From positions 1 to 59,603 of the forward strand of contig JAZTYX010000045.1 of assembly GCA_045637095.1 (NCBI GenBank): a stretch of 59,603 nucleotides of DNA, written 5' to 3'. The notes beneath the pieces are model-generated. The model ran no database searches and had not been told where the DNA came from. It was given only the letters and a program-made list of their open reading frames with translations. Of this stretch, positions 1 through 59,603 are shown piece by piece; the first letter of the stretch is position 1, and every line of letters starts with the position of its first letter. Both the position numbers and the translations under genes were made by a program. The stretch is from Clostridia bacterium. Its GTDB lineage: Bacteria; Bacillota; Clostridia; TANB77; CAG-465.

Positions 1-1
1 C

Positions 2-1006
2 AATATTGAACAAGGGTTTAATGCGTTCTATAAGCAAGAACCAGTTAAAATAGAAGTTGAATTTGATTCGGTATATTTTAAACTATACATAAAAACATCA
101 GAAAAAACGATGAATTTATCTGAAAGAAGTAATGGCTTAAGATGGTATTTAAATCTTTATGTGGATATATTATCACAGAATTATAAAAGCAAACATAGTG
201 TATTTTTATTAGATGAACCAGGCGTGTATTTACATGTTAATGCGCAAAAAAAAGTATTGGAATTATTTGCAGATTTAGCTGGGAAAGGAAATCAAGTTAT
301 ATATACAACACATTCTCCATATATGTTAAATACAGAAGATGTTATTAATATTAGAGCGGTACAAAAGGATAATGAGGAGATTACCAATATATACAATAAT
401 GTTTATGATTCGCAATTAGCAGGAGAATCAAAAATGGACACATTGACACCATTTTTGAAATCGTTAGGAATGAACTTTACCTTTAATTTTAAGGATAAAA
501 TGTTGAATAATAATATAATAACAGAAGGAATAACAGATTATTTCTATATAAAAGCAATGTTAAAGTATATGAATATAGATTCAAGGGAGGATATATCTAT
601 AATACCATCTGTAGGGGTTGATAATATCGATAAAATTGCTTCAATACTATTGGGGTGGGGGCTTAAATTTAAAGTTGTGGTAGATTATGACAAACAGGGA
701 AACGATGAATATAAGAGGTTACTAAGCAAATTAAATTTAATCCCAGATGAGCAAGTATGTTTTGTGAACTGTAAAACACAAATAGAAAAAATAGAAGAAA
801 AAGATTATGAAACAATCGAGTGTTTGGTAAGTAAAGAAGATTATGAATTATTGGAGAACCCATATATTCCAGATATAGAAGGCACCAAAATATTAGCGGC
901 GAAAGAATTTTATGATAAAGTTTCTAAAGGGAATATAGAATTGTCTGAAGATACGATAAGAAAATTCACTCAGTTGTTTGTAAAGTTAGGATTAATAGAA
1001 AAGTAG
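2..1006 (+). CDS. OLD-family ATP-dependent endonuclease, C-terminal ~334 aa (5' end outside window)
   Basis: The frame of ORF 110..1006 stays open back to base 2 (NIEQGFNAFYKQEP...), so the gene is cut by the window edge. ABC-like ATPase C-half motifs: SNGLRWYLNL, Walker B VFLLDEPGVYLH, H-loop IYTTHSPYM. Toprim motifs follow: ITEGITDYFYIK (Glu) and VVVDYDKQG (DxD). Confidence 0.7.
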   Translation, partial: NIEQGFNAFYKQEPVKIEVEFDSVYFKLYIKTSEKTMNLSERSNGLRWYLNLYVDILSQNYKSKHSVFLLDEPGVYLHVNAQKKVLELFADLAGKGNQVIYTTHSPYMLNTEDVINIRAVQKDNEEITNIYNNVYDSQLAGESKMDTLTPFLKSLGMNFTFNFKDKMLNNNIITEGITDYFYIKAMLKYMNIDSREDISIIPSVGVDNIDKIASILLGWGLKFKVVVDYDKQGNDEYKRLLSKLNLIPDEQVCFVNCKTQIEKIEEKDYETIECLVSKEDYELLENPYIPDIEGTKILAAKEFYDKVSKGNIELSEDTIRKFTQLFVKLGLIEK

Positions 1007-1033
1007 TATGAAATAATACTTTTTTTACACATA

Positions 1034-1094
1034 AAAGTATCTTTTTTAGATACTTTATGGTATAATATTAATGCAAGGTATCTAAAATAGATAC
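1034..1094 (+). promoter_or_regulatory. Two palindromes sharing the half-site GTATCT/AGATAC, flanking an extended -10 (TGgTATAAT, 1058-1066); candidate operators for the HTH-Fic gene
   Basis: IR1 aaagtatct-ttttt-agatacttt (1034-1056). IR2 gtatcta-aaa-tagatac (1078-1094). TATAAT lies at 1061-1066 between them, and the downstream gene begins with an XRE-type HTH. IR1 could also be a weak terminator for the OLD gene. Confidence 0.35.
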
Positions 1095-1108
1095 TTAAGG
1101 AGAAATAT

Positions 1109-2044
1109 ATGAGCATTGGAAATAGAATAAAAGAATATAGAGAAAAGCTAGGTATGACACAAAAAGAAGTAGCAGAAATACTAGGTGTAGAAGCAAAAGC
1201 AGTGTCTAAATATGAATTGGGTTTAGCAGAACCTAATATAGAGTCACTAAGAAGACTAGCAGATACATTTAAGATAACTGTAGATGAGTTAATAGCAGAA
1301 GAAAAGAAACTAGACATATCTAATGTAAACGTATTAGAAGTACTAAGAGAACAAAAAGAAATGAAACTAAAAGGTAATTTGTATTACAGAACTCAAATAA
1401 TGTTTGCGTATAATACAAATCATATTGAGGGAAGTAGATTAACAGAAGACCAAACAAGGCATATTTATGAAACTAATACTATTTTGTTTGAAGCTAACAC
1501 TGTAGCAAGTGTAGATGATATATTAGAGACAGTAAATCACTTCAAACTAGTAGACTATATGTTAGATATTGCAGATGAGGTGTTAACGGAAGAAAGCATT
1601 AAAAGGTTCCATAAAATATTAAAAGAAGGAACTATGGATAGTGCTAAATCTTGGTTTAATGTTGGAGATTATAAAAGTCTAGCTAACTCTGCAGGAGAAT
1701 TAGCTACTACAGCACCTAAGAATGTAGAAAAGGACATGAAGAAATTATTAGAATGGTATAACTCGTTAGAAAAAGTAGAAGCTAAAGATATTATAGAGTT
1801 TCATGCTAAATTTGAAAAGATACATCCATTCCAAGATGGTAACGGAAGAATAGGAAGAATAATAATGTTTAAGGAATGCTTAAAGAATAATATAATACCA
1901 TTTATTATATTAGATAAAGATAAACTTTTCTATTATAGAGGATTAAAAGAATACCAATTTGGAAGAGAAAAAGGATATTTAATAGATACTTGTTTAAACG
2001 CACAAGATCAATATATTAAATTAATTGAACTTTGCTTAGGCTAA
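1109..2044 (+). CDS. Fic-family protein with N-terminal XRE-type HTH (class II-like, internal inhibitory motif)
   Basis: N-terminal HTH MTQKEVAEILGVEAKAVSKYELG. Canonical Fic motif HPFQDGNGRIGR. (S/T)xxxE(G/N) inhibitory-helix motif TNHIEG upstream of the core. RBS aaggaga 7 nt before the ATG. Confidence 0.85.
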   Translation: MSIGNRIKEYREKLGMTQKEVAEILGVEAKAVSKYELGLAEPNIESLRRLADTFKITVDELIAEEKKLDISNVNVLEVLREQKEMKLKGNLYYRTQIMFAYNTNHIEGSRLTEDQTRHIYETNTILFEANTVASVDDILETVNHFKLVDYMLDIADEVLTEESIKRFHKILKEGTMDSAKSWFNVGDYKSLANSAGELATTAPKNVEKDMKKLLEWYNSLEKVEAKDIIEFHAKFEKIHPFQDGNGRIGRIIMFKECLKNNIIPFIILDKDKLFYYRGLKEYQFGREKGYLIDTCLNAQDQYIKLIELCLG

Positions 2045-2119
2045 ACTTTAGACTTGCACACTGAAAAAATAACATATTTTCAGTGTGTGTGTAAAATAAA
2101 TAAAAATGCATAAACACAA

Positions 2120-2147
2120 ACACCCAAGAATTAATCTTGGGTGTTTT
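2120..2147. terminator. Stem-loop acacccaaga/tcttgggtgt between convergent genes (a second hairpin lies at 2057-2087)
   Basis: 10-bp perfect stem followed by TTTT on the + strand. It sits between the Fic stop (2044) and the minus-strand methyltransferase stop (2180). Confidence 0.5.
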
Positions 2148-2179
2148 GTGGATAGTGTGGATACTTTCCACCCTTTTGC

Positions 2180-2980
2180 TTACTTTTTGGAAATAAGCAG
2201 AATTTCGCTTTCAGCATCAACAACATCTACCTGTGTGCAGCCATGAAGAAGCATAGACTCTTTCATCCAACCTAAGTTTAATGCTGTCTCACTCTCGTTG
2301 CAAGCATTGTTCTCGGGGTTGTATACGCCCTTTATAGGGGTGTAATTGCCGTTAGATACATCAATGTACCCGTTAGAGATAGAGAAGAGAATTACGCCTC
2401 CTGGCTTCACAGAACGGTATGCTTTTTCTGCAATGAAGTCCAGGTTGTTTCCAGCACAGTATGCAGCACGAAGGCTAATGAAAATATCATATTTACCTTC
2501 TTTAAGCTCTACCTCATCCATAGAAGCACAATGGAAGTCCATATGCGGGAAGAGCTCTTTACCTTTCTTGCAGGCATCTTCGGAAATCTCTACAACATCA
2601 AAAGACATTGTGTTAAAATACTTCTCGAAAATTATAGCAAGCTCAGAGCCGTTGTTTGCTCCAACAGCAAGAACCTTCTTTCCATCAAGAGGACCTAAGA
2701 GATGCACAATCTCATTTAAGATAATGCTGTTCCAGTTAGGGCAAACAGACCGGTAGTCTGTGGCATACTCGTATGCACCATACTTTTTGTTGAATGCATA
2801 AGACCTGGCATCTTTTGCAACTTCCAGAAACTGTTTATGGCTTTCAACAGGAATGCTTTTAAGCCAGTTTTCTACTGCTACATCCCAGTAAAGGGAAGAA
2901 TCAAAGGTAAGATTGAAACCATGCGCTTTAAAGTATTCTTCAATGAGCGATTTAATACTTGCTTCGTACCAGTTGTTCAT
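2180..2980 (-). CDS. Class I SAM-dependent methyltransferase (substrate unknown), non-host codon usage
   Basis: Motif I-like KKVLAVGANNGSE and post-I acidic residue (FDVVEIS). C/G-ending codons, unlike neighbouring host genes. Confidence 0.6.
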   Translation of the reverse strand: MNNWYEASIKSLIEEYFKAHGFNLTFDSSLYWDVAVENWLKSIPVESHKQFLEVAKDARSYAFNKKYGAYEYATDYRSVCPNWNSIILNEIVHLLGPLDGKKVLAVGANNGSELAIIFEKYFNTMSFDVVEISEDACKKGKELFPHMDFHCASMDEVELKEGKYDIFISLRAAYCAGNNLDFIAEKAYRSVKPGGVILFSISNGYIDVSNGNYTPIKGVYNPENNACNESETALNLGWMKESMLLHGCTQVDVVDAESEILLISKK

Positions 2981-3161
2981 AAGCTATCTCCTTTATAATT
3001 ATTTTGGAATATTTAGACCAATATATATTAACAACACAAATATTATAGCAAAAAACAGGAGAAAAGTAAACATAAAACGGTAGGAGAGTAGTTATTTAAC
3101 ACATTTACTTGCAAAAGGAATATAAAAATATTAAAATAATAGTAGTCTAGGAGGTAAAAAT

Positions 3162-3614
3162 ATGGATAAAATATTTAGCTTTATAGTAAACAGAAAAACA
3201 AATAAACTACTACTTTTATTAGGTAGCCCAGAAGATCCACAATTCCATAAATCTTTTTGGTATGTAGTAACAGGTGGTAAGGAAGATACAGATACAAATC
3301 TAGAACAAGCAGTAGTAAGAGAAATAAAAGAAGAAACAAATTTAGATGCGGTAGAAACACTTTATCTAAATTGGATATTTAAATACAAATCACTTGGAAA
3401 CATTTGCACAGAATATGTCTATGTTTCATTTATAGACGAGGATAGTAACATCGTATTAAATGAAGAAAGCATAGATTACAAATGGTGCGATGTAGATGAA
3501 TTTATAGAACTTATAGAATGGTCAGATGACAAAGAGTTCTTAAGAGAAGTTGTAAAAGCAGCATTAAACAAAGAAGTGTACATTAAAGAAGAAAAAGTAG
3601 ACCAATACTTTTAA
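3162..3614 (+). CDS. NUDIX hydrolase
   Basis: Nudix box GGKEDTDTNLEQAVVREIKEETNL (GX5EX7REUXEEXGU pattern). RBS aggagg 7 nt upstream. Host-like AT-rich codons. Confidence 0.8.
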   Translation: MDKIFSFIVNRKTNKLLLLLGSPEDPQFHKSFWYVVTGGKEDTDTNLEQAVVREIKEETNLDAVETLYLNWIFKYKSLGNICTEYVYVSFIDEDSNIVLNEESIDYKWCDVDEFIELIEWSDDKEFLREVVKAALNKEVYIKEEKVDQYF

Positions 3615-3649
3615 TATAACAAAAATATAAATATAACAAAGTAAAAGAA

Positions 3650-3677
3650 GAAGGAGCACACAGTAGTGTACTCCTTC
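3650..3677. terminator. Hairpin gaaggagcacac/gtgtactccttc between convergent NUDIX and operon end
   Basis: 12-bp stem with one mismatch, loop agta, T-rich tract downstream on the + strand. Confidence 0.5.
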
Positions 3678-3725
3678 TATTTATTTTGCTTGTTTTTGGT
3701 ATATTGGTATTTGCAAAGCATAGCG

Positions 3726-4448
3726 TTACTTCTTAATCAAGAAATAAAACTGCGTATGCTTCACATCGTTAACCGGAGCAGCCGAAACATCGATGAGTTC
3801 ATAGCTGTATCCGAGGTTTGTAAGAATGGTTGCAATCTCGTTGATAGAGAAAAGCCTAATCTTGTGGTAATCCATATATTCGAAGTCTTCGCCGGTAAGC
3901 TTGTTATGAACCTCGAACTTAGGCTCCCATACAGAGTAAACTTCATCCACTCTGTTGGACACCCAGGATTCCCTTACGATAATACTATCGTTTTCATAGG
4001 TCTTATCCTTGACATAACCATCAATCCACTTGTCTATACAGTATCTTACATCGAAGATAACGTAGTCATTCGCATGCTCCAAGAGGTTCTTGATAGAACG
4101 CTCAAGGTCTTCAAGGGTAAGATTATACTGCAGTGCACTTCCAAGACAAGAGACAACGCTGAACTTTCTGTCAAGTGCAAAGTTTCTCATATCTCCGTGC
4201 ATGAAGTTGATGTGCGGATTTTTCGCTCTGGCGATATCAAGCATGCCTTTAGAGTAGTCCAAACCAAAGATGTTGTAGCTTTCAGGTGAGAAAAAGTGAA
4301 TGTGTTCACCAGTTCCACAGCCAACATCAAGGAGAGACTTATCTTTAGATTTGTCTACCAGAAGCTTTAAGAGTTCGTATTCCCGATCATAGGGAATGCC
4401 GGCGTTTATAAGGTCGTAGATTTCAGCAAGCTGTTCATACATAATCAT
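3726..4448 (-). CDS. Class I SAM-dependent methyltransferase resembling TylM1/DesVI-type (sugar/amine N-methyl) enzymes
   Basis: LLDVGCGTGEH motif I. GDMRNFALDRKFSVVSCLGSALQY closely parallels the TylM1-family block GDMRDF.LGRKFSAV. Last gene of the 8229->3726 operon, with its ATG 1 nt after the upstream stop. Confidence 0.7.
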   Translation of the reverse strand: MIMYEQLAEIYDLINAGIPYDREYELLKLLVDKSKDKSLLDVGCGTGEHIHFFSPESYNIFGLDYSKGMLDIARAKNPHINFMHGDMRNFALDRKFSVVSCLGSALQYNLTLEDLERSIKNLLEHANDYVIFDVRYCIDKWIDGYVKDKTYENDSIIVRESWVSNRVDEVYSVWEPKFEVHNKLTGEDFEYMDYHKIRLFSINEIATILTNLGYSYELIDVSAAPVNDVKHTQFYFLIKK

Positions 4449-4449
4449 C

Positions 4450-5022
4450 TTACTTTTCCTCCTTTATTTTGTTAATGCATTCTAAAAGAGTTTCATCGCT
4501 GTTAAAATACATCACAGTTACATCGGATTCGAGTTCGGCGTTAAGATGAGAGCTTACAACTCTTTCATCAATAAGGACGTAAACCGTCTTATGACTCCAA
4601 AGCCTATGAACCTTGGTATGGGCAATCTCGGTGAATACACCGGCAGAGAGACCAAGGCAAAGCATAACATCAAAGTTCTTGCTTGGCTGAGTGTTCATCT
4701 CTGCCCAACCACCGTTAATTTCTACTGCTTCATCGCAGAAAGAAAGATTACCAGTAATTGTAGGTGTATTTCCGTACTTGGGATAAAATCCCTTGATCTT
4801 GGTAGTTCTATTAGGAATAGAGTGAAGTGCTTTGGCAACATCCAAAGGAACTCCGATATCCGGAAGTACACCGATAGCTTCAAAGTGAGTGTTTAAGAAT
4901 CGTGCTATGCTATTGATATACTTAGGATAATCAGCTTCGGTGATGTGACCAAACGTGTAAAGGTTCTTAATGCCATTGTTGCTAGGCCCGGCAATAAAGG
5001 CCGTAAGTTTAGTGTTGTTCAT
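4450..5022 (-). CDS. SLOG/LOG-like Rossmann protein (TIGR00725-like); start trimmed to MNNTKL
   Basis: RBS aaggaga 6 nt upstream of the ATG at 5022, so the longer ORF to 5076 is unlikely. AFIAGPS N-terminal strand and GLSAGVFTEIA resemble the LOG PGGxGTxxE region. Overlaps the upstream gene by 14 nt. Confidence 0.45.
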   Translation of the reverse strand: MNNTKLTAFIAGPSNNGIKNLYTFGHITEADYPKYINSIARFLNTHFEAIGVLPDIGVPLDVAKALHSIPNRTTKIKGFYPKYGNTPTITGNLSFCDEAVEINGGWAEMNTQPSKNFDVMLCLGLSAGVFTEIAHTKVHRLWSHKTVYVLIDERVVSSHLNAELESDVTVMYFNSDETLLECINKIKEEK

Positions 5023-6094
5023 AACGCATCTCCTTGTAACTATTATATGCCCCAGGAAACGAGTTTGCAAACACAATTTCGCCGTGGAGTTTCATTATGG
5101 CTTTACCATATTCATAAAGAATAGGGTTGATGTGGAGAGATTCGTTCCACTCGCCATACTTAAGGTAGCAAGAAGACAGATACTTCTTGTTGAATTTGCT
5201 GTAGGTAATCTCCTTGCAGTGCCCGTGAACAATTACATCTACGTTCTTAAACTCGCTAAAGAGTTCATAAACGAGAGGAAATTCAGAGGTAGGGCACTTG
5301 GTACCGCACCAGTGTACAACACGGTTATCTACCTTAACGACAAGGACAATGTCCTCTTTGTTAAGAGCACCGACCTGCGCGCCAGTAGCAGTAACCAAGT
5401 AGCCCTCGGGGATGCGCTTAGCAAGAAAACCAGCAACATTGGAAAGATACCCATCATCACAAAGTTTCTTGCCGTTTTCAGCAAACTCGTTAAAGTATGC
5501 TTCAAGGATACTTTCAGGAATAGGTCCATCGCAGACGTTCTCATACTTAATCTTGGTGTAGCAGTGGAGAATAGAATCTACGATTTTTTCGTAAGGAGCC
5601 ATGGTGGTCTTTACGAGATTTCCTTCATCGTCATAGATATACTCAGGGAAAATAACCTGAACATTTTTCTGACTCTGAAGGATACGAAGACTTTCCTGCA
5701 GCGCGAAGTTGTTCCAAAGGGAAGCATCCATAGCCGGTGCAATAATGCACTTAACACCCTTGCCAAGAGCGTTATGGATAACAGACAAAGGATAATTATC
5801 TGCAATGCCACGAGCAATCTTGTTCATGGTGTTAAAGGTGCACGGTGCAACTACCACGATGTCCTCTTCGGGAACAATGAGGTTGTTGGACTTAGAGAAA
5901 TCACATTTAATGTGATACTTGAGACTCAAAGCCTCATAGTTGGGCAGTAAATCCCGACCCATTTCAGTGGGCAGAATCCAAATGTTAGGATTATATGAAC
6001 TGAGCTGCTCAAGAAACAAGTCGAAATACTTAGTCTTGTGTGCTCCGGTAGGAACAAGGTAAAGAACTTTTCCGTCCAAAAAGTTGTTTTTCAT
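5009..6094 (-). CDS. Fusion protein: HFCD-type flavoprotein (CoaC/EpiD-like) N-domain + class II aldolase/adducin C-domain
   Basis: N-half: VVVAPCTFNTMNKIARGIADNYPLSVI...IIAPAMDASLWNN, like the CoaC/EpiD block APATANTLAK.A.GIADNLL...APAMN..MW. C-half: SNVAGFLAKRIPEGYLVTATGAQVGALNKEDIVLV, PTSEFPLVYELF and VIVHGHC (HxH), like class II aldolase signatures. Confidence 0.6.
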   Translation of the reverse strand: MKNNFLDGKVLYLVPTGAHKTKYFDLFLEQLSSYNPNIWILPTEMGRDLLPNYEALSLKYHIKCDFSKSNNLIVPEEDIVVVAPCTFNTMNKIARGIADNYPLSVIHNALGKGVKCIIAPAMDASLWNNFALQESLRILQSQKNVQVIFPEYIYDDEGNLVKTTMAPYEKIVDSILHCYTKIKYENVCDGPIPESILEAYFNEFAENGKKLCDDGYLSNVAGFLAKRIPEGYLVTATGAQVGALNKEDIVLVVKVDNRVVHWCGTKCPTSEFPLVYELFSEFKNVDVIVHGHCKEITYSKFNKKYLSSCYLKYGEWNESLHINPILYEYGKAIMKLHGEIVFANSFPGAYNSYKEMRYEQH

Positions 6095-6120
6095 AATAAT
6101 CCTCCTTCTCTTAATAGAGA

Positions 6121-6585
6121 TTAGAAGTAAAATTGCCTATTGATTTCGTATGCGATCGCGGCTGTTACAACCGGAAGGGTCAGGAAATCTACCGAGGTAT
6201 TCATAGGCAGTTTTACCAGGTCGTCAAGCAGAGACTGCTTGTAGGTGGTTAAGCCAGATGATTCATTGCCAAAGACGATGACAATATTGCCGTTAGAGCA
6301 ATCAAGCTCATAGAAAGACTTGGTTGCAGCGCCAGAGGTACCAACAAGGATATTGCCTTCAGCACGAAGTGTGTTAACAGCTTCTTCGAAGGTTTCAAAA
6401 TGGGTAACCTTGGGGTAAGACGTGATGTTCCAAGAACGAATCTTGTCTACGATCTTCTTGTTATCGAAGGGAATGGAATTTCCCGCAGTGTAGATCTCAC
6501 AGTCAAGAGCCGATGCAATCTGGATTACGTGTGCGATGTCATAAGGCGACCGAATGGCGTCATAGAGTAACTTAATCTTTTTCAT
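6121..6585 (-). CDS. SPOUT (SpoU/TrmH/TrmL-like) RNA 2'-O-methyltransferase-like protein
   Basis: 154 aa. IVIVFGNESSGL and LPMNTSVDFLTLPVVTAAIAYEI match the SpoU knot motifs. RBS aaggagat upstream. Confidence 0.65.
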   Translation of the reverse strand: MKKIKLLYDAIRSPYDIAHVIQIASALDCEIYTAGNSIPFDNKKIVDKIRSWNITSYPKVTHFETFEEAVNTLRAEGNILVGTSGAATKSFYELDCSNGNIVIVFGNESSGLTTYKQSLLDDLVKLPMNTSVDFLTLPVVTAAIAYEINRQFYF

Positions 6586-6599
6586 AATGCTATATCTCC

Positions 6600-7523
6600 T
6601 TAAATTTTTTTATTAATGAAATAAATTGCCGTTTTGCCGTTTGCTGTTGCGTTGGATACCTGCTTAGGAAGAAGCTGGTTAATGTCGCCGATAGCATATA
6701 CATTAGGAATGCTAGATTCCATGGTAAGCGGATCGACTACAATTCTACCAAGAGAGTCGGTAGCAATCTCAAGACCGTTAAGATACTTAAGATTAGGCTT
6801 CATTCCAATAGAACAAAACAGATAATCGCAAGGGATAGTGAGCGACTGGTTACCAACAACCATATCAACAGATTCGAGTTTGTCCTCGCCGTTAATTCGG
6901 TATACAGTAGCGCTCGTGATAGCCTTAACGCGAGTTTTAGCAAGTCTTTCAAGATACTTGCGTGTTGCGTTAAGAGTAGAATCGCGTTCTATCAAAGTAA
7001 CATTTGCGTTAGTGTTGTTCGCAAGGAAAATTGCGGTGGTTGCGCCTGAATTTCTTCCACCTAAAACTACAACATTCTTGCCGGTGTAATCCAAATCTTC
7101 CTTACATACGAAGTTAAAGATATACTTGCCGAAGAACCTGTCATAGTTTTCAATGTAGAGCTTTTTAGGAGTAGTTCCAGATGCAATTACAAGAAATCTT
7201 GCAATATACGTAGAACCATCATCGCAAGAGATAACAAAGTTATCTTCATGTTTCTTAACAGCTTCTACCTTTTTAGGGGTGATTCTGATTCCTTTGGAAT
7301 CAAGATGTTTCTTGAAGCTTTCAACAAGCTCCGTGCCAGTGGTGTTATATGCACCCAGATAACCGTCGACGGTATAGTGCTGGTTAATAGAATACTCAGC
7401 ATACCATCCGGACTTGTTGTTCTCAAAGAGAACGAAGTTTAACCGGTTGTTTTCTGCATCAATTGCAGCTGCCATACCAGCAGGACCGGCACCGATGATT
7501 GCGACATCAATGAAGTTTGTCAT
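6600..7523 (-). CDS. Thioredoxin-reductase-like FAD/NAD(P)-dependent oxidoreductase lacking the redox CxxC
   Basis: VAIIGAGPAGMAAA (FAD GxGxxG), VVVLGGRNSGATTA (NAD(P)H), C-terminal YAIGD. At the TrxB CATC position the sequence is NFVCKEDLDY (single Cys). Confidence 0.75.
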   Translation of the reverse strand: MTNFIDVAIIGAGPAGMAAAIDAENNRLNFVLFENNKSGWYAEYSINQHYTVDGYLGAYNTTGTELVESFKKHLDSKGIRITPKKVEAVKKHEDNFVISCDDGSTYIARFLVIASGTTPKKLYIENYDRFFGKYIFNFVCKEDLDYTGKNVVVLGGRNSGATTAIFLANNTNANVTLIERDSTLNATRKYLERLAKTRVKAITSATVYRINGEDKLESVDMVVGNQSLTIPCDYLFCSIGMKPNLKYLNGLEIATDSLGRIVVDPLTMESSIPNVYAIGDINQLLPKQVSNATANGKTAIYFINKKI

Positions 7524-7524
7524 A

Positions 7525-8229
7525 TCACTTACCTCCTATAAGGATAAACGGGTCTGAAGTGATTGTAAGATGGATAGGATCTTCAGAAAGATACTGAATA
7601 ATCTTCTGCTCATCTGCATCGGAGTAATCCTCAATATACGGATAACTCTTAACCACATTCAGAACGCTTTGGATGTTAGGAAACGTTCTTTTAATAGGGA
7701 GTGGGTAAATAGCGATGGTGGCAAAGCCAGCATCTTTAAGAAGATTAGCGTAGAAATCTGCGTTCCTGGAACGAATGAGCCGTCCGGGAAATAATTTAGA
7801 AATCTCAACCAGTCCCTTATATTCACCATACTCTCTAAGGAAGAACTTCCCTGTGGGTGTGAGTACTCTGTAGAGTTCGTCTGCAGAGAAACGTGTAACA
7901 TTTTTTGCTGTAACCAAATCAAAAAAGCCGTCCTCGAAGGGGATGTGGTAGTTGTCGGCAAGGCGAATATCTATGCCTTCTAAACCTTTACCTGCATTTA
8001 CCATTTCAATTGAATTGTCTATTCCATACAACCGTACGGGAACTAAGGAGTTCGCTTTAATTAACTTGAGTACAAAACCGTTGCCAGTGCCAATGTCTAA
8101 AACCTTGCTATCTGCCGTAATGTTTTTAACAATATGCTCCAAAAAAACATCGTTAACATTTAACGAGTTTTTAGAAGCGTTATTATTCACATCGTCACGT
8201 AAATGCACAACATGTTCGGTGTAAAACAT
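7525..8229 (-). CDS. Class I SAM-dependent methyltransferase (Methyltransf_11-like), first gene of the operon
   Basis: VLDIGTGNGFV motif I, YGIDNS post-I, FDLVTAKNV. Non-host codon usage. Confidence 0.65.
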   Translation of the reverse strand: MFYTEHVVHLRDDVNNNASKNSLNVNDVFLEHIVKNITADSKVLDIGTGNGFVLKLIKANSLVPVRLYGIDNSIEMVNAGKGLEGIDIRLADNYHIPFEDGFFDLVTAKNVTRFSADELYRVLTPTGKFFLREYGEYKGLVEISKLFPGRLIRSRNADFYANLLKDAGFATIAIYPLPIKRTFPNIQSVLNVVKSYPYIEDYSDADEQKIIQYLSEDPIHLTITSDPFILIGGK

Positions 8230-8394
8230 AAATGTAGCCTCCTCTCATATTAATAATCGGAAACATTATATCACTTTTAACGCTTTATGTCAACTTTAAT
8301 AGCGACTAATACATATAAATAATAAGCATTAAAACGTTTGTTGCTATGATTAATTTTTTATGGTATAAATATAATCATAAAGAGGGTAAAAATT

Positions 8395-8997
8395 ATGAAA
8401 AAGAAAATAATATTTAGCATAGTGTTAACGCTTGTGCTTTTAATAAATATGTGTAGCATATTTGCTACTGCTATGTACGTGGTGCCAGAAGATTCAAGAG
8501 CAATAGCTCCTAAATATAATGTAACAAAAGGCGCTAATGGGATTTTTACAGGTAAAGAAACATTAACATTTTTAACAGATGGCGATGGCGTAGATTACAA
8601 AAGCATATATGTAGATCTTATTGAATTAGAATTAGGTGAAGACTATGTAATGGGTGGAGACAATGGACTGTTTAAGATAAAACCAGAGTTTCTAAAAACA
8701 TTAAAAGATGGTAAACATGAACTTATAATAATCTATGTAGATGGATACGCATTAACAACATTTACTACTAAAGGTGGAGATGGTACAGCTAAACCAACTG
8801 TTCAAGATGCGCCAACGACAGGAATTATTACAACTGGACCTAATAGTTCAGAAGTACCAATAGGTGCCCTTATTGGGCCAACAGAAGAACAAGCTACAGG
8901 AAAGAAAAGTGCAAATGTAATGTTATTACCAATAGTTATTTTTGTGTTAATAATAGTAGTACTTTGCATTAAGAAAAATGGGAAAAACAAAAAGTAA
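8395..8997 (+). CDS. Secreted, C-terminally membrane-anchored protein of unknown function
   Basis: Signal-like N-terminus MKKKIIFSIVLTLVLLINMCSIFATA. C-terminal TM plus basic tail LLPIVIFVLIIVVLCIKKNGKNKK. Confidence 0.5.
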   Translation: MKKKIIFSIVLTLVLLINMCSIFATAMYVVPEDSRAIAPKYNVTKGANGIFTGKETLTFLTDGDGVDYKSIYVDLIELELGEDYVMGGDNGLFKIKPEFLKTLKDGKHELIIIYVDGYALTTFTTKGGDGTAKPTVQDAPTTGIITTGPNSSEVPIGALIGPTEEQATGKKSANVMLLPIVIFVLIIVVLCIKKNGKNKK

Positions 8998-9021
8998 ATA
9001 TAGAGGGGAATAAGGGTATAT

Positions 9022-9894
9022 ATGTTTAAATTTGAATTAGACGTTCTTTTGTTTTTGCAAAATATAAGAACAGACATATTAAATGTGCTATTGCAAGGAA
9101 TAACAATGCTAGGCGAAGAAGTAGTTATGGTTTTAGTTATAGCAATATTATATTTCTGCATAGATAAGAAATTTGCACAAAAGCTATTTTTTGTAACAGT
9201 TTCATCAGCGGGTATAAATGGAATAATTAAGAATTTAGTAAGATTTCCAAGACCGTTTGCAACAGGCAAGATAATTTGCGTAAGAGAAGATACAGCGACT
9301 GGGTATTCATTTCCAAGTGGTCATACACAAACATTTGCTAGTATGAGCACAACGATTGCCAAAAAATTAAAAAAGCCGTTAGTTACATTTCTAGTTGGTA
9401 TATTAATAGTTTTAGTAGCATTTTCTAGAATGTATCTTGGAGCTCATTATCCAAGTGATGTAGTGGTAGGTGCAGTGTTAGGTGTAGTGCTAGCTTTAAT
9501 AGGGACAAGCCTTTTTGATAAAGTTGAAAACAAAAAAGTGTTATACTTAGCAACAATAATATTATTAACACCATTTGCTGTACTGTTTTTAATAAATCCA
9601 GATGAACATTTTGAAGATTTTTATAAAATATTTGGAATGTTAATAGGCTTTTTACTTGCAGTTATGTTTGAAGAAAAATATGCGCCTCTAGAATATAACG
9701 TCTCTTGGTGGAAAAAAGTATTAAGAGTAGTGCTTGGTGTTGGATTTGCGCTAGCAGTTAAAGAGGGCGTCAAATTACTTAATATATTTGATTCACTTAG
9801 AATGAACCTTGTGTTTGATGCATTTCGTTATGGATTATTAATATTTGTGGCATTAGGAATATGTCCGTGGATATTTAAGAAGTTAAAGATATAA
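9022..9894 (+). CDS. PAP2-family membrane phosphatase (undecaprenyl-diphosphatase-like)
   Basis: Three PAP2 motifs: KNLVRFPRP, PSGH, SRMYLGAHYPSD. Multiple TM segments. Confidence 0.8.
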   Translation: MFKFELDVLLFLQNIRTDILNVLLQGITMLGEEVVMVLVIAILYFCIDKKFAQKLFFVTVSSAGINGIIKNLVRFPRPFATGKIICVREDTATGYSFPSGHTQTFASMSTTIAKKLKKPLVTFLVGILIVLVAFSRMYLGAHYPSDVVVGAVLGVVLALIGTSLFDKVENKKVLYLATIILLTPFAVLFLINPDEHFEDFYKIFGMLIGFLLAVMFEEKYAPLEYNVSWWKKVLRVVLGVGFALAVKEGVKLLNIFDSLRMNLVFDAFRYGLLIFVALGICPWIFKKLKI

Positions 9895-9906
9895 TAGGAG
9901 GGTAAT

Positions 9907-11088
9907 ATGAATAAATCGGGTAATATAGCAACAATAATAGGATCTCTTTTTGGAATAGCAACAGGGGTATGTATGTTTTATATATTTTCTAACATGGGAA
10001 TATTAGAACATAGCATATATTTCTTTGCAATGCCAATATGTTTTTGCGTTGCAGGCATAATACCAATAATACGAATAATTATGACAAACAGCGTAAAAAA
10101 CAAAGATGTTGTTGTAGAAGAATTAGGAGAGAATATAAATTTTGAAGGAATATATACAGAACTTCAAGATAAACATGCTTATGAATTAGACAAAATAAGA
10201 AAAAGAGTATTTCCAGCAATAATACTTGTAACTATTTCTGTTATAGGATTAATTTTAATGGGCTTTTGGGTGGATAAAGTGGATAAAAACCCAATGCTTA
10301 TTTATGGAAAAGAGAATTTGTTAATAATTATACCAATAGTTATAGTAACACCATTCTTTGCAGCAGTATTTATGCTTTCATCAAGAAAAGGAGCTTATAC
10401 AAGAAAATATAAAGATTTATTAGTAGCAGATTTAGTGCAAAGGATAAATGGCTCTCTAAAATATGAGAGATATAACGGAGAAATTAATCACAGATTAATA
10501 GGGAAATATAGAGATTCAAATTTTGATAAATTAAAGTTCAATAGATGGGATGCAGAAGACGCTATACATGGAAATATTACAGACAACTTGCATTTGGAAC
10601 TTGCAGAACTTAGCATAGATCATGAGAGTGGTTCTAGAAAAAACAGGACAACGATAAATATATTTAAAGGTTTATTTGCTCGTGTGGAAAGAAAAGAGAA
10701 CTTTAATACTATAATTAAAGTATTAAATGATAAAAACAAAGCATCTGTAAGTAATCAAGACAATTTAAGCGAAGTGAAAATGGATAGCACGGAATTTGAA
10801 AATATGTTTAATGTGTACTCAAATAATCCTGTTGTAGCGATGAGGGTGCTAACAAGTGATATAATGGAAAAGATTATAGATTTTGAGAAAAGATTAAATA
10901 TACACTATGAACTATATATTTCAGGCGCAGAGATATATATGCGTTTGTTTACTAAAGAGTTATTTGAACCATCAATATTTAATAAAGATAAAGAAAAGAA
11001 GAATATGAGAATGTATTACGAAATATTAAATCTTGTGATAGATATGTCTAAAGAATTAGATAAGATTATATCTGAAGTCGAAGTTTAG
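9907..11088 (+). CDS. DUF3137-like membrane protein, paralogue 1
   Basis: N-terminal TM helices, then blocks shared with ORFs 11151, 15886 and 17097: IFKGLFARV, MDSTEFENMFNVYSNN..VAMRVLTSDIMEKI, IYMRLFTKELFEPSIF. Confidence 0.55.
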   Translation: MNKSGNIATIIGSLFGIATGVCMFYIFSNMGILEHSIYFFAMPICFCVAGIIPIIRIIMTNSVKNKDVVVEELGENINFEGIYTELQDKHAYELDKIRKRVFPAIILVTISVIGLILMGFWVDKVDKNPMLIYGKENLLIIIPIVIVTPFFAAVFMLSSRKGAYTRKYKDLLVADLVQRINGSLKYERYNGEINHRLIGKYRDSNFDKLKFNRWDAEDAIHGNITDNLHLELAELSIDHESGSRKNRTTINIFKGLFARVERKENFNTIIKVLNDKNKASVSNQDNLSEVKMDSTEFENMFNVYSNNPVVAMRVLTSDIMEKIIDFEKRLNIHYELYISGAEIYMRLFTKELFEPSIFNKDKEKKNMRMYYEILNLVIDMSKELDKIISEVEV

Positions 11089-11150
11089 TTATAGACAAAA
11101 AACAACAAAATGTGATAGTATCTTTTTAGATATATAAAGGAGATAAACAT

Positions 11151-12194
11151 ATGAAAAAAGAAGATAATGAATTTGAATTAATATACACAGATATTCGCAG
11201 AAAATATCAAGATAAATTTGATAAATGGAATAAGGATATTAAATTGTCAAAAATATTATACGCCGCGTTGGTAGCTTTTCTTTTAGTAGTTGTGTTAATA
11301 TTATTTGTAACACCATTTAAAACTTTATTAGCTACAAATAAAGGTACTTTTTATGCAACAATAATTGCAATTGTAGTGGTTGCGGTTGTGATAGTGGCAT
11401 ATGCATCTTCGTTAAGAAGTAGATATAAAAAAGAATATAAAGCTACTGTTGTAACGGATTTGGTAAATAGAACAAATAGCAATTTTGCGTTTAGTGAGAA
11501 ATGTGCAGATAATGGTGCGGGACTTAAGAATGCATATGAAGATGCGGGATTAGACAGACTTTCTCTAATGGGATTAGGTCAAATACTTTCTGGTGTTAGA
11601 AGAAGTATGGAAGTACAAACTCATAACTATATCGAAGGTACTACACAAACAAACATTATGACAAGAATGTCTGAAGTTGCTGTATATGATGTGAAGAAAA
11701 TAACAAGAGTAGAAAACGGAAGCGTTTCACAAAGCACAGAAAGAAAAAATATATTTGATGGTTTCTTTGCACATGTAAGTATTCCTACTGCTGTGCCAGT
11801 AGATTTTAGTGTGTTTACAAATGATCCAACTCCAAGAGATTACTATAATGACGATGTTAGAACTAACAAAGGCGGACAAAGAGTGTCTATGGGAAATTTA
11901 GAGAGTTGGAGAGGTTTATGTGTGTATTCTGAACAGCCTGAAAAACTTGAAACTTATGCTACTGAAGAAATGGGAAGAATAATTAGAGACATGGATAAAA
12001 AATCTCTTATAAAAACAGATATTGCACTAAAAGGAAACAACATATATATAAGATTACATCAACATTCATTCATTAATCCAGATTTAAAAGATGAAAATAA
12101 GAATAAAGCTAAATTAAAAGCATGCTATGATATGTTAAACTTTATAGAAGAATTTGCAATAGAAGTAAATGAGACAAATAAGGCTAAAAAATAA
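11151..12194 (+). CDS. DUF3137-like membrane protein, paralogue 2 (most divergent)
   Basis: Same architecture (2 TM plus C-domain). Shares YKKEYKATVVTDLV, IFDGFFAHV and IYIRLHQHSFINPDL with the other three. Confidence 0.45.
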   Translation: MKKEDNEFELIYTDIRRKYQDKFDKWNKDIKLSKILYAALVAFLLVVVLILFVTPFKTLLATNKGTFYATIIAIVVVAVVIVAYASSLRSRYKKEYKATVVTDLVNRTNSNFAFSEKCADNGAGLKNAYEDAGLDRLSLMGLGQILSGVRRSMEVQTHNYIEGTTQTNIMTRMSEVAVYDVKKITRVENGSVSQSTERKNIFDGFFAHVSIPTAVPVDFSVFTNDPTPRDYYNDDVRTNKGGQRVSMGNLESWRGLCVYSEQPEKLETYATEEMGRIIRDMDKKSLIKTDIALKGNNIYIRLHQHSFINPDLKDENKNKAKLKACYDMLNFIEEFAIEVNETNKAKK

Positions 12195-12200
12195 ATAAGA

Positions 12201-12235
12201 AAAAGCTGATGAATATATAATTCATCAGCTTTTTG
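12201..12235. terminator. Bidirectional hairpin aaagctgatgaat/attcatcagcttt
   Basis: 13-bp perfect stem flanked by an A-run and a T-run, between convergent genes. Confidence 0.7.
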
Positions 12236-12237
12236 TG

Positions 12238-12657
12238 TTACAGATACTTCACAACAGAAGTAGGATAGATAATTTCCTTACCAGACTTAAGGTCTTCAAG
12301 GTCTACCCAGCGAATAGGGTAAGCAGTATCTCCTTCTTCATAGTAAACTTCCTTGTAATCTTTTTCATCAAGAGTTACTCTGTAAAGGAAGATAAGCTCA
12401 TGGCCTTGCTTGCCATCAAATGTGAAGATGTTTTCATCTACACCAAGGAACTCGCCAACTGTTACATTGGCTCCAATTTCCTCCATGAATTCTCTTTTAA
12501 GAGTTTCGTTACTCTTTTCTAAGAATTCGATTCCGCCGCCAATGGCGCGCCAGAAATGAATGCCTTTAACTTTGTCAAAGCCTTCGCTTGCCAAAACCTT
12601 GCCGTCACGCACTACTATTCCAAGTGCAATTGGTCTAATACCTCTGAATTTATCCAT
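12238..12657 (-). CDS. NUDIX hydrolase, non-host codon usage
   Basis: Nudix box GGGIEFLEKSNETLKREFMEEIG. C/G-ending codons (AAG, GAC, CTC, TTC), unlike the flanking genes. Confidence 0.8.
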   Translation of the reverse strand: MDKFRGIRPIALGIVVRDGKVLASEGFDKVKGIHFWRAIGGGIEFLEKSNETLKREFMEEIGANVTVGEFLGVDENIFTFDGKQGHELIFLYRVTLDEKDYKEVYYEEGDTAYPIRWVDLEDLKSGKEIIYPTSVVKYL

Positions 12658-12761
12658 AAGACACCTCCGTTTTAAATTAACGAAAACATTATACCATAGG
12701 AGACATAAAAAAGCAAATTGGAGTACATATGAATTTTTCTTTAATAAAGTTCACAAACTAT

Positions 12762-12789
12762 TTGCAAAAATATTCTTTAATGATATAAT
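12762..12789 (+). promoter_or_regulatory. Sigma-A-type promoter upstream of pflB
   Basis: TTGCAA (12762-12767), 16-nt spacer, TGaTATAAT extended -10 (TATAAT 12784-12789). Confidence 0.5.
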
Positions 12790-12836
12790 GAAAAATGTAA
12801 TATAATGAATATAATAACGAAAGGATGAGATGAGTA

Positions 12837-15071
12837 ATGAACTTTGAAGAATGGAAAAAATTTAAAGCCGGTAAATGGCAAGAAGAAATCGATGTAAGAA
12901 GCTTTATTCAACTAAACTATACACCTTATGAAGGAACAGATGAATTCCTTAAAGGACCAACAAATAGCACAATAAAACTATGGGATAAAGTGTTAGATTT
13001 ATACAAAAAAGAAAAAGAAAATGGTGGAGTGCTAGATGTAGATGTTAAAACAGTATCTACAATAACAGCACATAACGCAGGATATATAGACAAGAGATTA
13101 GAAAAAATAGTAGGTCTTCAAACAGACAAACCATTAAAAAGAGCAATTATGCCTTTTGGTGGAGTAAGAATAGTAGAAAAATCTTGTGAAGCTTACGATA
13201 GACAAATGGATCCTAAAGTATCTGAAATATTCCACACAATAAGAAGAACACATAACGATGGAGTATTTAGTGTATATACACCAGATATACGTGCAGCAAG
13301 AAGCTCACACTTAATAACTGGTCTTCCAGATGGTTATGGCCGTGGAAGAATTATAGGAGACTACAGAAGAGTAGCTCTTTATGGTATAGATGCGTTAATA
13401 GCAGATAAGAAGAAATCTTTAGAAGCGTTAGATAGAAGAGATTTTGATGAAAATATATTAAGAGCTCGTGAAGAGACTTATGATCAAATCCAAGCTTTAG
13501 GTGAACTTAAAGAAATGGCAGCTAAATATGATTTAGATATATCTAAACCTGCTGCAAACGCTAAAGAAGCTGTTCAATGGACATACTTTGGATACCTAGC
13601 AGCAATAAAAGACCAAAATGGTGCTGCAATGAGTATTGGTAGAATAAGCACATTCTTAGATATATACATTGAAAAAGATTTAGCAGAAGGAACTTTAACA
13701 GAAGAAGAAGCACAAGAATTAATAGATCATCTTGTTATGAAATTAAGACTTGTTAGATTCTTAAGAACACCAGAATACAATGAACTATTTAGTGGAGATC
13801 CAGTATGGGTAACTGAAAGTATTGGTGGTATGGGTATAGATGGTAGAACATTAGTAACTAAAAACTCGTTTAGAATACTACATACACTATCTAACTTAGG
13901 ACCTGCACCAGAACCAAACTTAACTGTATTATGGTCAAATAATTTACCAAGAGGATTTAAGGAATATGCAACTAAGATGTCTATAAAAACATCATCAATC
14001 CAATATGAAAATGATGACCTTATGAGAGGATTCTGGGGAGATGACTATGGTATAGCATGTTGTGTATCTGCAATGAGAATAGGTAAGCAAATGCAATTCT
14101 TTGGAGCTAGATGTAACCTTGCTAAAACACTACTTTATGCAATAAATGGTGGACGTGATGAGATATCTGGTAAACAAGTAGCACCTAAGTTTGAAGGTGT
14201 AACAACAGATTATTTATACTATGATGATGTACTTGCAAAATTCGATAACATGATGGATTATGTTGCAATGGTTTATGTTAAAGCATTAAATGCAATCCAC
14301 TATATGCATGATAAATATTCATATGAAAAAATAGAAATGGCGTTACATGATGATGAAATCTTAAGAACTATGGCTACTGGTATTGCAGGATTATCTGTTG
14401 TAGCAGACTCGTTATCTGCAATAAAATATGCTAAAGTTAAAGCAATAAGAAACGACCAAGGTTTAGTAACTAGCTACGAAATCGAAGGAGATTTCCCTAA
14501 ATACGGAAATGATGACGATAGAGTAGACTCAATAGCTGTAGATGTTCTAAAACGCTTTATGAATAAAGTAAGAAAGCAAAAAACATACAGAAATTCTAAA
14601 CCAACAATGTCTGTTCTTACAATAACATCAAATGTTGTTTATGGTAAAAACACTGGAGATACTCCAGATGGAAGAAAAGCAGGAGAACCATTTGGACCGG
14701 GTGCAAATCCAATGCATGGTAGAGATACAAATGGAGCACTTGCAGTTATGAACTCAATTGCAAAACTTCCATACGAACATTCAGAAGATGGTATTTCATA
14801 TACATTCTCAATAACACCAAGTACGCTTGGAGATAGTGAGACTACACAAGTTTCAAACTTAATATCTATGCTTGATGGATATTTTGCAAGAACTGGGCAT
14901 CACATAAATGTTAACGTATTTAACAGAGAGCTATTAATAGATGCAATGAATCATCCGGAAAAATATCCACAACTAACAATAAGAGTTTCTGGATATGCAG
15001 TAAACTTTGTTAAATTAACTAAAGAACAACAATTAGATGTAATAAACAGAACAATACATGAAAAAATATAA
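12837..15071 (+). CDS. pflB: Formate C-acetyltransferase (pyruvate formate-lyase)
   Basis: 744 aa. Glycyl-radical motif RVSGYAVNF near the C-terminus, active-site region GIACCVSAM, overall PFL-like sequence. Confidence 0.95.
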
Positions 15072-15079
15072 GGAGTAAT

Positions 15080-15796
15080 ATGGAAAAAGTAACGGGGAGA
15101 ATACATTCCTTTGAAAGCTTTAGTACAGTAGACGGCCCTGGGGTAAGATATGTTATCTTTCTCCAAGGCTGTCCTTTAAGGTGTAAGTATTGTCACAATA
15201 GAGATACTAGAGATGTACATTTAGGAGAAGTACACGATAGTGAAGCTATTGTAGAAAAAATACTTAATTACAGAGAATATATGGGAGAAAACGGTGGAGT
15301 TACTGTAAGTGGTGGCGAACCGCTTCTTCAAATGGACTTTGTAATAGACCTATTTAAGAGACTTAAGGCTGAAGGAATACACACAGCAATTGATACATCT
15401 GGATTTGTAGATGTAGATAAATTAAAGGATTTACTAGATTACACAGATTTAGTAATTCTAGATTTAAAAGAAATGGATAATGATACGCATAAAGATTTAA
15501 TTGGAGTGGATAACAAAAAGATATTAGAATTTGCAAAACACATTTCGGATAAAGGTGTACCTATGTGGATTAGACATGTTCTTGTACCCACAATAACAGA
15601 TAAGGAAGAACATTTACTTAAACTTAAAGAATTTGTTTCTACACTTAAAAACATAGAAAAAGTAGAGGTGTTAGGATACCATACTTTAGGCAGCGAAAAG
15701 TGGGAAATGATAGGAGATAAGTTTATGTTAGAAGGAATTCCTGAAGCAAGCGCAGATGATGTAAAAAAAGCAGAACAAATACTTGGAATTAAATAA
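15080..15796 (+). CDS. pflA: Pyruvate formate-lyase activating enzyme (radical SAM)
   Basis: CPLRCKYCHN (CX3CX2C) and GGVTVSGGEPL. Lies immediately downstream of pflB. Confidence 0.95.
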   Translation: MEKVTGRIHSFESFSTVDGPGVRYVIFLQGCPLRCKYCHNRDTRDVHLGEVHDSEAIVEKILNYREYMGENGGVTVSGGEPLLQMDFVIDLFKRLKAEGIHTAIDTSGFVDVDKLKDLLDYTDLVILDLKEMDNDTHKDLIGVDNKKILEFAKHISDKGVPMWIRHVLVPTITDKEEHLLKLKEFVSTLKNIEKVEVLGYHTLGSEKWEMIGDKFMLEGIPEASADDVKKAEQILGIK

Positions 15797-15829
15797 AGAA
15801 TGGAAATAAATCCATTCTTTTTCTTTTTA
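15797..15829 (+). terminator. Rho-independent terminator after pflA
   Basis: agaatgga/tccattct stem followed by a T-run. Confidence 0.6.
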
Positions 15830-15885
15830 TGTACTACTGTACAATTTTTTTGTTATGTGATATGATTTTTTAGAGGTGTAAAAGG

Positions 15886-17070
15886 ATGCATCGTAAGATG
15901 GAGTCGAAAATCGGGGAAAAGATGATTTTATCTTTAGCAATAGCGGCTGCTGTTGCTGAGTTAATAAATGTAAGCAAGAATGTATTGGCGGACAAACCAA
16001 TAATTAATATGATTAGCATAATATGTATTTTAGTATTTGGGGGATATGGCTGGTACAAACTTGTTGTTGAAAGAGGTATAAAACAGTACAACTTAAAGAT
16101 AGAATCGACACAAAACAGAATAAAAACAATAGATTTTGATAAAACATATAAAAAATTAACAGCTGAACATAGAGATTATTTAGAAAAGAAAAGACTTGCT
16201 ATAAAAGATAGATTGGTTATTAGACATGTAAGCATGTTAGTAATTCTAATATGCGTTATATTAGGATTGTTGGGTTTGTTAAAAGGCAATTTAGTAGCTG
16301 GTATGGATTTTTTACCGTTAGGATTACTAGGAGCTTTAGTTTTCTTTGCTACGTTATTAAATGGTCATAACAAGGAATTAGAATATAAAGCAGCATATAA
16401 ATTAAGAGTGGTTTCTAATTTGTTAAAAGAAATTAATTCTAATTTAAGATACAGACTGGCAGATAAAGAAGACGAGAAATTCTTTAGAGAATATGTACCA
16501 GCAAATTTTGGATTAGTAGAGCATACACATGTGGATTATGTGGATAAAATCGAAGGCAAAATAGGAGAAAATGTACTAGACATATTAGAAATAATATTAG
16601 AGGCGGAAATTAAAGATGAAAACGGAAGCAATATTAATCTAAGAGTGTTTAATGGAATGTTCGCTAAAGTTCAAACATCAAAAGAAGGAAATTTCAAATT
16701 AAAAGTGTCTTCGGTTGGAGTGCCAACTAGAGCGGATATATATGAAGCTGGTTGTGAAAAAATAAAAATGGACAACTCTGTCTTTATGGATAATTTTGTA
16801 GTAGAAACAAATGAAAAGGTTTTAGCAGCAAGAATATTAACAAGCGATGTAATGACAATGCTTTTAGATTATAAGAAAAAGTACGGAATAGATTTAGATA
16901 TGGCAATAAAAGATGGAGCAATATACTTCCTGTTCTATACGGGAGATTTATTTGAACCGAATGTGTTCAAAGATTCAATGCATAGAGAAACTTTACTTGT
17001 AGATTATTCTACATTAAAAGTGACAATAGAACTTATGCAAAAGATGGAAGCAATAGTAACTGAATTGTAG
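15886..17070 (+). CDS. DUF3137-like membrane protein, paralogue 3
   Basis: TM helices plus shared blocks VFNGMFAKV, MDNSVFMDNFVVETNEKVLAARILTSDVMTML, IYFLFYTGDLFEPNVF. Confidence 0.55.
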   Translation: MHRKMESKIGEKMILSLAIAAAVAELINVSKNVLADKPIINMISIICILVFGGYGWYKLVVERGIKQYNLKIESTQNRIKTIDFDKTYKKLTAEHRDYLEKKRLAIKDRLVIRHVSMLVILICVILGLLGLLKGNLVAGMDFLPLGLLGALVFFATLLNGHNKELEYKAAYKLRVVSNLLKEINSNLRYRLADKEDEKFFREYVPANFGLVEHTHVDYVDKIEGKIGENVLDILEIILEAEIKDENGSNINLRVFNGMFAKVQTSKEGNFKLKVSSVGVPTRADIYEAGCEKIKMDNSVFMDNFVVETNEKVLAARILTSDVMTMLLDYKKKYGIDLDMAIKDGAIYFLFYTGDLFEPNVFKDSMHRETLLVDYSTLKVTIELMQKMEAIVTEL

Positions 17071-17096
17071 TTATAATTTGTATATAGGAGGAACAT

Positions 17097-18488
17097 ATGA
17101 TAATTGTACTAACAGGAATAGTAATACCTATAATTCTATTAGTAGCAATGCTAGTTGGCACTTTAATAATATCGCCAGCGGTAATAGCAGAAAATATAGG
17201 TCAAATCTATCAAGCGTTAATAGCAATAACAATAATTCCAGTTGTTGTAATACTTAGTAGAGCAACAAAAGGTTATGTATTTACGAAAAATGTTAAGCTA
17301 AGAAATGCAAGAGAAGAGTTTGAAAAGATTTATGATAAACTATTAGAAATAGATAATCAAGATTTACACAGATTAAAGAAAATAGCAAATATTTTTACGG
17401 TTGTAGACATTGCTTTGGCATCAATGATGGTACTAGGAATAGTATTTGTAAAAATACCTGGTTATGCTATATCTGAAACGGTAGATGGAATAGTTAAGTT
17501 TATAGCGATGTTGTCACCATTCTTATTAGCAGGGATGATATTCCTAGGCGTTAAACATAGAAGAATATATAAAAAGACATATAAAGAACAAGTTATAACC
17601 AAGTTTGTAAAACTTGTAGATGAGAATTTAAGATACAGCTTATACGGCAGAGTCGGTGATGATATGAAAAACAAATATCTAGTATCAGACTTTGAGAAGA
17701 AAGCGTTCAATAGATTTTCTTCAGAAGACTATGTTGATGGTAAAATAGATGGGAAAATATATGCTGAAATTGCAGAACTAGATGTAGATTATGCATTCAA
17801 AAAGAAAAAACGTAAGTTTAGAGAAGATTTGTTTAGAGGTATGTTTGCGGTAATTAGATCGGAAAAAGATTTAAGTGCATGGGTAAAGGTAACAAAGAAT
17901 AAATTCAAATTCTTTATGTCTAGAAATAAACTAGAGACGGATGATACACTTTTTGAAAAGATATTTGATGTATATACAGATAATAGATCGGTTGCGCATC
18001 AAATAATGCAAAAAGAAATGAGAGAAATCTTAATGAGATTCTATGTAGAATATGATTTAAGATTTGAAGTAATGTTTAAGGAAAATATAATATTCATGAG
18101 ATTCTTTACTCCGTCTATGTTTGAACCAAAATTATTTGGTAATTCAATAGATAAAAAGCTATTATTTACATATTTTAATATAATTAAATTTATAAGCGAA
18201 GTAACTAATCAAATAGAAAAAGAATCAAAAGATAAAGAGGAAGTAGAAACACCTAAAAAAGAGGAAAAGTTTGAGCCTGTAAAAGGTATACCACCGCCAG
18301 TTAAGAAAGCGCAAGTAGTAGAAGAAAAGAAGGAAGAAACACCTGGCGAGAAGACTGAAACAAACGAAGTTAAAGAAGGTGTAAAACTTGAAAATTTAGA
18401 ACCAATTCCGACAGCTACAATTAATTATGATGATTTTAATCCAGTAAAAGAAACAAAGAAAAGGAACTCTAAACAAACAACGATATAA
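17097..18488 (+). CDS. DUF3137-like membrane protein, paralogue 4, with K/E/P-rich C-terminal extension
   Basis: Shared blocks LFRGMFAVI, DDTLFEKIFDVYTDNRSVAHQIM, IIFMRFFTPSMFEPKLF. About 90 aa of low-complexity tail (KDKEEVETPKKEEKFEPVKGIPPPVKK...). Confidence 0.55.
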   Translation: MIIVLTGIVIPIILLVAMLVGTLIISPAVIAENIGQIYQALIAITIIPVVVILSRATKGYVFTKNVKLRNAREEFEKIYDKLLEIDNQDLHRLKKIANIFTVVDIALASMMVLGIVFVKIPGYAISETVDGIVKFIAMLSPFLLAGMIFLGVKHRRIYKKTYKEQVITKFVKLVDENLRYSLYGRVGDDMKNKYLVSDFEKKAFNRFSSEDYVDGKIDGKIYAEIAELDVDYAFKKKKRKFREDLFRGMFAVIRSEKDLSAWVKVTKNKFKFFMSRNKLETDDTLFEKIFDVYTDNRSVAHQIMQKEMREILMRFYVEYDLRFEVMFKENIIFMRFFTPSMFEPKLFGNSIDKKLLFTYFNIIKFISEVTNQIEKESKDKEEVETPKKEEKFEPVKGIPPPVKKAQVVEEKKEETPGEKTETNEVKEGVKLENLEPIPTATINYDDFNPVKETKKRNSKQTTI

Positions 18489-18504
18489 GATAAAAAGAAT
18501 ATGT

Positions 18505-18540
18505 AAAAAAATGAACACATAAAATGTGTTCATTTTTTGT
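18505..18540. terminator. Bidirectional hairpin atgaacacat/atgtgttcat
   Basis: 10-bp perfect stem with an A-run upstream and a T-run downstream, between convergent genes. Confidence 0.7.
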
Positions 18541-18547
18541 TTAGCTA

Positions 18548-19294
18548 TTATTTTTTGCCTTGTCCATGTCCACGCATTGCGTCTAAGCATTCTATTGGAA
18601 GAGCAAATATTACTGTGTTAGATTGATCACTACTTAAGTCGTTTAATGTAGATAAAGTTCTTAAGTGTAATGCGCCTGGAGTAGCTCCCATTATATTTGC
18701 AGCCATTGCAAGGTTAGTTGCAGCTTCAACTTCACCAGAAGCTTTAGTTATAACAGATTGTTTTTCTCTTTCTGCTTCGGCAACTTTAGCCATAACTCTC
18801 TTCATTTCTTCTGGAAGAGCAACGTCTTTTAATTCAACGTTTTCAACTTTTATTCCCCAAGGATCAGTTGCTGCGTCAACTATTTTACATATTTCTTGGC
18901 TAAGTTTTTCTCTTTCTGTTAATAATTCATCAAGAGATACAGAACCAACTATATTTCTCATTGTAGTTTGAGCAAGTTGTGCAACTGCATAGTTGTAGTT
19001 TTGAACAGCAAGTACTGCTTTAGAAGCGTCGAATACATTATAATAAAGAACAGCGTTTATTCTTATAGAAATGTTATCTTTAGTGATTGCTTCTTGTTCT
19101 GGCACGTCTACTGCTTTAGTTCTTACATCTATTTTGCTATAAGAATGTATAACAGGTAGAATTATACGCCAACCTGGACCTAAAACTCTAGAAAACTTAC
19201 CAAATGTAAATAATATACCTCTTTCATATTCGTTTATTTGTCTTATTGAGAATAAAATTATTATACCAATAAGAGCTATAAATCCTAAAAACAT
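18548..19294 (-). CDS. SPFH/band-7 (stomatin/prohibitin-like) membrane protein
   Basis: N-terminal TM, then typical SPFH sequence (YERGILFTFGKF..., DVPEQEAITKDN..., AEAEREKQ coiled segment). Confidence 0.85.
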   Translation of the reverse strand: MFLGFIALIGIIILFSIRQINEYERGILFTFGKFSRVLGPGWRIILPVIHSYSKIDVRTKAVDVPEQEAITKDNISIRINAVLYYNVFDASKAVLAVQNYNYAVAQLAQTTMRNIVGSVSLDELLTEREKLSQEICKIVDAATDPWGIKVENVELKDVALPEEMKRVMAKVAEAEREKQSVITKASGEVEAATNLAMAANIMGATPGALHLRTLSTLNDLSSDQSNTVIFALPIECLDAMRGHGQGKK

Positions 19295-19443
19295 ATTAAT
19301 ACCTCCTATATATACTCACATTATATTATATGTAAAAAATAAAGTAAATAGATTTATAAAAAATAGATTGTATATATAGTAGTCGTATGGTATAATTCAC
19401 AAAGCAAAATAGCAAAAAACTAAATTTAATAATGAGGTGGCAT

Positions 19444-19845
19444 ATGAACAAAAAACAATTTACACAGTATGTAGAAAATGAGATGGATGGTCTTACTGAT
19501 GAGCAAAAGATTGCTTTGCTTCGGAAAATGGAAGGCAATTGGATTCCGACATTGCTTAAAAAGTATCATAAGAAACTTGGATATTATGTAGAACCGAAAG
19601 AAAGAGATGCGTATGTTCTTTGCGAAAAGTGCAAGAAGTACTATTCGAAACAAAAAGTAAAGAGTGAGTATGTAAATGAAACTAGGACAGAAACGACATT
19701 TACAGACGCGGGTTATGGAGATGACGACATGATTGGTGATGTAAGGTATTTTGTAGAATACAAAACATGCCCAAGATGTGGTCATAAGCAAGAAATCAGT
19801 AAACTTTATATGGAAACAAAAAACGAAAGAAGAGCAAGAGGATAA
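19444..19845 (+). CDS. Hypothetical zinc-ribbon protein (CxxC...CxxC); the ORF could also start at 19432
   Basis: CEKCKK and CPRCGH pairs. Codon usage is richer in AAG/CTT than in the host genes. A terminator follows. Confidence 0.4.
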   Translation: MNKKQFTQYVENEMDGLTDEQKIALLRKMEGNWIPTLLKKYHKKLGYYVEPKERDAYVLCEKCKKYYSKQKVKSEYVNETRTETTFTDAGYGDDDMIGDVRYFVEYKTCPRCGHKQEISKLYMETKNERRARG

Positions 19846-19847
19846 AA

Positions 19848-19871
19848 AGGAGTGCAAAAGCACTCCTTTTT
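19848..19871 (+). terminator. Rho-independent terminator
   Basis: ggagtgc-aaaa-gcactcc followed by TTTTT. Confidence 0.7.
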
Positions 19872-19890
19872 ATAATGTAAACTTTATATA

Positions 19891-19922
19891 TAAAAAATAA
19901 CCGTACAGATTAATCTGTACGG
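19891..19922 (-). terminator. Terminator of the minus-strand tRNA operon
   Basis: ccgtacagat/atctgtacgg stem. On the minus strand it is followed by a T-run (plus-strand aaaaaat at 19892-19898). Confidence 0.65.
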
Positions 19923-19929
19923 TATATTT

Positions 19930-20005
19930 TGGAGCTGAAGGTCAGAATTGAACTGACGACCTGCTGATTACAAGTCAGCTGCTCTACCAGCTGAGCTACT
20001 CCAGC
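19930..20005 (-). tRNA. tRNA-Thr (anticodon UGU), CCA encoded
   Basis: The reverse complement folds as a cloverleaf: acceptor GCTGGAG/CTTCAGC, anticodon stem GCTGA/TCAGC, loop CTTGTAA, T-loop GGTCGTCAGTTCAATTCTGAC. Confidence 0.9.
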
Positions 20006-20011
20006 TTACAG

Positions 20012-20086
20012 TGGTGACCCGTAGGAGAGTCGAACTCCTCACTCCGCCGTGAAAGGGCGATGTCTTAACCGATTGACCAACGGGCC
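20012..20086 (-). tRNA. tRNA-Glu (anticodon UUC), CCA encoded
   Basis: Reverse complement GGCCCGTTGGTCAATCGGTTAAGAC...CTTTCAC...GGGTCACCA. Typical bacterial tRNA-Glu sequence and cloverleaf. Confidence 0.9.
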
Positions 20087-20089
20087 ATG

Positions 20090-20165
20090 TGGTGAGCTAT
20101 CCGCGATTCGAACGCGGGACAACTTGATTAAAAGTCAAGTGCTCTGCCAACTGAGCTAATAGCCC
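20090..20165 (-). tRNA. tRNA-Lys (anticodon UUU), CCA encoded
   Basis: Reverse complement GGGCTATTAGCTCAGTTGGCAGAGC, anticodon stem-loop CTTGA-CTTTTAA-TCAAG, T-arm CGCGTTCGAATCGCG. Confidence 0.9.
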
Positions 20166-20183
20166 ACTAAACACTGCTCTATT

Positions 20184-20212
20184 AGTTTACAATATTTTTA
20201 TTCAAATGTCAA
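20184..20212 (-). promoter_or_regulatory. Sigma-A-type promoter for the tRNA-Lys/Glu/Thr operon
   Basis: On the minus strand: TTGACA (20212-20207), 17-nt spacer, TAAACT (20189-20184), about 20 nt upstream of the tRNA-Lys 5' end. Confidence 0.5.
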
Positions 20213-20253
20213 CATTTTATGTTAAATTTATTAAAAAATTTAAATCTGGTTAT

Positions 20254-20302
20254 TTTACATATAATTACAGGGGGATGTCGAATAAATTCTAGTTTTGTCA
20301 AA
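20254..20302 (+). promoter_or_regulatory. Composite element TTTACATATA - perfect Spo0A box TGTCGAA (20276-20282) - 0A-like TGTCAAA (20296-20302)
   Basis: Exact match to the 0A-box consensus TGTCGAA. The second box lies 20 nt downstream. The same three blocks recur at 59311-59356. Confidence 0.45.
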
Positions 20303-20351
20303 AGTGTTGCGTTGCTAGTAAAAAGTCTATATATTTTAATCGGGTGATAGC

Positions 20352-22154
20352 TTGTTAAGTTGGTATTTAACTATATCTTTAATTGTATTTATTATAGTAG
20401 ATTATTTAGCAATATATGATTTTTTAGATTCTAAAATCTTGTATACATCTAGTGGAAGTAAAATAAATTATGAAAAGAAAAATATTAACAAAGATTTCTT
20501 TAAGGAATTAATTAGTTTTAATTATATAGATTTATTAATATTATTTTGTATTGTTTTAATTTTTTATCTTATTCTGTTTGGAATATCTACATATATCTTT
20601 AGTATAAATCCACTAAATTTGAATGTCGGGTGTAAAGTTATTAATTTAACTGCGTTGTTTTCAGAGAAACTTAAAATACTTAAGAATATGTATAATTTGA
20701 CTGCTTTCTTTTTTTCTTGTGTACTAATCTGGAAATTCAAAATAAGAATATTAACTGTCGTTAAGCGAAATATAAAAGAGATGTTAATCAATGAAAAAGA
20801 TGATGCTTGCAATAAAGATATCATATATGACATAGCATATGACGAAAATGATGAGTGCATAAGTATATTAGAAGATGCGTTATACCAAAATGTATTAATT
20901 ACTGGAAGCATCGGTAGTGGAAAAACAAGCGGGGCTGTTTCGAGATTAGTTTATCCTTTATTAAAGAGTGGAAAGGGTGGATTAATACTAGATGTAAAAG
21001 GTAACTTTGTGGATAGAGTAGAAGAAATGTGCAAAAGATGTGGTAGAATAAGTGATCTTAAGGTAATATCTAAAACGTCTAATGTATATTTTGAAATATT
21101 AAGTAATGATGTAAGTTCATTAGAATTAGCTAGTCGTATAAAACAAATATTAGAATTACTGTCTACGAATAATAATAGTGATTCATATTGGTTAGATAAG
21201 GTAGAGAATTTTCTCTTAAACATATTTGTTTTAATGAAGTATTTGGACAAGTTTAGTATGTTGGAATTGCATAGGCTTGTTACTGAAGAAAAATATTTGC
21301 AGACTTGTTTGGGTGTTATAAAAGAAAGGGTTGTTAAAACGCCACCAGATGACAAATTAGCCTTCGAAATATCGAATATGATTAATTTCATTACAAAGGA
21401 ATTTGAATTGTTAGATTCGAGAGTAAAGGGTATTATTAAATCTGAAATAACAAGATTTACTATACCGCTTGTTACAGAATATGATGTATATAATCAATTT
21501 TGTAAAAAAGGAGTAAAAGAACAAATCGTTTTTGATGAAAAAAGTATAGTTGTATTAAGTGTACCAATTGGAGAAAATAGGACACTTTCTAAAATTTTAG
21601 CTATAATATTAAAATTAGAATTCCAAAAATTTGTTTTATCTAATATTTCTAATCCAAAATCTGTATTTTTTATAGCTGATGAGTTCCAGGAATTTTGTAA
21701 TGCGGCGGATAGTAATTTTTTGTCTTTATCTAGAGAAGCTAAATGTATAAATATAATAAGCACACAGAGTTATTCTTCATTAAAATCTACATTAAAAAAT
21801 GAAGAGAATACAAGAGTAATAATACAGAATCTTGTAAATAAAATATGGTTTAGGAATGATGATGTATATACAGTTTCAGAGGCCATAAAACAGCTAGGAA
21901 AAATCAATATAGTTAGAGAAAATAAAAGTGTAAGCGAATCATCAACAGAAAGTAAAAAATATATGTTTAGGGATGGCTTTAGGAATGCTAAAAGTAGTAT
22001 ATCTAAAACATTAAATTATGTAGAAACAAAAGAAAATGAATATGATGAAAACTTCTTTACGAGAGAATTGAAAACTTTTGAAGCATTAGTACTGCTTATG
22101 GGTAAAGAGGGAATGAATGAACCGAAGAGAGTTATGTTTAAGAGGTGGAATTAA
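20352..22154 (+). CDS. Type IV coupling protein-like ATPase (VirD4/TraG/TraD family), TTG start
   Basis: N-terminal TM helices. Walker A ITGSIGSGKTSG followed by GGLILDVKGNF (T4CP-like hllviG.tGsGK...vvDpKGE). Walker B/TraG-D_C-like SVFFIADEFQEF...INIISTQSYSSL. Confidence 0.7.
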   Translation: MLSWYLTISLIVFIIVDYLAIYDFLDSKILYTSSGSKINYEKKNINKDFFKELISFNYIDLLILFCIVLIFYLILFGISTYIFSINPLNLNVGCKVINLTALFSEKLKILKNMYNLTAFFFSCVLIWKFKIRILTVVKRNIKEMLINEKDDACNKDIIYDIAYDENDECISILEDALYQNVLITGSIGSGKTSGAVSRLVYPLLKSGKGGLILDVKGNFVDRVEEMCKRCGRISDLKVISKTSNVYFEILSNDVSSLELASRIKQILELLSTNNNSDSYWLDKVENFLLNIFVLMKYLDKFSMLELHRLVTEEKYLQTCLGVIKERVVKTPPDDKLAFEISNMINFITKEFELLDSRVKGIIKSEITRFTIPLVTEYDVYNQFCKKGVKEQIVFDEKSIVVLSVPIGENRTLSKILAIILKLEFQKFVLSNISNPKSVFFIADEFQEFCNAADSNFLSLSREAKCINIISTQSYSSLKSTLKNEENTRVIIQNLVNKIWFRNDDVYTVSEAIKQLGKINIVRENKSVSESSTESKKYMFRDGFRNAKSSISKTLNYVETKENEYDENFFTRELKTFEALVLLMGKEGMNEPKRVMFKRWN

Positions 22155-22481
22155 ATGAAAAAACATATAAAAATATTAGTTGTAATTATGATGGTGATAG
22201 CCATGATAATCAATATTGCTAATGTATATGCAGCGGCGAGTACTCCTACATTAATAAATAAACTTAATACTGCATTGAAAAAGATATTAACGTATTTAGA
22301 AAAATTAGCGACTCCAGCAGCAGGTGTTGCGATAGCTACAGGAGTGATGATACGCAAACTTAGTTTTGGCGATGAGGAAAAATTGATCCTTGGAAAAAGG
22401 ACTATAATAAACGCTATAATAGGCTATTTAACAATACAGTTAATAGATTTAATAATTAAATTTATTGAGGAAATTGTATAA
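22155..22481 (+). CDS. VirB2/TrbC-like small membrane protein (putative pilin-like subunit)
   Basis: Signal peptide ending VYA/AAS, then two hydrophobic helices (ATPAAGVAIATGVMI, IINAIIGYLTIQLIDLII). The start abuts the stop of the T4CP gene. Confidence 0.4.
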   Translation: MKKHIKILVVIMMVIAMIINIANVYAAASTPTLINKLNTALKKILTYLEKLATPAAGVAIATGVMIRKLSFGDEEKLILGKRTIINAIIGYLTIQLIDLIIKFIEEIV

Positions 22482-23308
22482 TGGGAGAGAATGTACTAAA
22501 CAATCTTAACCTTCTTCTAGAAAAGTTTTTTGGCACGGTAGAGTCTGAAGTGTTTGTGATTTTAGATAGATTATATAAAATTACACCAGACATATTAAAA
22601 GAAGAGCCATTAAAGAGATTTCAAACAAAAGATATTAATTCAAATATACTTTTAATTCTAATAAGTGTTTCAATTTTGTTTATAGTTTTTTATTTAGTTA
22701 CATATATGATATCAATGTATAATGGTTCTAAACAGGAGAATGTATTTAAGTTTGTTTTTAAGTTATCTGTATTTTTAATTCTTAGTTCATCAAGTATGTA
22801 TATAGTAGAAACTGCATTAGATATAAATAACATGCTTACGGATGTTATTTTAAGTATGGGAAAAGAACTCTCAAAAAATGAAATATCTTTCGAAAGTCTT
22901 AAAGAGTGTATAACAGATGTAGAAAAACAGATGTCCAATGATGCAGTGTCTATAGATGGTATTATTAAAGGTGTAGTCTCTTTGGGTGCATCGTCAATAT
23001 TAATAACTCTTGCAATTAGGTACGTAACAATTTTTATTTTAATATTATTAAGTCCTATCGCAATTATGTTTGCGGCATCTAATAACACTTATTCATTATT
23101 CTTCACATGGGTTAAAACATTTTTAATAAATATTCTTACGCAAAATATAATAGCGGTTATATTAATAATTCCGATTTCCTTCAAAAATACAGATGAATTG
23201 ATGTATAAAATAGTGTTAGTTGGAAGCATATATTTGCTTTATAAAATAAATACATTTACGAGAGAATTAATAAATATATCTGGAGGCGTAAATGGACGAA
23301 AAAGTTAA
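22481..23308 (+). CDS. VirB6/TrbL-like polytopic membrane protein
   Basis: Five to six predicted TM helices. taATG overlap with the upstream gene. Call based on position and topology only. Confidence 0.4.
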   Translation: MGENVLNNLNLLLEKFFGTVESEVFVILDRLYKITPDILKEEPLKRFQTKDINSNILLILISVSILFIVFYLVTYMISMYNGSKQENVFKFVFKLSVFLILSSSSMYIVETALDINNMLTDVILSMGKELSKNEISFESLKECITDVEKQMSNDAVSIDGIIKGVVSLGASSILITLAIRYVTIFILILLSPIAIMFAASNNTYSLFFTWVKTFLINILTQNIIAVILIIPISFKNTDELMYKIVLVGSIYLLYKINTFTRELINISGGVNGRKS

Positions 23309-23603
23309 GGTGTATAGCGGACTAAAAAGGAAGAATAGATTCCTTGGTATTATAGATTATAAAACATTAGTAATACTTCTAGGATACATGTGGATTGTGT
23401 GGAAAATAAGCGAAAAAATATTTAGCGGTTTAGTATATAGAGGATATTTTTGTGTATTTTTAAACACACCTGTAATAGGCCTTGTTTATGCTAACAGAAA
23501 TGAAGAAGACATATCACATATAATATATGTAATAATTAAATTTATTGTCTCACCTAAGTTGTATGTATGCAAACTTAACCATAAAAAATATTGGCGAAAA
23601 TAA
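23292..23603 (+). CDS. Small two-TM protein (VirB3/PrgI/TcpE-like by size and topology)
   Basis: 103 aa, two TM helices, 17-nt overlap with the upstream gene, RBS ggagg. Confidence 0.3.
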   Translation: MDEKVKVYSGLKRKNRFLGIIDYKTLVILLGYMWIVWKISEKIFSGLVYRGYFCVFLNTPVIGLVYANRNEEDISHIIYVIIKFIVSPKLYVCKLNHKKYWRK

Positions 23604-23660
23604 TTGTTGTAAATTATAAAATATAATGGTATAATTGCACCATAAAGGAGAGTGAGTCAT

Positions 23661-24629
23661 ATGAAATTTGTAGAAAAGTTAAATAGAGAAGTAATGGATG
23701 TTGAATTACCGGGTATTTTTGTAAATAATTGTATGACATCACTAGACGAACTTAGTTTAAAGTTATACATATATATTAAATTTTTAGCAAAAAACAATAT
23801 GGAATTTGCTAGGGCAGATATAGCTAAAAAACTAGGTGTAAAAGTAGCAGAATTAGAGAAAGCATTTGATACTCTAGAAGCAGAAGAACTAGTAATAAAA
23901 ACAGTTGATGGTTTTGATATTCTAGATGTTAAGGAACAAGAATTAAATAAAATATATATACCTAAATTAGAGCCAAAAGTAACTAAGGTTAAAAGCGATG
24001 TTGAGAAGAAGAGAATTGCTGCAGCAAACGCTATTAATGAAAGCTTCTTCCAAGGTATTATGGCATTATGTTGGTTTGTGGATATAAATACGTTATTTGA
24101 AAAATATGGATTTGAAGAAGAAGTTATGATTGCGTTATTCCACGACTGCGCAGAAAGAAGAGCATTAAATAAGAATTACGTGTTTAAGGTTGCAGAATCA
24201 TGGTATAAGGGTGGAGTAAAGACTTTTGCAGATCTTGAAGATTATTTAAACGAACAAGATAAACTTCAACAAGTGAAGAGAAAAATTAAATCTAAATTAA
24301 GATTAAATAGAGCGTTTACAGAATACGAAGAAATATATATATCAGAATGGATAAATAAATACGGATATACATTTGATGAAATAGATTATGCAATAAAGAA
24401 AACAGTTTCTAAAGGTAATGCGTCTATAGGATATATAAACGGCATTTTAACTAACTGGTATGAAAATGGATATAAGACTTTAGCTGAAATTATAGAAGCA
24501 GAAGGAACTGTGACAAAACAAAAGATAGTAACGGAGACACAAAAAGCCTCTCAAAGTAAAACATTGAAACATAAGAATTACGAACAAGATAAAGCAATAG
24601 ATTGGAATCAATATTACGATAATATGTAG
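23661..24629 (+). CDS. DnaD/DnaB_2-domain replication initiation/helicase-loading accessory protein
   Basis: Start trimmed to the ATG with RBS aaggagag. Two DnaB_2-type repeats (FEEEVMIALFHDCAERRALNKNYVFKVAESWYKGGVKT; YTFDEIDYAIKKTVSKGNASIGYINGILTNWYENGYKT). Confidence 0.7.
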   Translation: MKFVEKLNREVMDVELPGIFVNNCMTSLDELSLKLYIYIKFLAKNNMEFARADIAKKLGVKVAELEKAFDTLEAEELVIKTVDGFDILDVKEQELNKIYIPKLEPKVTKVKSDVEKKRIAAANAINESFFQGIMALCWFVDINTLFEKYGFEEEVMIALFHDCAERRALNKNYVFKVAESWYKGGVKTFADLEDYLNEQDKLQQVKRKIKSKLRLNRAFTEYEEIYISEWINKYGYTFDEIDYAIKKTVSKGNASIGYINGILTNWYENGYKTLAEIIEAEGTVTKQKIVTETQKASQSKTLKHKNYEQDKAIDWNQYYDNM

Positions 24630-24637
24630 GAGGAATT

Positions 24638-25651
24638 ATGAATTCATACATATCTAAAGATTTACAAAGAGAATATGATTTAAAAAGACAGCGTGCTATC
24701 AGTGAAGCGGAAACAAGAAAAAATGAATTGTTAGATAGACTTCCTAAGTACGGGGAACTTTTAGTAAAAAAGAATATGATAGCGATAGATATGGCTAAAA
24801 CTATGCTAAAAGGAACAGATATAGATAAGCAAATCGCAGAAGACAACATGAAAATAAAGCTGTTAGAAATAGATAAGCAAATAGATGCGCTGTTTGTTAG
24901 TGCAGGTCTTCCTAAAGATTATTTATATCCAAAATTTGAATGCTCAAAGTGTGAAGATACAGGATTTATAAAGCTTGGAAATAAAGAAAGTAGATGTTCA
25001 TGCTTTACGCAAAAAGTAGTTAATATAACATATAAACAAAACAATATGTTAAGATTAGAAGATGAGAATTTTAATACTTTTGATATAGCATATTTCTCTA
25101 ATAAAGTGGACAAAGAAAAATATCAATCAGACAAATCTCCACTTCAAAATATAGAAGAAATTAAAAAAGTTGCAATGTCTTTTGTAGACAACATGACTAA
25201 TCCATGTCAAAAGAATTTGCTGTTTACAGGAAGAGCAGGGACTGGAAAAACATTTATGAGTAGTGCTATAGCTCATAGTGCGGTTAATAAAGGATACTCT
25301 GTACTATATCAAACAGCACCACTTTTAATGGATATGATTATAGAAGCTAAGTTCGGTGGATATAAGGATGAAACTAAAAAAGAACAATATAATAGAGTGT
25401 TTGATGTGGATTTATTAATAATAGATGATTTGGGAACAGAAAATTTAAGTAATAGTAAATTTACAGAGTTGTTTAATATAATTAACACACGCTTACTAAA
25501 GGATAAGAAAACAATAATATCTACAAATTTAACACTTCAAGATTTGGCAGTACAATATGATGATAGGGTAATGTCAAGACTTATAGGTAATTATACAATC
25601 TGTAGGTTTTTTGGTGAAGATATTAGACTTAAAAAGAAAAGAATGTGCTAA
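24638..25651 (+). CDS. DnaI/DnaC-like helicase loader (IstB-like AAA+ ATPase)
   Basis: N-terminal Cys cluster CSKCEDTGF...CSC. Walker A GRAGTGKTFM. Walker B LLIIDDLGTE. Confidence 0.75.
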   Translation: MNSYISKDLQREYDLKRQRAISEAETRKNELLDRLPKYGELLVKKNMIAIDMAKTMLKGTDIDKQIAEDNMKIKLLEIDKQIDALFVSAGLPKDYLYPKFECSKCEDTGFIKLGNKESRCSCFTQKVVNITYKQNNMLRLEDENFNTFDIAYFSNKVDKEKYQSDKSPLQNIEEIKKVAMSFVDNMTNPCQKNLLFTGRAGTGKTFMSSAIAHSAVNKGYSVLYQTAPLLMDMIIEAKFGGYKDETKKEQYNRVFDVDLLIIDDLGTENLSNSKFTELFNIINTRLLKDKKTIISTNLTLQDLAVQYDDRVMSRLIGNYTICRFFGEDIRLKKKRMC

Positions 25652-25689
25652 TATAAATAATAAATATAATAAACAATAAATAATAAAAA

Positions 25690-25718
25690 ATAACAACCAC
25701 AAGGTTGTTATTTTTTAT
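25690..25718 (+). terminator. Rho-independent terminator
   Basis: ataacaacc-acaa-ggttgttat followed by a T-run. Confidence 0.7.
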
Positions 25719-25783
25719 TTGTTTAATTTTGCCTTAAATTTATTATTATTATATAAAATTATTGCTTTTGTGATAGTTTTATA

Positions 25784-26104
25784 TTATTCAACAAAACTAT
25801 CTTTTACATCTTTAACAAATTTTTTAACTAGAGATAATTGTTTATCTGTTAATTCTAGTTCGTCAGCTTCGCAAACTTGGCATGTTAAAGATTCAGCAAA
25901 TAATACATCTAAACTAATACCTAAAACATTAGATAATCTAATAGCTGTTGTTATACTAGGCGCTTTGATGCCTCTTTCAATATCGCCCAAGAAATTTTGT
26001 GAAACACCAACTTCTTCAGCTAAAGCGTATTGAGTTAAATCTAATTTTAATCTGCCTTGTTTAATTCTTTTGCCTAACATTTCTAAATTTAAATATGATG
26101 TCAT
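25784..26104 (-). CDS. XRE-family HTH transcriptional regulator
   Basis: LTQYALAEEVGVSQNFLGDIERG helix-turn-helix. RBS gaggtga. Confidence 0.8.
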   Translation of the reverse strand: MTSYLNLEMLGKRIKQGRLKLDLTQYALAEEVGVSQNFLGDIERGIKAPSITTAIRLSNVLGISLDVLFAESLTCQVCEADELELTDKQLSLVKKFVKDVKDSFVE

Positions 26105-26194
26105 TTTTTATCACCTCACACCTACAGTATAACTATACACTATGTGAGTGTAAAACAAAACAAGCACTTTGTGTGTAAAGCAACACAATTACGA

Positions 26195-26581
26195 CTAATT
26201 TAAATAAGAAATAGCATTAGCTGTAGCAAAATCCTTAATATGAGAGATGCTTACATCTATAATTAAGTTGCATTCTTCTTGCATTTTGCTAATATTAGGT
26301 TTTAGTATGTTAACAACAGGTCTATTTTTATTAGTTTTATCGTTTAATATTTCTATTTCACTTAGACTTACAGTGTTATCTATTTTTGAAAGGCTTTTGT
26401 AAATTGCTTCTTTTGCAGCAAATCTTCCTGCGTAGTGAATAAAACGTGTAACATCTGGTTTTTTATCTGCATATTCTATTTCAAGGGGTGTAAATACTTT
26501 CTCCTTAAATCCAGGGGTAGATAGTATTGCTTTTTTTACACGCTCAACTTCAATTATATCTGTTCCACAAAAATAATTCAT
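26195..26581 (-). CDS. acpS: Holo-[acyl-carrier-protein] synthase (4'-phosphopantetheinyl transferase)
   Basis: 128 aa. GTDIIEVERV N-terminal motif, FAAKEAIYK, ISISH-like VSISHIKDFA. Confidence 0.85.
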   Translation of the reverse strand: MNYFCGTDIIEVERVKKAILSTPGFKEKVFTPLEIEYADKKPDVTRFIHYAGRFAAKEAIYKSLSKIDNTVSLSEIEILNDKTNKNRPVVNILKPNISKMQEECNLIIDVSISHIKDFATANAISYLN

Positions 26582-26620
26582 AATTCCTCCGAAAAATCTA
26601 TATAAATTTTAACATAATAC

Positions 26621-26649
26621 TTGCAATTTTTCAATAAATATATTATAAT
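26621..26649 (+). promoter_or_regulatory. Sigma-A-type promoter for tRNA-Pro
   Basis: TTGCAA (26621-26626), 17-nt spacer, TATAAT (26644-26649), 12 nt before the tRNA 5' end. Confidence 0.6.
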
Positions 26650-26660
26650 ACTATTCGTAT

Positions 26661-26736
26661 CGGGGTGTAGCTCAGTTGGTAGAGCGCGTGGTTTGGGACC
26701 ATGAGGTCGCAGGTTCGGGTCCTGTCACTCCGACCA
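26661..26736 (+). tRNA. tRNA-Pro (anticodon UGG), CCA encoded
   Basis: CGGGGTG acceptor paired with CACTCCG. Anticodon arm CGTGG-TTTGGGA-CCATG. T-arm GCAGGTTCGGGTCCTGT. Confidence 0.9.
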
Positions 26737-26740
26737 CATT

Positions 26741-26764
26741 GAAGGCGAAAGCCTTCTTTTTTTG
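26741..26764 (+). terminator. Terminator after tRNA-Pro
   Basis: gaaggc-gaaa-gccttc followed by TTTTTTT. A second hairpin, aaaaccccca/tgggggtttt (26770-26797), serves the convergent minus-strand gene. Confidence 0.7.
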
Positions 26765-26797
26765 TTAATAAAACCCCCAGATTTTCTGGGGGTTTTA

Positions 26798-27340
26798 TTA
26801 ATCTATTGTATCTATAAGCATATTGTTTACGTATATGCCAACAAGAACCATCTTACCATTTTTAACTCTTACTTTAACATAAGCGTTATCTATATTGTCA
26901 TTAAGATATTTCTCTGCTGCTAAAGATTTGTTTTCGTTCATATAATATCTTGTAGGAGTTTCGATAGAATACTCTTTAGCCCAAGAATAATATGAAGCAG
27001 TTGTTTCATAGTAATTAGTTGTATTAGTTGGACGTTCTTTGCTAATGTTTTTGAAATATGCAAATCCATTAGGACGTACGCCTATAGTAACAAAGCATGG
27101 ATCGTTATAATCTAGTTCTAAGAAGTTAGAATATGCAGGTACTGCATCTTCTTTGAAAGTTACGCGTAGGTAATTTCCTCTAAACATATCATATGGATCG
27201 TATGCTTGTACTTCGAAGATAAATTCTGTTCCATCCTTAAGTGTATTTGAGTTTATAGCTATTGTATATATTGGTATAAAGAATAGCATAAACGTTGTAA
27301 TTACATAAATAACAAATTTTTTGAACGGTAATTTAATCAT
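26798..27340 (-). CDS. GDYXXLXY-domain protein
   Basis: Start trimmed to MIKLPF (RBS ggagg; its ATG at 27340-27338 lies within the last codons of the upstream gene, whose TAA stop is at 27335-27333, an 8-nt overlap). N-terminal TM. DPYDMFRGNYLRVTF fits the GDYxxLxY motif region. Confidence 0.6.
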   Translation of the reverse strand: MIKLPFKKFVIYVITTFMLFFIPIYTIAINSNTLKDGTEFIFEVQAYDPYDMFRGNYLRVTFKEDAVPAYSNFLELDYNDPCFVTIGVRPNGFAYFKNISKERPTNTTNYYETTASYYSWAKEYSIETPTRYYMNENKSLAAEKYLNDNIDNAYVKVRVKNGKMVLVGIYVNNMLIDTID

Positions 27341-28565
27341 TTTTATTACCTCCAATCTTTTTCTTAATAACTTTTCCACTTAGCAAGAAGCATGTACCAG
27401 CTATTAAGAATAATACACTCTTAACACCAAAGCTTAGTTCTGCGCTAATAAACCTAAACATTATTATTAATAGAACTAAAGACACACCTTGTTTGATTTC
27501 TGGGTAAGAATTCATTTGGTTTCCAATAACAATCTTGTATATTCCAAGGCAAATTGCAATTAGATTTACCAATACAAATAAAAGTTCCGCTTGTATACCA
27601 GAAAATTGTGCTAATGCTATAAATGCAAATACAAAATATTCTTTTGGATTTTTATAAGCTTCAGATAAGTATACAAATACGCCAGCTAAAGCTGCAAATA
27701 ACAATGTATCAATATGTATAACTAATTCTTCTGTAAATTCTAGCATTTCTGCACTTGTACACGATAGTAACATGTAAAACATAAATGCAAAAGATAATAC
27801 TTTGTTTAATGGATTGTTCTTATCAAATAATGTTTGAGTTAAGAAATATAACATGTATAAGTACATTAGAATAGATTCTGGATTTATCCATTCTTTGTGT
27901 GATATAAACAATGTAACAAGTATTACATTTGTAATCCACATTAGAATGTTTCTATCATCGTTTTTGTCTTTTCTGTAATTAATAAAGTTAGCTATAAGTA
28001 TAGGTAAAGCCAATATAAATGTTTTTAGTAATGCTTCACTTTCAGCTGTATATGAATTTATAGCTACAAGCGAATATATTACAGTTCCTACGCTATATAC
28101 AATAACTGAAAGTTTGTTAAATAATATAAATGCAATAGGTAAAAACATTAACAGAGATGTAAAGAATAATTCATATATTTCTGTTTGTATATGGAATATT
28201 TGTGCTATAAGTGAATTTGTTGCCAGTATAGATACTGGTGCAAATATACTTGTATATAATTGTAACTTTTTATTTCCTTTATGCATATATTCGTGCAACA
28301 TATATGCTGTTATAGCTATAGGAATAAAAGAAATAATAACCTTTATACCCTTGGCTATATTGTTCCAATTCATTGCAAATAATGTAATTATACTAAGTGC
28401 AATTAAGAATATGCCTATTGCACCAAAAACAGTGGACAAAGATTTACTTTCTTTCTTAGTTCCAAAATGTTTTTGTGCGGCAATAAATTGTACATCTGTA
28501 ATAATACCATTATCTACAAGTTCGGTTAATTTAGAATTCAAAAAATTGGTTTCTTTTTTATTCAT
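27333..28565 (-). CDS. Polytopic membrane protein (DUF2157-like), partner of the GDYXXLXY protein
   Basis: About 11 hydrophobic helices. Translationally coupled to the downstream GDYXXLXY gene, a pairing I recall as typical. Confidence 0.5.
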   Translation of the reverse strand: MNKKETNFLNSKLTELVDNGIITDVQFIAAQKHFGTKKESKSLSTVFGAIGIFLIALSIITLFAMNWNNIAKGIKVIISFIPIAITAYMLHEYMHKGNKKLQLYTSIFAPVSILATNSLIAQIFHIQTEIYELFFTSLLMFLPIAFILFNKLSVIVYSVGTVIYSLVAINSYTAESEALLKTFILALPILIANFINYRKDKNDDRNILMWITNVILVTLFISHKEWINPESILMYLYMLYFLTQTLFDKNNPLNKVLSFAFMFYMLLSCTSAEMLEFTEELVIHIDTLLFAALAGVFVYLSEAYKNPKEYFVFAFIALAQFSGIQAELLFVLVNLIAICLGIYKIVIGNQMNSYPEIKQGVSLVLLIIMFRFISAELSFGVKSVLFLIAGTCFLLSGKVIKKKIGGNKND

Positions 28566-28591
28566 AATTCCTCCTTTGTAAAATACTTACC

Positions 28592-28879
28592 TTACAGTTG
28601 AGAAGGATTTTGATATAACTCTTCTAAGTTAGTTATAAAATCTGTGTATTCTTGATCTTCATAACCAATATGGATTACTTCGTCTATATCATCATGGTAG
28701 AAAAGATATTGATTTCCAACGCCGATATTGCCCATCGGATATGGAACTGCAATATAATCATATTGATCGCCATCTTCTAATCCATTAGATTGTAGTATTC
28801 CAAATATCATTAATTTTTGTTCTGAGTCATCTAGGGTAACAATTGAACCTAGTGGCAATAAATCACTAATATTTCTCAT
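28592..28879 (-). CDS. DUF4176-like small protein
   Basis: LPLGSIVTL...KLMIFG...DYIAVPYPMG pattern typical of DUF4176. Confidence 0.55.
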   Translation of the reverse strand: MRNISDLLPLGSIVTLDDSEQKLMIFGILQSNGLEDGDQYDYIAVPYPMGNIGVGNQYLFYHDDIDEVIHIGYEDQEYTDFITNLEELYQNPSQL

Positions 28880-29027
28880 ATAATACGCCTCCTATTAAGA
28901 AATAATTCATCAATTTCATTATAACAGAAAACGAATAAATATGTAAAGCGTAGGACTAATATTAATCGCTCTTTTTAGTTTGTGTATATCTTAAGTTTGT
29001 GGTATAATATATATATGAGGTGGTAAT

Positions 29028-29795
29028 ATGTTAAGCAGAGTAGAAATTGTAGAAATTTTAACTAATATGACTACAGAAGAAAACAAAGGAAGAATAGAAG
29101 AATTAATGGGTAAGATAGACAGAATATCTGATGAAGAACTAGAAAAAATATTAAAAGAAAGAAAAATAAAAAGCGCAAAAGATGTTAAAAAAGTTGTAGA
29201 AGGTAAAGAAAAGAAACCTATAATGACAAGACATAAATTTGAAAAACTAAATGATGTAGTTTCATTTGGTATAACAAATGAAACGTTACATGTTCATTTG
29301 GTTCCTAAAGATGCACATCACATGTTAACTAGAGAAGGACGCAAGGAAGCACAAATGGCTTTAATAGATGCGATGGAAAAAATAAAAGAAAAACTTGCTG
29401 GAGACAAAAAATACGAAAGAGTACAACATGTTTATGCAGTATCTCCAATAATGACAGGAATAGTTTCCAGATGGTTTAAGGAACTTGGTTTTGATGTAAA
29501 GACATTACCAATGGAACAAGCAAAAGAGGATGAAGAGTTAGCAAAATTCACTGAAAGATTTGATGGGGCACAAAAGTTGGGAAGAGCAAATTTAACTAAA
29601 GAAGAACTTATGACGGAAGAATGGGAGCAAAGAAAAGATGAAACAAAAGCAAAACTTGCACCATCAAAAGACGGTGGTTTAATAGAAACACTTCAAACAA
29701 TGACAAATACTGACCAAGAAATAGTAGAAGCGTCTGATGAAATAGATGCAAGAATGCCAGAAACTCGCGAAGACAGAACAGAAGTTATAGAATAA
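29028..29795 (+). CDS. Hypothetical protein (charged, K/E-rich)
   Basis: Long ORF with RBS gaggtgg. No motif recognised. Confidence 0.5.
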   Translation: MLSRVEIVEILTNMTTEENKGRIEELMGKIDRISDEELEKILKERKIKSAKDVKKVVEGKEKKPIMTRHKFEKLNDVVSFGITNETLHVHLVPKDAHHMLTREGRKEAQMALIDAMEKIKEKLAGDKKYERVQHVYAVSPIMTGIVSRWFKELGFDVKTLPMEQAKEDEELAKFTERFDGAQKLGRANLTKEELMTEEWEQRKDETKAKLAPSKDGGLIETLQTMTNTDQEIVEASDEIDARMPETREDRTEVIE

Positions 29796-29810
29796 ATAAT
29801 CAAAATAAAA

Positions 29811-29836
29811 AACGGAGATGATTCTCCGTTTTTCTT
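29811..29836 (+). terminator. Rho-independent terminator
   Basis: aacggaga-tgat-tctccgtt followed by TTTT. Confidence 0.65.
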
Positions 29837-29855
29837 CGTTTTAAACTAATATAAA

Positions 29856-30443
29856 TTAAGTGTCCGAACTAAGCAGGGCTTCTATTAATGATAGTGTATT
29901 GCTAGCTTTTGCCACGTGAATAGTGTGGATAATGCCAACGTTATTTGCACCAGCGATGTTTTCTAAAGTATCATCAACAAAGCAAATTTCTTCAGGCGAA
30001 ACCGCAAGCTTATCCATCATTTTTTGGTAGAATTCAGCTTCTGGTTTAACCGTGTTTAACTCTGCTGAGATAAAAATTTCATCAAATAAATCTTGTCCAA
30101 AGGCTTTCAAAATAAATTCTTTAACACAAGATATGTGGTTTGTAGCAACTACAAGCTTGATATCTTTGTGTTGTTCTTTGAACTTGCTAAGTTCACCTAA
30201 TGTTATTTTTAATGAGTAGATTGAACTACATATATATTTACATCTTTCTTTAAGACTGTTAATGTCCAGATTTGGAACGATTTCAGTTGCTTGACTTGAA
30301 AATTCAAAATCGCTTTTGTTTTTACCAAACAACCTTTCTAGTTTTTCATTAGTTTTATCTAAAACGAAGTCGTTTTCTTTTACAAGTACCCCGACTAAAT
30401 CGAGTGCGATAACTTTTATCAAATTAATCACCTTGCTAATCAT
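29856..30443 (-). CDS. HAD-superfamily hydrolase
   Basis: N-terminal VIALDLVGVLV (motif I-like), VVATNH (motif II region), FVDDTLENI (motif IV). Confidence 0.6.
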   Translation of the reverse strand: MISKVINLIKVIALDLVGVLVKENDFVLDKTNEKLERLFGKNKSDFEFSSQATEIVPNLDINSLKERCKYICSSIYSLKITLGELSKFKEQHKDIKLVVATNHISCVKEFILKAFGQDLFDEIFISAELNTVKPEAEFYQKMMDKLAVSPEEICFVDDTLENIAGANNVGIIHTIHVAKASNTLSLIEALLSSDT

Positions 30444-30537
30444 TATACCACAAAAAAATAAAAATGGAATATCAAAATCAAATTATGTGAAATTAAATTA
30501 AATATTAAAACAAAGGCTTTTGCAGCAAGCTTTTTAA

Positions 30538-30566
30538 TTGACAAACTGCCTATTCTATGAGATAAT
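30538..30566 (+). promoter_or_regulatory. Sigma-A-type promoter upstream of metG
   Basis: TTGACA (30538-30543), 17-nt spacer, GATAAT (30561-30566). Confidence 0.55.
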
Positions 30567-30617
30567 TATATGCAGTGAAAAAGGTGTAAAAACATCGTGA
30601 AACAAGGAGGAGTTAAT

Positions 30618-32546
30618 ATGACAGAAAAAGAAAAATTTTATATAACAACAGCGATAGCATACACGTCTAAAAAACCTCATATAGGAAATACATATGAGAT
30701 AATTTTAACAGACGCTATAGCGAGATTTAAAAAGATGCAAGGTAAAGACGTATTCATGTTAACTGGAACAGATGAACACGGCCAAAAAATACAAGAATTA
30801 GCTGAAAAAGCAGGAATCGCTCCAAAGGCATATGTAGATAATGTTGCAGGAGAAATAAAAAGAATATGGGATTTAATGAATGTAGAATACGATCATTTTG
30901 TTCGTACAACAGACGATTACCATGAAGAGACTGTACAAAAAATATTTAAGAAACTTTATGATCAAGGGGATATATATCTTGGAGAATATGAAGGAATGTA
31001 TTGTACTCCATGTGAATCATTCTTTACAGAATCTCAATTAGTAGATGGAAAATGCCCAGATTGTGGCAGAGAAGTTAAACCTGCAAAAGAAGAAGCATAT
31101 TTCTTAAAATGCAGCAAATACCAAGATAAATTAATAGAGTACATTGAATCACATCCTGGATTTATTGAACCAGAATCTAGAAAGAAAGAAATAATGAACA
31201 ATTTCTTAAAAGCAGGTCTTCAAGACTTATGTGTTTCTAGAACATCATTTACTTGGGGAATACCAGTAAGCTTTAATCCAAAACATGTAACTTATGTTTG
31301 GATAGATGCTTTAACAAACTATATAACAGCATTAGGATATAAATTAGATTCAAAATCTGAGTTATACAACAAAAACTGGCCAGCAGATGTACATGTAATT
31401 GGTAAAGATATATTAAGATTCCATTCAATATATTGGCCAATAATATTAATGGCTCTAGGTGAACCATTACCTAAGAAAATATATGCTCACGGTTGGATGC
31501 TATTTGGTGAAGATAAGATGAGTAAATCTAAAGGAAACGTAATCTATGCAGATGAACTTGCAGAAGAATTTGGCGTAGATGCAGTTAGATATTATTCTTT
31601 ATCTGAAATGCCATATGCACAAGACGGAAGCATAACTTACGAAGCGGTAATATCTAGATATAATTCAGATCTTGCTAACACACTAGGAAACCTTGTAAAC
31701 AGAACTGTAGCAATGGTAAATAAATACTTTGAAGGAACTGTATATTTACCAGGAGAAGAAACTGAGATAGACAAAGACCTTAAAGCATTTGTTAAAAATG
31801 CAGTAGATACATACATTACAAAGATGGATGAATATAAAGTAGCAGAAGCTATTGAATGTGCAATGGATTTAGCAAGAAGAAGTAACAAGTACATAGATGA
31901 AACAACTCCATGGACGCTTGCAAAAGAAGATACAGAAAGATTAAAAACAGTATTATTTAATCTTCTTGAATCTATTAAGATTATTGCAACATTACTATTC
32001 CCAGTAATGCCAGAGACAGCTAATAAGATAGCAGAACAAATAAATGTAGAAGCTTTAACATTAGAAGCTGCTAAAGAATTTGGCGTTAATGCAACTGAAA
32101 GAAAAGTAGGAGTAGCAACTCCGTTATTTGCAAGAATAGATGAAAAGGTAAAATTAGAAGAATTAACTAAAAAGATGGAAGCTAAAAAAGAGCCAGTTAA
32201 AGAAATGCCAAAAGATATTAAAGAGGAAATAACTTTTGATGAATTTGGTAAAACTGAACTTAGAGTAGCTAAAATTCTTACAGCAGAAAGAATAGAAGGT
32301 GCAAACAAGTTATACAAAATAACTGTAGATCTTGGATATGAACAAAGAACAGTAGTATCTGGACTTGTGCCATATTATAAAGAAGATGAATTAATAGGTA
32401 AAAAAGTAATACTTGTTGCAAACTTAAAACCTGCTAAATTAAGAGGAATAGAATCTAGGGGAATGATACTAGCAGCTGGTGAAGGAGACAATGTTAAGCT
32501 TGTAACAGTTGATGGAGATATGGAACTTGGTTCTATTGTATGTTAA
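30618..32546 (+). CDS. metG: Methionine--tRNA ligase with C-terminal tRNA-binding (Trbp111/EMAP-like) domain
   Basis: Start trimmed to MTEKEKFY (RBS aggagg). HIGN motif (KPHIGNTYE), KMSKS (DKMSKSKGN), zinc knuckle CTPCE...CPDCG. Confidence 0.95.
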   Translation: MTEKEKFYITTAIAYTSKKPHIGNTYEIILTDAIARFKKMQGKDVFMLTGTDEHGQKIQELAEKAGIAPKAYVDNVAGEIKRIWDLMNVEYDHFVRTTDDYHEETVQKIFKKLYDQGDIYLGEYEGMYCTPCESFFTESQLVDGKCPDCGREVKPAKEEAYFLKCSKYQDKLIEYIESHPGFIEPESRKKEIMNNFLKAGLQDLCVSRTSFTWGIPVSFNPKHVTYVWIDALTNYITALGYKLDSKSELYNKNWPADVHVIGKDILRFHSIYWPIILMALGEPLPKKIYAHGWMLFGEDKMSKSKGNVIYADELAEEFGVDAVRYYSLSEMPYAQDGSITYEAVISRYNSDLANTLGNLVNRTVAMVNKYFEGTVYLPGEETEIDKDLKAFVKNAVDTYITKMDEYKVAEAIECAMDLARRSNKYIDETTPWTLAKEDTERLKTVLFNLLESIKIIATLLFPVMPETANKIAEQINVEALTLEAAKEFGVNATERKVGVATPLFARIDEKVKLEELTKKMEAKKEPVKEMPKDIKEEITFDEFGKTELRVAKILTAERIEGANKLYKITVDLGYEQRTVVSGLVPYYKEDELIGKKVILVANLKPAKLRGIESRGMILAAGEGDNVKLVTVDGDMELGSIVC

Positions 32547-32558
32547 GGAGAAAATAAA

Positions 32559-33176
32559 TTGAAAACCAGTTGGATAAAAGAGACTGTGGAATGGATAGTT
32601 TGTTTTATAATTGCATACGCAATATATTTAGGAATAAATTATTTTATAGGTACAATTGCGGGAGTAAAACAAAGTTCTATGTATCCAACATGTCTTGAAG
32701 GAGATAGAGTTGTAATAGGAAGAAGAGTACTATACAACAAAGAATTAAAAAGAGGAGATATAGTAATAGTAGAATCTCCATCTGTAACAGAAAACAATGC
32801 AAATCCACTTGCGACTTATGAGACAAAGACAGGTTTTGCTAAATTCGCATATAACGTAATGGGAATTGGTAAAATGAGCTTCATAAAAAGAGTAATAGGA
32901 CTTCCGGGTGAGCATTTGTTTATAGCCGAAGACGGATATGTTTATATAAATGGCGAGAAATTAGATGAACCATATTTAACAGATGGCTTAAAAACTCCAA
33001 GAACAGGTGATATATATGACATAGTAATACCAGAAGGTTATGTCTTTACTATAGGAGATAATCGAGAGGGAAGTATGGATTGTAGAATATTTGGAGCCGT
33101 ACCTTTAGACAGAGTAGAAGGTAAAGTTATAGGTAGAATATGGCCATTAAATAGATTTGGTAAAATAGATAAATAA
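32559..33176 (+). CDS. lepB: Signal peptidase I (TTG start)
   Basis: SSMYPT catalytic Ser box, RGDIVIV, GDNREGSMDCR box E. Confidence 0.85.
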   Translation: MKTSWIKETVEWIVCFIIAYAIYLGINYFIGTIAGVKQSSMYPTCLEGDRVVIGRRVLYNKELKRGDIVIVESPSVTENNANPLATYETKTGFAKFAYNVMGIGKMSFIKRVIGLPGEHLFIAEDGYVYINGEKLDEPYLTDGLKTPRTGDIYDIVIPEGYVFTIGDNREGSMDCRIFGAVPLDRVEGKVIGRIWPLNRFGKIDK

Positions 33177-33186
33177 GGAGAAAGAT

Positions 33187-34014
33187 ATGTTTGAGAAAAT
33201 AATAGGACATGATGAGTCGAAACAAATATTAGAAAATGACATCGCAAATGACAAAGTTTCTCACGCATATCTTTTTTCTGGAATAGAAGGAATAGGGAAA
33301 AAAGAACTTGCATTAGAATTTGCTAAAATATTATTAAATACGGAGCATTTAAATGCTTGTATAGACTTTAAATTGATAGAGAAAGCAGTAGACAAGCAAG
33401 ATGTAACAGTAGAACAAATTAGAAAGCAATTAGCAGATGATGTATATATAGCCCCAGCTACATGCGATAGAAAAGTGTATATAATAAACGATGCACATTT
33501 AATGAACCCTTCTGGTCAAAATGCAATTCTTAAAACGTTAGAAGAGCCACCACCTTATGTAGTAATAATTTTAATTACACATAAAGAGCAAGAACTGCTA
33601 ACAACAGTTATGTCTAGAGTCAATAAGATTAAGTTTAATAAACTAACACCGGAAGATTTAGACATATTAACTACTAAAGTACTTGGTAACAAATTAGATG
33701 TGTTACAACATGAATATGCGGATGGTTCATTAAAAATTGCATTAGAACTATTAAAAGATAACAATAAATATGATAAAATAAAGATATGTGTAGATAAAAT
33801 AAAGTTTAATGATAAATATGGTGCTCTTAAAGCTCTTGAAGAAATAGACTTTAAGGATGATGAAACATTTAGATATTTTGAATACATATTTTTGAAAAAT
33901 AAGATGTATAATCTCGTGCCTGTAGTTGAAAAACTAAAAACACGCATGGAACAAAACGGAAGCGAGGATATGATAAAAACAGCTTTTGTTATTAATATTT
34001 TAAGAAAGGAGTAG
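33187..34014 (+). CDS. holB: DNA polymerase III subunit delta'
   Basis: HAYLFSGIEGIGKKELA (degenerate P-loop) and IINDAHLMNPSGQNAILKTLEEPP. Confidence 0.85.
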   Translation: MFEKIIGHDESKQILENDIANDKVSHAYLFSGIEGIGKKELALEFAKILLNTEHLNACIDFKLIEKAVDKQDVTVEQIRKQLADDVYIAPATCDRKVYIINDAHLMNPSGQNAILKTLEEPPPYVVIILITHKEQELLTTVMSRVNKIKFNKLTPEDLDILTTKVLGNKLDVLQHEYADGSLKIALELLKDNNKYDKIKICVDKIKFNDKYGALKALEEIDFKDDETFRYFEYIFLKNKMYNLVPVVEKLKTRMEQNGSEDMIKTAFVINILRKE

Positions 34015-34016
34015 CT

Positions 34017-34880
34017 ATGGAAGAATTATTAGGTGTAAGATTTACCAAAACCGGAAAACTACATTATTTCTATAAAAACAATCTAGATGTGAAAGTAGGA
34101 GATATGGTAGTTGCTAATTCTGAAAGAGGATTAGATTTAGCTAGAGTAGTAAGTATAATAAATAAAGAAAGTATAAAACTAGAAGAAGGCGATTCGATTG
34201 AAAAAATAGAAAGAATAGCTACTAAAGAAGATATAGAAAAACAAAGAAGTTTGGATAACAAAGCCAGAAATGTTCTAGATACATGTAAAAAACTTGCTAA
34301 AAGATATAATTTAGAAATGAAATTTATAAAGGCTTCATATACTTTTGATGAGAGCAAATTAACTTGTTATTTTGTAGCAGAAGATAGAGTGGATTTTAGA
34401 GAAGTTGTAAAAAGTTTGGCTGCTGAATATAGAACTAGAATCGAATTAAGACAAGTAGGGCCAAGGGATGAAATAAAAGCCTATGATAACATAGGAAGTT
34501 GTGGTAAGGAAGTATGTTGCAGAACATTCTTACCGGATTTTGAAACAGTAAATATTAAGATGGCTAAAGAACAAGGTTTACAAATAAATATGCAAAAATT
34601 ATCTGGAAACTGCGGTAGACTTAAATGCTGTTTGAAATATGAAGAAGAAGTATATAAAGAAAAACTAAAGGAATTACCTAAAGTTAATGCTATTGTAAAA
34701 TACAACGGAGAAACTTGTAAAGTAGTATCTTTAGATATATTAAAAGAAAGAGTAAGACTAAAAATAGGTCCACAAGGCGAAGAACGTTTCGAAATGGTTG
34801 ATGTAAAAGAAATAGAATTTGAACCAAGAAAAATAGAAAACAAAGAGCCTAAAAAAGAAGAAAATGAAGTAACAGGATAA
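34017..34880 (+). CDS. yaaT: PSP1-domain protein (stage 0 sporulation protein YaaT/RicT-like)
   Basis: Conserved position after holB. Cys cluster GSCGKEVCCRTFL...GNCGRLKCCLKYE. Confidence 0.8.
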   Translation: MEELLGVRFTKTGKLHYFYKNNLDVKVGDMVVANSERGLDLARVVSIINKESIKLEEGDSIEKIERIATKEDIEKQRSLDNKARNVLDTCKKLAKRYNLEMKFIKASYTFDESKLTCYFVAEDRVDFREVVKSLAAEYRTRIELRQVGPRDEIKAYDNIGSCGKEVCCRTFLPDFETVNIKMAKEQGLQINMQKLSGNCGRLKCCLKYEEEVYKEKLKELPKVNAIVKYNGETCKVVSLDILKERVRLKIGPQGEERFEMVDVKEIEFEPRKIENKEPKKEENEVTG

Positions 34881-34924
34881 GAAGAAAATATTATATAAAT
34901 ATAAGAGGGAAGGGAGTGAAAATT

Positions 34925-35098
34925 ATGGCATATAGAATAAGCGATGATTGTATAGGATGTGGAGCTTGTATGGCTGAATGTCCAGTAGGTGCAATTTCTG
35001 AAGGTGACGGCAAATGCGTTATAGATCCAGAAAAATGCATAGGTTGTGGAACATGTGCAGGTGTTTGCCCAGTAGGAGCACCATCTGAAGAAGAATAA
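34925..35098 (+). CDS. fdx: 2x[4Fe-4S] clostridial-type ferredoxin
   Basis: MAYRISDDCIGCGACMAECP and CIGCGTCAGVCP motifs. Start at the ATG with RBS aagggag. Confidence 0.9.
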   Translation: MAYRISDDCIGCGACMAECPVGAISEGDGKCVIDPEKCIGCGTCAGVCPVGAPSEEE

Positions 35099-35107
35099 TA
35101 AAACAAT

Positions 35108-35137
35108 AAAGCACTTTGTAATATTACAAAGTGCTTT
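35108..35137. terminator. Bidirectional hairpin aaagcactttgtaat/attacaaagtgcttt
   Basis: 15-bp perfect palindrome between convergent genes. Confidence 0.7.
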
Positions 35138-35141
35138 ATTA

Positions 35142-35603
35142 TTAATGTCTGAATTTAAATAAATCTAAAGTCTTATGATATATTTTTTTATACCATGGCT
35201 CTTTTGGAATCTCTATTAGTTGGTTAGAAACAGAATTAGAAAGAACTATATCTTCGCCTGTTATAACCGCAGAACTATTAAACATTCCTGAAGCATCGGC
35301 TTGAGATAACCCCAATGTTTCGGAATATAATCTAGCTTCTTTTTCTTTATCTATAAGTAATCTTCTTTCTTCTGGTGAAGTTAAGAAATCTCTATATAAT
35401 AAAGCTAATATTGCTTGAGTATTAGGCATTAAATTGTCTTCCCAGTTTTCACTTAAGAAATCTATTTTAGCCACATAATCTTTAGATTTATTTGTGTTAA
35501 ACAAATCTATTAATCTTGTTGGTATTTTTTCTAAAACGGTAGCAGAAGAGTGGTTCAATACTTCAACTACTTCAACAAATGATTCTTGATATTCTTTTGT
35601 CAT
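35142..35603 (-). CDS. Hypothetical protein
   Basis: 153-aa ORF with RBS. No motif recognised. Confidence 0.5.
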   Translation of the reverse strand: MTKEYQESFVEVVEVLNHSSATVLEKIPTRLIDLFNTNKSKDYVAKIDFLSENWEDNLMPNTQAILALLYRDFLTSPEERRLLIDKEKEARLYSETLGLSQADASGMFNSSAVITGEDIVLSNSVSNQLIEIPKEPWYKKIYHKTLDLFKFRH

Positions 35604-35618
35604 ATTTTATCTCCCTTG

Positions 35619-36176
35619 CTATTTAACTAATTCAAGTGGTTTTTCTTTTTCTGCGATTCTTTCTAAATCTAAGAATGAAGGAGCATCCTTCTTAAATGTT
35701 TTTCCTATTTCTCTATTATATTTGCTATAAATTGTAGCAAACTTAGACTCATCCACTAATTCTAAAGGGCTGTCGTTTAAATCTCTTAATGTGCTGGCTT
35801 CTGGTTTTGTAGAAACAACCGGCTCGTCTTTAGGTTCTGGAAGTGGTTCGTCGTTTGATGGCATTGAATCTATATCCATATCGGGAACAGATGATGCATC
35901 AATTTTCACTTCAACAGGTTCTAGTGGAATATCGTTTATACCTGGTTCTGATGGCTTACTATAAGTATCGGGTTCGTCTGGCTCTGCAGAGCTTTCCAAA
36001 GGTTTACTGTTTTCAACATATCTTTCTAAAGTTAAATCTATTAAATCTAAAACGTCTTTATTTTTTGCATATTTTATACGAGCGTTATCTACAGATATAT
36101 GTTCGCGTTTTCCGTCAATGCAAATGTATAATAAAGTTTCATCAATTATATCTACATCAATATTTGAGCTTTTCAT
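35619..36176 (-). CDS. Hypothetical acidic Pro/Glu/Asp-rich protein (start trimmed)
   Basis: RBS aggagg 7 nt before the ATG at 36176. The longer ORF would run through the ppdK terminator (36241-36275). Confidence 0.5.
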   Translation of the reverse strand: MKSSNIDVDIIDETLLYICIDGKREHISVDNARIKYAKNKDVLDLIDLTLERYVENSKPLESSAEPDEPDTYSKPSEPGINDIPLEPVEVKIDASSVPDMDIDSMPSNDEPLPEPKDEPVVSTKPEASTLRDLNDSPLELVDESKFATIYSKYNREIGKTFKKDAPSFLDLERIAEKEKPLELVK

Positions 36177-36240
36177 ATATACGCCTCCTACATTAATATT
36201 ATTAAAAAACATAAGATAAGTCAAGAATATGAACATAAAG

Positions 36241-36275
36241 AATAAAAAATAACAGTCCATTTCTGAACTGTTATT
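36241..36275 (-). terminator. Terminator after ppdK
   Basis: aataacagt/actgttatt stem with a T-run on the minus strand. Confidence 0.6.
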
Positions 36276-36297
36276 TTATTTCTGTATTAAATACTTA

Positions 36298-38922
36298 CTA
36301 TTTGTTTGCTATTGCTGCTTGAGCTGCTGCTAAACGAGCGATAGGTACTCTGAATGGAGAACATGAAACATAAGTAAGACCTACTTTGTGACAGAACTCA
36401 ATAGTAGAAGGATCTCCACCGTGTTCACCACAAATTCCAAGTTTAATGTCTGGTCTTGTAGTTCTTCCAAGTTTTGCTGCCATATCTACTAATTTACCAA
36501 CACCGTTTTGATCTAATCTTGCGAATGGATCTTGTTCGTAAATTTTCTTGTCATAGTAGTAATTTAAGAATTTACCAGCATCGTCACGGCTAAATCCAAA
36601 TGTCATTTGTGTTAAGTCATTTGTACCAAATGAGAAGAATTCAGCTTCTTTAGCGATTTCGTCAGCTGTAACAGCTGCTCTTGGTATTTCTATCATTGTT
36701 CCTACTTTATAGTGCATATCGCTACCAGCTTCTTTAATTAAGCTATCTGCAGTTTCTACAACTATTGATTTAACGTAAGCTAATTCTTTAACTTCGCCTA
36801 CTAATGGGATCATTATTTCAGGAACTATATTCCAATCTGGATGTTTAGCTGCAACGTTTAATGCTGCTCTAATAACAGCTTTAGTTTGCATTTCTGCAAT
36901 TTCAGGATAAGAAACTGCTAGACGGCATCCTCTGTGTCCCATCATTGGGTTGAATTCATGTAAAGAAGCGATAACGTTCTTTAAGTGTTCAACTGTTATA
37001 TTTAATTCACCAGCTATTTCTACAATGTCTTTTTCTTCTGTTGGAAGGAATTCATGTAGAGGTGGATCTAAGTAACGAATTGTTACTGGGTGGCCTTCCA
37101 TAGCTTCATATAAAGCTTCGAAGTCACCTTGTTGCATTGGAAGTATTTTATCTAATGCTTTTCTTCTTGCTTCTTCGTTGTCTGAAACAATCATTTCTCT
37201 AACAGCTTTAATTCTGTCAGTTTCGAAGAACATGTGCTCAGTACGGCATAGACCAATACCTTCTGCTCCGAAAGTTCTAGCTTGTTTAGCATCTCTTGGA
37301 GTATCTGCATTTGTTCTAACTTGTAATGTTCTGAATTCATCAGCCCATCCCATTATTGTTCCAAAGTCTCCAGATATTGAAGCTTCAACTGTTGGTATAG
37401 CTTCACCATATATTTTACCTGTAGAACCATCAAGAGAAATATAATCTCCTTCATGGAACGTTTTTCCTCCAAGTGAGAATACTTTAGCTTCTTCGTCTAT
37501 AACGATTTCGCCACAACCAGATACACAGCAAGTACCCATACCACGAGCAACAACGGCTGCGTGAGATGTCATACCACCACGAACTGTTAAGATACCTTGA
37601 GCTGCGTTCATACCTTCGATATCTTCAGGAGAAGTTTCAAGTCTTACAAGAACAACTTTTTCTCCTTTTTCTGCCCATTCAACAGCTGCGCCAGCAGTAA
37701 ATACTACTTTACCACAAGCTGCACCTGGAGATGCTGGAAGCGCTGATCCTATTGGAGTAGCTGCTTTTAATGCTGCAGCGTCAAATCCTGGGTGTAATAA
37801 AGAGTCTAAGCTCTTAGCATCAATCATTGATACTGCTTTTTCTTTAGAAATTTTACCTTCTTCAACTAGGTCAACAGCTATTTTTAGAGCTGCAGCTGCA
37901 GTTCTTTTACCATTTCTAGTTTGAAGCATATAAAGTTTTCCGTTTTCAATTGTGAATTCCATATCTTGCATATCTGCATAGTGGTCTTCAAGTCTTGAAG
38001 AAATAGAAACGAATTCATCATATGCGTGAGGCATAACTTCTTTTAATTGATCAATTGTTTGTGGAGTTCTTATACCAGCAACAACGTCTTCACCTTGTGC
38101 GTTCATTAAGAATTCACCATATAATTTCTTTTCACCTGTAGAAGGGTTACGAGTAAATGCAACACCTGTTCCAGAAGTTTCTCCCATGTTTCCAAATACC
38201 ATCATTTGAACGTTTACTGCTGTTCCCCATGATGAAGGAATATCATTCATTCTTCTGTAGTAGATAGCTCTTGGGTTGTCCCATGATCTAAATACAGCTT
38301 TTATAGCTTCAAGAAGTTGTACTTTTGGTTCAGTTGGGAATTCTTCACCTTTAGCTTCTCTGTAGCAAGTTTTGAAACGAACAACTAGTTCTTTCATATC
38401 ATTTGCATCAAGTTCAGTATCAAGCTTAACTCCTTTAGCTTCTTTCATTTCGTCAATGATTTTTTCAAAGTAGCTCTTTGGAACTTCCATAACTACGTCT
38501 GAGAACATTTGAACGAAACGACGATAAGAATCGTAAGCGAAACGTGGGTTGTTAGTAAGCTTAGCAAAGCCTTCAACAACTTCGTCGTTTAATCCTAGGT
38601 TAAGGATTGTGTCCATCATACCTGGCATAGATGCTCTAGCACCAGAACGAACAGATACAAGAAGTGGGTTTTCAACACTTCCGAATTTTTTACCAGAAAG
38701 TTCTTCTAGTTTTGTAAGATTTGCAAATACTTCGTCAACGATTTCAGGAGCAATTTCTTTTCCATCATCATAGTAACGAGTACAAGCTTCAGTTGTAACA
38801 GTGAATCCTTGAGGAACAGGCATTCCTAAGTTAGTCATTTCGGCTAAGTTAGCACCTTTACCACCAAGAAGTTCTCTTTGTTTACCGTTACCTTCTGAAA
38901 ATTGATAAACGTATTTTGTCAT
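36298..38922 (-). CDS. ppdK: Pyruvate, phosphate dikinase
   Basis: 874 aa. GGKGANLAEM ATP-grasp start, phospho-His motif GGMTSHAAVVARG, C-terminal PEP-utilising TIM-barrel motifs (GICGEHGGDP). Confidence 0.95.
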   Translation of the reverse strand: MTKYVYQFSEGNGKQRELLGGKGANLAEMTNLGMPVPQGFTVTTEACTRYYDDGKEIAPEIVDEVFANLTKLEELSGKKFGSVENPLLVSVRSGARASMPGMMDTILNLGLNDEVVEGFAKLTNNPRFAYDSYRRFVQMFSDVVMEVPKSYFEKIIDEMKEAKGVKLDTELDANDMKELVVRFKTCYREAKGEEFPTEPKVQLLEAIKAVFRSWDNPRAIYYRRMNDIPSSWGTAVNVQMMVFGNMGETSGTGVAFTRNPSTGEKKLYGEFLMNAQGEDVVAGIRTPQTIDQLKEVMPHAYDEFVSISSRLEDHYADMQDMEFTIENGKLYMLQTRNGKRTAAAALKIAVDLVEEGKISKEKAVSMIDAKSLDSLLHPGFDAAALKAATPIGSALPASPGAACGKVVFTAGAAVEWAEKGEKVVLVRLETSPEDIEGMNAAQGILTVRGGMTSHAAVVARGMGTCCVSGCGEIVIDEEAKVFSLGGKTFHEGDYISLDGSTGKIYGEAIPTVEASISGDFGTIMGWADEFRTLQVRTNADTPRDAKQARTFGAEGIGLCRTEHMFFETDRIKAVREMIVSDNEEARRKALDKILPMQQGDFEALYEAMEGHPVTIRYLDPPLHEFLPTEEKDIVEIAGELNITVEHLKNVIASLHEFNPMMGHRGCRLAVSYPEIAEMQTKAVIRAALNVAAKHPDWNIVPEIMIPLVGEVKELAYVKSIVVETADSLIKEAGSDMHYKVGTMIEIPRAAVTADEIAKEAEFFSFGTNDLTQMTFGFSRDDAGKFLNYYYDKKIYEQDPFARLDQNGVGKLVDMAAKLGRTTRPDIKLGICGEHGGDPSTIEFCHKVGLTYVSCSPFRVPIARLAAAQAAIANK

Positions 38923-39084
38923 TTTCTGACCTCCTAATGATTAAATTAGCGTAGCAGTTAGCTACGACTTCAAGGGCTATTATATCAAAAAGATTGTATA
39001 AAATCTAGACCTAAATGTAAAAAAATATATGACATATATAAACAAGGACAAAATGCACTTAATATACTACATTAGGTGATAAAA

Positions 39085-39348
39085 ATGAGTATGGTTTTGA
39101 ATGTAGCAATTTATATAATTTTAGTGTTTGGAATAATAATAACTACAATAGCTTTCATGGAAGACGGATTAAAAAAGAATGAAAGATATATAAGGATAAG
39201 ACGTGATGGGGTGAAAGTAACGCTAGAACTGAAGACAGAAGGTATGACAAAAGAAGATGAACTTTTGGTAGCAGAAGTTATAGAGAAGGGTAAGTTTGAA
39301 AGTATATACGATCTAGTTGACCAATATATAGTAGCTAATAAATCTTGA
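39085..39348 (+). CDS. Small membrane protein, unknown function
   Basis: One N-terminal TM (VLNVAIYIILVFGIIITTIAF). RBS aggtga before the ATG at 39085. Confidence 0.4.
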   Translation: MSMVLNVAIYIILVFGIIITTIAFMEDGLKKNERYIRIRRDGVKVTLELKTEGMTKEDELLVAEVIEKGKFESIYDLVDQYIVANKS

Positions 39349-39407
39349 AATTTACATAATATGTGATATAATATGTTAAGTAAAAATATTATAAAAGGAG
39401 ACTGATT

Positions 39408-39839
39408 ATGTCACAAATTAAACGGAATTTTAATAAGAACGATAAGGTCTATGTAGTAGACTATTGGGGAACTTCAAAAGGGGCTGCAGCTTTTTCGGTA
39501 GGTGCTGAAATTATAAGTGTTAACGAAGAGAAACAAACATTTTGCGCTGTGTTATATGGCGATACATATCAAGTGTACAGTTTTGCAGATTACGGCAGGT
39601 TAATCTTTGACACTTCGATAGAAGCAAATACAGCGGCAAGCAAACTTCCGCATCCTGGAAGTACTGTTTATCAAAGAATAGGAAACAGAGTGTATAAAAA
39701 GCAGGTAGATTCTATCGGCGGCGGATATGTAAATGATGTATATGATCTTAAAATCTGTTTCAAACGAGGAAAGAGTGTTTCTATCAAAGAAATGGGAGTT
39801 ACAGTTTTTCTTAGTGAAGCGGATGCGAGAACCAAATAA
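39408..39839 (+). CDS. Hypothetical protein, non-host-like composition
   Basis: 143-aa ORF with RBS aaaggag. Visibly more G/C than the neighbours. No motif recognised. Confidence 0.45.
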   Translation: MSQIKRNFNKNDKVYVVDYWGTSKGAAAFSVGAEIISVNEEKQTFCAVLYGDTYQVYSFADYGRLIFDTSIEANTAASKLPHPGSTVYQRIGNRVYKKQVDSIGGGYVNDVYDLKICFKRGKSVSIKEMGVTVFLSEADARTK

Positions 39840-39856
39840 TAAGCAAGGAGAATGAC

Positions 39857-40321
39857 ATGAGCTATATGGTTAGAGTAAAATGTAATGTATCTGATGCTAT
39901 TTTCGAACTCCCGCCACTAAGAAATGAACTTGCTTCAGCTTTTGTTACGCAGGGAAACCTGGTAAAAGAAAGATACGAGGAGATTTATGATTATCTTAGA
40001 GAACACGGATTAGTAGCAACCGAGATGATGTCATACAACACTATTCACGCGTTATTTAAGATATATGTTCATAAAGCTCTTATCAACGAGGCTGTGCAAA
40101 GGATATTTGAACTTGAAAGAAACGAATACAATATGTTAGAAGTGTTATCAGATTTAATATCCGATAGAAAACTCCGCGAATATGTATACAGCGAACCTAT
40201 GGTAAGAGCGTTTGCACATGCAATAAGAACATTACCAAACGATGATTCTATTGAAGCGGTTTCTCACGGAAGTATGATACTTCTTCTTGAAAAGAAATTT
40301 CTTAACGACCGCAAAATTTGA
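39857..40321 (+). CDS. Hypothetical protein, non-host-like composition
   Basis: 154-aa ORF with RBS aaggaga, 17 nt after the previous gene. No motif recognised. Confidence 0.45.
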   Translation: MSYMVRVKCNVSDAIFELPPLRNELASAFVTQGNLVKERYEEIYDYLREHGLVATEMMSYNTIHALFKIYVHKALINEAVQRIFELERNEYNMLEVLSDLISDRKLREYVYSEPMVRAFAHAIRTLPNDDSIEAVSHGSMILLLEKKFLNDRKI

Positions 40322-40350
40322 ATGCAAAAATCACTAAACAAAAACAAAAA

Positions 40351-40378
40351 AGACGACTAATTTTAGTCGCCTTTTTTG
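40351..40378 (+). terminator. Rho-independent terminator
   Basis: agacgacta/tagtcgcct stem (one mismatch) followed by TTTTTT. Confidence 0.6.
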
Positions 40379-40436
40379 TTGACATGCTAAGCAGTTCTTG
40401 ATAAAATAAAATAGAATAAATATAAGGGGTAATGGA

Positions 40437-41033
40437 ATGTTTGCATATTTTAAAGGGAGCATCGAGAAAAAAGATGATGCAAAAGTAATAGTAGACGTAA
40501 ACGGTATAGGCTATGAAATATACATGCCAGCCGGAGATATAGATAGATTAAATATAGGAGAAACAACTAAAATACATACATTTACAGATATTAAAGAGGG
40601 GTATATCGGTATATTTGGTTTCTTAGAAGAAGAAGCTTTAAGTGTATTTGAAAAGTTAAAAAAAGTAAGTGGAATAGGATCAAAAACAGCACTTGGAGTA
40701 TTATCTCACATGTCACCTAGTGAAGTGTGCATGTCAATTGCAAATGAAGATTCTACACTACTTAGTAAAGTGCCAGGTATTGGTGCAAAAACAGCAGCGA
40801 GAATAATTCTAGAATTAAAAGATAAAATACTTAAAGAAACAGATATTAAGCCTACAAAGATAGCTTCTAAGAAAGAAACTACAAACAATAGTAAAAATGA
40901 AGCAGTGCTTGCTCTGAAAGTATTGGGGTATACAGCAACGCAAATTAATGAGGTTATTGATGAATTAGATATCGAAGGATTAAGAGTTGAAGAAATAATC
41001 AAGAAAGCACTTTCAAATATGAACAAAAGATAA
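40437..41033 (+). CDS. ruvA: Holliday junction DNA helicase subunit RuvA
   Basis: MFAYFKGSI...VIVDVNGIGYEI start. Two HhH motifs (VSGIGSKTA, VPGIGAKTAARI). Confidence 0.9.
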   Translation: MFAYFKGSIEKKDDAKVIVDVNGIGYEIYMPAGDIDRLNIGETTKIHTFTDIKEGYIGIFGFLEEEALSVFEKLKKVSGIGSKTALGVLSHMSPSEVCMSIANEDSTLLSKVPGIGAKTAARIILELKDKILKETDIKPTKIASKKETTNNSKNEAVLALKVLGYTATQINEVIDELDIEGLRVEEIIKKALSNMNKR

Positions 41034-41059
41034 AAAATTAATATAGAAAGAGGAAAAGT

Positions 41060-41737
41060 ATGATTGAATTAAAGGGTGTTACAAAAGTATATGAGCACAG
41101 AGTAGTTGCTTTAGACAATGTTAGTCTAAAGATAGATAAGGGTGAATTTGTGTTCTTAGCAGGCCCATCAGGTTCTGGCAAGTCTACATTCCTTAAGCTA
41201 TTGCTTAAAGAAGAATTGCCAACAGATGGATCTATATATGTTAACGGAGTTAACTTAAATACATTAAAAGAAAAGAAGGCGCCAGAACTAAGAAGGAAAA
41301 TAGGTTCTGTCTTCCAAGACTTTAGACTTCTTTATGACAGAACGGTATATGATAATATATTGTTAGCGTTAAGAATAAGTGATGCTTCTAAAGAAGAAAT
41401 AAAATATGCTATACCAAAAGTTCTAGAACAAGTAGGTCTTAAAGGAAAAGAAAATTTCTATCCAAATGAATTATCTGGTGGAGAACAACAAAGAGCAGCG
41501 CTTGCAAGGGCACTAGTTACAAAACCATTAATACTAATTGCGGATGAACCAACTGGTAATTTGGATGATGAAACTGCCAAAGGTATAATGAAAATATTAT
41601 ATGATGTAAATGCCGCTGGAACAACAGTAATAACAGTTACACACAATCTAAATATTATAGAAGAAAGCGGAAAAAGAGCAGTGTTCCTAAAAGATGGAAA
41701 GATTGTATCAGATACAAAGATAGGAGGTAATGAATAA
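41060..41737 (+). CDS. ftsE: Cell-division ABC ATPase FtsE
   Basis: Walker A GPSGSGKST, signature LSGGEQQR, Walker B LILIADEPTGNLD. An ftsX-type permease follows. Confidence 0.9.
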   Translation: MIELKGVTKVYEHRVVALDNVSLKIDKGEFVFLAGPSGSGKSTFLKLLLKEELPTDGSIYVNGVNLNTLKEKKAPELRRKIGSVFQDFRLLYDRTVYDNILLALRISDASKEEIKYAIPKVLEQVGLKGKENFYPNELSGGEQQRAALARALVTKPLILIADEPTGNLDDETAKGIMKILYDVNAAGTTVITVTHNLNIIEESGKRAVFLKDGKIVSDTKIGGNE

Positions 41738-44079
41738 TGTCAAAGACTACCTACCTAATAAATGAGGGGTTAGATAATTTAAGCAAGCATAAAGGCAAAA
41801 CAATTTCAACAATGTTAATAATATGTGCAACAATGCTTATTCTTGGAGTTTTTATTCTTTTGTTTATAAACATAGATAAGAATGTAACTTCTATAACAGA
41901 AAACCAAGGACTTCAAGCTTTCATAGACGATAACGTTTTTGAAAAGGATATAAACAATCTAGCTAAAAAAGTTAAAGAAGTAGCAAATGTAAAAGAACTA
42001 AAATATATGGACAAAGCAGCAGCTCTAGAAGATGCAAAGAATACATTAAAAGAATACGAATATCTTTTAGAAGGGATGGAAAATTCAAATCCTTTCCCAC
42101 GTTCGTTCATAATAACTTTTGAGAACTTAACAAGCACAGAAGAAGTAAAAAAAGCGATAGAAAATATTGATGGAATATATAAGGTAAGTTATAACGAAAA
42201 GGTTATAAACGCAGTTGTAACAGTATCTAGAATAGTAAATTATATAATATTATCTATAGGTGCTGTGATGATGGTAATTTCTATATTCATATTAGCAAAT
42301 ACAATTAAGTTAGCTATATATGCAAGTAAAAGAGATTTATACATAATGAAATATATGGGTGCGACTCAGAACTTTATAAGAACACCTTTTGTTGTAGAAG
42401 GAATGTCTCTTGGAGTAATGTCTGCAGTTATATCTTGGATAGTAGTATCAATAACATATTCGGTAGCATACAGATATTTACCGAAAGTAGGCGAAGAATT
42501 AGGTGTGTTTGGTTTTGTTGGATATTCTGAAATGTGGAGTACAATACTTATAGCATTTGCGGGACTAGGAATATTAATGGGTGTTTTAGGAAGTTTAATT
42601 GCAACAAAGAGATACTTAAAAGAATGTACACCAACTAAACCAAGCAAAAACTTAACATATACAACAATAAAAAATGATGATGGAACAGAAACAAGAATAA
42701 GTGAGACTTCTAAAGAAAGAAAAGATAGACTTGCTTATGAGAAAAGACAGGCTCAAGTGGAATTTGATAGAAAAAGACAAGAATTAAAAAGAGCAGAATT
42801 AGATAAAAAACAAGAAGATAAAAAACAAAAAGAAGAGTTTAAGAAGCAAAGAAAAGCGAGACGTTTGTCTATACTTTTAATAGCTCTTACATTATCTTCT
42901 GTACTTTCTCCATTTGCTACAGTAATAGCTAAAAGTACGCAAGATAAGATAGACGAACTTGACGGCCAAGTATCTGAGGCTGCTAAAGAATATAGTCAAA
43001 TTACAAAAGATATAAGTATATATGAAGGCCAAATAGCAGATCTAGATAAAGAAATGGTAAAGTATGAGGATGAAATTGTAACTCTAACAGAACAAGCAAA
43101 TATAGCTAGAGCAGAGTATCAAGAAATAGATGCAGAGCTACAATCAGTATCAAAAACATATGCTGAAGCAGAAGATAGATTAAATGCAAGACTTAGAAGT
43201 CTTTATGAAAACGGTTTTGTAAATATGTGGGAAGTTCTTCTATCTGCAGAAAATTTAACAGATTTTGTTGCTAAATATAATGCAATAATAGTTTTAATTA
43301 GAAACGATCAACAAGAACTTGAAGAAATGAATGACCAAAAACAAGTGATTCAAGGGCTAAGAGATGGAGCTGAACTTAGAAAATTACAAATAGAACAAGT
43401 AGAATATGATGTTACAAAATCTAAAGAAGCATTAGAAATGGCTAAGGCTAATAAAAAAGCAAAGTTAAATGAATTAGAAGCTTCTAAAACTAGATTAAAT
43501 AAGCTACTTAACGAATTAAAAGCTGAAAAAGCAAAACAAGAAGAAATATTAAGAAAAGAAATTGAAGCAAGTCAAAATTCGGGATTAATATTAAAAGGTG
43601 ATTTTACATGGCCAGCTAAAGGTGCATATTATGTGTCTGCGATATTTAAGGATAAAGAGTATTACAAAGAATTTGGAATAATGCATTATGGTACAGATAT
43701 AGCTAAAAGCGGTGGATGCGATATTCTTGCCGCAGCAGCTGGAAAGGTAATAAAAACGGTAAAGTCTAACTCTGGATATGGAAACTATATATTAATAGAC
43801 CATGGTAAGAAAAATGGTAAGAGCTATGTAACGCTATATGCGCATCTTAAGACGATAAATGTTAGCAAAGGTGAAACTGTTGTTAAAGGTCAAAAAATAG
43901 GTTATATGGGTTCTACAGGCTTCTCAACAGGTACACATTTACACTTTGAAATAAGAGAAAATGGTAATCAAATTAATGCAATGAAATATTATAGCGAACT
44001 TGGTTCAAAAGTAAAATATTTATCATATGGAAAATGGATTACATTCCCATTTAATAATATGGCAAAATATCAAGTGTAA
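41737..44079 (+). CDS. ftsX: FtsX-like permease fused to TM-anchored coiled-coil + M23 (LytM) metallopeptidase
   Basis: aa 1-~295 show typical FtsX topology and motifs (IMKYMGATQNFIRTPFVVEG). Then a K/E-rich linker, an extra TM (RRLSILLIALTLSSVLSPFATVIA), about 200 aa of coiled coil and an M23 domain with HYGTDIA and THLHFEI. The reading frame is continuous. Confidence 0.8.
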   Translation: MSKTTYLINEGLDNLSKHKGKTISTMLIICATMLILGVFILLFINIDKNVTSITENQGLQAFIDDNVFEKDINNLAKKVKEVANVKELKYMDKAAALEDAKNTLKEYEYLLEGMENSNPFPRSFIITFENLTSTEEVKKAIENIDGIYKVSYNEKVINAVVTVSRIVNYIILSIGAVMMVISIFILANTIKLAIYASKRDLYIMKYMGATQNFIRTPFVVEGMSLGVMSAVISWIVVSITYSVAYRYLPKVGEELGVFGFVGYSEMWSTILIAFAGLGILMGVLGSLIATKRYLKECTPTKPSKNLTYTTIKNDDGTETRISETSKERKDRLAYEKRQAQVEFDRKRQELKRAELDKKQEDKKQKEEFKKQRKARRLSILLIALTLSSVLSPFATVIAKSTQDKIDELDGQVSEAAKEYSQITKDISIYEGQIADLDKEMVKYEDEIVTLTEQANIARAEYQEIDAELQSVSKTYAEAEDRLNARLRSLYENGFVNMWEVLLSAENLTDFVAKYNAIIVLIRNDQQELEEMNDQKQVIQGLRDGAELRKLQIEQVEYDVTKSKEALEMAKANKKAKLNELEASKTRLNKLLNELKAEKAKQEEILRKEIEASQNSGLILKGDFTWPAKGAYYVSAIFKDKEYYKEFGIMHYGTDIAKSGGCDILAAAAGKVIKTVKSNSGYGNYILIDHGKKNGKSYVTLYAHLKTINVSKGETVVKGQKIGYMGSTGFSTGTHLHFEIRENGNQINAMKYYSELGSKVKYLSYGKWITFPFNNMAKYQV

Positions 44080-44123
44080 TAATAAAATAGTAAAAAAGTT
44101 TTTGTAAAAATAATGTAAACTTA

Positions 44124-44161
44124 AAATGACATACGGTGTGAAAACACGGTATGTCATTTTT
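44124..44161 (+). terminator. Terminator after ftsEX
   Basis: atgacatacggtg/cacggtatgtcat stem (one mismatch) followed by TTTTT. Confidence 0.65.
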
Positions 44162-44186
44162 AATAAGTGCCTAAATCACGTTTTTT

Positions 44187-44239
44187 TGTCGAATATTGCG
44201 ACCGATTTTTCTTGACACTAGTGTAACTGCGTGTTAAAT
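44187..44239 (+). promoter_or_regulatory. Perfect Spo0A box TGTCGAA (44187-44193) upstream of a sigma-A-type promoter (TTGACA 44212-44217, TTAAAT 44234-44239)
   Basis: Exact 0A-box heptamer 18 nt upstream of the -35. 16-nt spacer between -35 and -10. AGGAGG RBS at 44247-44252. Confidence 0.45.
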
Positions 44240-45070
44240 TTTTTGCAGGAGGTGACAGACATTTATGGCGTGATATACATGCTCCTTTTAGTAATAATTT
44301 TTAATCTAATTACAATATTAACAGTTCGTATTAGAGGAAAACAAATTTTATCCAATAAAAAAAATAATATTCCCAAAACACCAAAATGTATAAGAGAATA
44401 TTTATCTAAAGTTGAATCTAAATTATCTAGTCTAAATTATCCATACAAATTAACAAAGAAAAAATATTTAATCATAAAATATTTGTGTTCAACAATTATC
44501 TTTTTAATTTCATTTATAAACTACAAAACAATAAAAGTACCACTAATACTTTTAATAGTTGTATTTTTTATTCCGGATTATTTAATCTATTCGTATATCA
44601 AAAAAGAAAAACAAATTTTAATAGGAGAATTAACTGGTATAGTTTCTTCGTTAATTCTTTCTCTTACAGCATTTTCACCATTTAGCAAATCATTAGAATT
44701 AGCTGGTAAAAATGTAAAACACAAAAGGTTTAAGGAAGCGTATGTTACTTTTACAAAAACATATGTGATGAATGGATACAATCTTAAAGAGGCGTCGAGA
44801 ATTCTTAAGAATAAATTTAATAGTTATGAACTTACACTTTTTCTAACCACACTAATGCAAAGTGAAAATGAAGGAGAGATTATAGAAAGTTTAGAAAGAT
44901 ACAAAGAAGTGTTAGAAATAAATTATTTTAAATATCTAAAACGAAAAGGAGCAATAAAAACATTGTATGTTACATTAGGAATGATAGTATCGTTAATTAA
45001 TTTAGTTCTTGTTGTAATGTACCCAATAATTATGCAAGTGTTTAATAACTTGCAATTAATATTTGCTTAA
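44231..45070 (+). CDS. TadB/TadC-like (T2SS-F family) inner-membrane platform protein; start uncertain
   Basis: N-terminal TM, central TM pair and C-terminal TM around a soluble helical segment (KEASRILKNKF...LMQSENEGEIIESLERY), typical of T2SSF. The GTG at 44231 lies inside the putative promoter, so in-frame GTG 44270 or ATG 44279 are alternatives. Confidence 0.45.
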   Translation: MLNFLQEVTDIYGVIYMLLLVIIFNLITILTVRIRGKQILSNKKNNIPKTPKCIREYLSKVESKLSSLNYPYKLTKKKYLIIKYLCSTIIFLISFINYKTIKVPLILLIVVFFIPDYLIYSYIKKEKQILIGELTGIVSSLILSLTAFSPFSKSLELAGKNVKHKRFKEAYVTFTKTYVMNGYNLKEASRILKNKFNSYELTLFLTTLMQSENEGEIIESLERYKEVLEINYFKYLKRKGAIKTLYVTLGMIVSLINLVLVVMYPIIMQVFNNLQLIFA

Positions 45071-45086
45071 TATAGGAGGAAAAAAT

Positions 45087-45296
45087 ATGAAAAAATTAGC
45101 ATATATAAAATCAATAATAAAATCAAAAAACAAAATAAACAGTAAGAGAGGATCTGAACTTGCGGAGACAGTGTTAATAACATCAATTATGATGGTTCTT
45201 GTTGTTACAATATTCTATCCGCAAATGCAAACAATATTTACTAGTGCCATGACTAAGATGGGAACATGGTTAGACGAAATGTTAGCGTTAATATAG
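45087..45296 (+). CDS. Flp-type (type IVb) prepilin-like protein
   Basis: 69 aa. Basic leader ending KRG, then SELAET with Glu at +5 and a hydrophobic helix VLITSIMMVLVVTIF. RBS aggagg. Confidence 0.5.
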   Translation: MKKLAYIKSIIKSKNKINSKRGSELAETVLITSIMMVLVVTIFYPQMQTIFTSAMTKMGTWLDEMLALI

Positions 45297-45297
45297 T

Positions 45298-45957
45298 ATG
45301 TCGAAAGTAAAAAAGATATTAATATCTGCTGCAATTTCATTAGTTATATTGTTAATAGCAACATACATAGTAAATTTTAATCAAAATAAAAATATAGTAG
45401 AAATTCCAGTTGTTTTAACCAATATTAAAGAGGGTTTATCTTTAGATAGAATAGAATATTTGAAAGTTAAGATTAACGGTGTAGACAAGAAAATATTTAA
45501 TGATATCCCAAGCAAACAAGATATAAAAAGTGGAGTAGCAAATAAAATGCTAAACGTTGGTGAAATTTTGCTTAAGAATAAAATTATTTCTAAAGAAGAG
45601 TATTTAGCTAAAGTCAAAGATACAGAAATTATATCTCTTCCAATAAAAGGAGCAACCGAAGGTGTTTCATATAAGTTAAAAAAGGAAGATAAAATAAATG
45701 TATATTATACAGCAAAGAAAAAAGCGGTAGATGAAATATTGAAAACTAAAATAAAAGTGTATAGCACAAACAAAGAAGAAACAATGGTTACATGCTTATT
45801 GTTTCAAAATGTAGAAGTTATCGCATTAACAAACAATATGGGCGTTGAGACAACGGATGGAACTGCAACTAACATATTAGTAAGGCTAAAATCAGATGAT
45901 GTATTAATGGTTGCTAACTTAAAAGAACAAGGAGTGTTTACGTATTCTTTAATTTAG
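45298..45957 (+). CDS. CpaB/RcpC-like Flp pilus assembly protein (SAF domain)
   Basis: N-terminal TM, SAF-like IVEIPVVLTNIKEGLSL, C-terminal LFQNVEVIAL...ILVRLKSDDVLMVANLKEQG resembling CpaB. Confidence 0.55.
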   Translation: MSKVKKILISAAISLVILLIATYIVNFNQNKNIVEIPVVLTNIKEGLSLDRIEYLKVKINGVDKKIFNDIPSKQDIKSGVANKMLNVGEILLKNKIISKEEYLAKVKDTEIISLPIKGATEGVSYKLKKEDKINVYYTAKKKAVDEILKTKIKVYSTNKEETMVTCLLFQNVEVIALTNNMGVETTDGTATNILVRLKSDDVLMVANLKEQGVFTYSLI

Positions 45958-45969
45958 GAGGTGGATAGT

Positions 45970-46362
45970 GTGGATATATTAATAGTTATAGATAAAAAAG
46001 ACAAGAAAAAGTTTATAAAAAGAGCGGAAGAAATAAAACACATGTTAAAGGAACGAAGGGTGAGAGTAAAAGATGATATAACAGATGGAAAATTAGGAGT
46101 AAACAATGCAACATTGTGTTTGCTTTTTTCTAATGATGCAGGCTATGTGAAAGAAATATGTGTAAGCAAAAAGTTGGATGCTATTTGTATTACGAGTAGG
46201 CTTGAAACAGCATATATCTTAGAAATTTTGGAAAAGGTAAAAGATATACATTTTCTTAATACATCTACGGAAGAAATATGCGAAAGAATATTAAGTTATA
46301 TTAATTTAATTGAAAATAGAAAGAAGTGTATGAAAAATGAATTTTACTTTAAAGAAAAATAG
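45970..46362 (+). CDS. Hypothetical cytoplasmic protein in the Tad-like cluster (possibly receiver/CpaE-N-like fold)
   Basis: GTG at 45970 is 8 nt after AGGAGG. Begins with a beta-strand-like ILIVIDKKD. No catalytic motif seen. Confidence 0.35.
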   Translation: MDILIVIDKKDKKKFIKRAEEIKHMLKERRVRVKDDITDGKLGVNNATLCLLFSNDAGYVKEICVSKKLDAICITSRLETAYILEILEKVKDIHFLNTSTEEICERILSYINLIENRKKCMKNEFYFKEK

Positions 46363-46879
46363 AGCCCTTTGGCTAACAGCTTTTTTAATAATAAGTTTTT
46401 TTATATGTGTATCGTTAATTATGAATGCAAACGGTAAAACTAATAATGATGACGAAGGTGTTGTAGAAACTATTGATTTAAGTAAGTTTGAAATAAACAA
46501 CAGAGCAAAATTAGTTAAGGACAAAACGGTATATATTGGAGAAAACTTAAAGGAACTAGAAAATTCTTTTTATGATATTAAAATATCCACTATAAATAAC
46601 ACGCTGGAAGTAACATTAAATAAACTTTGGCAAACTAAATGGGATAAAGATTATATAGAAGATAAATATCTAATAGAAATAGTAAAATGTATAGTTAATA
46701 CATTAGAAATAGACAGTGTTAAAGAGGATGTGGAGTATGAATTATACAAATACATTAAGCAGAATTTTATAAAAGTCAAGAACAAGGAAAGCGTAGAAAA
46801 ATTAGAATTGGAAAGTATTATAGTAAATGCAGAACATAAAGAAGGAGAATGTGTTCTATATATTAAAAAGGAAGTATAA
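46337..46879 (+). CDS. Membrane-anchored hypothetical protein
   Basis: N-terminal TM ALWLTAFLIISFFICVSLIM. Overlaps both neighbours. Confidence 0.4.
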   Translation: MNFTLKKNRALWLTAFLIISFFICVSLIMNANGKTNNDDEGVVETIDLSKFEINNRAKLVKDKTVYIGENLKELENSFYDIKISTINNTLEVTLNKLWQTKWDKDYIEDKYLIEIVKCIVNTLEIDSVKEDVEYELYKYIKQNFIKVKNKESVEKLELESIIVNAEHKEGECVLYIKKEV

Positions 46880-48468
46880 TGATGAAAAATAGAATAATTA
46901 AAATATTAGTTTTTGCGTTAGTGATTTGCAGTATAAATAAGATTTATGCTTTGACGGATGATTTTATATTTACTATAGAAACTGTTGGAATTCCTAGGTA
47001 TAACTCATACGGGAAAGAAATAAGTGAAGATGTATATATCGCATATAATATTTTTGCATATTCTGAACCGCATAAAATATCTAGTAATAATCAACGATGG
47101 AAGAATTCGAAATATGGTTATTGGGCCAAAGGAAAAGGTAGATACACTGGAAGCGGAACTAGAGGGGAATACTATGTAATAGGCTATACATATAGCGGTG
47201 AAGAAATTTTTAACTATTATTTTCCTATGGATTCTATTCCAACAACAACTCCAGAATCATGGACCTTTTATACTTACCCCATCGCAGAAGAAAGCTGGCA
47301 AGACACAACTATGTACAAGTATGAAGAACAAATAACACATATGCTTAAATCTAAACTTATGTTTAACGATTTGTCCAGTACTGCAAAAGCAAACAATCCG
47401 CAATATATTAAAGAATATAATATAACTGCTGAAGAAATAGGAAAGAAAAAAGCAAGACTAGAAACAGCAGCAACATGGAGAACATACGGCATGATTTCTA
47501 CTCGTAGAAAAATATCTGGAGTAATATATAAGCAAGTGTACTTGGTAAAACCGATGGCAGCAGATGCAGAAGTGAAAGTGTCGTTAGATGTAAAAGATAA
47601 CTATATATTAACTGAAGATAACGATGAGTTATTAATTCCAATAACTTATAGTGCAGAAATATTAAATATGACAGGTTATGCTAATGAGAAACATGTAAAA
47701 GAAATTAAAACCATGGTATATGTAGATGGAGAAAAATTAGATGAAATAAGTGGCAGTAAAATTACAAAAGTGGGCGGAGAATATATGCTTGTAATAACTA
47801 GAGATAATTACCCCCAAACCCCGGAAAAAATAATAACAGTAACTGTAGATGGATATATGCACACAGAATTTGCAGTTGACGGACTCATGAGAGATAGTAT
47901 AAGCAAAAGCATCACTTTAACAATAGAACCGAAGAAAATATCCCCCTTAAATGATATAAACTTCGCTGTATTAGGAAAACAGAATAATACAATGGTTGTA
48001 AGTTCGCTAGCCCAAAACATCGAGACTAATTTACAAGAAACTATAGGTTTTATAGAAGCTGGTAGGACATTAGCAGTAAAGCTAGATTTATCGGTGGATA
48101 ATGTGGAAAACATAGAAGCTAAATTAAGCGAAAAGAACATAAACATCAATAAGTTAGTTGAAACAAAAAATACTATGATATTAGGGATAAATATTCCAGA
48201 AGAGATTGAAACCACCCTTTATGGTGAAGATAGTTTGCGTGAAGAATGTAATAACTATTTTAGTATAAATAAAGCGGACGTAGGAAGTAGAAAAAGAGAA
48301 CCATATGTCTTAAAAATAATAGTAAACTACTTGGGTAGGCAACATATAGAAGAAGTAAAAATAGATATATTAGATACATTTCTTTCTAATATGAATAGTG
48401 AAACACATGTAACAAATAGTGCAGGAGCAAACACTAAAATGAATCTAAATATGTGGATGGATTTATGA
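46879..48468 (+). CDS. Large secreted protein of unknown function
   Basis: Signal peptide MMKNRIIKILVFALVICSINKIYA. 529 aa, no recognised motif. taATG coupling to the upstream gene. Confidence 0.5.
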   Translation: MMKNRIIKILVFALVICSINKIYALTDDFIFTIETVGIPRYNSYGKEISEDVYIAYNIFAYSEPHKISSNNQRWKNSKYGYWAKGKGRYTGSGTRGEYYVIGYTYSGEEIFNYYFPMDSIPTTTPESWTFYTYPIAEESWQDTTMYKYEEQITHMLKSKLMFNDLSSTAKANNPQYIKEYNITAEEIGKKKARLETAATWRTYGMISTRRKISGVIYKQVYLVKPMAADAEVKVSLDVKDNYILTEDNDELLIPITYSAEILNMTGYANEKHVKEIKTMVYVDGEKLDEISGSKITKVGGEYMLVITRDNYPQTPEKIITVTVDGYMHTEFAVDGLMRDSISKSITLTIEPKKISPLNDINFAVLGKQNNTMVVSSLAQNIETNLQETIGFIEAGRTLAVKLDLSVDNVENIEAKLSEKNININKLVETKNTMILGINIPEEIETTLYGEDSLREECNNYFSINKADVGSRKREPYVLKIIVNYLGRQHIEEVKIDILDTFLSNMNSETHVTNSAGANTKMNLNMWMDL

Positions 48469-48890
48469 AAAAAGGAATAATAAATATTTGTTTTATGTTC
48501 TTTGGAATCATATTAATATTTATTTTAACATTTGTATATATCTTGCATTTTCAAGTTGGTACAATAATTAAAAATATTAAATCCGATTTGTATTATACGC
48601 TCATGGATGGTATCTTAGAGTTAGATAAAGAGGAATTATCTTACTCTAAATATAGCGTTAATAATTATGAGTTAGAAAAACGTTTAGAAAAGTGGACTGA
48701 CGAAATTGCTCGAAAAGAAATAAATGTAAAAAATGTTGAAATAAAAGAAATATTAACAGATATGCTAACCGACAAGGCAAAAATAAAGGTAAAGCTAAAA
48801 GTGACATTTATGCCTTTGGTAAAAATTAGAGATAAATTAAGCTTTTACTTAGAAGATGAAATAGATTTAATGTTATTAAAATATAAATAG
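48465..48890 (+). CDS. TadE-like/pseudopilin-like membrane-anchored protein
   Basis: The ATG overlaps the TGA of the upstream gene (ATGA). N-terminal TM ICFMFFGIILIFILTFVYIL, then a beta-rich domain. Confidence 0.4.
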   Translation: MKKGIINICFMFFGIILIFILTFVYILHFQVGTIIKNIKSDLYYTLMDGILELDKEELSYSKYSVNNYELEKRLEKWTDEIARKEINVKNVEIKEILTDMLTDKAKIKVKLKVTFMPLVKIRDKLSFYLEDEIDLMLLKYK

Positions 48891-48898
48891 GAGATAGG

Positions 48899-49300
48899 AT
48901 GAAAAACAAAAAAGGAAACATATCATATATATTAACATTATTGTTTTCTGTTGGTATGTTGTTATTGACAATAATAACAGTAATAAATATGCTTATGCCA
49001 TTTATATGGTATCAAAAACTAGAAAATATAGCATCTAAGTATGTATACATAGTAGAAAGATTTGGATATATAACAGACATGGAGAAAGAGACGATGTTAA
49101 ATGAACTTAAAAATGATGGTTTTGATGTTAGTAAAATCACTTTTGTTTGCCCGGAAAACAGACTTACTTTTGGTGAGCCGTTTGAGTTTAGAATAACATA
49201 TAAATTAAATATAAATAATATAGCTTTTGGTAATGAAATAAAACGTGAAACAAAAGAAATATTGCTTCACGTAAGGAAATATGGGTATTCTAAAATATAA
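48899..49300 (+). CDS. DUF4320/TadE-like membrane-anchored protein
   Basis: N-terminal TM ISYILTLLFSVGMLLLTIITVINML. ...VERFGYITDMEKETMLNELKNDGFD... resembles Firmicute Tad-locus minor proteins. RBS aggaga. Confidence 0.4.
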   Translation: MKNKKGNISYILTLLFSVGMLLLTIITVINMLMPFIWYQKLENIASKYVYIVERFGYITDMEKETMLNELKNDGFDVSKITFVCPENRLTFGEPFEFRITYKLNINNIAFGNEIKRETKEILLHVRKYGYSKI

Positions 49301-49863
49301 TTAATAGAGGCGTTGCTGAAAAGAAGAGTAGCATGTTCGTTTAATATATCCTTGAGGTATGAGCTAGAAGAATATTTAGATGCATATTCGGAAAGTAGAG
49401 AATAAGACTTAATAAATTGTGTACATCGTATATCCTTTTTGGAAAATAGTAAGAAAAAATTATTATTAAAATAATACAGCGCACATTTAGGTATGTATAG
49501 ATTCTCTAAGCAGGCTGCGTTTGCAAATTTTTTCAAATCGTTTGAATTATTAAAAGTATATATGTTGCTAGAAATTTTATATACAGTAGTTGCATGAGCT
49601 ATTTCGTCTTTACAAGAAACATCAAGCATTTTAGTTATGGTAATAGTGAGCAAATTATCTTCCCTCATAGCTTCAACAAACAATTCATTTGAATCCATTT
49701 CAAATTCTTCGATAAGATGAGTTTCTTCTAATAATTCTAAAAAGAAATCTTCAGCTTTTAGCTTATTTTCTTTAATATCTTTTAATGTAATTTCCTTTTT
49801 TCTTAATTCATCTAAGGTAAGACTAATTTTAGCTTTATTGCTATTTATTCTCTCAACTTTCAA
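49267..49863 (-). CDS. mecA: MecA-like adaptor protein (TTG start)
   Basis: RBS aaaggag 7 nt before the TTG at 49863. (M)KVERINSNKAKISLTLDEL parallels the MecA N-terminus. C-terminal LYYFNNNFFLLF...LLSEYA parallels MecA LYSFENRYYLYV...LLEYA. Confidence 0.7.
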   Translation of the reverse strand: MKVERINSNKAKISLTLDELRKKEITLKDIKENKLKAEDFFLELLEETHLIEEFEMDSNELFVEAMREDNLLTITITKMLDVSCKDEIAHATTVYKISSNIYTFNNSNDLKKFANAACLENLYIPKCALYYFNNNFFLLFSKKDIRCTQFIKSYSLLSEYASKYSSSSYLKDILNEHATLLFSNASINYILEYPYFLT

Positions 49864-49990
49864 GCCAAAACTCCTTTCAAAAAACAAATTTATATATTAT
49901 ATGAAAAGTAATCTTATATGGTTAATATACAGATATTCTTTTCTTTGAAAAACAAAATTATACAAAAATAAATGCAAAAAATAAAAAAAC

Positions 49991-50019
49991 TTGAAATTAC
50001 ATAACTCTTATGCTATAAT
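49991..50019 (+). promoter_or_regulatory. Sigma-A-type promoter of the rpsF-ssb-rpsR operon
   Basis: TTGAAA (49991-49996), 17-nt spacer, TATAAT (50014-50019). Confidence 0.6.
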
Positions 50020-50025
50020 ATCTAC

Positions 50026-50081
50026 GTTAGTTTCCTTGCTCTTAACAAAGATTAAGGGCCTAGACCAAGAGGAGGTGTAAA
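50026..50081 (+). promoter_or_regulatory. 5' leader of rpsF (possible S6:S18 autoregulatory leader)
   Basis: About 55 nt of leader between the -10 and the rpsF ATG. An rpsF leader bound by S6:S18 is known in many bacteria. The structure was not verified here. Confidence 0.25.
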
Positions 50082-50369
50082 ATGATGAACACATATGAAG
50101 CAGTAGTAATACTAACAACTAAATTATCTGACGAAGATAAAGAAGCTGTTAAAACAAAAATATCTGATCTTGTAGCTGCAAACGGTGAAGTTATAAGCGT
50201 AGATGATTGGAAAACTAAAAAATTAGCATATGAAATCAAGCATGAAACTGAAGGTGTATATTTCTTATATACATTCAAAGCAAATCCTGAATTCATAGCT
50301 GAATTTGAAAGAGTTTTAAGAATTGATACTAGCGTGCTAAAACACATGGTTATCAAAAAAGAAGCGTAA
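50082..50369 (+). CDS. rpsF: 30S ribosomal protein S6
   Basis: YEAVVIL...WKTKKLAYEIK typical S6 sequence. RBS aggagg. Confidence 0.95.
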   Translation: MMNTYEAVVILTTKLSDEDKEAVKTKISDLVAANGEVISVDDWKTKKLAYEIKHETEGVYFLYTFKANPEFIAEFERVLRIDTSVLKHMVIKKEA

Positions 50370-50395
50370 TATCCGAAATTTAGGAGGAATAAAAA

Positions 50396-50812
50396 ATGAA
50401 CAAATTTGAATTTTTAGGAAGACTAACAAAGGATCCGGAAGTAAGATATACATCTGGTAACAACACTCAAGTAACAACATTTACAATCGCTGTAAATAGA
50501 AGATTTGTTGCTCAAGGTGGCGAAAGACAATCAGATTTCTTTAACTTAACAGCATTCGGTAAAACGGCAGAATTTTGTGCTAAATACTTTAAAAAAGGAC
50601 AACAAGTTCTTGTAACAGGTAGAATACAAAATAGATCATGGGATGATGCTACAACTGGTCAAAAGAGATATGCAACAGACTTTATAGTCGAAGATACATA
50701 TTTTGCAGACGCAAAAAGAGAAGGAGCAGGTTCTTATGATGGACCAATGCCAACAAGTACTGATGCCGGAGACTTCATAGCAGTAGATGAGACAGAGGAA
50801 TTACCATTCTAG
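50396..50812 (+). CDS. ssb: Single-stranded DNA-binding protein
   Basis: [21 protein letters not shown]-fold start. Acidic tail ending EELPF. Confidence 0.95.
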
Positions 50813-50840
50813 TCTCAAATTAATGAAAGGAGTTATTAAA

Positions 50841-51098
50841 ATGGCAGATAATAAAAAACGTACAGCAGGAAAAGATAAATCTTTTAGAAGACCAAGAAAA
50901 AAAGTTTGTCAATTCTGCGCAGACAAATCTATAGAAATTGATTACAAAAACGTTGAACAATTAAAAAGATTTGTAAGTGAAAAAGGTAAAATATTACCAA
51001 GACGTGTAACTGGCGCTTGTGCTTTACACCAAAGAAAAGTAAACGAAGCCGTTAAAAGAGCAAGAACAATTGCACTTTTACCTTACACAGCTGAATAA
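50841..51098 (+). CDS. rpsR: 30S ribosomal protein S18
   Basis: Start trimmed to MADNKK (RBS aaaggag). CQFCADK...IDYKN...[15 protein letters not shown] typical S18. Confidence 0.95.
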
Positions 51099-51126
51099 TT
51101 GGTAAATTAATATATAATAGATAAAT

Positions 51127-51161
51127 AAAACACACCAAGGATTTCCTTGGTGTGTTTTTTG
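51127..51161. terminator. Bidirectional hairpin acacaccaagg/ccttggtgtgt
   Basis: 11-bp perfect stem with an A-run and a T-run, between rpsR and the convergent AAA-CYTH gene. Confidence 0.75.
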
Positions 51162-51166
51162 TCGTA

Positions 51167-52243
51167 TTACTTTGCTTTTGCAAGCGCAGCGTTTTTGTAA
51201 TTCGGATCGTCCGTAACCTCGCGGATAACAGTAATCCATTCCGGAAGAATAACTTCCTGGGTTTCTTCGGTGAGCTCAATTTCAAGAATTGCTTCATCTT
51301 CCCAGTCGGGATAGACATCGAGCTCGAAGTATTGATTCTGATGCAAGAAACAGTATCGGTCTTTTCTTAAAGATTTTTCTCCTTCAAGAAGCAAAGAAAG
51401 ATATTCTTGAACGCTGATTCTACGTTCGGTTTCTTGTCTGGACATATCCGAAAGAGTAACCTTTTCGGTATAGTAGTAGGAGAAGTTAGAACCATCTCCA
51501 CGCTGACGAACGCGTCTTTCGGTGCCGGGTGTGGTAACCTTAAGATAGGTTTGGAGAATGCTTGTCTTAACAATATCCTCTCTTTCCATAAGCTTTTCAA
51601 GGTTGGGTTTTTTGATCAAATATTTTCTTTCAATTTCTACAGGTACAGGTAATCCCATAACGATAAATATCTCCTTTAACAGTCTGTCGATTTTTTCTTT
51701 AAAAGGTGTAGAGTTGTCTATAACTCTAAGGTGAGAGTGCCCAACCCATGCGTTTCTGGTCTTAAGATCGGCATCTCTTGCTTGCTCGGGTGTTTCTGTT
51801 CTAGCTTTGTTGTTAGCCAAAGTATAAGATTCTTCTGCACCGTCTGCAGCGGTAACAAGGTGAAATACTGCGTCGTATTGATCTCGTGCTTCGGTATAGG
51901 TGATGAGATTGTGAGCTAAGATTTCAATGAAATCTGCAAGTTCTGTGTAAGCCTTTCCATCCATAAGGCCACGGTCGTAGATGATTACAGTGTCTTTACC
52001 AAGAAACCGTGCGGCTTCACGAGTTGTTTTCTCCTTATTGAGGCTGCGATTGGTTAAAAGGTCTTGGAATACATTTTGACCAAGCTCCCAAGGTGTAATG
52101 CCAGAGTTAATAAGCTCAGTTGCGGTTTCGGGTACTATGATAACTTTGAAGCCTTTTTTGGTAAGGACTTGCTCGATGACGCTTAATGCAGTTGTTTTAC
52201 CTGCACATGGACCGCCGGTTAAGACAAATTCCCAAAGTTGCAT
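51167..52243 (-). CDS. P-loop NTPase/kinase-like domain (AAA_28/NadR-like) fused to a CYTH (triphosphate tunnel metalloenzyme) domain
   Basis: Walker A LTGGPCAGKTT and Walker B-like VIIYDRG in the N-half. CYTH signature EIERKYL (ExExK) begins the C-half. Non-host codon usage. Confidence 0.65.
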   Translation of the reverse strand: MQLWEFVLTGGPCAGKTTALSVIEQVLTKKGFKVIIVPETATELINSGITPWELGQNVFQDLLTNRSLNKEKTTREAARFLGKDTVIIYDRGLMDGKAYTELADFIEILAHNLITYTEARDQYDAVFHLVTAADGAEESYTLANNKARTETPEQARDADLKTRNAWVGHSHLRVIDNSTPFKEKIDRLLKEIFIVMGLPVPVEIERKYLIKKPNLEKLMEREDIVKTSILQTYLKVTTPGTERRVRQRGDGSNFSYYYTEKVTLSDMSRQETERRISVQEYLSLLLEGEKSLRKDRYCFLHQNQYFELDVYPDWEDEAILEIELTEETQEVILPEWITVIREVTDDPNYKNAALAKAK

Positions 52244-52438
52244 GCTAAAAATCCTCCTATTATTTTTTAATTACATATATTAACATGTAAACTATTAATA
52301 TTGTTCACAAAGAGTATACATTACGAAGTGCAAAAAGTCAATTTAAGTGGCTAAAAATAAGGCTTTTTTAACATTAAGATTTCGTTGACAATAAGACTTA
52401 AATGTAGTAGAATATTATGTGTGAAAAAAGGTGGGTTT

Positions 52439-54424
52439 ATGAAAAACAAAAACCAAAAATTAGTAACAGAAAAAGGATATAAAAGAATGATAGCCAAAAC
52501 AATAATGAGTCCATTAATATATTTGGTCGTTATTGTTATGCTTGCTACAAATAATCAAATAATGAATCCTGAAAATAATATAACAAATTTATTAATAATT
52601 GCGCTTATGGCAGCGTATACAGTATCTATACTATATTCAGAACTTAGACTTAGAGCGTCGAGAGTTGAACAATTAAAACTTGGCTTCGAAAATGCTATTG
52701 GTAAAAATGTTCGTAGTCTTAGATTACCAATTATGTTTATATCTAATACAGGCAAAGTTGTTTGGGAGAATACAATAAGTGCGGAATTAGAAATAAAAGA
52801 ATTTCTAATGGAACTAATTGTTGAGTTAAACAAAACAAGTAGAAAAGAAAATGCTAAATTTAAAGTGGCAGATAAAGAATTTCAATTACATATAACAGAT
52901 ATGTTAATTGGAGATGAATATGGAAAGCTTGTAATATTTGCGGATGTTACTAAAGAATCTAGCCTTGAAAAAGCACTTGAAGATAAACGTACTACAGTTG
53001 GTGTAATAACAATAGACAGCTATGATGATGTATTACAAGGACTAGATGAATTAGATAAAGTAACAACAATATCTGGAATAGATAAAGAAATAATGTCTTG
53101 GATAGGTAAATACGAAGGTATTGTAAGCAAGATAGAAAAAGATAAATATATATATTTTATAGAAAAACAATATGTAAGAGAGCTTGAAGAGAATTCTTTT
53201 GAAATACTAGAAAGAATTAACAAGGTTTCTGAAGACAAAGTTAAAATACCAGTAACAATAAGTATCGGATTATCTTATGATGAAGATACTTTATCTGGTA
53301 GATACAAATCTGCTATGACGGCTCTAGATGTAGCTATGGGTAGAGGTGGAAATCAAGCAGTTATTAAAACTAAAAAGAAATACGATATGTATGGAGATAC
53401 AGGTAAACAATTAGAAAAAACAACTAGAGTAAGAGCTAGAATGATATCTCAATCGTTAAAAGAATTAATACAAAACGTAGAAAATGTATATATTATGGGG
53501 CACAAAAATACAGATATAGACTGTATAGGTGCTGCAGTTGGTATATACAAAGTAGCTAAAACGTTAGGTAAAGAAGCAAAAATAATAGTAGATTTAAGAA
53601 ATAATAGTTCTACTAGATATTCTGTAGATAGACTTAGTGAATTAAAAGAATACCAAGATGCATTCGTTGGAAAAGATGCGGCAAGCAAACTAACTTTTGA
53701 GAACTCACTTCTTGTAGTTGTAGATACACATAAACAAAGTTATCTAGCAGCTCCGGATATACTAGAAGAATTCGATAAAATAGTAGTAATAGACCACCAT
53801 AGACGTGGACCAGAGTTTATAGAAAATCCAATACTAACATATCATGAAGTATATGCATCTTCTACATCAGAACTTGTAACAGAACTTCTAATGTGTATGG
53901 ATGAGGTAAAACTAGAACCAAGAGAAGCTGAAGCATTATTTAGTGGAATAGTAATAGACACTAAAAACTTTACATTCAAAACTGGTGTAAGAACATTTGA
54001 AGCATCAGCATACTTAAAGAAAACAGGATTAGATATAACAGAACTTAAGCATATGTTTCAAAACGATTTTGAAACATATATGGCAAAAGTAAATATTGTT
54101 AAAAACGCAGAAATAATTGATGGAAAGATAGCAATGTCTATCTGCAAGGAAGAACATGAAAATATTTCTGTAATAACAGCTCAAGCAGCAGACGAACTTT
54201 TATCTATAACAGGTGTTGTAGCATCGTTTGTTTTATGTGAGCAAAATGGAACAGTAAATATTTCTGGAAGATCTCTAGGAGATATAAACGTTCAAGTAAT
54301 ATTAGAAAAAATGGGCGGTGGTGGACACATCACATTTGCAGGAGCACAACTTACAGGTGTAACAGCAGAAGAAGCCAAAGAAAAACTATTAGGAATAATA
54401 GAAGAATATTCATTAAAAGATTAA
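52439..54424 (+). CDS. gdpP: Cyclic-di-AMP phosphodiesterase GdpP (DHH/DHHA1)
   Basis: Start trimmed to MKNKNQ (RBS aaggtggg). Two N-terminal TMs. DHH motifs GHKNTDIDCIGA, VVDTHK, VIDHHRR. DHHA1 GGGGH. Confidence 0.85.
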   Translation: MKNKNQKLVTEKGYKRMIAKTIMSPLIYLVVIVMLATNNQIMNPENNITNLLIIALMAAYTVSILYSELRLRASRVEQLKLGFENAIGKNVRSLRLPIMFISNTGKVVWENTISAELEIKEFLMELIVELNKTSRKENAKFKVADKEFQLHITDMLIGDEYGKLVIFADVTKESSLEKALEDKRTTVGVITIDSYDDVLQGLDELDKVTTISGIDKEIMSWIGKYEGIVSKIEKDKYIYFIEKQYVRELEENSFEILERINKVSEDKVKIPVTISIGLSYDEDTLSGRYKSAMTALDVAMGRGGNQAVIKTKKKYDMYGDTGKQLEKTTRVRARMISQSLKELIQNVENVYIMGHKNTDIDCIGAAVGIYKVAKTLGKEAKIIVDLRNNSSTRYSVDRLSELKEYQDAFVGKDAASKLTFENSLLVVVDTHKQSYLAAPDILEEFDKIVVIDHHRRGPEFIENPILTYHEVYASSTSELVTELLMCMDEVKLEPREAEALFSGIVIDTKNFTFKTGVRTFEASAYLKKTGLDITELKHMFQNDFETYMAKVNIVKNAEIIDGKIAMSICKEEHENISVITAQAADELLSITGVVASFVLCEQNGTVNISGRSLGDINVQVILEKMGGGGHITFAGAQLTGVTAEEAKEKLLGIIEEYSLKD

Positions 54425-54471
54425 AACCAAAATATAAAGATAATAAAAAATAGGTAAAGGAGGAAACATAA

Positions 54472-54918
54472 ATGAAAGTAGTATTAAATGAAAATGTAAA
54501 AGGATTAGGTAAGAAATTAGACATAGTAAATGTAAGCGAAGGATATGCAAGAAACTTTTTGTTTCCTAAAAAGTTAGCTACACCAGCAGACAACAAATCT
54601 GTTTCTGAAGCAACAACTAAAAAATCAGCGATACAATTCAAGAAAGACACAGACAGAGAAAATGCACAAGAATTAAAAGCTAAAATAGAAGAAATCATTG
54701 TAGATTTCAAAGTTAAAACAGCAGATAACGGTAAATTATTTGGAAGTGTAACTTCTAAAGAAATAAGTGATGAACTAAAGAAAACAAGTGGTATAGATGT
54801 AGATAAAAAGAAAATTACATTAGATGACAGTATTAAAACAACTGGCGTGTATACTGCTAAAGTGAAATTATACGAAGGAGTAATAGCAAACCTAAAGGTA
54901 AGAGTAAGTAATATTTAG
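54472..54918 (+). CDS. rplI: 50S ribosomal protein L9
   Basis: MKVVLNENVKGLGKK...VNVSEGYARNFLFPKKLA typical L9. Confidence 0.95.
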   Translation: MKVVLNENVKGLGKKLDIVNVSEGYARNFLFPKKLATPADNKSVSEATTKKSAIQFKKDTDRENAQELKAKIEEIIVDFKVKTADNGKLFGSVTSKEISDELKKTSGIDVDKKKITLDDSIKTTGVYTAKVKLYEGVIANLKVRVSNI

Positions 54919-54928
54919 GAGGTATCAC

Positions 54929-56260
54929 ATGGAAAAAGAGGCTGTGACAAGTAAAATATCACCTAGTGATGTTTATGCTGAACAGGCTGTACTAGGCTCA
55001 ATGCTTGTAGACAAAGATGCAATAGCTAAAGCAATTGAGGTGTTAAAACCAGGGGATTTCTATAGAGATGACCATAAAGAAATATTCTCAGCAATGCTAG
55101 ATATTTATAGAAAAGGTGATCCAATAGATATTTTAACAGTAAGAGAAGCATTAAAGCTTAGAAACTCTATTGAAAAAGTAGGAGGAGATGTATATCTATC
55201 TTCATTAGTAGATATGGTTCCAACTACTTCAAACATAGATTCTTATGTTAAAATTGTTGAAGAAAAAGCAACACTTCGTTCTTTAATAAAAGCAGCCAAT
55301 GACATTATTTCATACGGTTATGCCGAAACCGAAGAAGTAGATGAAATAATAGATATGGCAGAAAAGAAAATCTTTGATGTTTTGCAAAGTAGAGCAGCAA
55401 AAGGCTATGCGAGTATTAAAGATATATTAGTAGATACTTTCGAGAACATAGAGAAACTATACAATAGCAAATCTAATGTATCTGGTATGGAAAGTGGATT
55501 TAAAGACTTAGACTTAAAAACATCTGGACTTAACAATTCAGACTTAATAATTGTTGCAGCAAGACCTGCCATGGGTAAATCTGCATTCGCACTTAACATT
55601 GCAACAGCAGTTGCTAAAGCAAATGTGCCAGTGTTAATATTCAGTCTCGAAATGTCTAAAGAACAAATGGTAAACAGAATACTATGTTCTGAAGCACAAG
55701 TAGATAGTATGAAAGTTAGAACTGGTAAACTAGATGCAGATGACTGGGTAAAGCTAGGTAAAGCAAGTGGAGATTTATCTGAAACTCCAATATATATAGA
55801 AGACACACCAGGTTTATCTTCGGCAGAACTTAGAGCAAAATGTAGAAAAGCGAAACTAGAAAAAGGTATTGGACTAGTTGTAATAGACTATCTTCAACTT
55901 ATGGAATCTAAAGGTAAAGGCGAAAGCCGTCAACAAGAAATATCTGAAATCAGTAGAGGACTTAAGGTTCTTGCAAAGGAAATAGATGTTCCGGTTATAG
56001 CACTATCACAATTATCTCGTGCTGCGGAACAAAGACCAGACCATAGACCAATGCTAAGTGACCTTCGTGAATCTGGATCAATAGAGCAAGACGCGGATAT
56101 AGTTATGTTCTTATACAGAGACGACTATTACAATCCAGAAACAGAAAAGAAAAACATAGCAGAAGTAATTGTGGCTAAGAATAGACAAGGTTCAACTGGT
56201 ACAGTAGAACTTGCGTGGTTACCAAATTACACTAAGTTTGCAAATTTATATAATGGCTAA
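54929..56260 (+). CDS. dnaB: Replicative DNA helicase (DnaB family)
   Basis: AEQAVLGSML N-domain. Walker A AARPAMGKSAFALN. VVIDYLQLM. SQLSRAAEQR. Arg finger region. Confidence 0.95.
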   Translation: MEKEAVTSKISPSDVYAEQAVLGSMLVDKDAIAKAIEVLKPGDFYRDDHKEIFSAMLDIYRKGDPIDILTVREALKLRNSIEKVGGDVYLSSLVDMVPTTSNIDSYVKIVEEKATLRSLIKAANDIISYGYAETEEVDEIIDMAEKKIFDVLQSRAAKGYASIKDILVDTFENIEKLYNSKSNVSGMESGFKDLDLKTSGLNNSDLIIVAARPAMGKSAFALNIATAVAKANVPVLIFSLEMSKEQMVNRILCSEAQVDSMKVRTGKLDADDWVKLGKASGDLSETPIYIEDTPGLSSAELRAKCRKAKLEKGIGLVVIDYLQLMESKGKGESRQQEISEISRGLKVLAKEIDVPVIALSQLSRAAEQRPDHRPMLSDLRESGSIEQDADIVMFLYRDDYYNPETEKKNIAEVIVAKNRQGSTGTVELAWLPNYTKFANLYNG

Positions 56261-56277
56261 ATTAAACAGGGAGAACA

Positions 56278-57288
56278 ATGAATAAATTATTAGAACAAGT
56301 AAAAAATAATATATATACATATGGTCTAATAGAAGATGAAGACACAATTGTAATTGGTCTTTCAGGAGGACCGGATTCAATATTTCTTCTTCACGCATTA
56401 AGCGTACTTAAACCTGTAATAGAAAAAGAAAAAGAAATAACATATAGACTACATGCAGCACACATAAATCACAAAATACGTGAAGAAGCAGGATATGATG
56501 AAAATCTTGCGATGGAATATGCAACAGCACTTGGAGTACCGTTTCACGTACTTGCGGTAGATGTGGAAGCTGAAGCTAAGAGACTAAAAATTGGAACAGA
56601 AGAATGTGGTAGAAATGTTAGATACAATTTCTTTAACAAGGTTAAAGAGGAACTTAAAGCAACAAAAATTGCAGTAGCGCATAACGCTGGAGATAACGCA
56701 GAAACAATAATGTTAAACTTCTTAAGAGGCGCGGGACTTCAAGGGTTAAGTGGTATGGAATATGTTAATGCAGATATAATTAGACCAATATTAGATATAG
56801 ACAAAAAAGATATATTAGAATATTTGGATGAAAATAAAATACCTTATGCAATAGATAAAACAAATCTAGAAAACGATTATACAAGAAACAAAGTTCGTAA
56901 CAATTTGCTAAAAAAAATAGAGCAAGAATTTAATCCAAATATAATAACAGCATTAAATAGAATGGCAAAAATAAACAAACAAGATAACGAAATAATATTA
57001 AATGCAGTAAAAGATGCATATAATAATCTTGGAGCAAAAAAAGAAACAAATCAAATAACAATAGATGCAAGAAAGTTTAATGAGCACTCGGATGCTATGA
57101 AATTTAGACTTGTAAGACAAATTGTTATGGATTTAACAGGTAATGTTCAAAATCTAGAAATGATACACGTTAAAGATACGTGTAAGTTAATAGAAGCAAA
57201 CGTTACTGGCAAACAATACATACTTGGAAATAAATATAAACTTGTAATTGTTAAGAAGAATACAGCTGTATTTATGAAGAATGTGTAA
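56278..57288 (+). CDS. tilS: tRNA(Ile)-lysidine synthase (short form)
   Basis: PP-loop GLSGGPDS. AHNAGDNAETIMLNFLRG. Confidence 0.85.
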   Translation: MNKLLEQVKNNIYTYGLIEDEDTIVIGLSGGPDSIFLLHALSVLKPVIEKEKEITYRLHAAHINHKIREEAGYDENLAMEYATALGVPFHVLAVDVEAEAKRLKIGTEECGRNVRYNFFNKVKEELKATKIAVAHNAGDNAETIMLNFLRGAGLQGLSGMEYVNADIIRPILDIDKKDILEYLDENKIPYAIDKTNLENDYTRNKVRNNLLKKIEQEFNPNIITALNRMAKINKQDNEIILNAVKDAYNNLGAKKETNQITIDARKFNEHSDAMKFRLVRQIVMDLTGNVQNLEMIHVKDTCKLIEANVTGKQYILGNKYKLVIVKKNTAVFMKNV

Positions 57289-57357
57289 AACCACACATAA
57301 TCATTGAACAAATATACCAAATATGTTAGACTAATGAGACAAAATAGGAGGAATAAA

Positions 57358-59256
57358 TTGAAAAAGACAGGATTTTTCAAAGGGGTAATGAATTATTTAT
57401 TACTAATATTTGTAGTAGTAATGCTAATCTCTGGACAAAAAGAAAATGAAGCAAAGAAAATAGATTATTCTGAACTTATGACTAAAATAGAAGAACAAAA
57501 AGTAGAATCTATTGAAATGTCATATGACAGAACATCGGCAGTAGTTATATATAAAAACGATACTACAAAGAGAAATGTAACTTTAGTATCTGCTACAGCA
57601 TTTATGGAATCAGTGGAAGATAGAATTAAAGCAGGAGAATTTGAGCTAACAGTTAAAGAACAATCTGGAATGTCAGTAATAGGTGGAATGTTACCAAATT
57701 TAATACTAATAGGTCTAGCTGGATTCTTGCTATTCTTCATGATGAAACAAATGGGTGGCGGAAATAACAGCACATTAAATTTTGGAAAGAATAGAGCAAA
57801 ATTAACAAATCCAAATGCTAAAAAAGTAACATTTGAGAATGTAGCAGGACTTAAAGAAGAAAAAGAAGAACTAGTAGAAATAGTAGATTTCTTAAAAGAA
57901 CCTAAAAAGTTTAAAGAAATGGGAGCAAGAATACCAAAGGGAATACTTCTAGTAGGTGGACCTGGTACTGGTAAAACATTACTTGCTAAAGCAGTAGCTG
58001 GAGAAGCTGGAGTGCCATTCTTCTCAATAAGTGGATCAGACTTCGTAGAAATGTTTGTTGGTGTTGGTGCATCACGTGTAAGAGATTTATTTGAAGAAGC
58101 TAAAAAGGTAAATCCTTGTATAGTATTCATAGATGAAATAGATGCTGTAGGACGTCAAAGAGGAGCAGGTTTAGGCGGAGGACATGATGAAAGAGAACAA
58201 ACACTTAACCAACTTCTAGTTGAAATGGATGGTTTCGGAACAAACGAAAACATTATAGTAATGGCTGCAACAAACAGACCAGACATATTGGACCCAGCGC
58301 TTTTAAGACCAGGACGTTTCGATAGACAAGTAGTGGTTGGAGAACCAGACGTTGCTGCAAGAGAAGAAATATTAAAGCTACATGCAAAAGGCAAACCTTT
58401 TGTAGAAAGCGTAGACTTTAAGGTAATAGCAAAAAATACAGCTGGATTCTCAGGAGCAGATCTAGAGAATATGGTAAACGAATCCGCGCTTCTAGCTGCG
58501 AGAAAGAATAAAAAACAAATAGATATGATAGATGTAGAAGAAGCATTAGTAAAAGTAATGATGGGACCAGAAAAACGTAGTAAAGTAATATCTGAAAGAG
58601 ATAAGAAACTTACTGCATACCATGAAGCGGGGCATGCTATAGTATCTAGATTCTTAAAGAATCATGATACAGTACATCAAATATCTATCATACCAAGAGG
58701 TATGGCTGGCGGATACACAATGTATAAACCAAACGAAGATAAATCATATGCGTCAAAACTAGAAATGGAAGAACATATAGTATCCCTATTAGGTGGTAGA
58801 GTAGCAGAAAAACTTGTGTTAAACGATATAAGCACAGGAGCTTCAAACGATATAGAAAGAGCTTCAAAAATTGCTAGAAATATGGTAATGCGTTATGGTA
58901 TGAGCGATAAGCTAGGACCAATAACATTTGGAGCAAGCCAAGAAGAAGTATTCTTAGGAAGAGACTTCGGAAGTCAAAGAAACTACAGTGAAAAAGTAGC
59001 TGCAGAAATAGATGAAGAAGTTAAGAGAATAATAACAACTGGCTATGATACGGCTGAACAATTACTAACAGAAAACATGGATAAACTTCATACAACAGCA
59101 AAACTTCTATTAGAAAAAGAAAAGATAGATGCAGAAGAATTTGAAGAAATCTTTACTGGTAAAAAAGAAAAAATAGAAGAACCAAAAGTAGAAGAGTCAA
59201 AACAAGAAGTAGTAGAAGAGAAAAAAGAAGAAACTACTACAGAAGAAAATAAATAA
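57358..59256 (+). CDS. ftsH: ATP-dependent zinc metalloprotease FtsH (TTG start)
   Basis: RBS aggagg 6 nt before the TTG at 57358. Walker [14 protein letters not shown], Walker [30 protein letters not shown], zinc motif HEAGHA. Confidence 0.95.
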
Positions 59257-59261
59257 TATAA

Positions 59262-59289
59262 AAGGATAACCGAAAGGTTATCTTTTTTT
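59262..59289 (+). terminator. Terminator after ftsH
   Basis: gataacc-gaaa-ggttatc followed by TTTTTTT. Confidence 0.75.
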
Positions 59290-59310
59290 ATGCAAAAATA
59301 CTACCATAAA

Positions 59311-59356
59311 TTTACATATATAAAATCAATGTCGAATTTTGTCACATTTTGTCAAA
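59311..59356 (+). promoter_or_regulatory. TTTACATATA block followed by three 0A-box-like heptamers at exact 10-nt spacing (TGTCGAA 59330, TGTCACA 59340, TGTCAAA 59350)
   Basis: Read directly: aaTGTCGAAtttTGTCACAtttTGTCAAAcaa. The first heptamer equals the Spo0A-box consensus. Confidence 0.45.
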
Positions 59357-59444
59357 CAAATAAAAATAATCCCAACAAACAAATCCAATTTCACTAACAA
59401 CCTAAATGATAATTTTAAGTCATAAGAGGTTGGAGGTGAATACT

Positions 59445-59486
59445 ATGAGCTTTTGGGAGTGGATATCATATATGTTTAGATTTTAA
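59445..59486 (+). CDS. 13-codon ORF MSFWEWISYMFRF (candidate leader/regulatory peptide)
   Basis: Strong RBS ggaggtg 7 nt upstream of the ATG. Aromatic and hydrophobic. No homology assessment possible. Confidence 0.25.
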   Translation: MSFWEWISYMFRF

Positions 59487-59512
59487 TATTGTGTTAAATG
59501 TTTAATATCTTG

Positions 59513-59559
59513 AAAATCCCTCTTGTTTTTTGTATAATAATGGCAAAAAGGGGGATTTT
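59513..59559 (+). promoter_or_regulatory. Hairpin sequestering the RBS of the ORF starting at 59560
   Basis: 59513-59524 (aaaatccctctt) pairs with 59548-59559 (aagggggatttt): 12 bp including one G-U. The 3' arm contains the Shine-Dalgarno immediately before the ATG. The loop also holds a TTGAAA-17-TATAAT promoter-like match (59510-59538). Confidence 0.35.
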
Positions 59560-59603
59560 ATGTTTGCTAAATTCTTTGTTATAGAAAATATTACCTTTTT
59601 TAT
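59560..59603 (+). CDS. 5' end of an ORF running off the window (MFAKFFVIENITFF...)
   Basis: ATG preceded by aagggggat. Only 14 codons visible. IENITF resembles the first strand of ABC ATPases but is not diagnostic. Confidence 0.3.
   Translation, partial: MFAKFFVIENITFF

What the first reader, a model, noticed from the sequence alone, without database searches (positions are those of the whole stretch)
3726..8229. Foreign six-gene operon with an enzyme combination I cannot assign to any known pathway
Six minus-strand genes are packed with spacings of 1, 14 and 26 nt, a 14-nt overlap, then 1 nt. GGAGG-type RBSs are embedded in the preceding genes, so this is one translationally coupled unit. 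Codon usage favours AAG, AAC, GAC, ATC, CTC, TTC and CAC, whereas host genes use AAA, AAT, GAT, ATA and TTA. The unit lies next to an OLD nuclease and a Fic gene, an accessory or defence-island-like context. The order is: class-I MTase, TrxR-like flavoenzyme without CxxC, SPOUT RNA-MTase-like, HFCD flavoprotein/class-II aldolase fusion, SLOG/LOG-like protein, TylM1-like MTase. There are partial echoes of known clusters. Dithiolopyrrolone clusters contain an HFCD decarboxylase and a TrxR-like oxidase, and one producer uses an RNA methyltransferase for self-resistance. Linaridin clusters combine HFCD with an N-methyltransferase. But I see no NRPS, precursor-peptide ORF or transporter here. Alternatively, SLOG, SPOUT and the flanking NUDIX fit the nucleotide-centred modification/conflict systems described by comparative genomics. 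Either way the function is open.
Basis: partly seen in the sequence, partly recalled or inferred. Interest (0 to 1): 0.78.

Follow-up and report, generated by a model that had tools for sequence, protein, structure and literature searches.

The report
Conserved unassigned nucleotide-tailoring gene cluster
The six-gene operon is real, was acquired horizontally, and is built around a three-gene core (methyltransferase, SPOUT methyltransferase, flavoprotein-aldolase fusion) that recurs in gut Clostridia, CPR bacteria and DPANN archaea; it matches no characterised pathway and most likely tailors a nucleotide or its ribose-phosphate.

Summary
**Observation: confirmed.**
- There are six minus-strand genes with spacings of 1, 14, 26, -14 and 1 nt.
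- Each has its own Shine-Dalgarno site. One perfect sigma-70 promoter and one terminator bracket the set.
- GC3 is 0.40-0.52, against 0.16-0.24 in neighbouring genes.
- All six domain calls hold, including the missing CxxC, the SLOG fold and the TylM1 likeness.

**Synteny: conserved.**
- In 53 non-redundant loci, the flavoprotein/class-II-aldolase fusion sits beside the SPOUT gene in 50 and the class-I MTase in 41.
- Variable additions are NUDIX (24), SLOG (20), TrxR-like (13), a radical-SAM enzyme (12) and four non-orthologous extra MTases.
- The full six-gene order recurs at 46-54% identity. The first five genes plus NUDIX recur in DPANN archaea.
- The functional unit therefore also includes NUDIX (3162-3614) and a 266-aa MTase (2180-2980).

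**Known systems: none fits.**
- Pfam, NCBIfam, PADLOC, PHROGs and literature searches name no pathway.
- The dithiolopyrrolone and linaridin echoes fail. The catalytic HFCD His and the CxxC are absent, and there is no NRPS or conserved small ORF.

**Best reading (confidence about 0.4):** a SAM-intensive pathway that tailors a free nucleotide or ribose-phosphate.

**Main rival (about 0.3):** RNA nucleoside hypermodification with co-encoded house-cleaning enzymes.

The product is unknown.

The parts
8265..8293 (-). Operon promoter: TTGACA, 17-nt spacer, TG-extended TATAAT. It is followed by GAGAGGAGG and the G1 ATG at 8229.
   Evidence: 12 of 12 matches, TG present; sequence. No Rfam riboswitch or leader.
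7525..8229 (-). G1, class-I SAM methyltransferase (234 aa) with a family-specific C-terminal domain. Core gene.
   Evidence: Pfam Methyltransf_11/25/31. All NCBIfam hits are far below cut-offs. Adjacent to the fusion in 41 of 53 loci, and in 18 of 19 fully flanked loci.
6600..7523 (-). G2, low-Mr thioredoxin-reductase-like FAD/NAD(P)H flavoenzyme (307 aa) without the CxxC. Accessory gene, inferred to be the electron donor.
   Evidence: Pfam Pyr_redox_2 1.6e-41. TIGR01292 scores 190 bits against a cut-off of 343. The alignment to 7jyp shows CAAC aligned to FVCK. Present in 13 of 53 loci, always between G1 and G3.
6121..6585 (-). G3, minimal SPOUT (SpoU/TrmH-class) methyltransferase (154 aa). 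Core gene and the most conserved protein of the cluster.
   Evidence: Pfam SpoU_methylase 2.1e-14. Nearest solved structures are AviRb and RlmB. Motif-1 Asn and Arg are replaced by Asp and Gln across the family, while motifs 2 and 3 are kept. Present in 50 of 53 loci. Homologues are at least 51% identical.
5009..6094 (-). G4, fusion of an HFCD-type FMN flavoprotein domain (about residues 1-180) and a class-II zinc aldolase-like domain (about residues 200-361). Signature core gene.
   Evidence: Pfam PF02441 plus PF00596. Alignment A1 has invariant APCTFNT..K.A.GIADNY, PSSE, HGHC and KLHGE. PDB profile hits are EpiD, PPC-DC, FucA and YgbL. AF2 pLDDT is 93 and Foldseek gives the same two folds. 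Only 35 representatives at E<1e-30 among 1.84 billion.
4450..5022 (-). G5, highly divergent SLOG-superfamily protein (190 aa). It overlaps the G4 stop by 14 nt. Accessory gene, inferred to be a nucleotide N-glycosidase or nucleotide binder.
   Evidence: No Pfam, NCBIfam or PDB sequence hit. The AF2 model has pLDDT 88. Foldseek hits are Moco carrier protein, YpsA, DprA, LOG and PpnN, with TM up to 0.68/0.76. Viral LOG and YpsA-like hits also appear. Present in 20 of 53 loci.
3726..4448 (-). G6, TylM1/DesVI-family N,N-dimethyltransferase-like class-I MTase (240 aa). Accessory gene of the window's clade.
   Evidence: PDB 6m83/3pfg at E = 3e-24 over residues 6-219; DesVI 6e-20; CalS10 8.5e-15. Present in 5 of 53 loci: L047, L048, L049, L072 and the window.
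3649..3678 (.). G+C-rich 13-bp hairpin between the convergent G6 and NUDIX genes. It terminates the operon on the minus strand and probably serves both genes.
   Evidence: sequence.
3162..3614 (+). NUDIX hydrolase (150 aa), of the small NTP-pyrophosphohydrolase (NudB/MutT/Ap4A) type. Part of the system although its composition is host-like (GC3 0.20).
   Evidence: Pfam NUDIX 4e-14. NudB model scores 48 bits against a cut-off of 103. PDB hits are NudB and Ap4A hydrolases. Adjacent to the cluster in 24 of 53 loci across Clostridia, Berkelbacteria, Omnitrophota and DPANN.
2180..2980 (-). MT266, a separate class-I MTase (266 aa, GC3 0.42) with its own promoter-like site (3070-3042) and terminator (2146-2118). 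It is the extra tailoring MTase of the Clostridia forms.
   Evidence: Pfam Methyltransf_25/11. The nearest solved structure is phosphoethanolamine N-methyltransferase, E = 3e-7. It co-occurs in 12 of 53 loci at 54-69% identity. Promoter and terminator.

Best explanation
The locus encodes a horizontally mobile, SAM-intensive pathway. I think it tailors a free ribonucleotide, or the phosphorylated ribose part of one, into a multiply methylated product that stays inside the cell.

**Shown**
- One constitutive-looking promoter drives six translationally coupled genes.
- The invariant core in all lineages is a class-I MTase (G1), a minimal SPOUT MTase (G3) and an FMN-flavoprotein/zinc-aldolase fusion (G4).
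- Each lineage adds a different, non-orthologous class-I MTase. Many add a NUDIX NTP-pyrophosphohydrolase, a SLOG protein, a CxxC-less TrxR-like flavoenzyme or a radical-SAM enzyme.

**Inferred steps**
1. G3 uses the SPOUT SAM pocket to methylate a ribose hydroxyl or a ring nitrogen of the nucleotide. It has lost the Asn and Arg that SpoU enzymes use on RNA.
2. The FMN domain of G4 lacks the Cys-decarboxylase His. It oxidises or reduces a position next to a carbonyl.
3. The aldolase domain of G4 keeps its three His and one Glu zinc site and its phosphate-binding loop. It performs enediolate chemistry (aldol or retro-aldol, epimerisation, dehydration or decarboxylation) on the phosphorylated sugar.
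4. G2 recycles the flavin with NAD(P)H.
5. G1 and the variable MTases add further methyl groups. Here these are the TylM1-like N,N-dimethyltransferase G6 and the phosphoethanolamine-MTase-like MT266.
6. NUDIX converts the triphosphate or diphosphate form to the monophosphate.
7. SLOG cleaves the N-glycosidic bond or binds the product.

The identity and role of the product (cofactor, signal, antimetabolite or co-substrate) are unknown.
For: **Synteny**
- Searches show the arrangement across many genomes.

**Small-molecule signatures**
- The aldolase domain keeps PSSE, HGH and LHGE and the T-x-T/S-G phosphate loop of sugar-phosphate enzymes.
- G6 is a full-length relative of NDP-aminosugar N,N-dimethyltransferases.
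- The nearest solved structure to MT266 is a phospho-base N-methyltransferase.
- NUDIX is of the small NTP-pyrophosphohydrolase type.
- G5 has the LOG/PpnN/Moco-carrier fold, which binds or cleaves nucleotides.
- G4 and G5 overlap, which suggests consecutive steps or a complex.

**Departure from RNA enzymes**
- G3 lacks the motif-1 Asn and Arg used in RNA 2'-O-methylation, and has no RNA-binding extension.
- The window's G3, G1, G6 and MT266 are acidic, with pI 5.0-5.6.

**Diversification pattern**
- The extra MTases share only the Rossmann core. This is the pattern of lineage-specific tailoring seen in biosynthetic clusters.

**Mobility**
- The cluster is the cargo of a mobilisable element (integrase, relaxase, RepA_N, TnpV) in a Clostridiaceae MAG.
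Against: - No substrate or product has been identified.
- No enzyme makes the amine that an N,N-dimethyltransferase would need.
- There is no kinase, glycosyl- or phosphoribosyl-transferase, transporter, regulator or immunity gene.
- All SpoU/TrmH-class enzymes characterised so far act on RNA (my knowledge).
- pI values across the families are near neutral (medians about 6.8), so the charge argument is weak.
- Retention in very small CPR and DPANN genomes fits a housekeeping RNA modification at least as well.
- NUDIX and SLOG could equally be house-cleaning enzymes.
- The phosphate loop of the aldolase domain was judged from sequence pattern only.
Confidence: 0.4

Rival explanations
1. RNA nucleoside hypermodification. 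G3 (SpoU-class, the size of TrmL) and G1 methylate a specific tRNA or rRNA nucleotide. G4 builds or trims a side chain on the base, with FMN as carbon or electron relay, much as flavin or radical-SAM enzymes act in the wybutosine or xm5U pathways. The variable MTases and the radical-SAM enzyme give lineage-specific derivatives. NUDIX and SLOG destroy the free modified nucleotides released by RNA turnover.
For: - G3 matches only RNA 2'-O-methyltransferases: RlmB, TrmH, TrmL and AviRb.
- G3 is the most conserved protein of the cluster.
- The cluster is kept in reduced CPR and DPANN genomes with near-native GC.
- The promoter looks constitutive, with no regulator, transporter or immunity gene.
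- SAM-heavy pathways with lineage-variable steps are typical of tRNA hypermodification (my knowledge: TYW1-4/Taw).
- A house-cleaning role would explain why NUDIX and SLOG are optional.
Against: - G3 lacks the catalytic motif-1 Arg and the Asn.
- No class-II aldolase or HFCD enzyme is known to act on RNA (my knowledge).
- G6 and MT266 resemble small-molecule N-methyltransferases.
- Distribution is patchy, and the cluster is carried on a mobilisable element and is compositionally foreign in Clostridia.
- It has no consistent linkage to translation genes. MnmA adjacency occurs in one lineage only.
Confidence: 0.3
2. Conflict or defence system. The cluster makes a toxic or chain-terminating nucleotide analogue, or depletes or alters a nucleotide pool or signal, to block phage or competitors. 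The adjacent defence genes (OLD, Fic, TIR) reflect a defence island.
For: - The flank is a variable defence-gene site: OLD and HTH-Fic (PADLOC PDC-S04, 1e-104) here, ThsB-TIR and Metallophos in a sister strain.
- A Fic gene lies within 3 kb in three distant lineages.
- It is the cargo of a mobilisable element.
- The CPR form carries a radical-SAM enzyme that aligns end to end with the prokaryotic viperin model, though below cut-off.
- NUDIX weakly matches PDC-S07.
Against: - No PADLOC model hits G2-G5.
- There is no sensor, effector nuclease, TM effector or regulator.
- The promoter is constitutive.
- No homologue was found in IMG/VR.
- In CPR and DPANN the cluster sits among housekeeping genes with native GC.
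- The radical-SAM enzyme scores higher against peptide and cofactor maturases than against viperin.
Confidence: 0.13
3. Ribosome-protection resistance module. G3 and the class-I MTases methylate rRNA, as AviRa/AviRb or TsnR do, to resist a ribosome-targeting antibiotic.
For: - AviRb is the best solved-structure match of G3.
- The MT225 of the CPR form weakly matches Erm/KsgA.
- It rides a small mobilisable element in a gut Clostridiaceae MAG.
Against: - This does not explain the invariant FMN/aldolase fusion, NUDIX, SLOG or the TrxR-like gene.
- G3 lacks the RNA-binding N-terminal domain of AviRb/RlmB and the catalytic Arg.
- It is present in free-living groundwater and lake CPR and DPANN.
Confidence: 0.05
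4. Peptide or thiol natural-product cluster (linaridin or lanthipeptide-like RiPP, or dithiolopyrrolone-like). It would use the HFCD domain as a cysteine decarboxylase and the TrxR-like enzyme as a dithiol oxidase.
For: - EpiD is the best PDB match of the G4 N-domain.
- The radical-SAM enzyme of the CPR form resembles peptide maturases such as SkfB and the mycofactocin maturase.
- G6 and MT225 weakly match a daptide MTase.
Against: - The catalytic His column is not conserved. An invariant IPEED replaces the H-x-x-L-x-x-W-A-D segment.
- There is no CxxC.
- There is no NRPS, protease or transporter.
- No small ORF is conserved between lineages.
Confidence: 0.02

Closest known systems
HFCD flavoproteins (EpiD/MrsD/CypD peptidyl-Cys decarboxylases, CoaC/AtHAL3a PPC decarboxylase, UbiX)
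   Same: The G4 N-domain has the same fold and the FMN-binding motifs: the N-terminal TGA..K, the APxxxNT..K.A.G.xDN motif, and a PAMxxxxW-like motif.
   Different: - The catalytic His is absent and replaced by an invariant PEED.
- An invariant Cys sits inside the PASANT-like motif.
- The domain is fused to a class-II aldolase domain, which none of the solved HFCD proteins carries.
Class-II (zinc) aldolase/epimerase/dehydratase family (FucA, AraD, MtnB, YgbL/OtnC, DrdA)
   Same: The G4 C-domain keeps the Glu plus three His metal site with FucA-like spacing (E271, H290, H292, H337) and the phosphate loop. Foldseek hits are FucA, YgbL, AraD and DrdA.
   Different: The domain is shorter (about 160 aa) and matches only the first half of the Pfam model well. 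It is fused to a flavoprotein. No partner kinase or isomerase of the known sugar pathways is present.
SpoU/TrmH-class SPOUT RNA 2'-O-methyltransferases (TrmL, TrmH, RlmB, AviRb)
   Same: G3 covers the whole SpoU catalytic domain and keeps SAM-pocket motifs 2 and 3. It has the minimal size of TrmL.
   Different: The motif-1 Asn, Gly and Arg are replaced by Asp, Ala and Gln throughout the family. There is no RNA-binding extension. The gene is strictly linked to the G4 fusion.
Aminonucleoside-type nucleotide tailoring (puromycin/A201A early steps: ATP oxidation, Nudix Pur7, N-methyltransferases), from my own knowledge
   Same: The logic is similar: an NTP is redox-modified on the ribose, a Nudix enzyme removes pyrophosphate, and SAM-dependent MTases decorate it.
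   Different: None of the pur enzymes is shown to be homologous to these proteins. There is no aminotransferase, peptide-bond-forming enzyme, resistance gene or exporter. This is an analogy only.
LOG / PpnN / MilB-type nucleotide N-glycosidases and Moco carrier proteins (SLOG superfamily)
   Same: G5 has the SLOG Rossmannoid fold. A conserved Gly-rich loop followed by an invariant Glu (GLSAGVFTE) lies where LOG has PGGxGTxxE.
   Different: There is no detectable sequence similarity. The LOG motif is not literally kept. Catalysis versus binding is undecided.
Wybutosine/wyosine tRNA pathway (Trm5 or TrmD, TYW1 radical-SAM plus FMN domain, TYW2-4), from my own knowledge
   Same: It has a comparable parts list: a SPOUT or class-I MTase first step, an FMN-dependent C-C bond-forming step, several SAM-dependent tailoring steps, and lineage-variable end products.
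   Different: No TYW or Taw orthologue was detected, apart from one weak Taw2 hit at 1.4e-4 to MT225. The radical-SAM partner is absent from the window's form.

Membership tests
Dithiolopyrrolone (holomycin-type) cluster | NRPS plus acyl-CoA dehydrogenase/thioesterase genes | tested here: not met
   No such ORF or domain lies in or beside the cluster, nor in any of the 53 related loci.
Dithiolopyrrolone (holomycin-type) cluster | TrxR-like dithiol oxidase with a redox-active CxxC | tested here: not met
   In G2 the TrxR CAAC aligns to FVCK, leaving a single out-of-register Cys.
Linaridin / lanthipeptide-type RiPP cluster | Precursor peptide gene | tested here: not met
   No small ORF (18-90 aa) is conserved between lineages around the cluster.
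Linaridin / lanthipeptide-type RiPP cluster | HFCD Cys decarboxylase with the catalytic His (EpiD His67) | tested here: not met
   The His column is variable in the 23-sequence alignment. An invariant IPEED replaces the segment.
HFCD flavoprotein superfamily (PF02441) | Flavoprotein fold with FMN-binding motifs | tested here: met
   Pfam 6e-14; profile against EpiD 7e-17; Foldseek against PPC-DC and EpiD, TM (target) 0.77-0.81. Flavin binding itself was not tested.
Class-II aldolase family (PF00596) | Glu plus three His zinc site and a phosphate-binding loop | tested here: met
   E271, H290, H292 and H337 are invariant and T235/G238 nearly so. Pfam 6e-9. Foldseek hits are FucA, YgbL and AraD. 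Metal binding was not tested.
SpoU/TrmH RNA 2'-O-methyltransferases | SPOUT knot with SAM-binding motifs 2 and 3 | tested here: met
   VFG(N/T)ExSGL and LPMxxSVDFLTLPV..AIAYE are conserved. Pfam covers positions 3-138 of 142.
SpoU/TrmH RNA 2'-O-methyltransferases | Motif-1 Asn and catalytic Arg (N-x-G-x3-R) | tested here: not met
   The motif aligns as D-I-A-x3-Q against AviRb N-I-G-x3-R. The replacement holds across 30 family members.
SpoU/TrmH RNA 2'-O-methyltransferases | RNA substrate | not testable with these tools
   Needs a methylation assay or RNA mass spectrometry.
Low-Mr thioredoxin reductase | FAD and NAD(P)H Rossmann motifs plus the CxxC disulfide | tested here: not met
   The Rossmann motifs are present, but the CxxC is absent. 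TIGR01292 scores 190 bits against a cut-off of 343.
LOG family (cytokinin riboside 5'-monophosphate phosphoribohydrolase) | PGGxGTxxE and GGGxxGLM motifs with sequence-level membership | tested here: inconclusive
   There is no Pfam, NCBIfam or PDB sequence hit. The fold matches the SLOG superfamily. GLSAGVFTE with an invariant Glu lies at the equivalent place.
TylM1/DesVI NDP-aminosugar N,N-dimethyltransferases | Full-length homology to the family | tested here: met
   G6 residues 6-219 align to TylM1 17-234 at E = 3e-24. DesVI scores 6e-20. Substrate was not tested.
Known anti-phage defence systems (PADLOC-DB v2) | Match of the core proteins to a system model | tested here: not met
   G3, G4 and G5 have no hits. 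G1, G6 and MT266 give only generic MTase-domain hits to mad2. G2 gives marginal hits.
Prokaryotic viperin (applies to the radical-SAM partner of the CPR form only) | Score above the NF038283 cut-off | tested here: not met
   91 and 82 bits against a cut-off of 180. Other radical-SAM families score higher.

The most novel reading that the evidence does not exclude
The MTase-SPOUT-flavoprotein/aldolase triad is a previously unrecognised pathway native to the ultra-small CPR and DPANN symbionts. It has been passed on mobile elements into gut Clostridia. It makes a new methylated nucleotide-derived metabolite, such as a cofactor, a signal, or a co-substrate for the recurrently adjacent Fic enzymes. 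On this reading the FMN-zinc fusion enzyme catalyses a reaction type not yet described, and the SPOUT enzyme is the first of its class to act on a small molecule.
Probability: 0.3. Interest if true: 0.85.

Novelty: new variant of a known kind. Interest (0 to 1): 0.68.

Why it matters
If the reading holds, this is a compact pathway of three to eight genes with no characterised member.

- **Distribution.** It is shared by three very different groups: gut Clostridia, CPR bacteria and DPANN archaea. It is mobile between them.
- **Reduced genomes.** The ultra-small lineages have very few accessory pathways. A conserved SAM-hungry cluster there points to something important for their lifestyle.
- **Signature enzyme.** The HFCD flavoprotein lacks its decarboxylase His and is fused to an intact zinc aldolase. 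It has only about 35 representatives (clusters at 50% identity) among 1.84 billion. It is a good candidate for new chemistry.
- **SPOUT enzyme.** A SpoU-class enzyme that has lost its RNA catalytic residues would widen the known scope of that fold.
- **Practical use.** The cluster is small enough to express and assay directly.

Tried and rejected
**Naming the pathway from libraries**
- Pfam, NCBIfam, PADLOC and PHROGs gave only superfamily-level hits, all below the curated cut-offs for specific functions.

**Literature**
- Three searches failed technically.
- Four that ran found nothing relevant.

**Phage origin**
- No relative of the fusion was found in IMG/VR.

**RiPP reading**
- No small ORF is conserved between lineages and the HFCD His is absent.

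**Regulatory leader**
- Rfam found only four tRNAs in the window.

**Sequence-level placement of G5**
- Nothing in PDB matched, even with a profile at E<=10. Only fold comparison worked.

**One orthologous extra MTase across lineages**
- Rejected. hhalign finds only the Rossmann core shared between the extra MTases.

**Link to tRNA thiolation genes**
- MnmA, NifU and ThiF lie beside the cluster in L115/L116 only.

**Recoded stop codons in L047**
- The split genes are frameshifts, plus one CAA-to-TAA change. This indicates assembly or decay, not recoding.

**Pathways considered from memory and dropped**
- Arsenosugar, pterin/Moco, quinone (UbiX/UbiE), CoA-trimming and DHAP-shunt readings were considered.
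- Each explains at most two of the genes, and no diagnostic partner gene is conserved nearby.

Full report
**1. The observation**

- G1: 7525-8229.
- G2: 6600-7523.
- G3: 6121-6585.
- G4: 5009-6094.
- G5: 4450-5022. The ORF extends to a TTG at 5076, but the ATG at 5022 has the AAGGAG site.
- G6: 3726-4448.

Gaps between the genes are 1, 14, 26, -14 and 1 nt. Every start has a GGAGG or AAGGAG site 6-9 nt upstream.

A perfect extended -10 promoter (TTGACA-17-TGnTATAAT) lies at 8293-8265. A strong hairpin terminator lies at 3678-3649. Together they bracket the set. Rfam finds no leader RNA.

GC is 0.40-0.44 and GC3 is 0.40-0.52. Eight neighbouring genes have GC3 of 0.16-0.24. The codon claim is right for AAG, AAC, ATC and CTC. 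It is not right for GAC, and TTC and CAC are mixed.

**2. The proteins**

- **G1** is a generic class-I SAM MTase with a family-specific C-terminal half.
- **G2** is a low-Mr TrxR-like flavoenzyme. In the alignment to TrxR 7jyp, the CAAC aligns to FVCK, so the redox disulfide is absent.
- **G3** covers the whole SpoU catalytic domain, and its nearest solved relatives are AviRb and RlmB. The motif-1 Asn, Gly and Arg of SpoU enzymes read Asp, Ala and Gln, and this holds across 30 family members. The SAM-pocket motifs are kept.
- **G4** is a fusion.
  - The N-domain is an HFCD flavoprotein whose best PDB match is EpiD (7e-17). It keeps the flavin motifs, but an invariant IPEED stands where the catalytic His segment should be.
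  - The C-domain is a class-II aldolase with an invariant E271, H290, H292 and H337 metal site and the phosphate loop.
  - The AF2 model (pLDDT 93) matches PPC-DC and EpiD in one half. It matches FucA, YgbL, AraD and DrdA in the other.
- **G5** has no sequence-level relative in Pfam, NCBIfam or PDB. Its AF2 model (pLDDT 88) is a SLOG-superfamily fold resembling Moco carrier protein, YpsA, DprA, LOG and PpnN.
- **G6** is a full-length relative of the TylM1/DesVI NDP-aminosugar N,N-dimethyltransferases, at E = 3e-24.

**3. Conservation**

The fusion protein has 68 word-indexed homologues, and all of them are fusions.

Scans of GTDB genomes and JGI metagenomes, plus contig look-ups, gave 53 loci that are non-redundant at 95%. 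The gene counts beside the fusion are:

| Gene | Loci (of 53) |
|---|---|
| SPOUT (G3) | 50 |
| G1 | 41 |
| NUDIX | 24 |
| SLOG (G5) | 20 |
| G2 | 13 |
| MT266 | 12 |
| 303-aa radical-SAM enzyme | 12 |
| Partner MTase MT225 | 11 |
| Further MTase MT280 | 8 |
| G6 | 5 |

Many contigs are short, so these counts are lower bounds. In 19 fully flanked loci, SPOUT is present in 19 and G1 in 18.

Four layouts recur.
- **A, DPANN and Omnitrophota:** MT280 | G1-G2-SPOUT-FUS-SLOG-NUDIX.
- **A', the window plus L047, L048, L049 and L114:** G1-G2-SPOUT-FUS-SLOG-G6, with NUDIX and MT266 alongside. The fusion is 46-54% identical to the window's.
- **B, CPR:** (SLOG)-rSAM-MT225 | G1-SPOUT-FUS.
- **C, gut Clostridia:** MT266 | NUDIX-G1-SPOUT-FUS.

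The extra MTases share only the Rossmann core.

The family is rare. Only 35 representatives reach E<1e-30 among 1.84 billion.

**4. Mobility and setting**

- In a Clostridiaceae MAG, NUDIX-MT266-G1-SPOUT-FUS (with a DUF6076 gene) is the only cargo of a small element. That element carries an integrase, relaxase, RepA_N and TnpV.
- In gut Clostridia loci the cluster is 4-10 GC points above its flanks. In CPR and DPANN loci it is near native. This suggests the latter groups are the older hosts.
- The window is 99% identical to two Clostridia MAGs over the fusion.
- A sister strain has ThsB-TIR and Metallophos genes where the window has Fic and OLD. The MT266-side flank is therefore a variable defence-gene site.

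**5. What it is not**

- There is no NRPS, protease or transporter, and no small ORF is conserved between lineages.
- The HFCD His and the CxxC are absent. The dithiolopyrrolone and linaridin echoes are superficial.
- No PADLOC model covers the core.
- There is no phage homologue of the fusion and no informative PHROG hit.
- No paper mentions the combination.

**6. Most likely mechanism**

Every accessory protein points to nucleotides or phosphorylated sugars.
- NUDIX is of the small NTP-pyrophosphohydrolase type.
- G5 belongs to the SLOG fold, which binds or cleaves nucleotides.
- G6 belongs to a family of MTases that act on nucleotide-linked amines.
- The aldolase domain has an intact phosphate site.
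- The radical-SAM partner also resembles enzymes acting on nucleotides or nucleotide sugars, such as viperin, MoaA, BlsE and DesII.

I therefore favour a SAM-intensive tailoring pathway on a free ribonucleotide or its ribose-phosphate. The inferred steps are:
1. SPOUT and class-I MTases methylate the nucleotide.
2. The G4 fusion couples FMN redox chemistry to zinc-enediolate chemistry on the phosphorylated sugar.
3. G2 recycles the flavin.
4. NUDIX and SLOG convert triphosphate to monophosphate, and then to base plus sugar phosphate, or bind the product.

Only the gene content, its conservation and the retained active-site residues are shown. Every chemical step is inferred. Confidence is about 0.4.

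**7. Main rival**

The main rival is an RNA nucleoside hypermodification, with NUDIX and SLOG acting as house-cleaning enzymes (about 0.3).
- **For:** the SpoU ancestry of G3, its high conservation, the constitutive promoter, and retention in reduced genomes.
- **Against:** the lost catalytic Arg, the relatives of G4, G6 and MT266 that act on small molecules, and the mobile, patchy distribution.

A defence role (about 0.13) and rRNA-methylation resistance (about 0.05) explain fewer of the genes.

**8. Novelty and verdict**

All the parts belong to known enzyme superfamilies, and operon-encoded SAM-dependent tailoring pathways are a known kind. The core combination, the fusion enzyme and the SPOUT variant have no characterised counterpart.

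I rate it a new variant of a known kind, with interest 0.68. I give about 0.3 probability that it is a wholly new nucleotide-derived metabolite pathway of CPR and DPANN origin.

Noticed in passing
window 1109-2044 (+); L016/L043 about 10904-11791; L088 8363-9289: An HTH-Fic gene (PADLOC PDC-S04, E = 1e-104) lies beside the cluster in the window. Fic homologues at 31-36% identity lie within 3 kb of the cluster in two very distant lineages. That makes 3 of 19 fully flanked loci, which may be more than coincidence.
   Followed up: partly
L045 8271-9759 (sister strain of the window): In a near-identical strain, the OLD and Fic genes are replaced by Metallophos and ThsB-like TIR genes next to MT266. 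This marks a variable defence-gene site. In the same contig G2 and G6 are each split in two, by frameshifts or assembly errors.
   Followed up: no
window 1-1006 (+): The OLD-family nuclease gene (AAA_21/AAA_15 C-terminal part plus OLD TOPRIM) is open from the first base of the window. It is cut by the window edge, not truncated in the genome.
   Followed up: yes
protein P0111: A 607-aa protein joins a complete CoaBC (Flavoprotein plus DFP) to a C-terminal class-II aldolase domain. This is an independent HFCD-aldolase fusion that hints at a link to phosphopantothenate-type chemistry. Its genomic context could not be looked up.
   Followed up: partly
L003, L042, L043, L064, L068 (CPR loci), upstream and divergent from G1: The CPR forms carry a 303-aa radical-SAM enzyme without a SPASM domain. 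It aligns end to end with the prokaryotic viperin model but scores below cut-off. It comes with an Erm/KsgA-like MTase, and the pair is almost mutually exclusive with NUDIX.
   Followed up: partly
window 3162-3614 (+): NUDIX has host-like composition (GC3 0.20), although it lies between two high-GC parts of the system (MT266 at 0.42, the operon at 0.40-0.52). It may have been replaced or have drifted towards host composition separately.
   Followed up: no
window 9022-12194 (+): Just beyond the operon promoter lie a 200-aa predicted membrane or secreted protein, a PAP2 phosphatase and two tandem paralogous genes, at least one of them DUF3137. All have host-like GC.
   Followed up: no
window 19930-20165 (-) and 26661-26736 (+): There is a tRNA-Thr(TGT)/Glu(TTC)/Lys(TTT) cluster and a single tRNA-Pro(TGG). 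These are the only Rfam hits in the window.
   Followed up: no
L025 and L029 about 5270-5494; L030 2-427 and 2930-3334: Some loci carry a second SPOUT copy or a fragment of one near the cluster.
   Followed up: no
L010, L055, L087, L115, L116 between NUDIX and G1: A 307-312-aa protein with no Pfam hit is inserted on the opposite strand in one Clostridia sub-lineage. In L115/L116 a MacB-type ABC transporter and a two-component system follow the fusion gene.
   Followed up: partly
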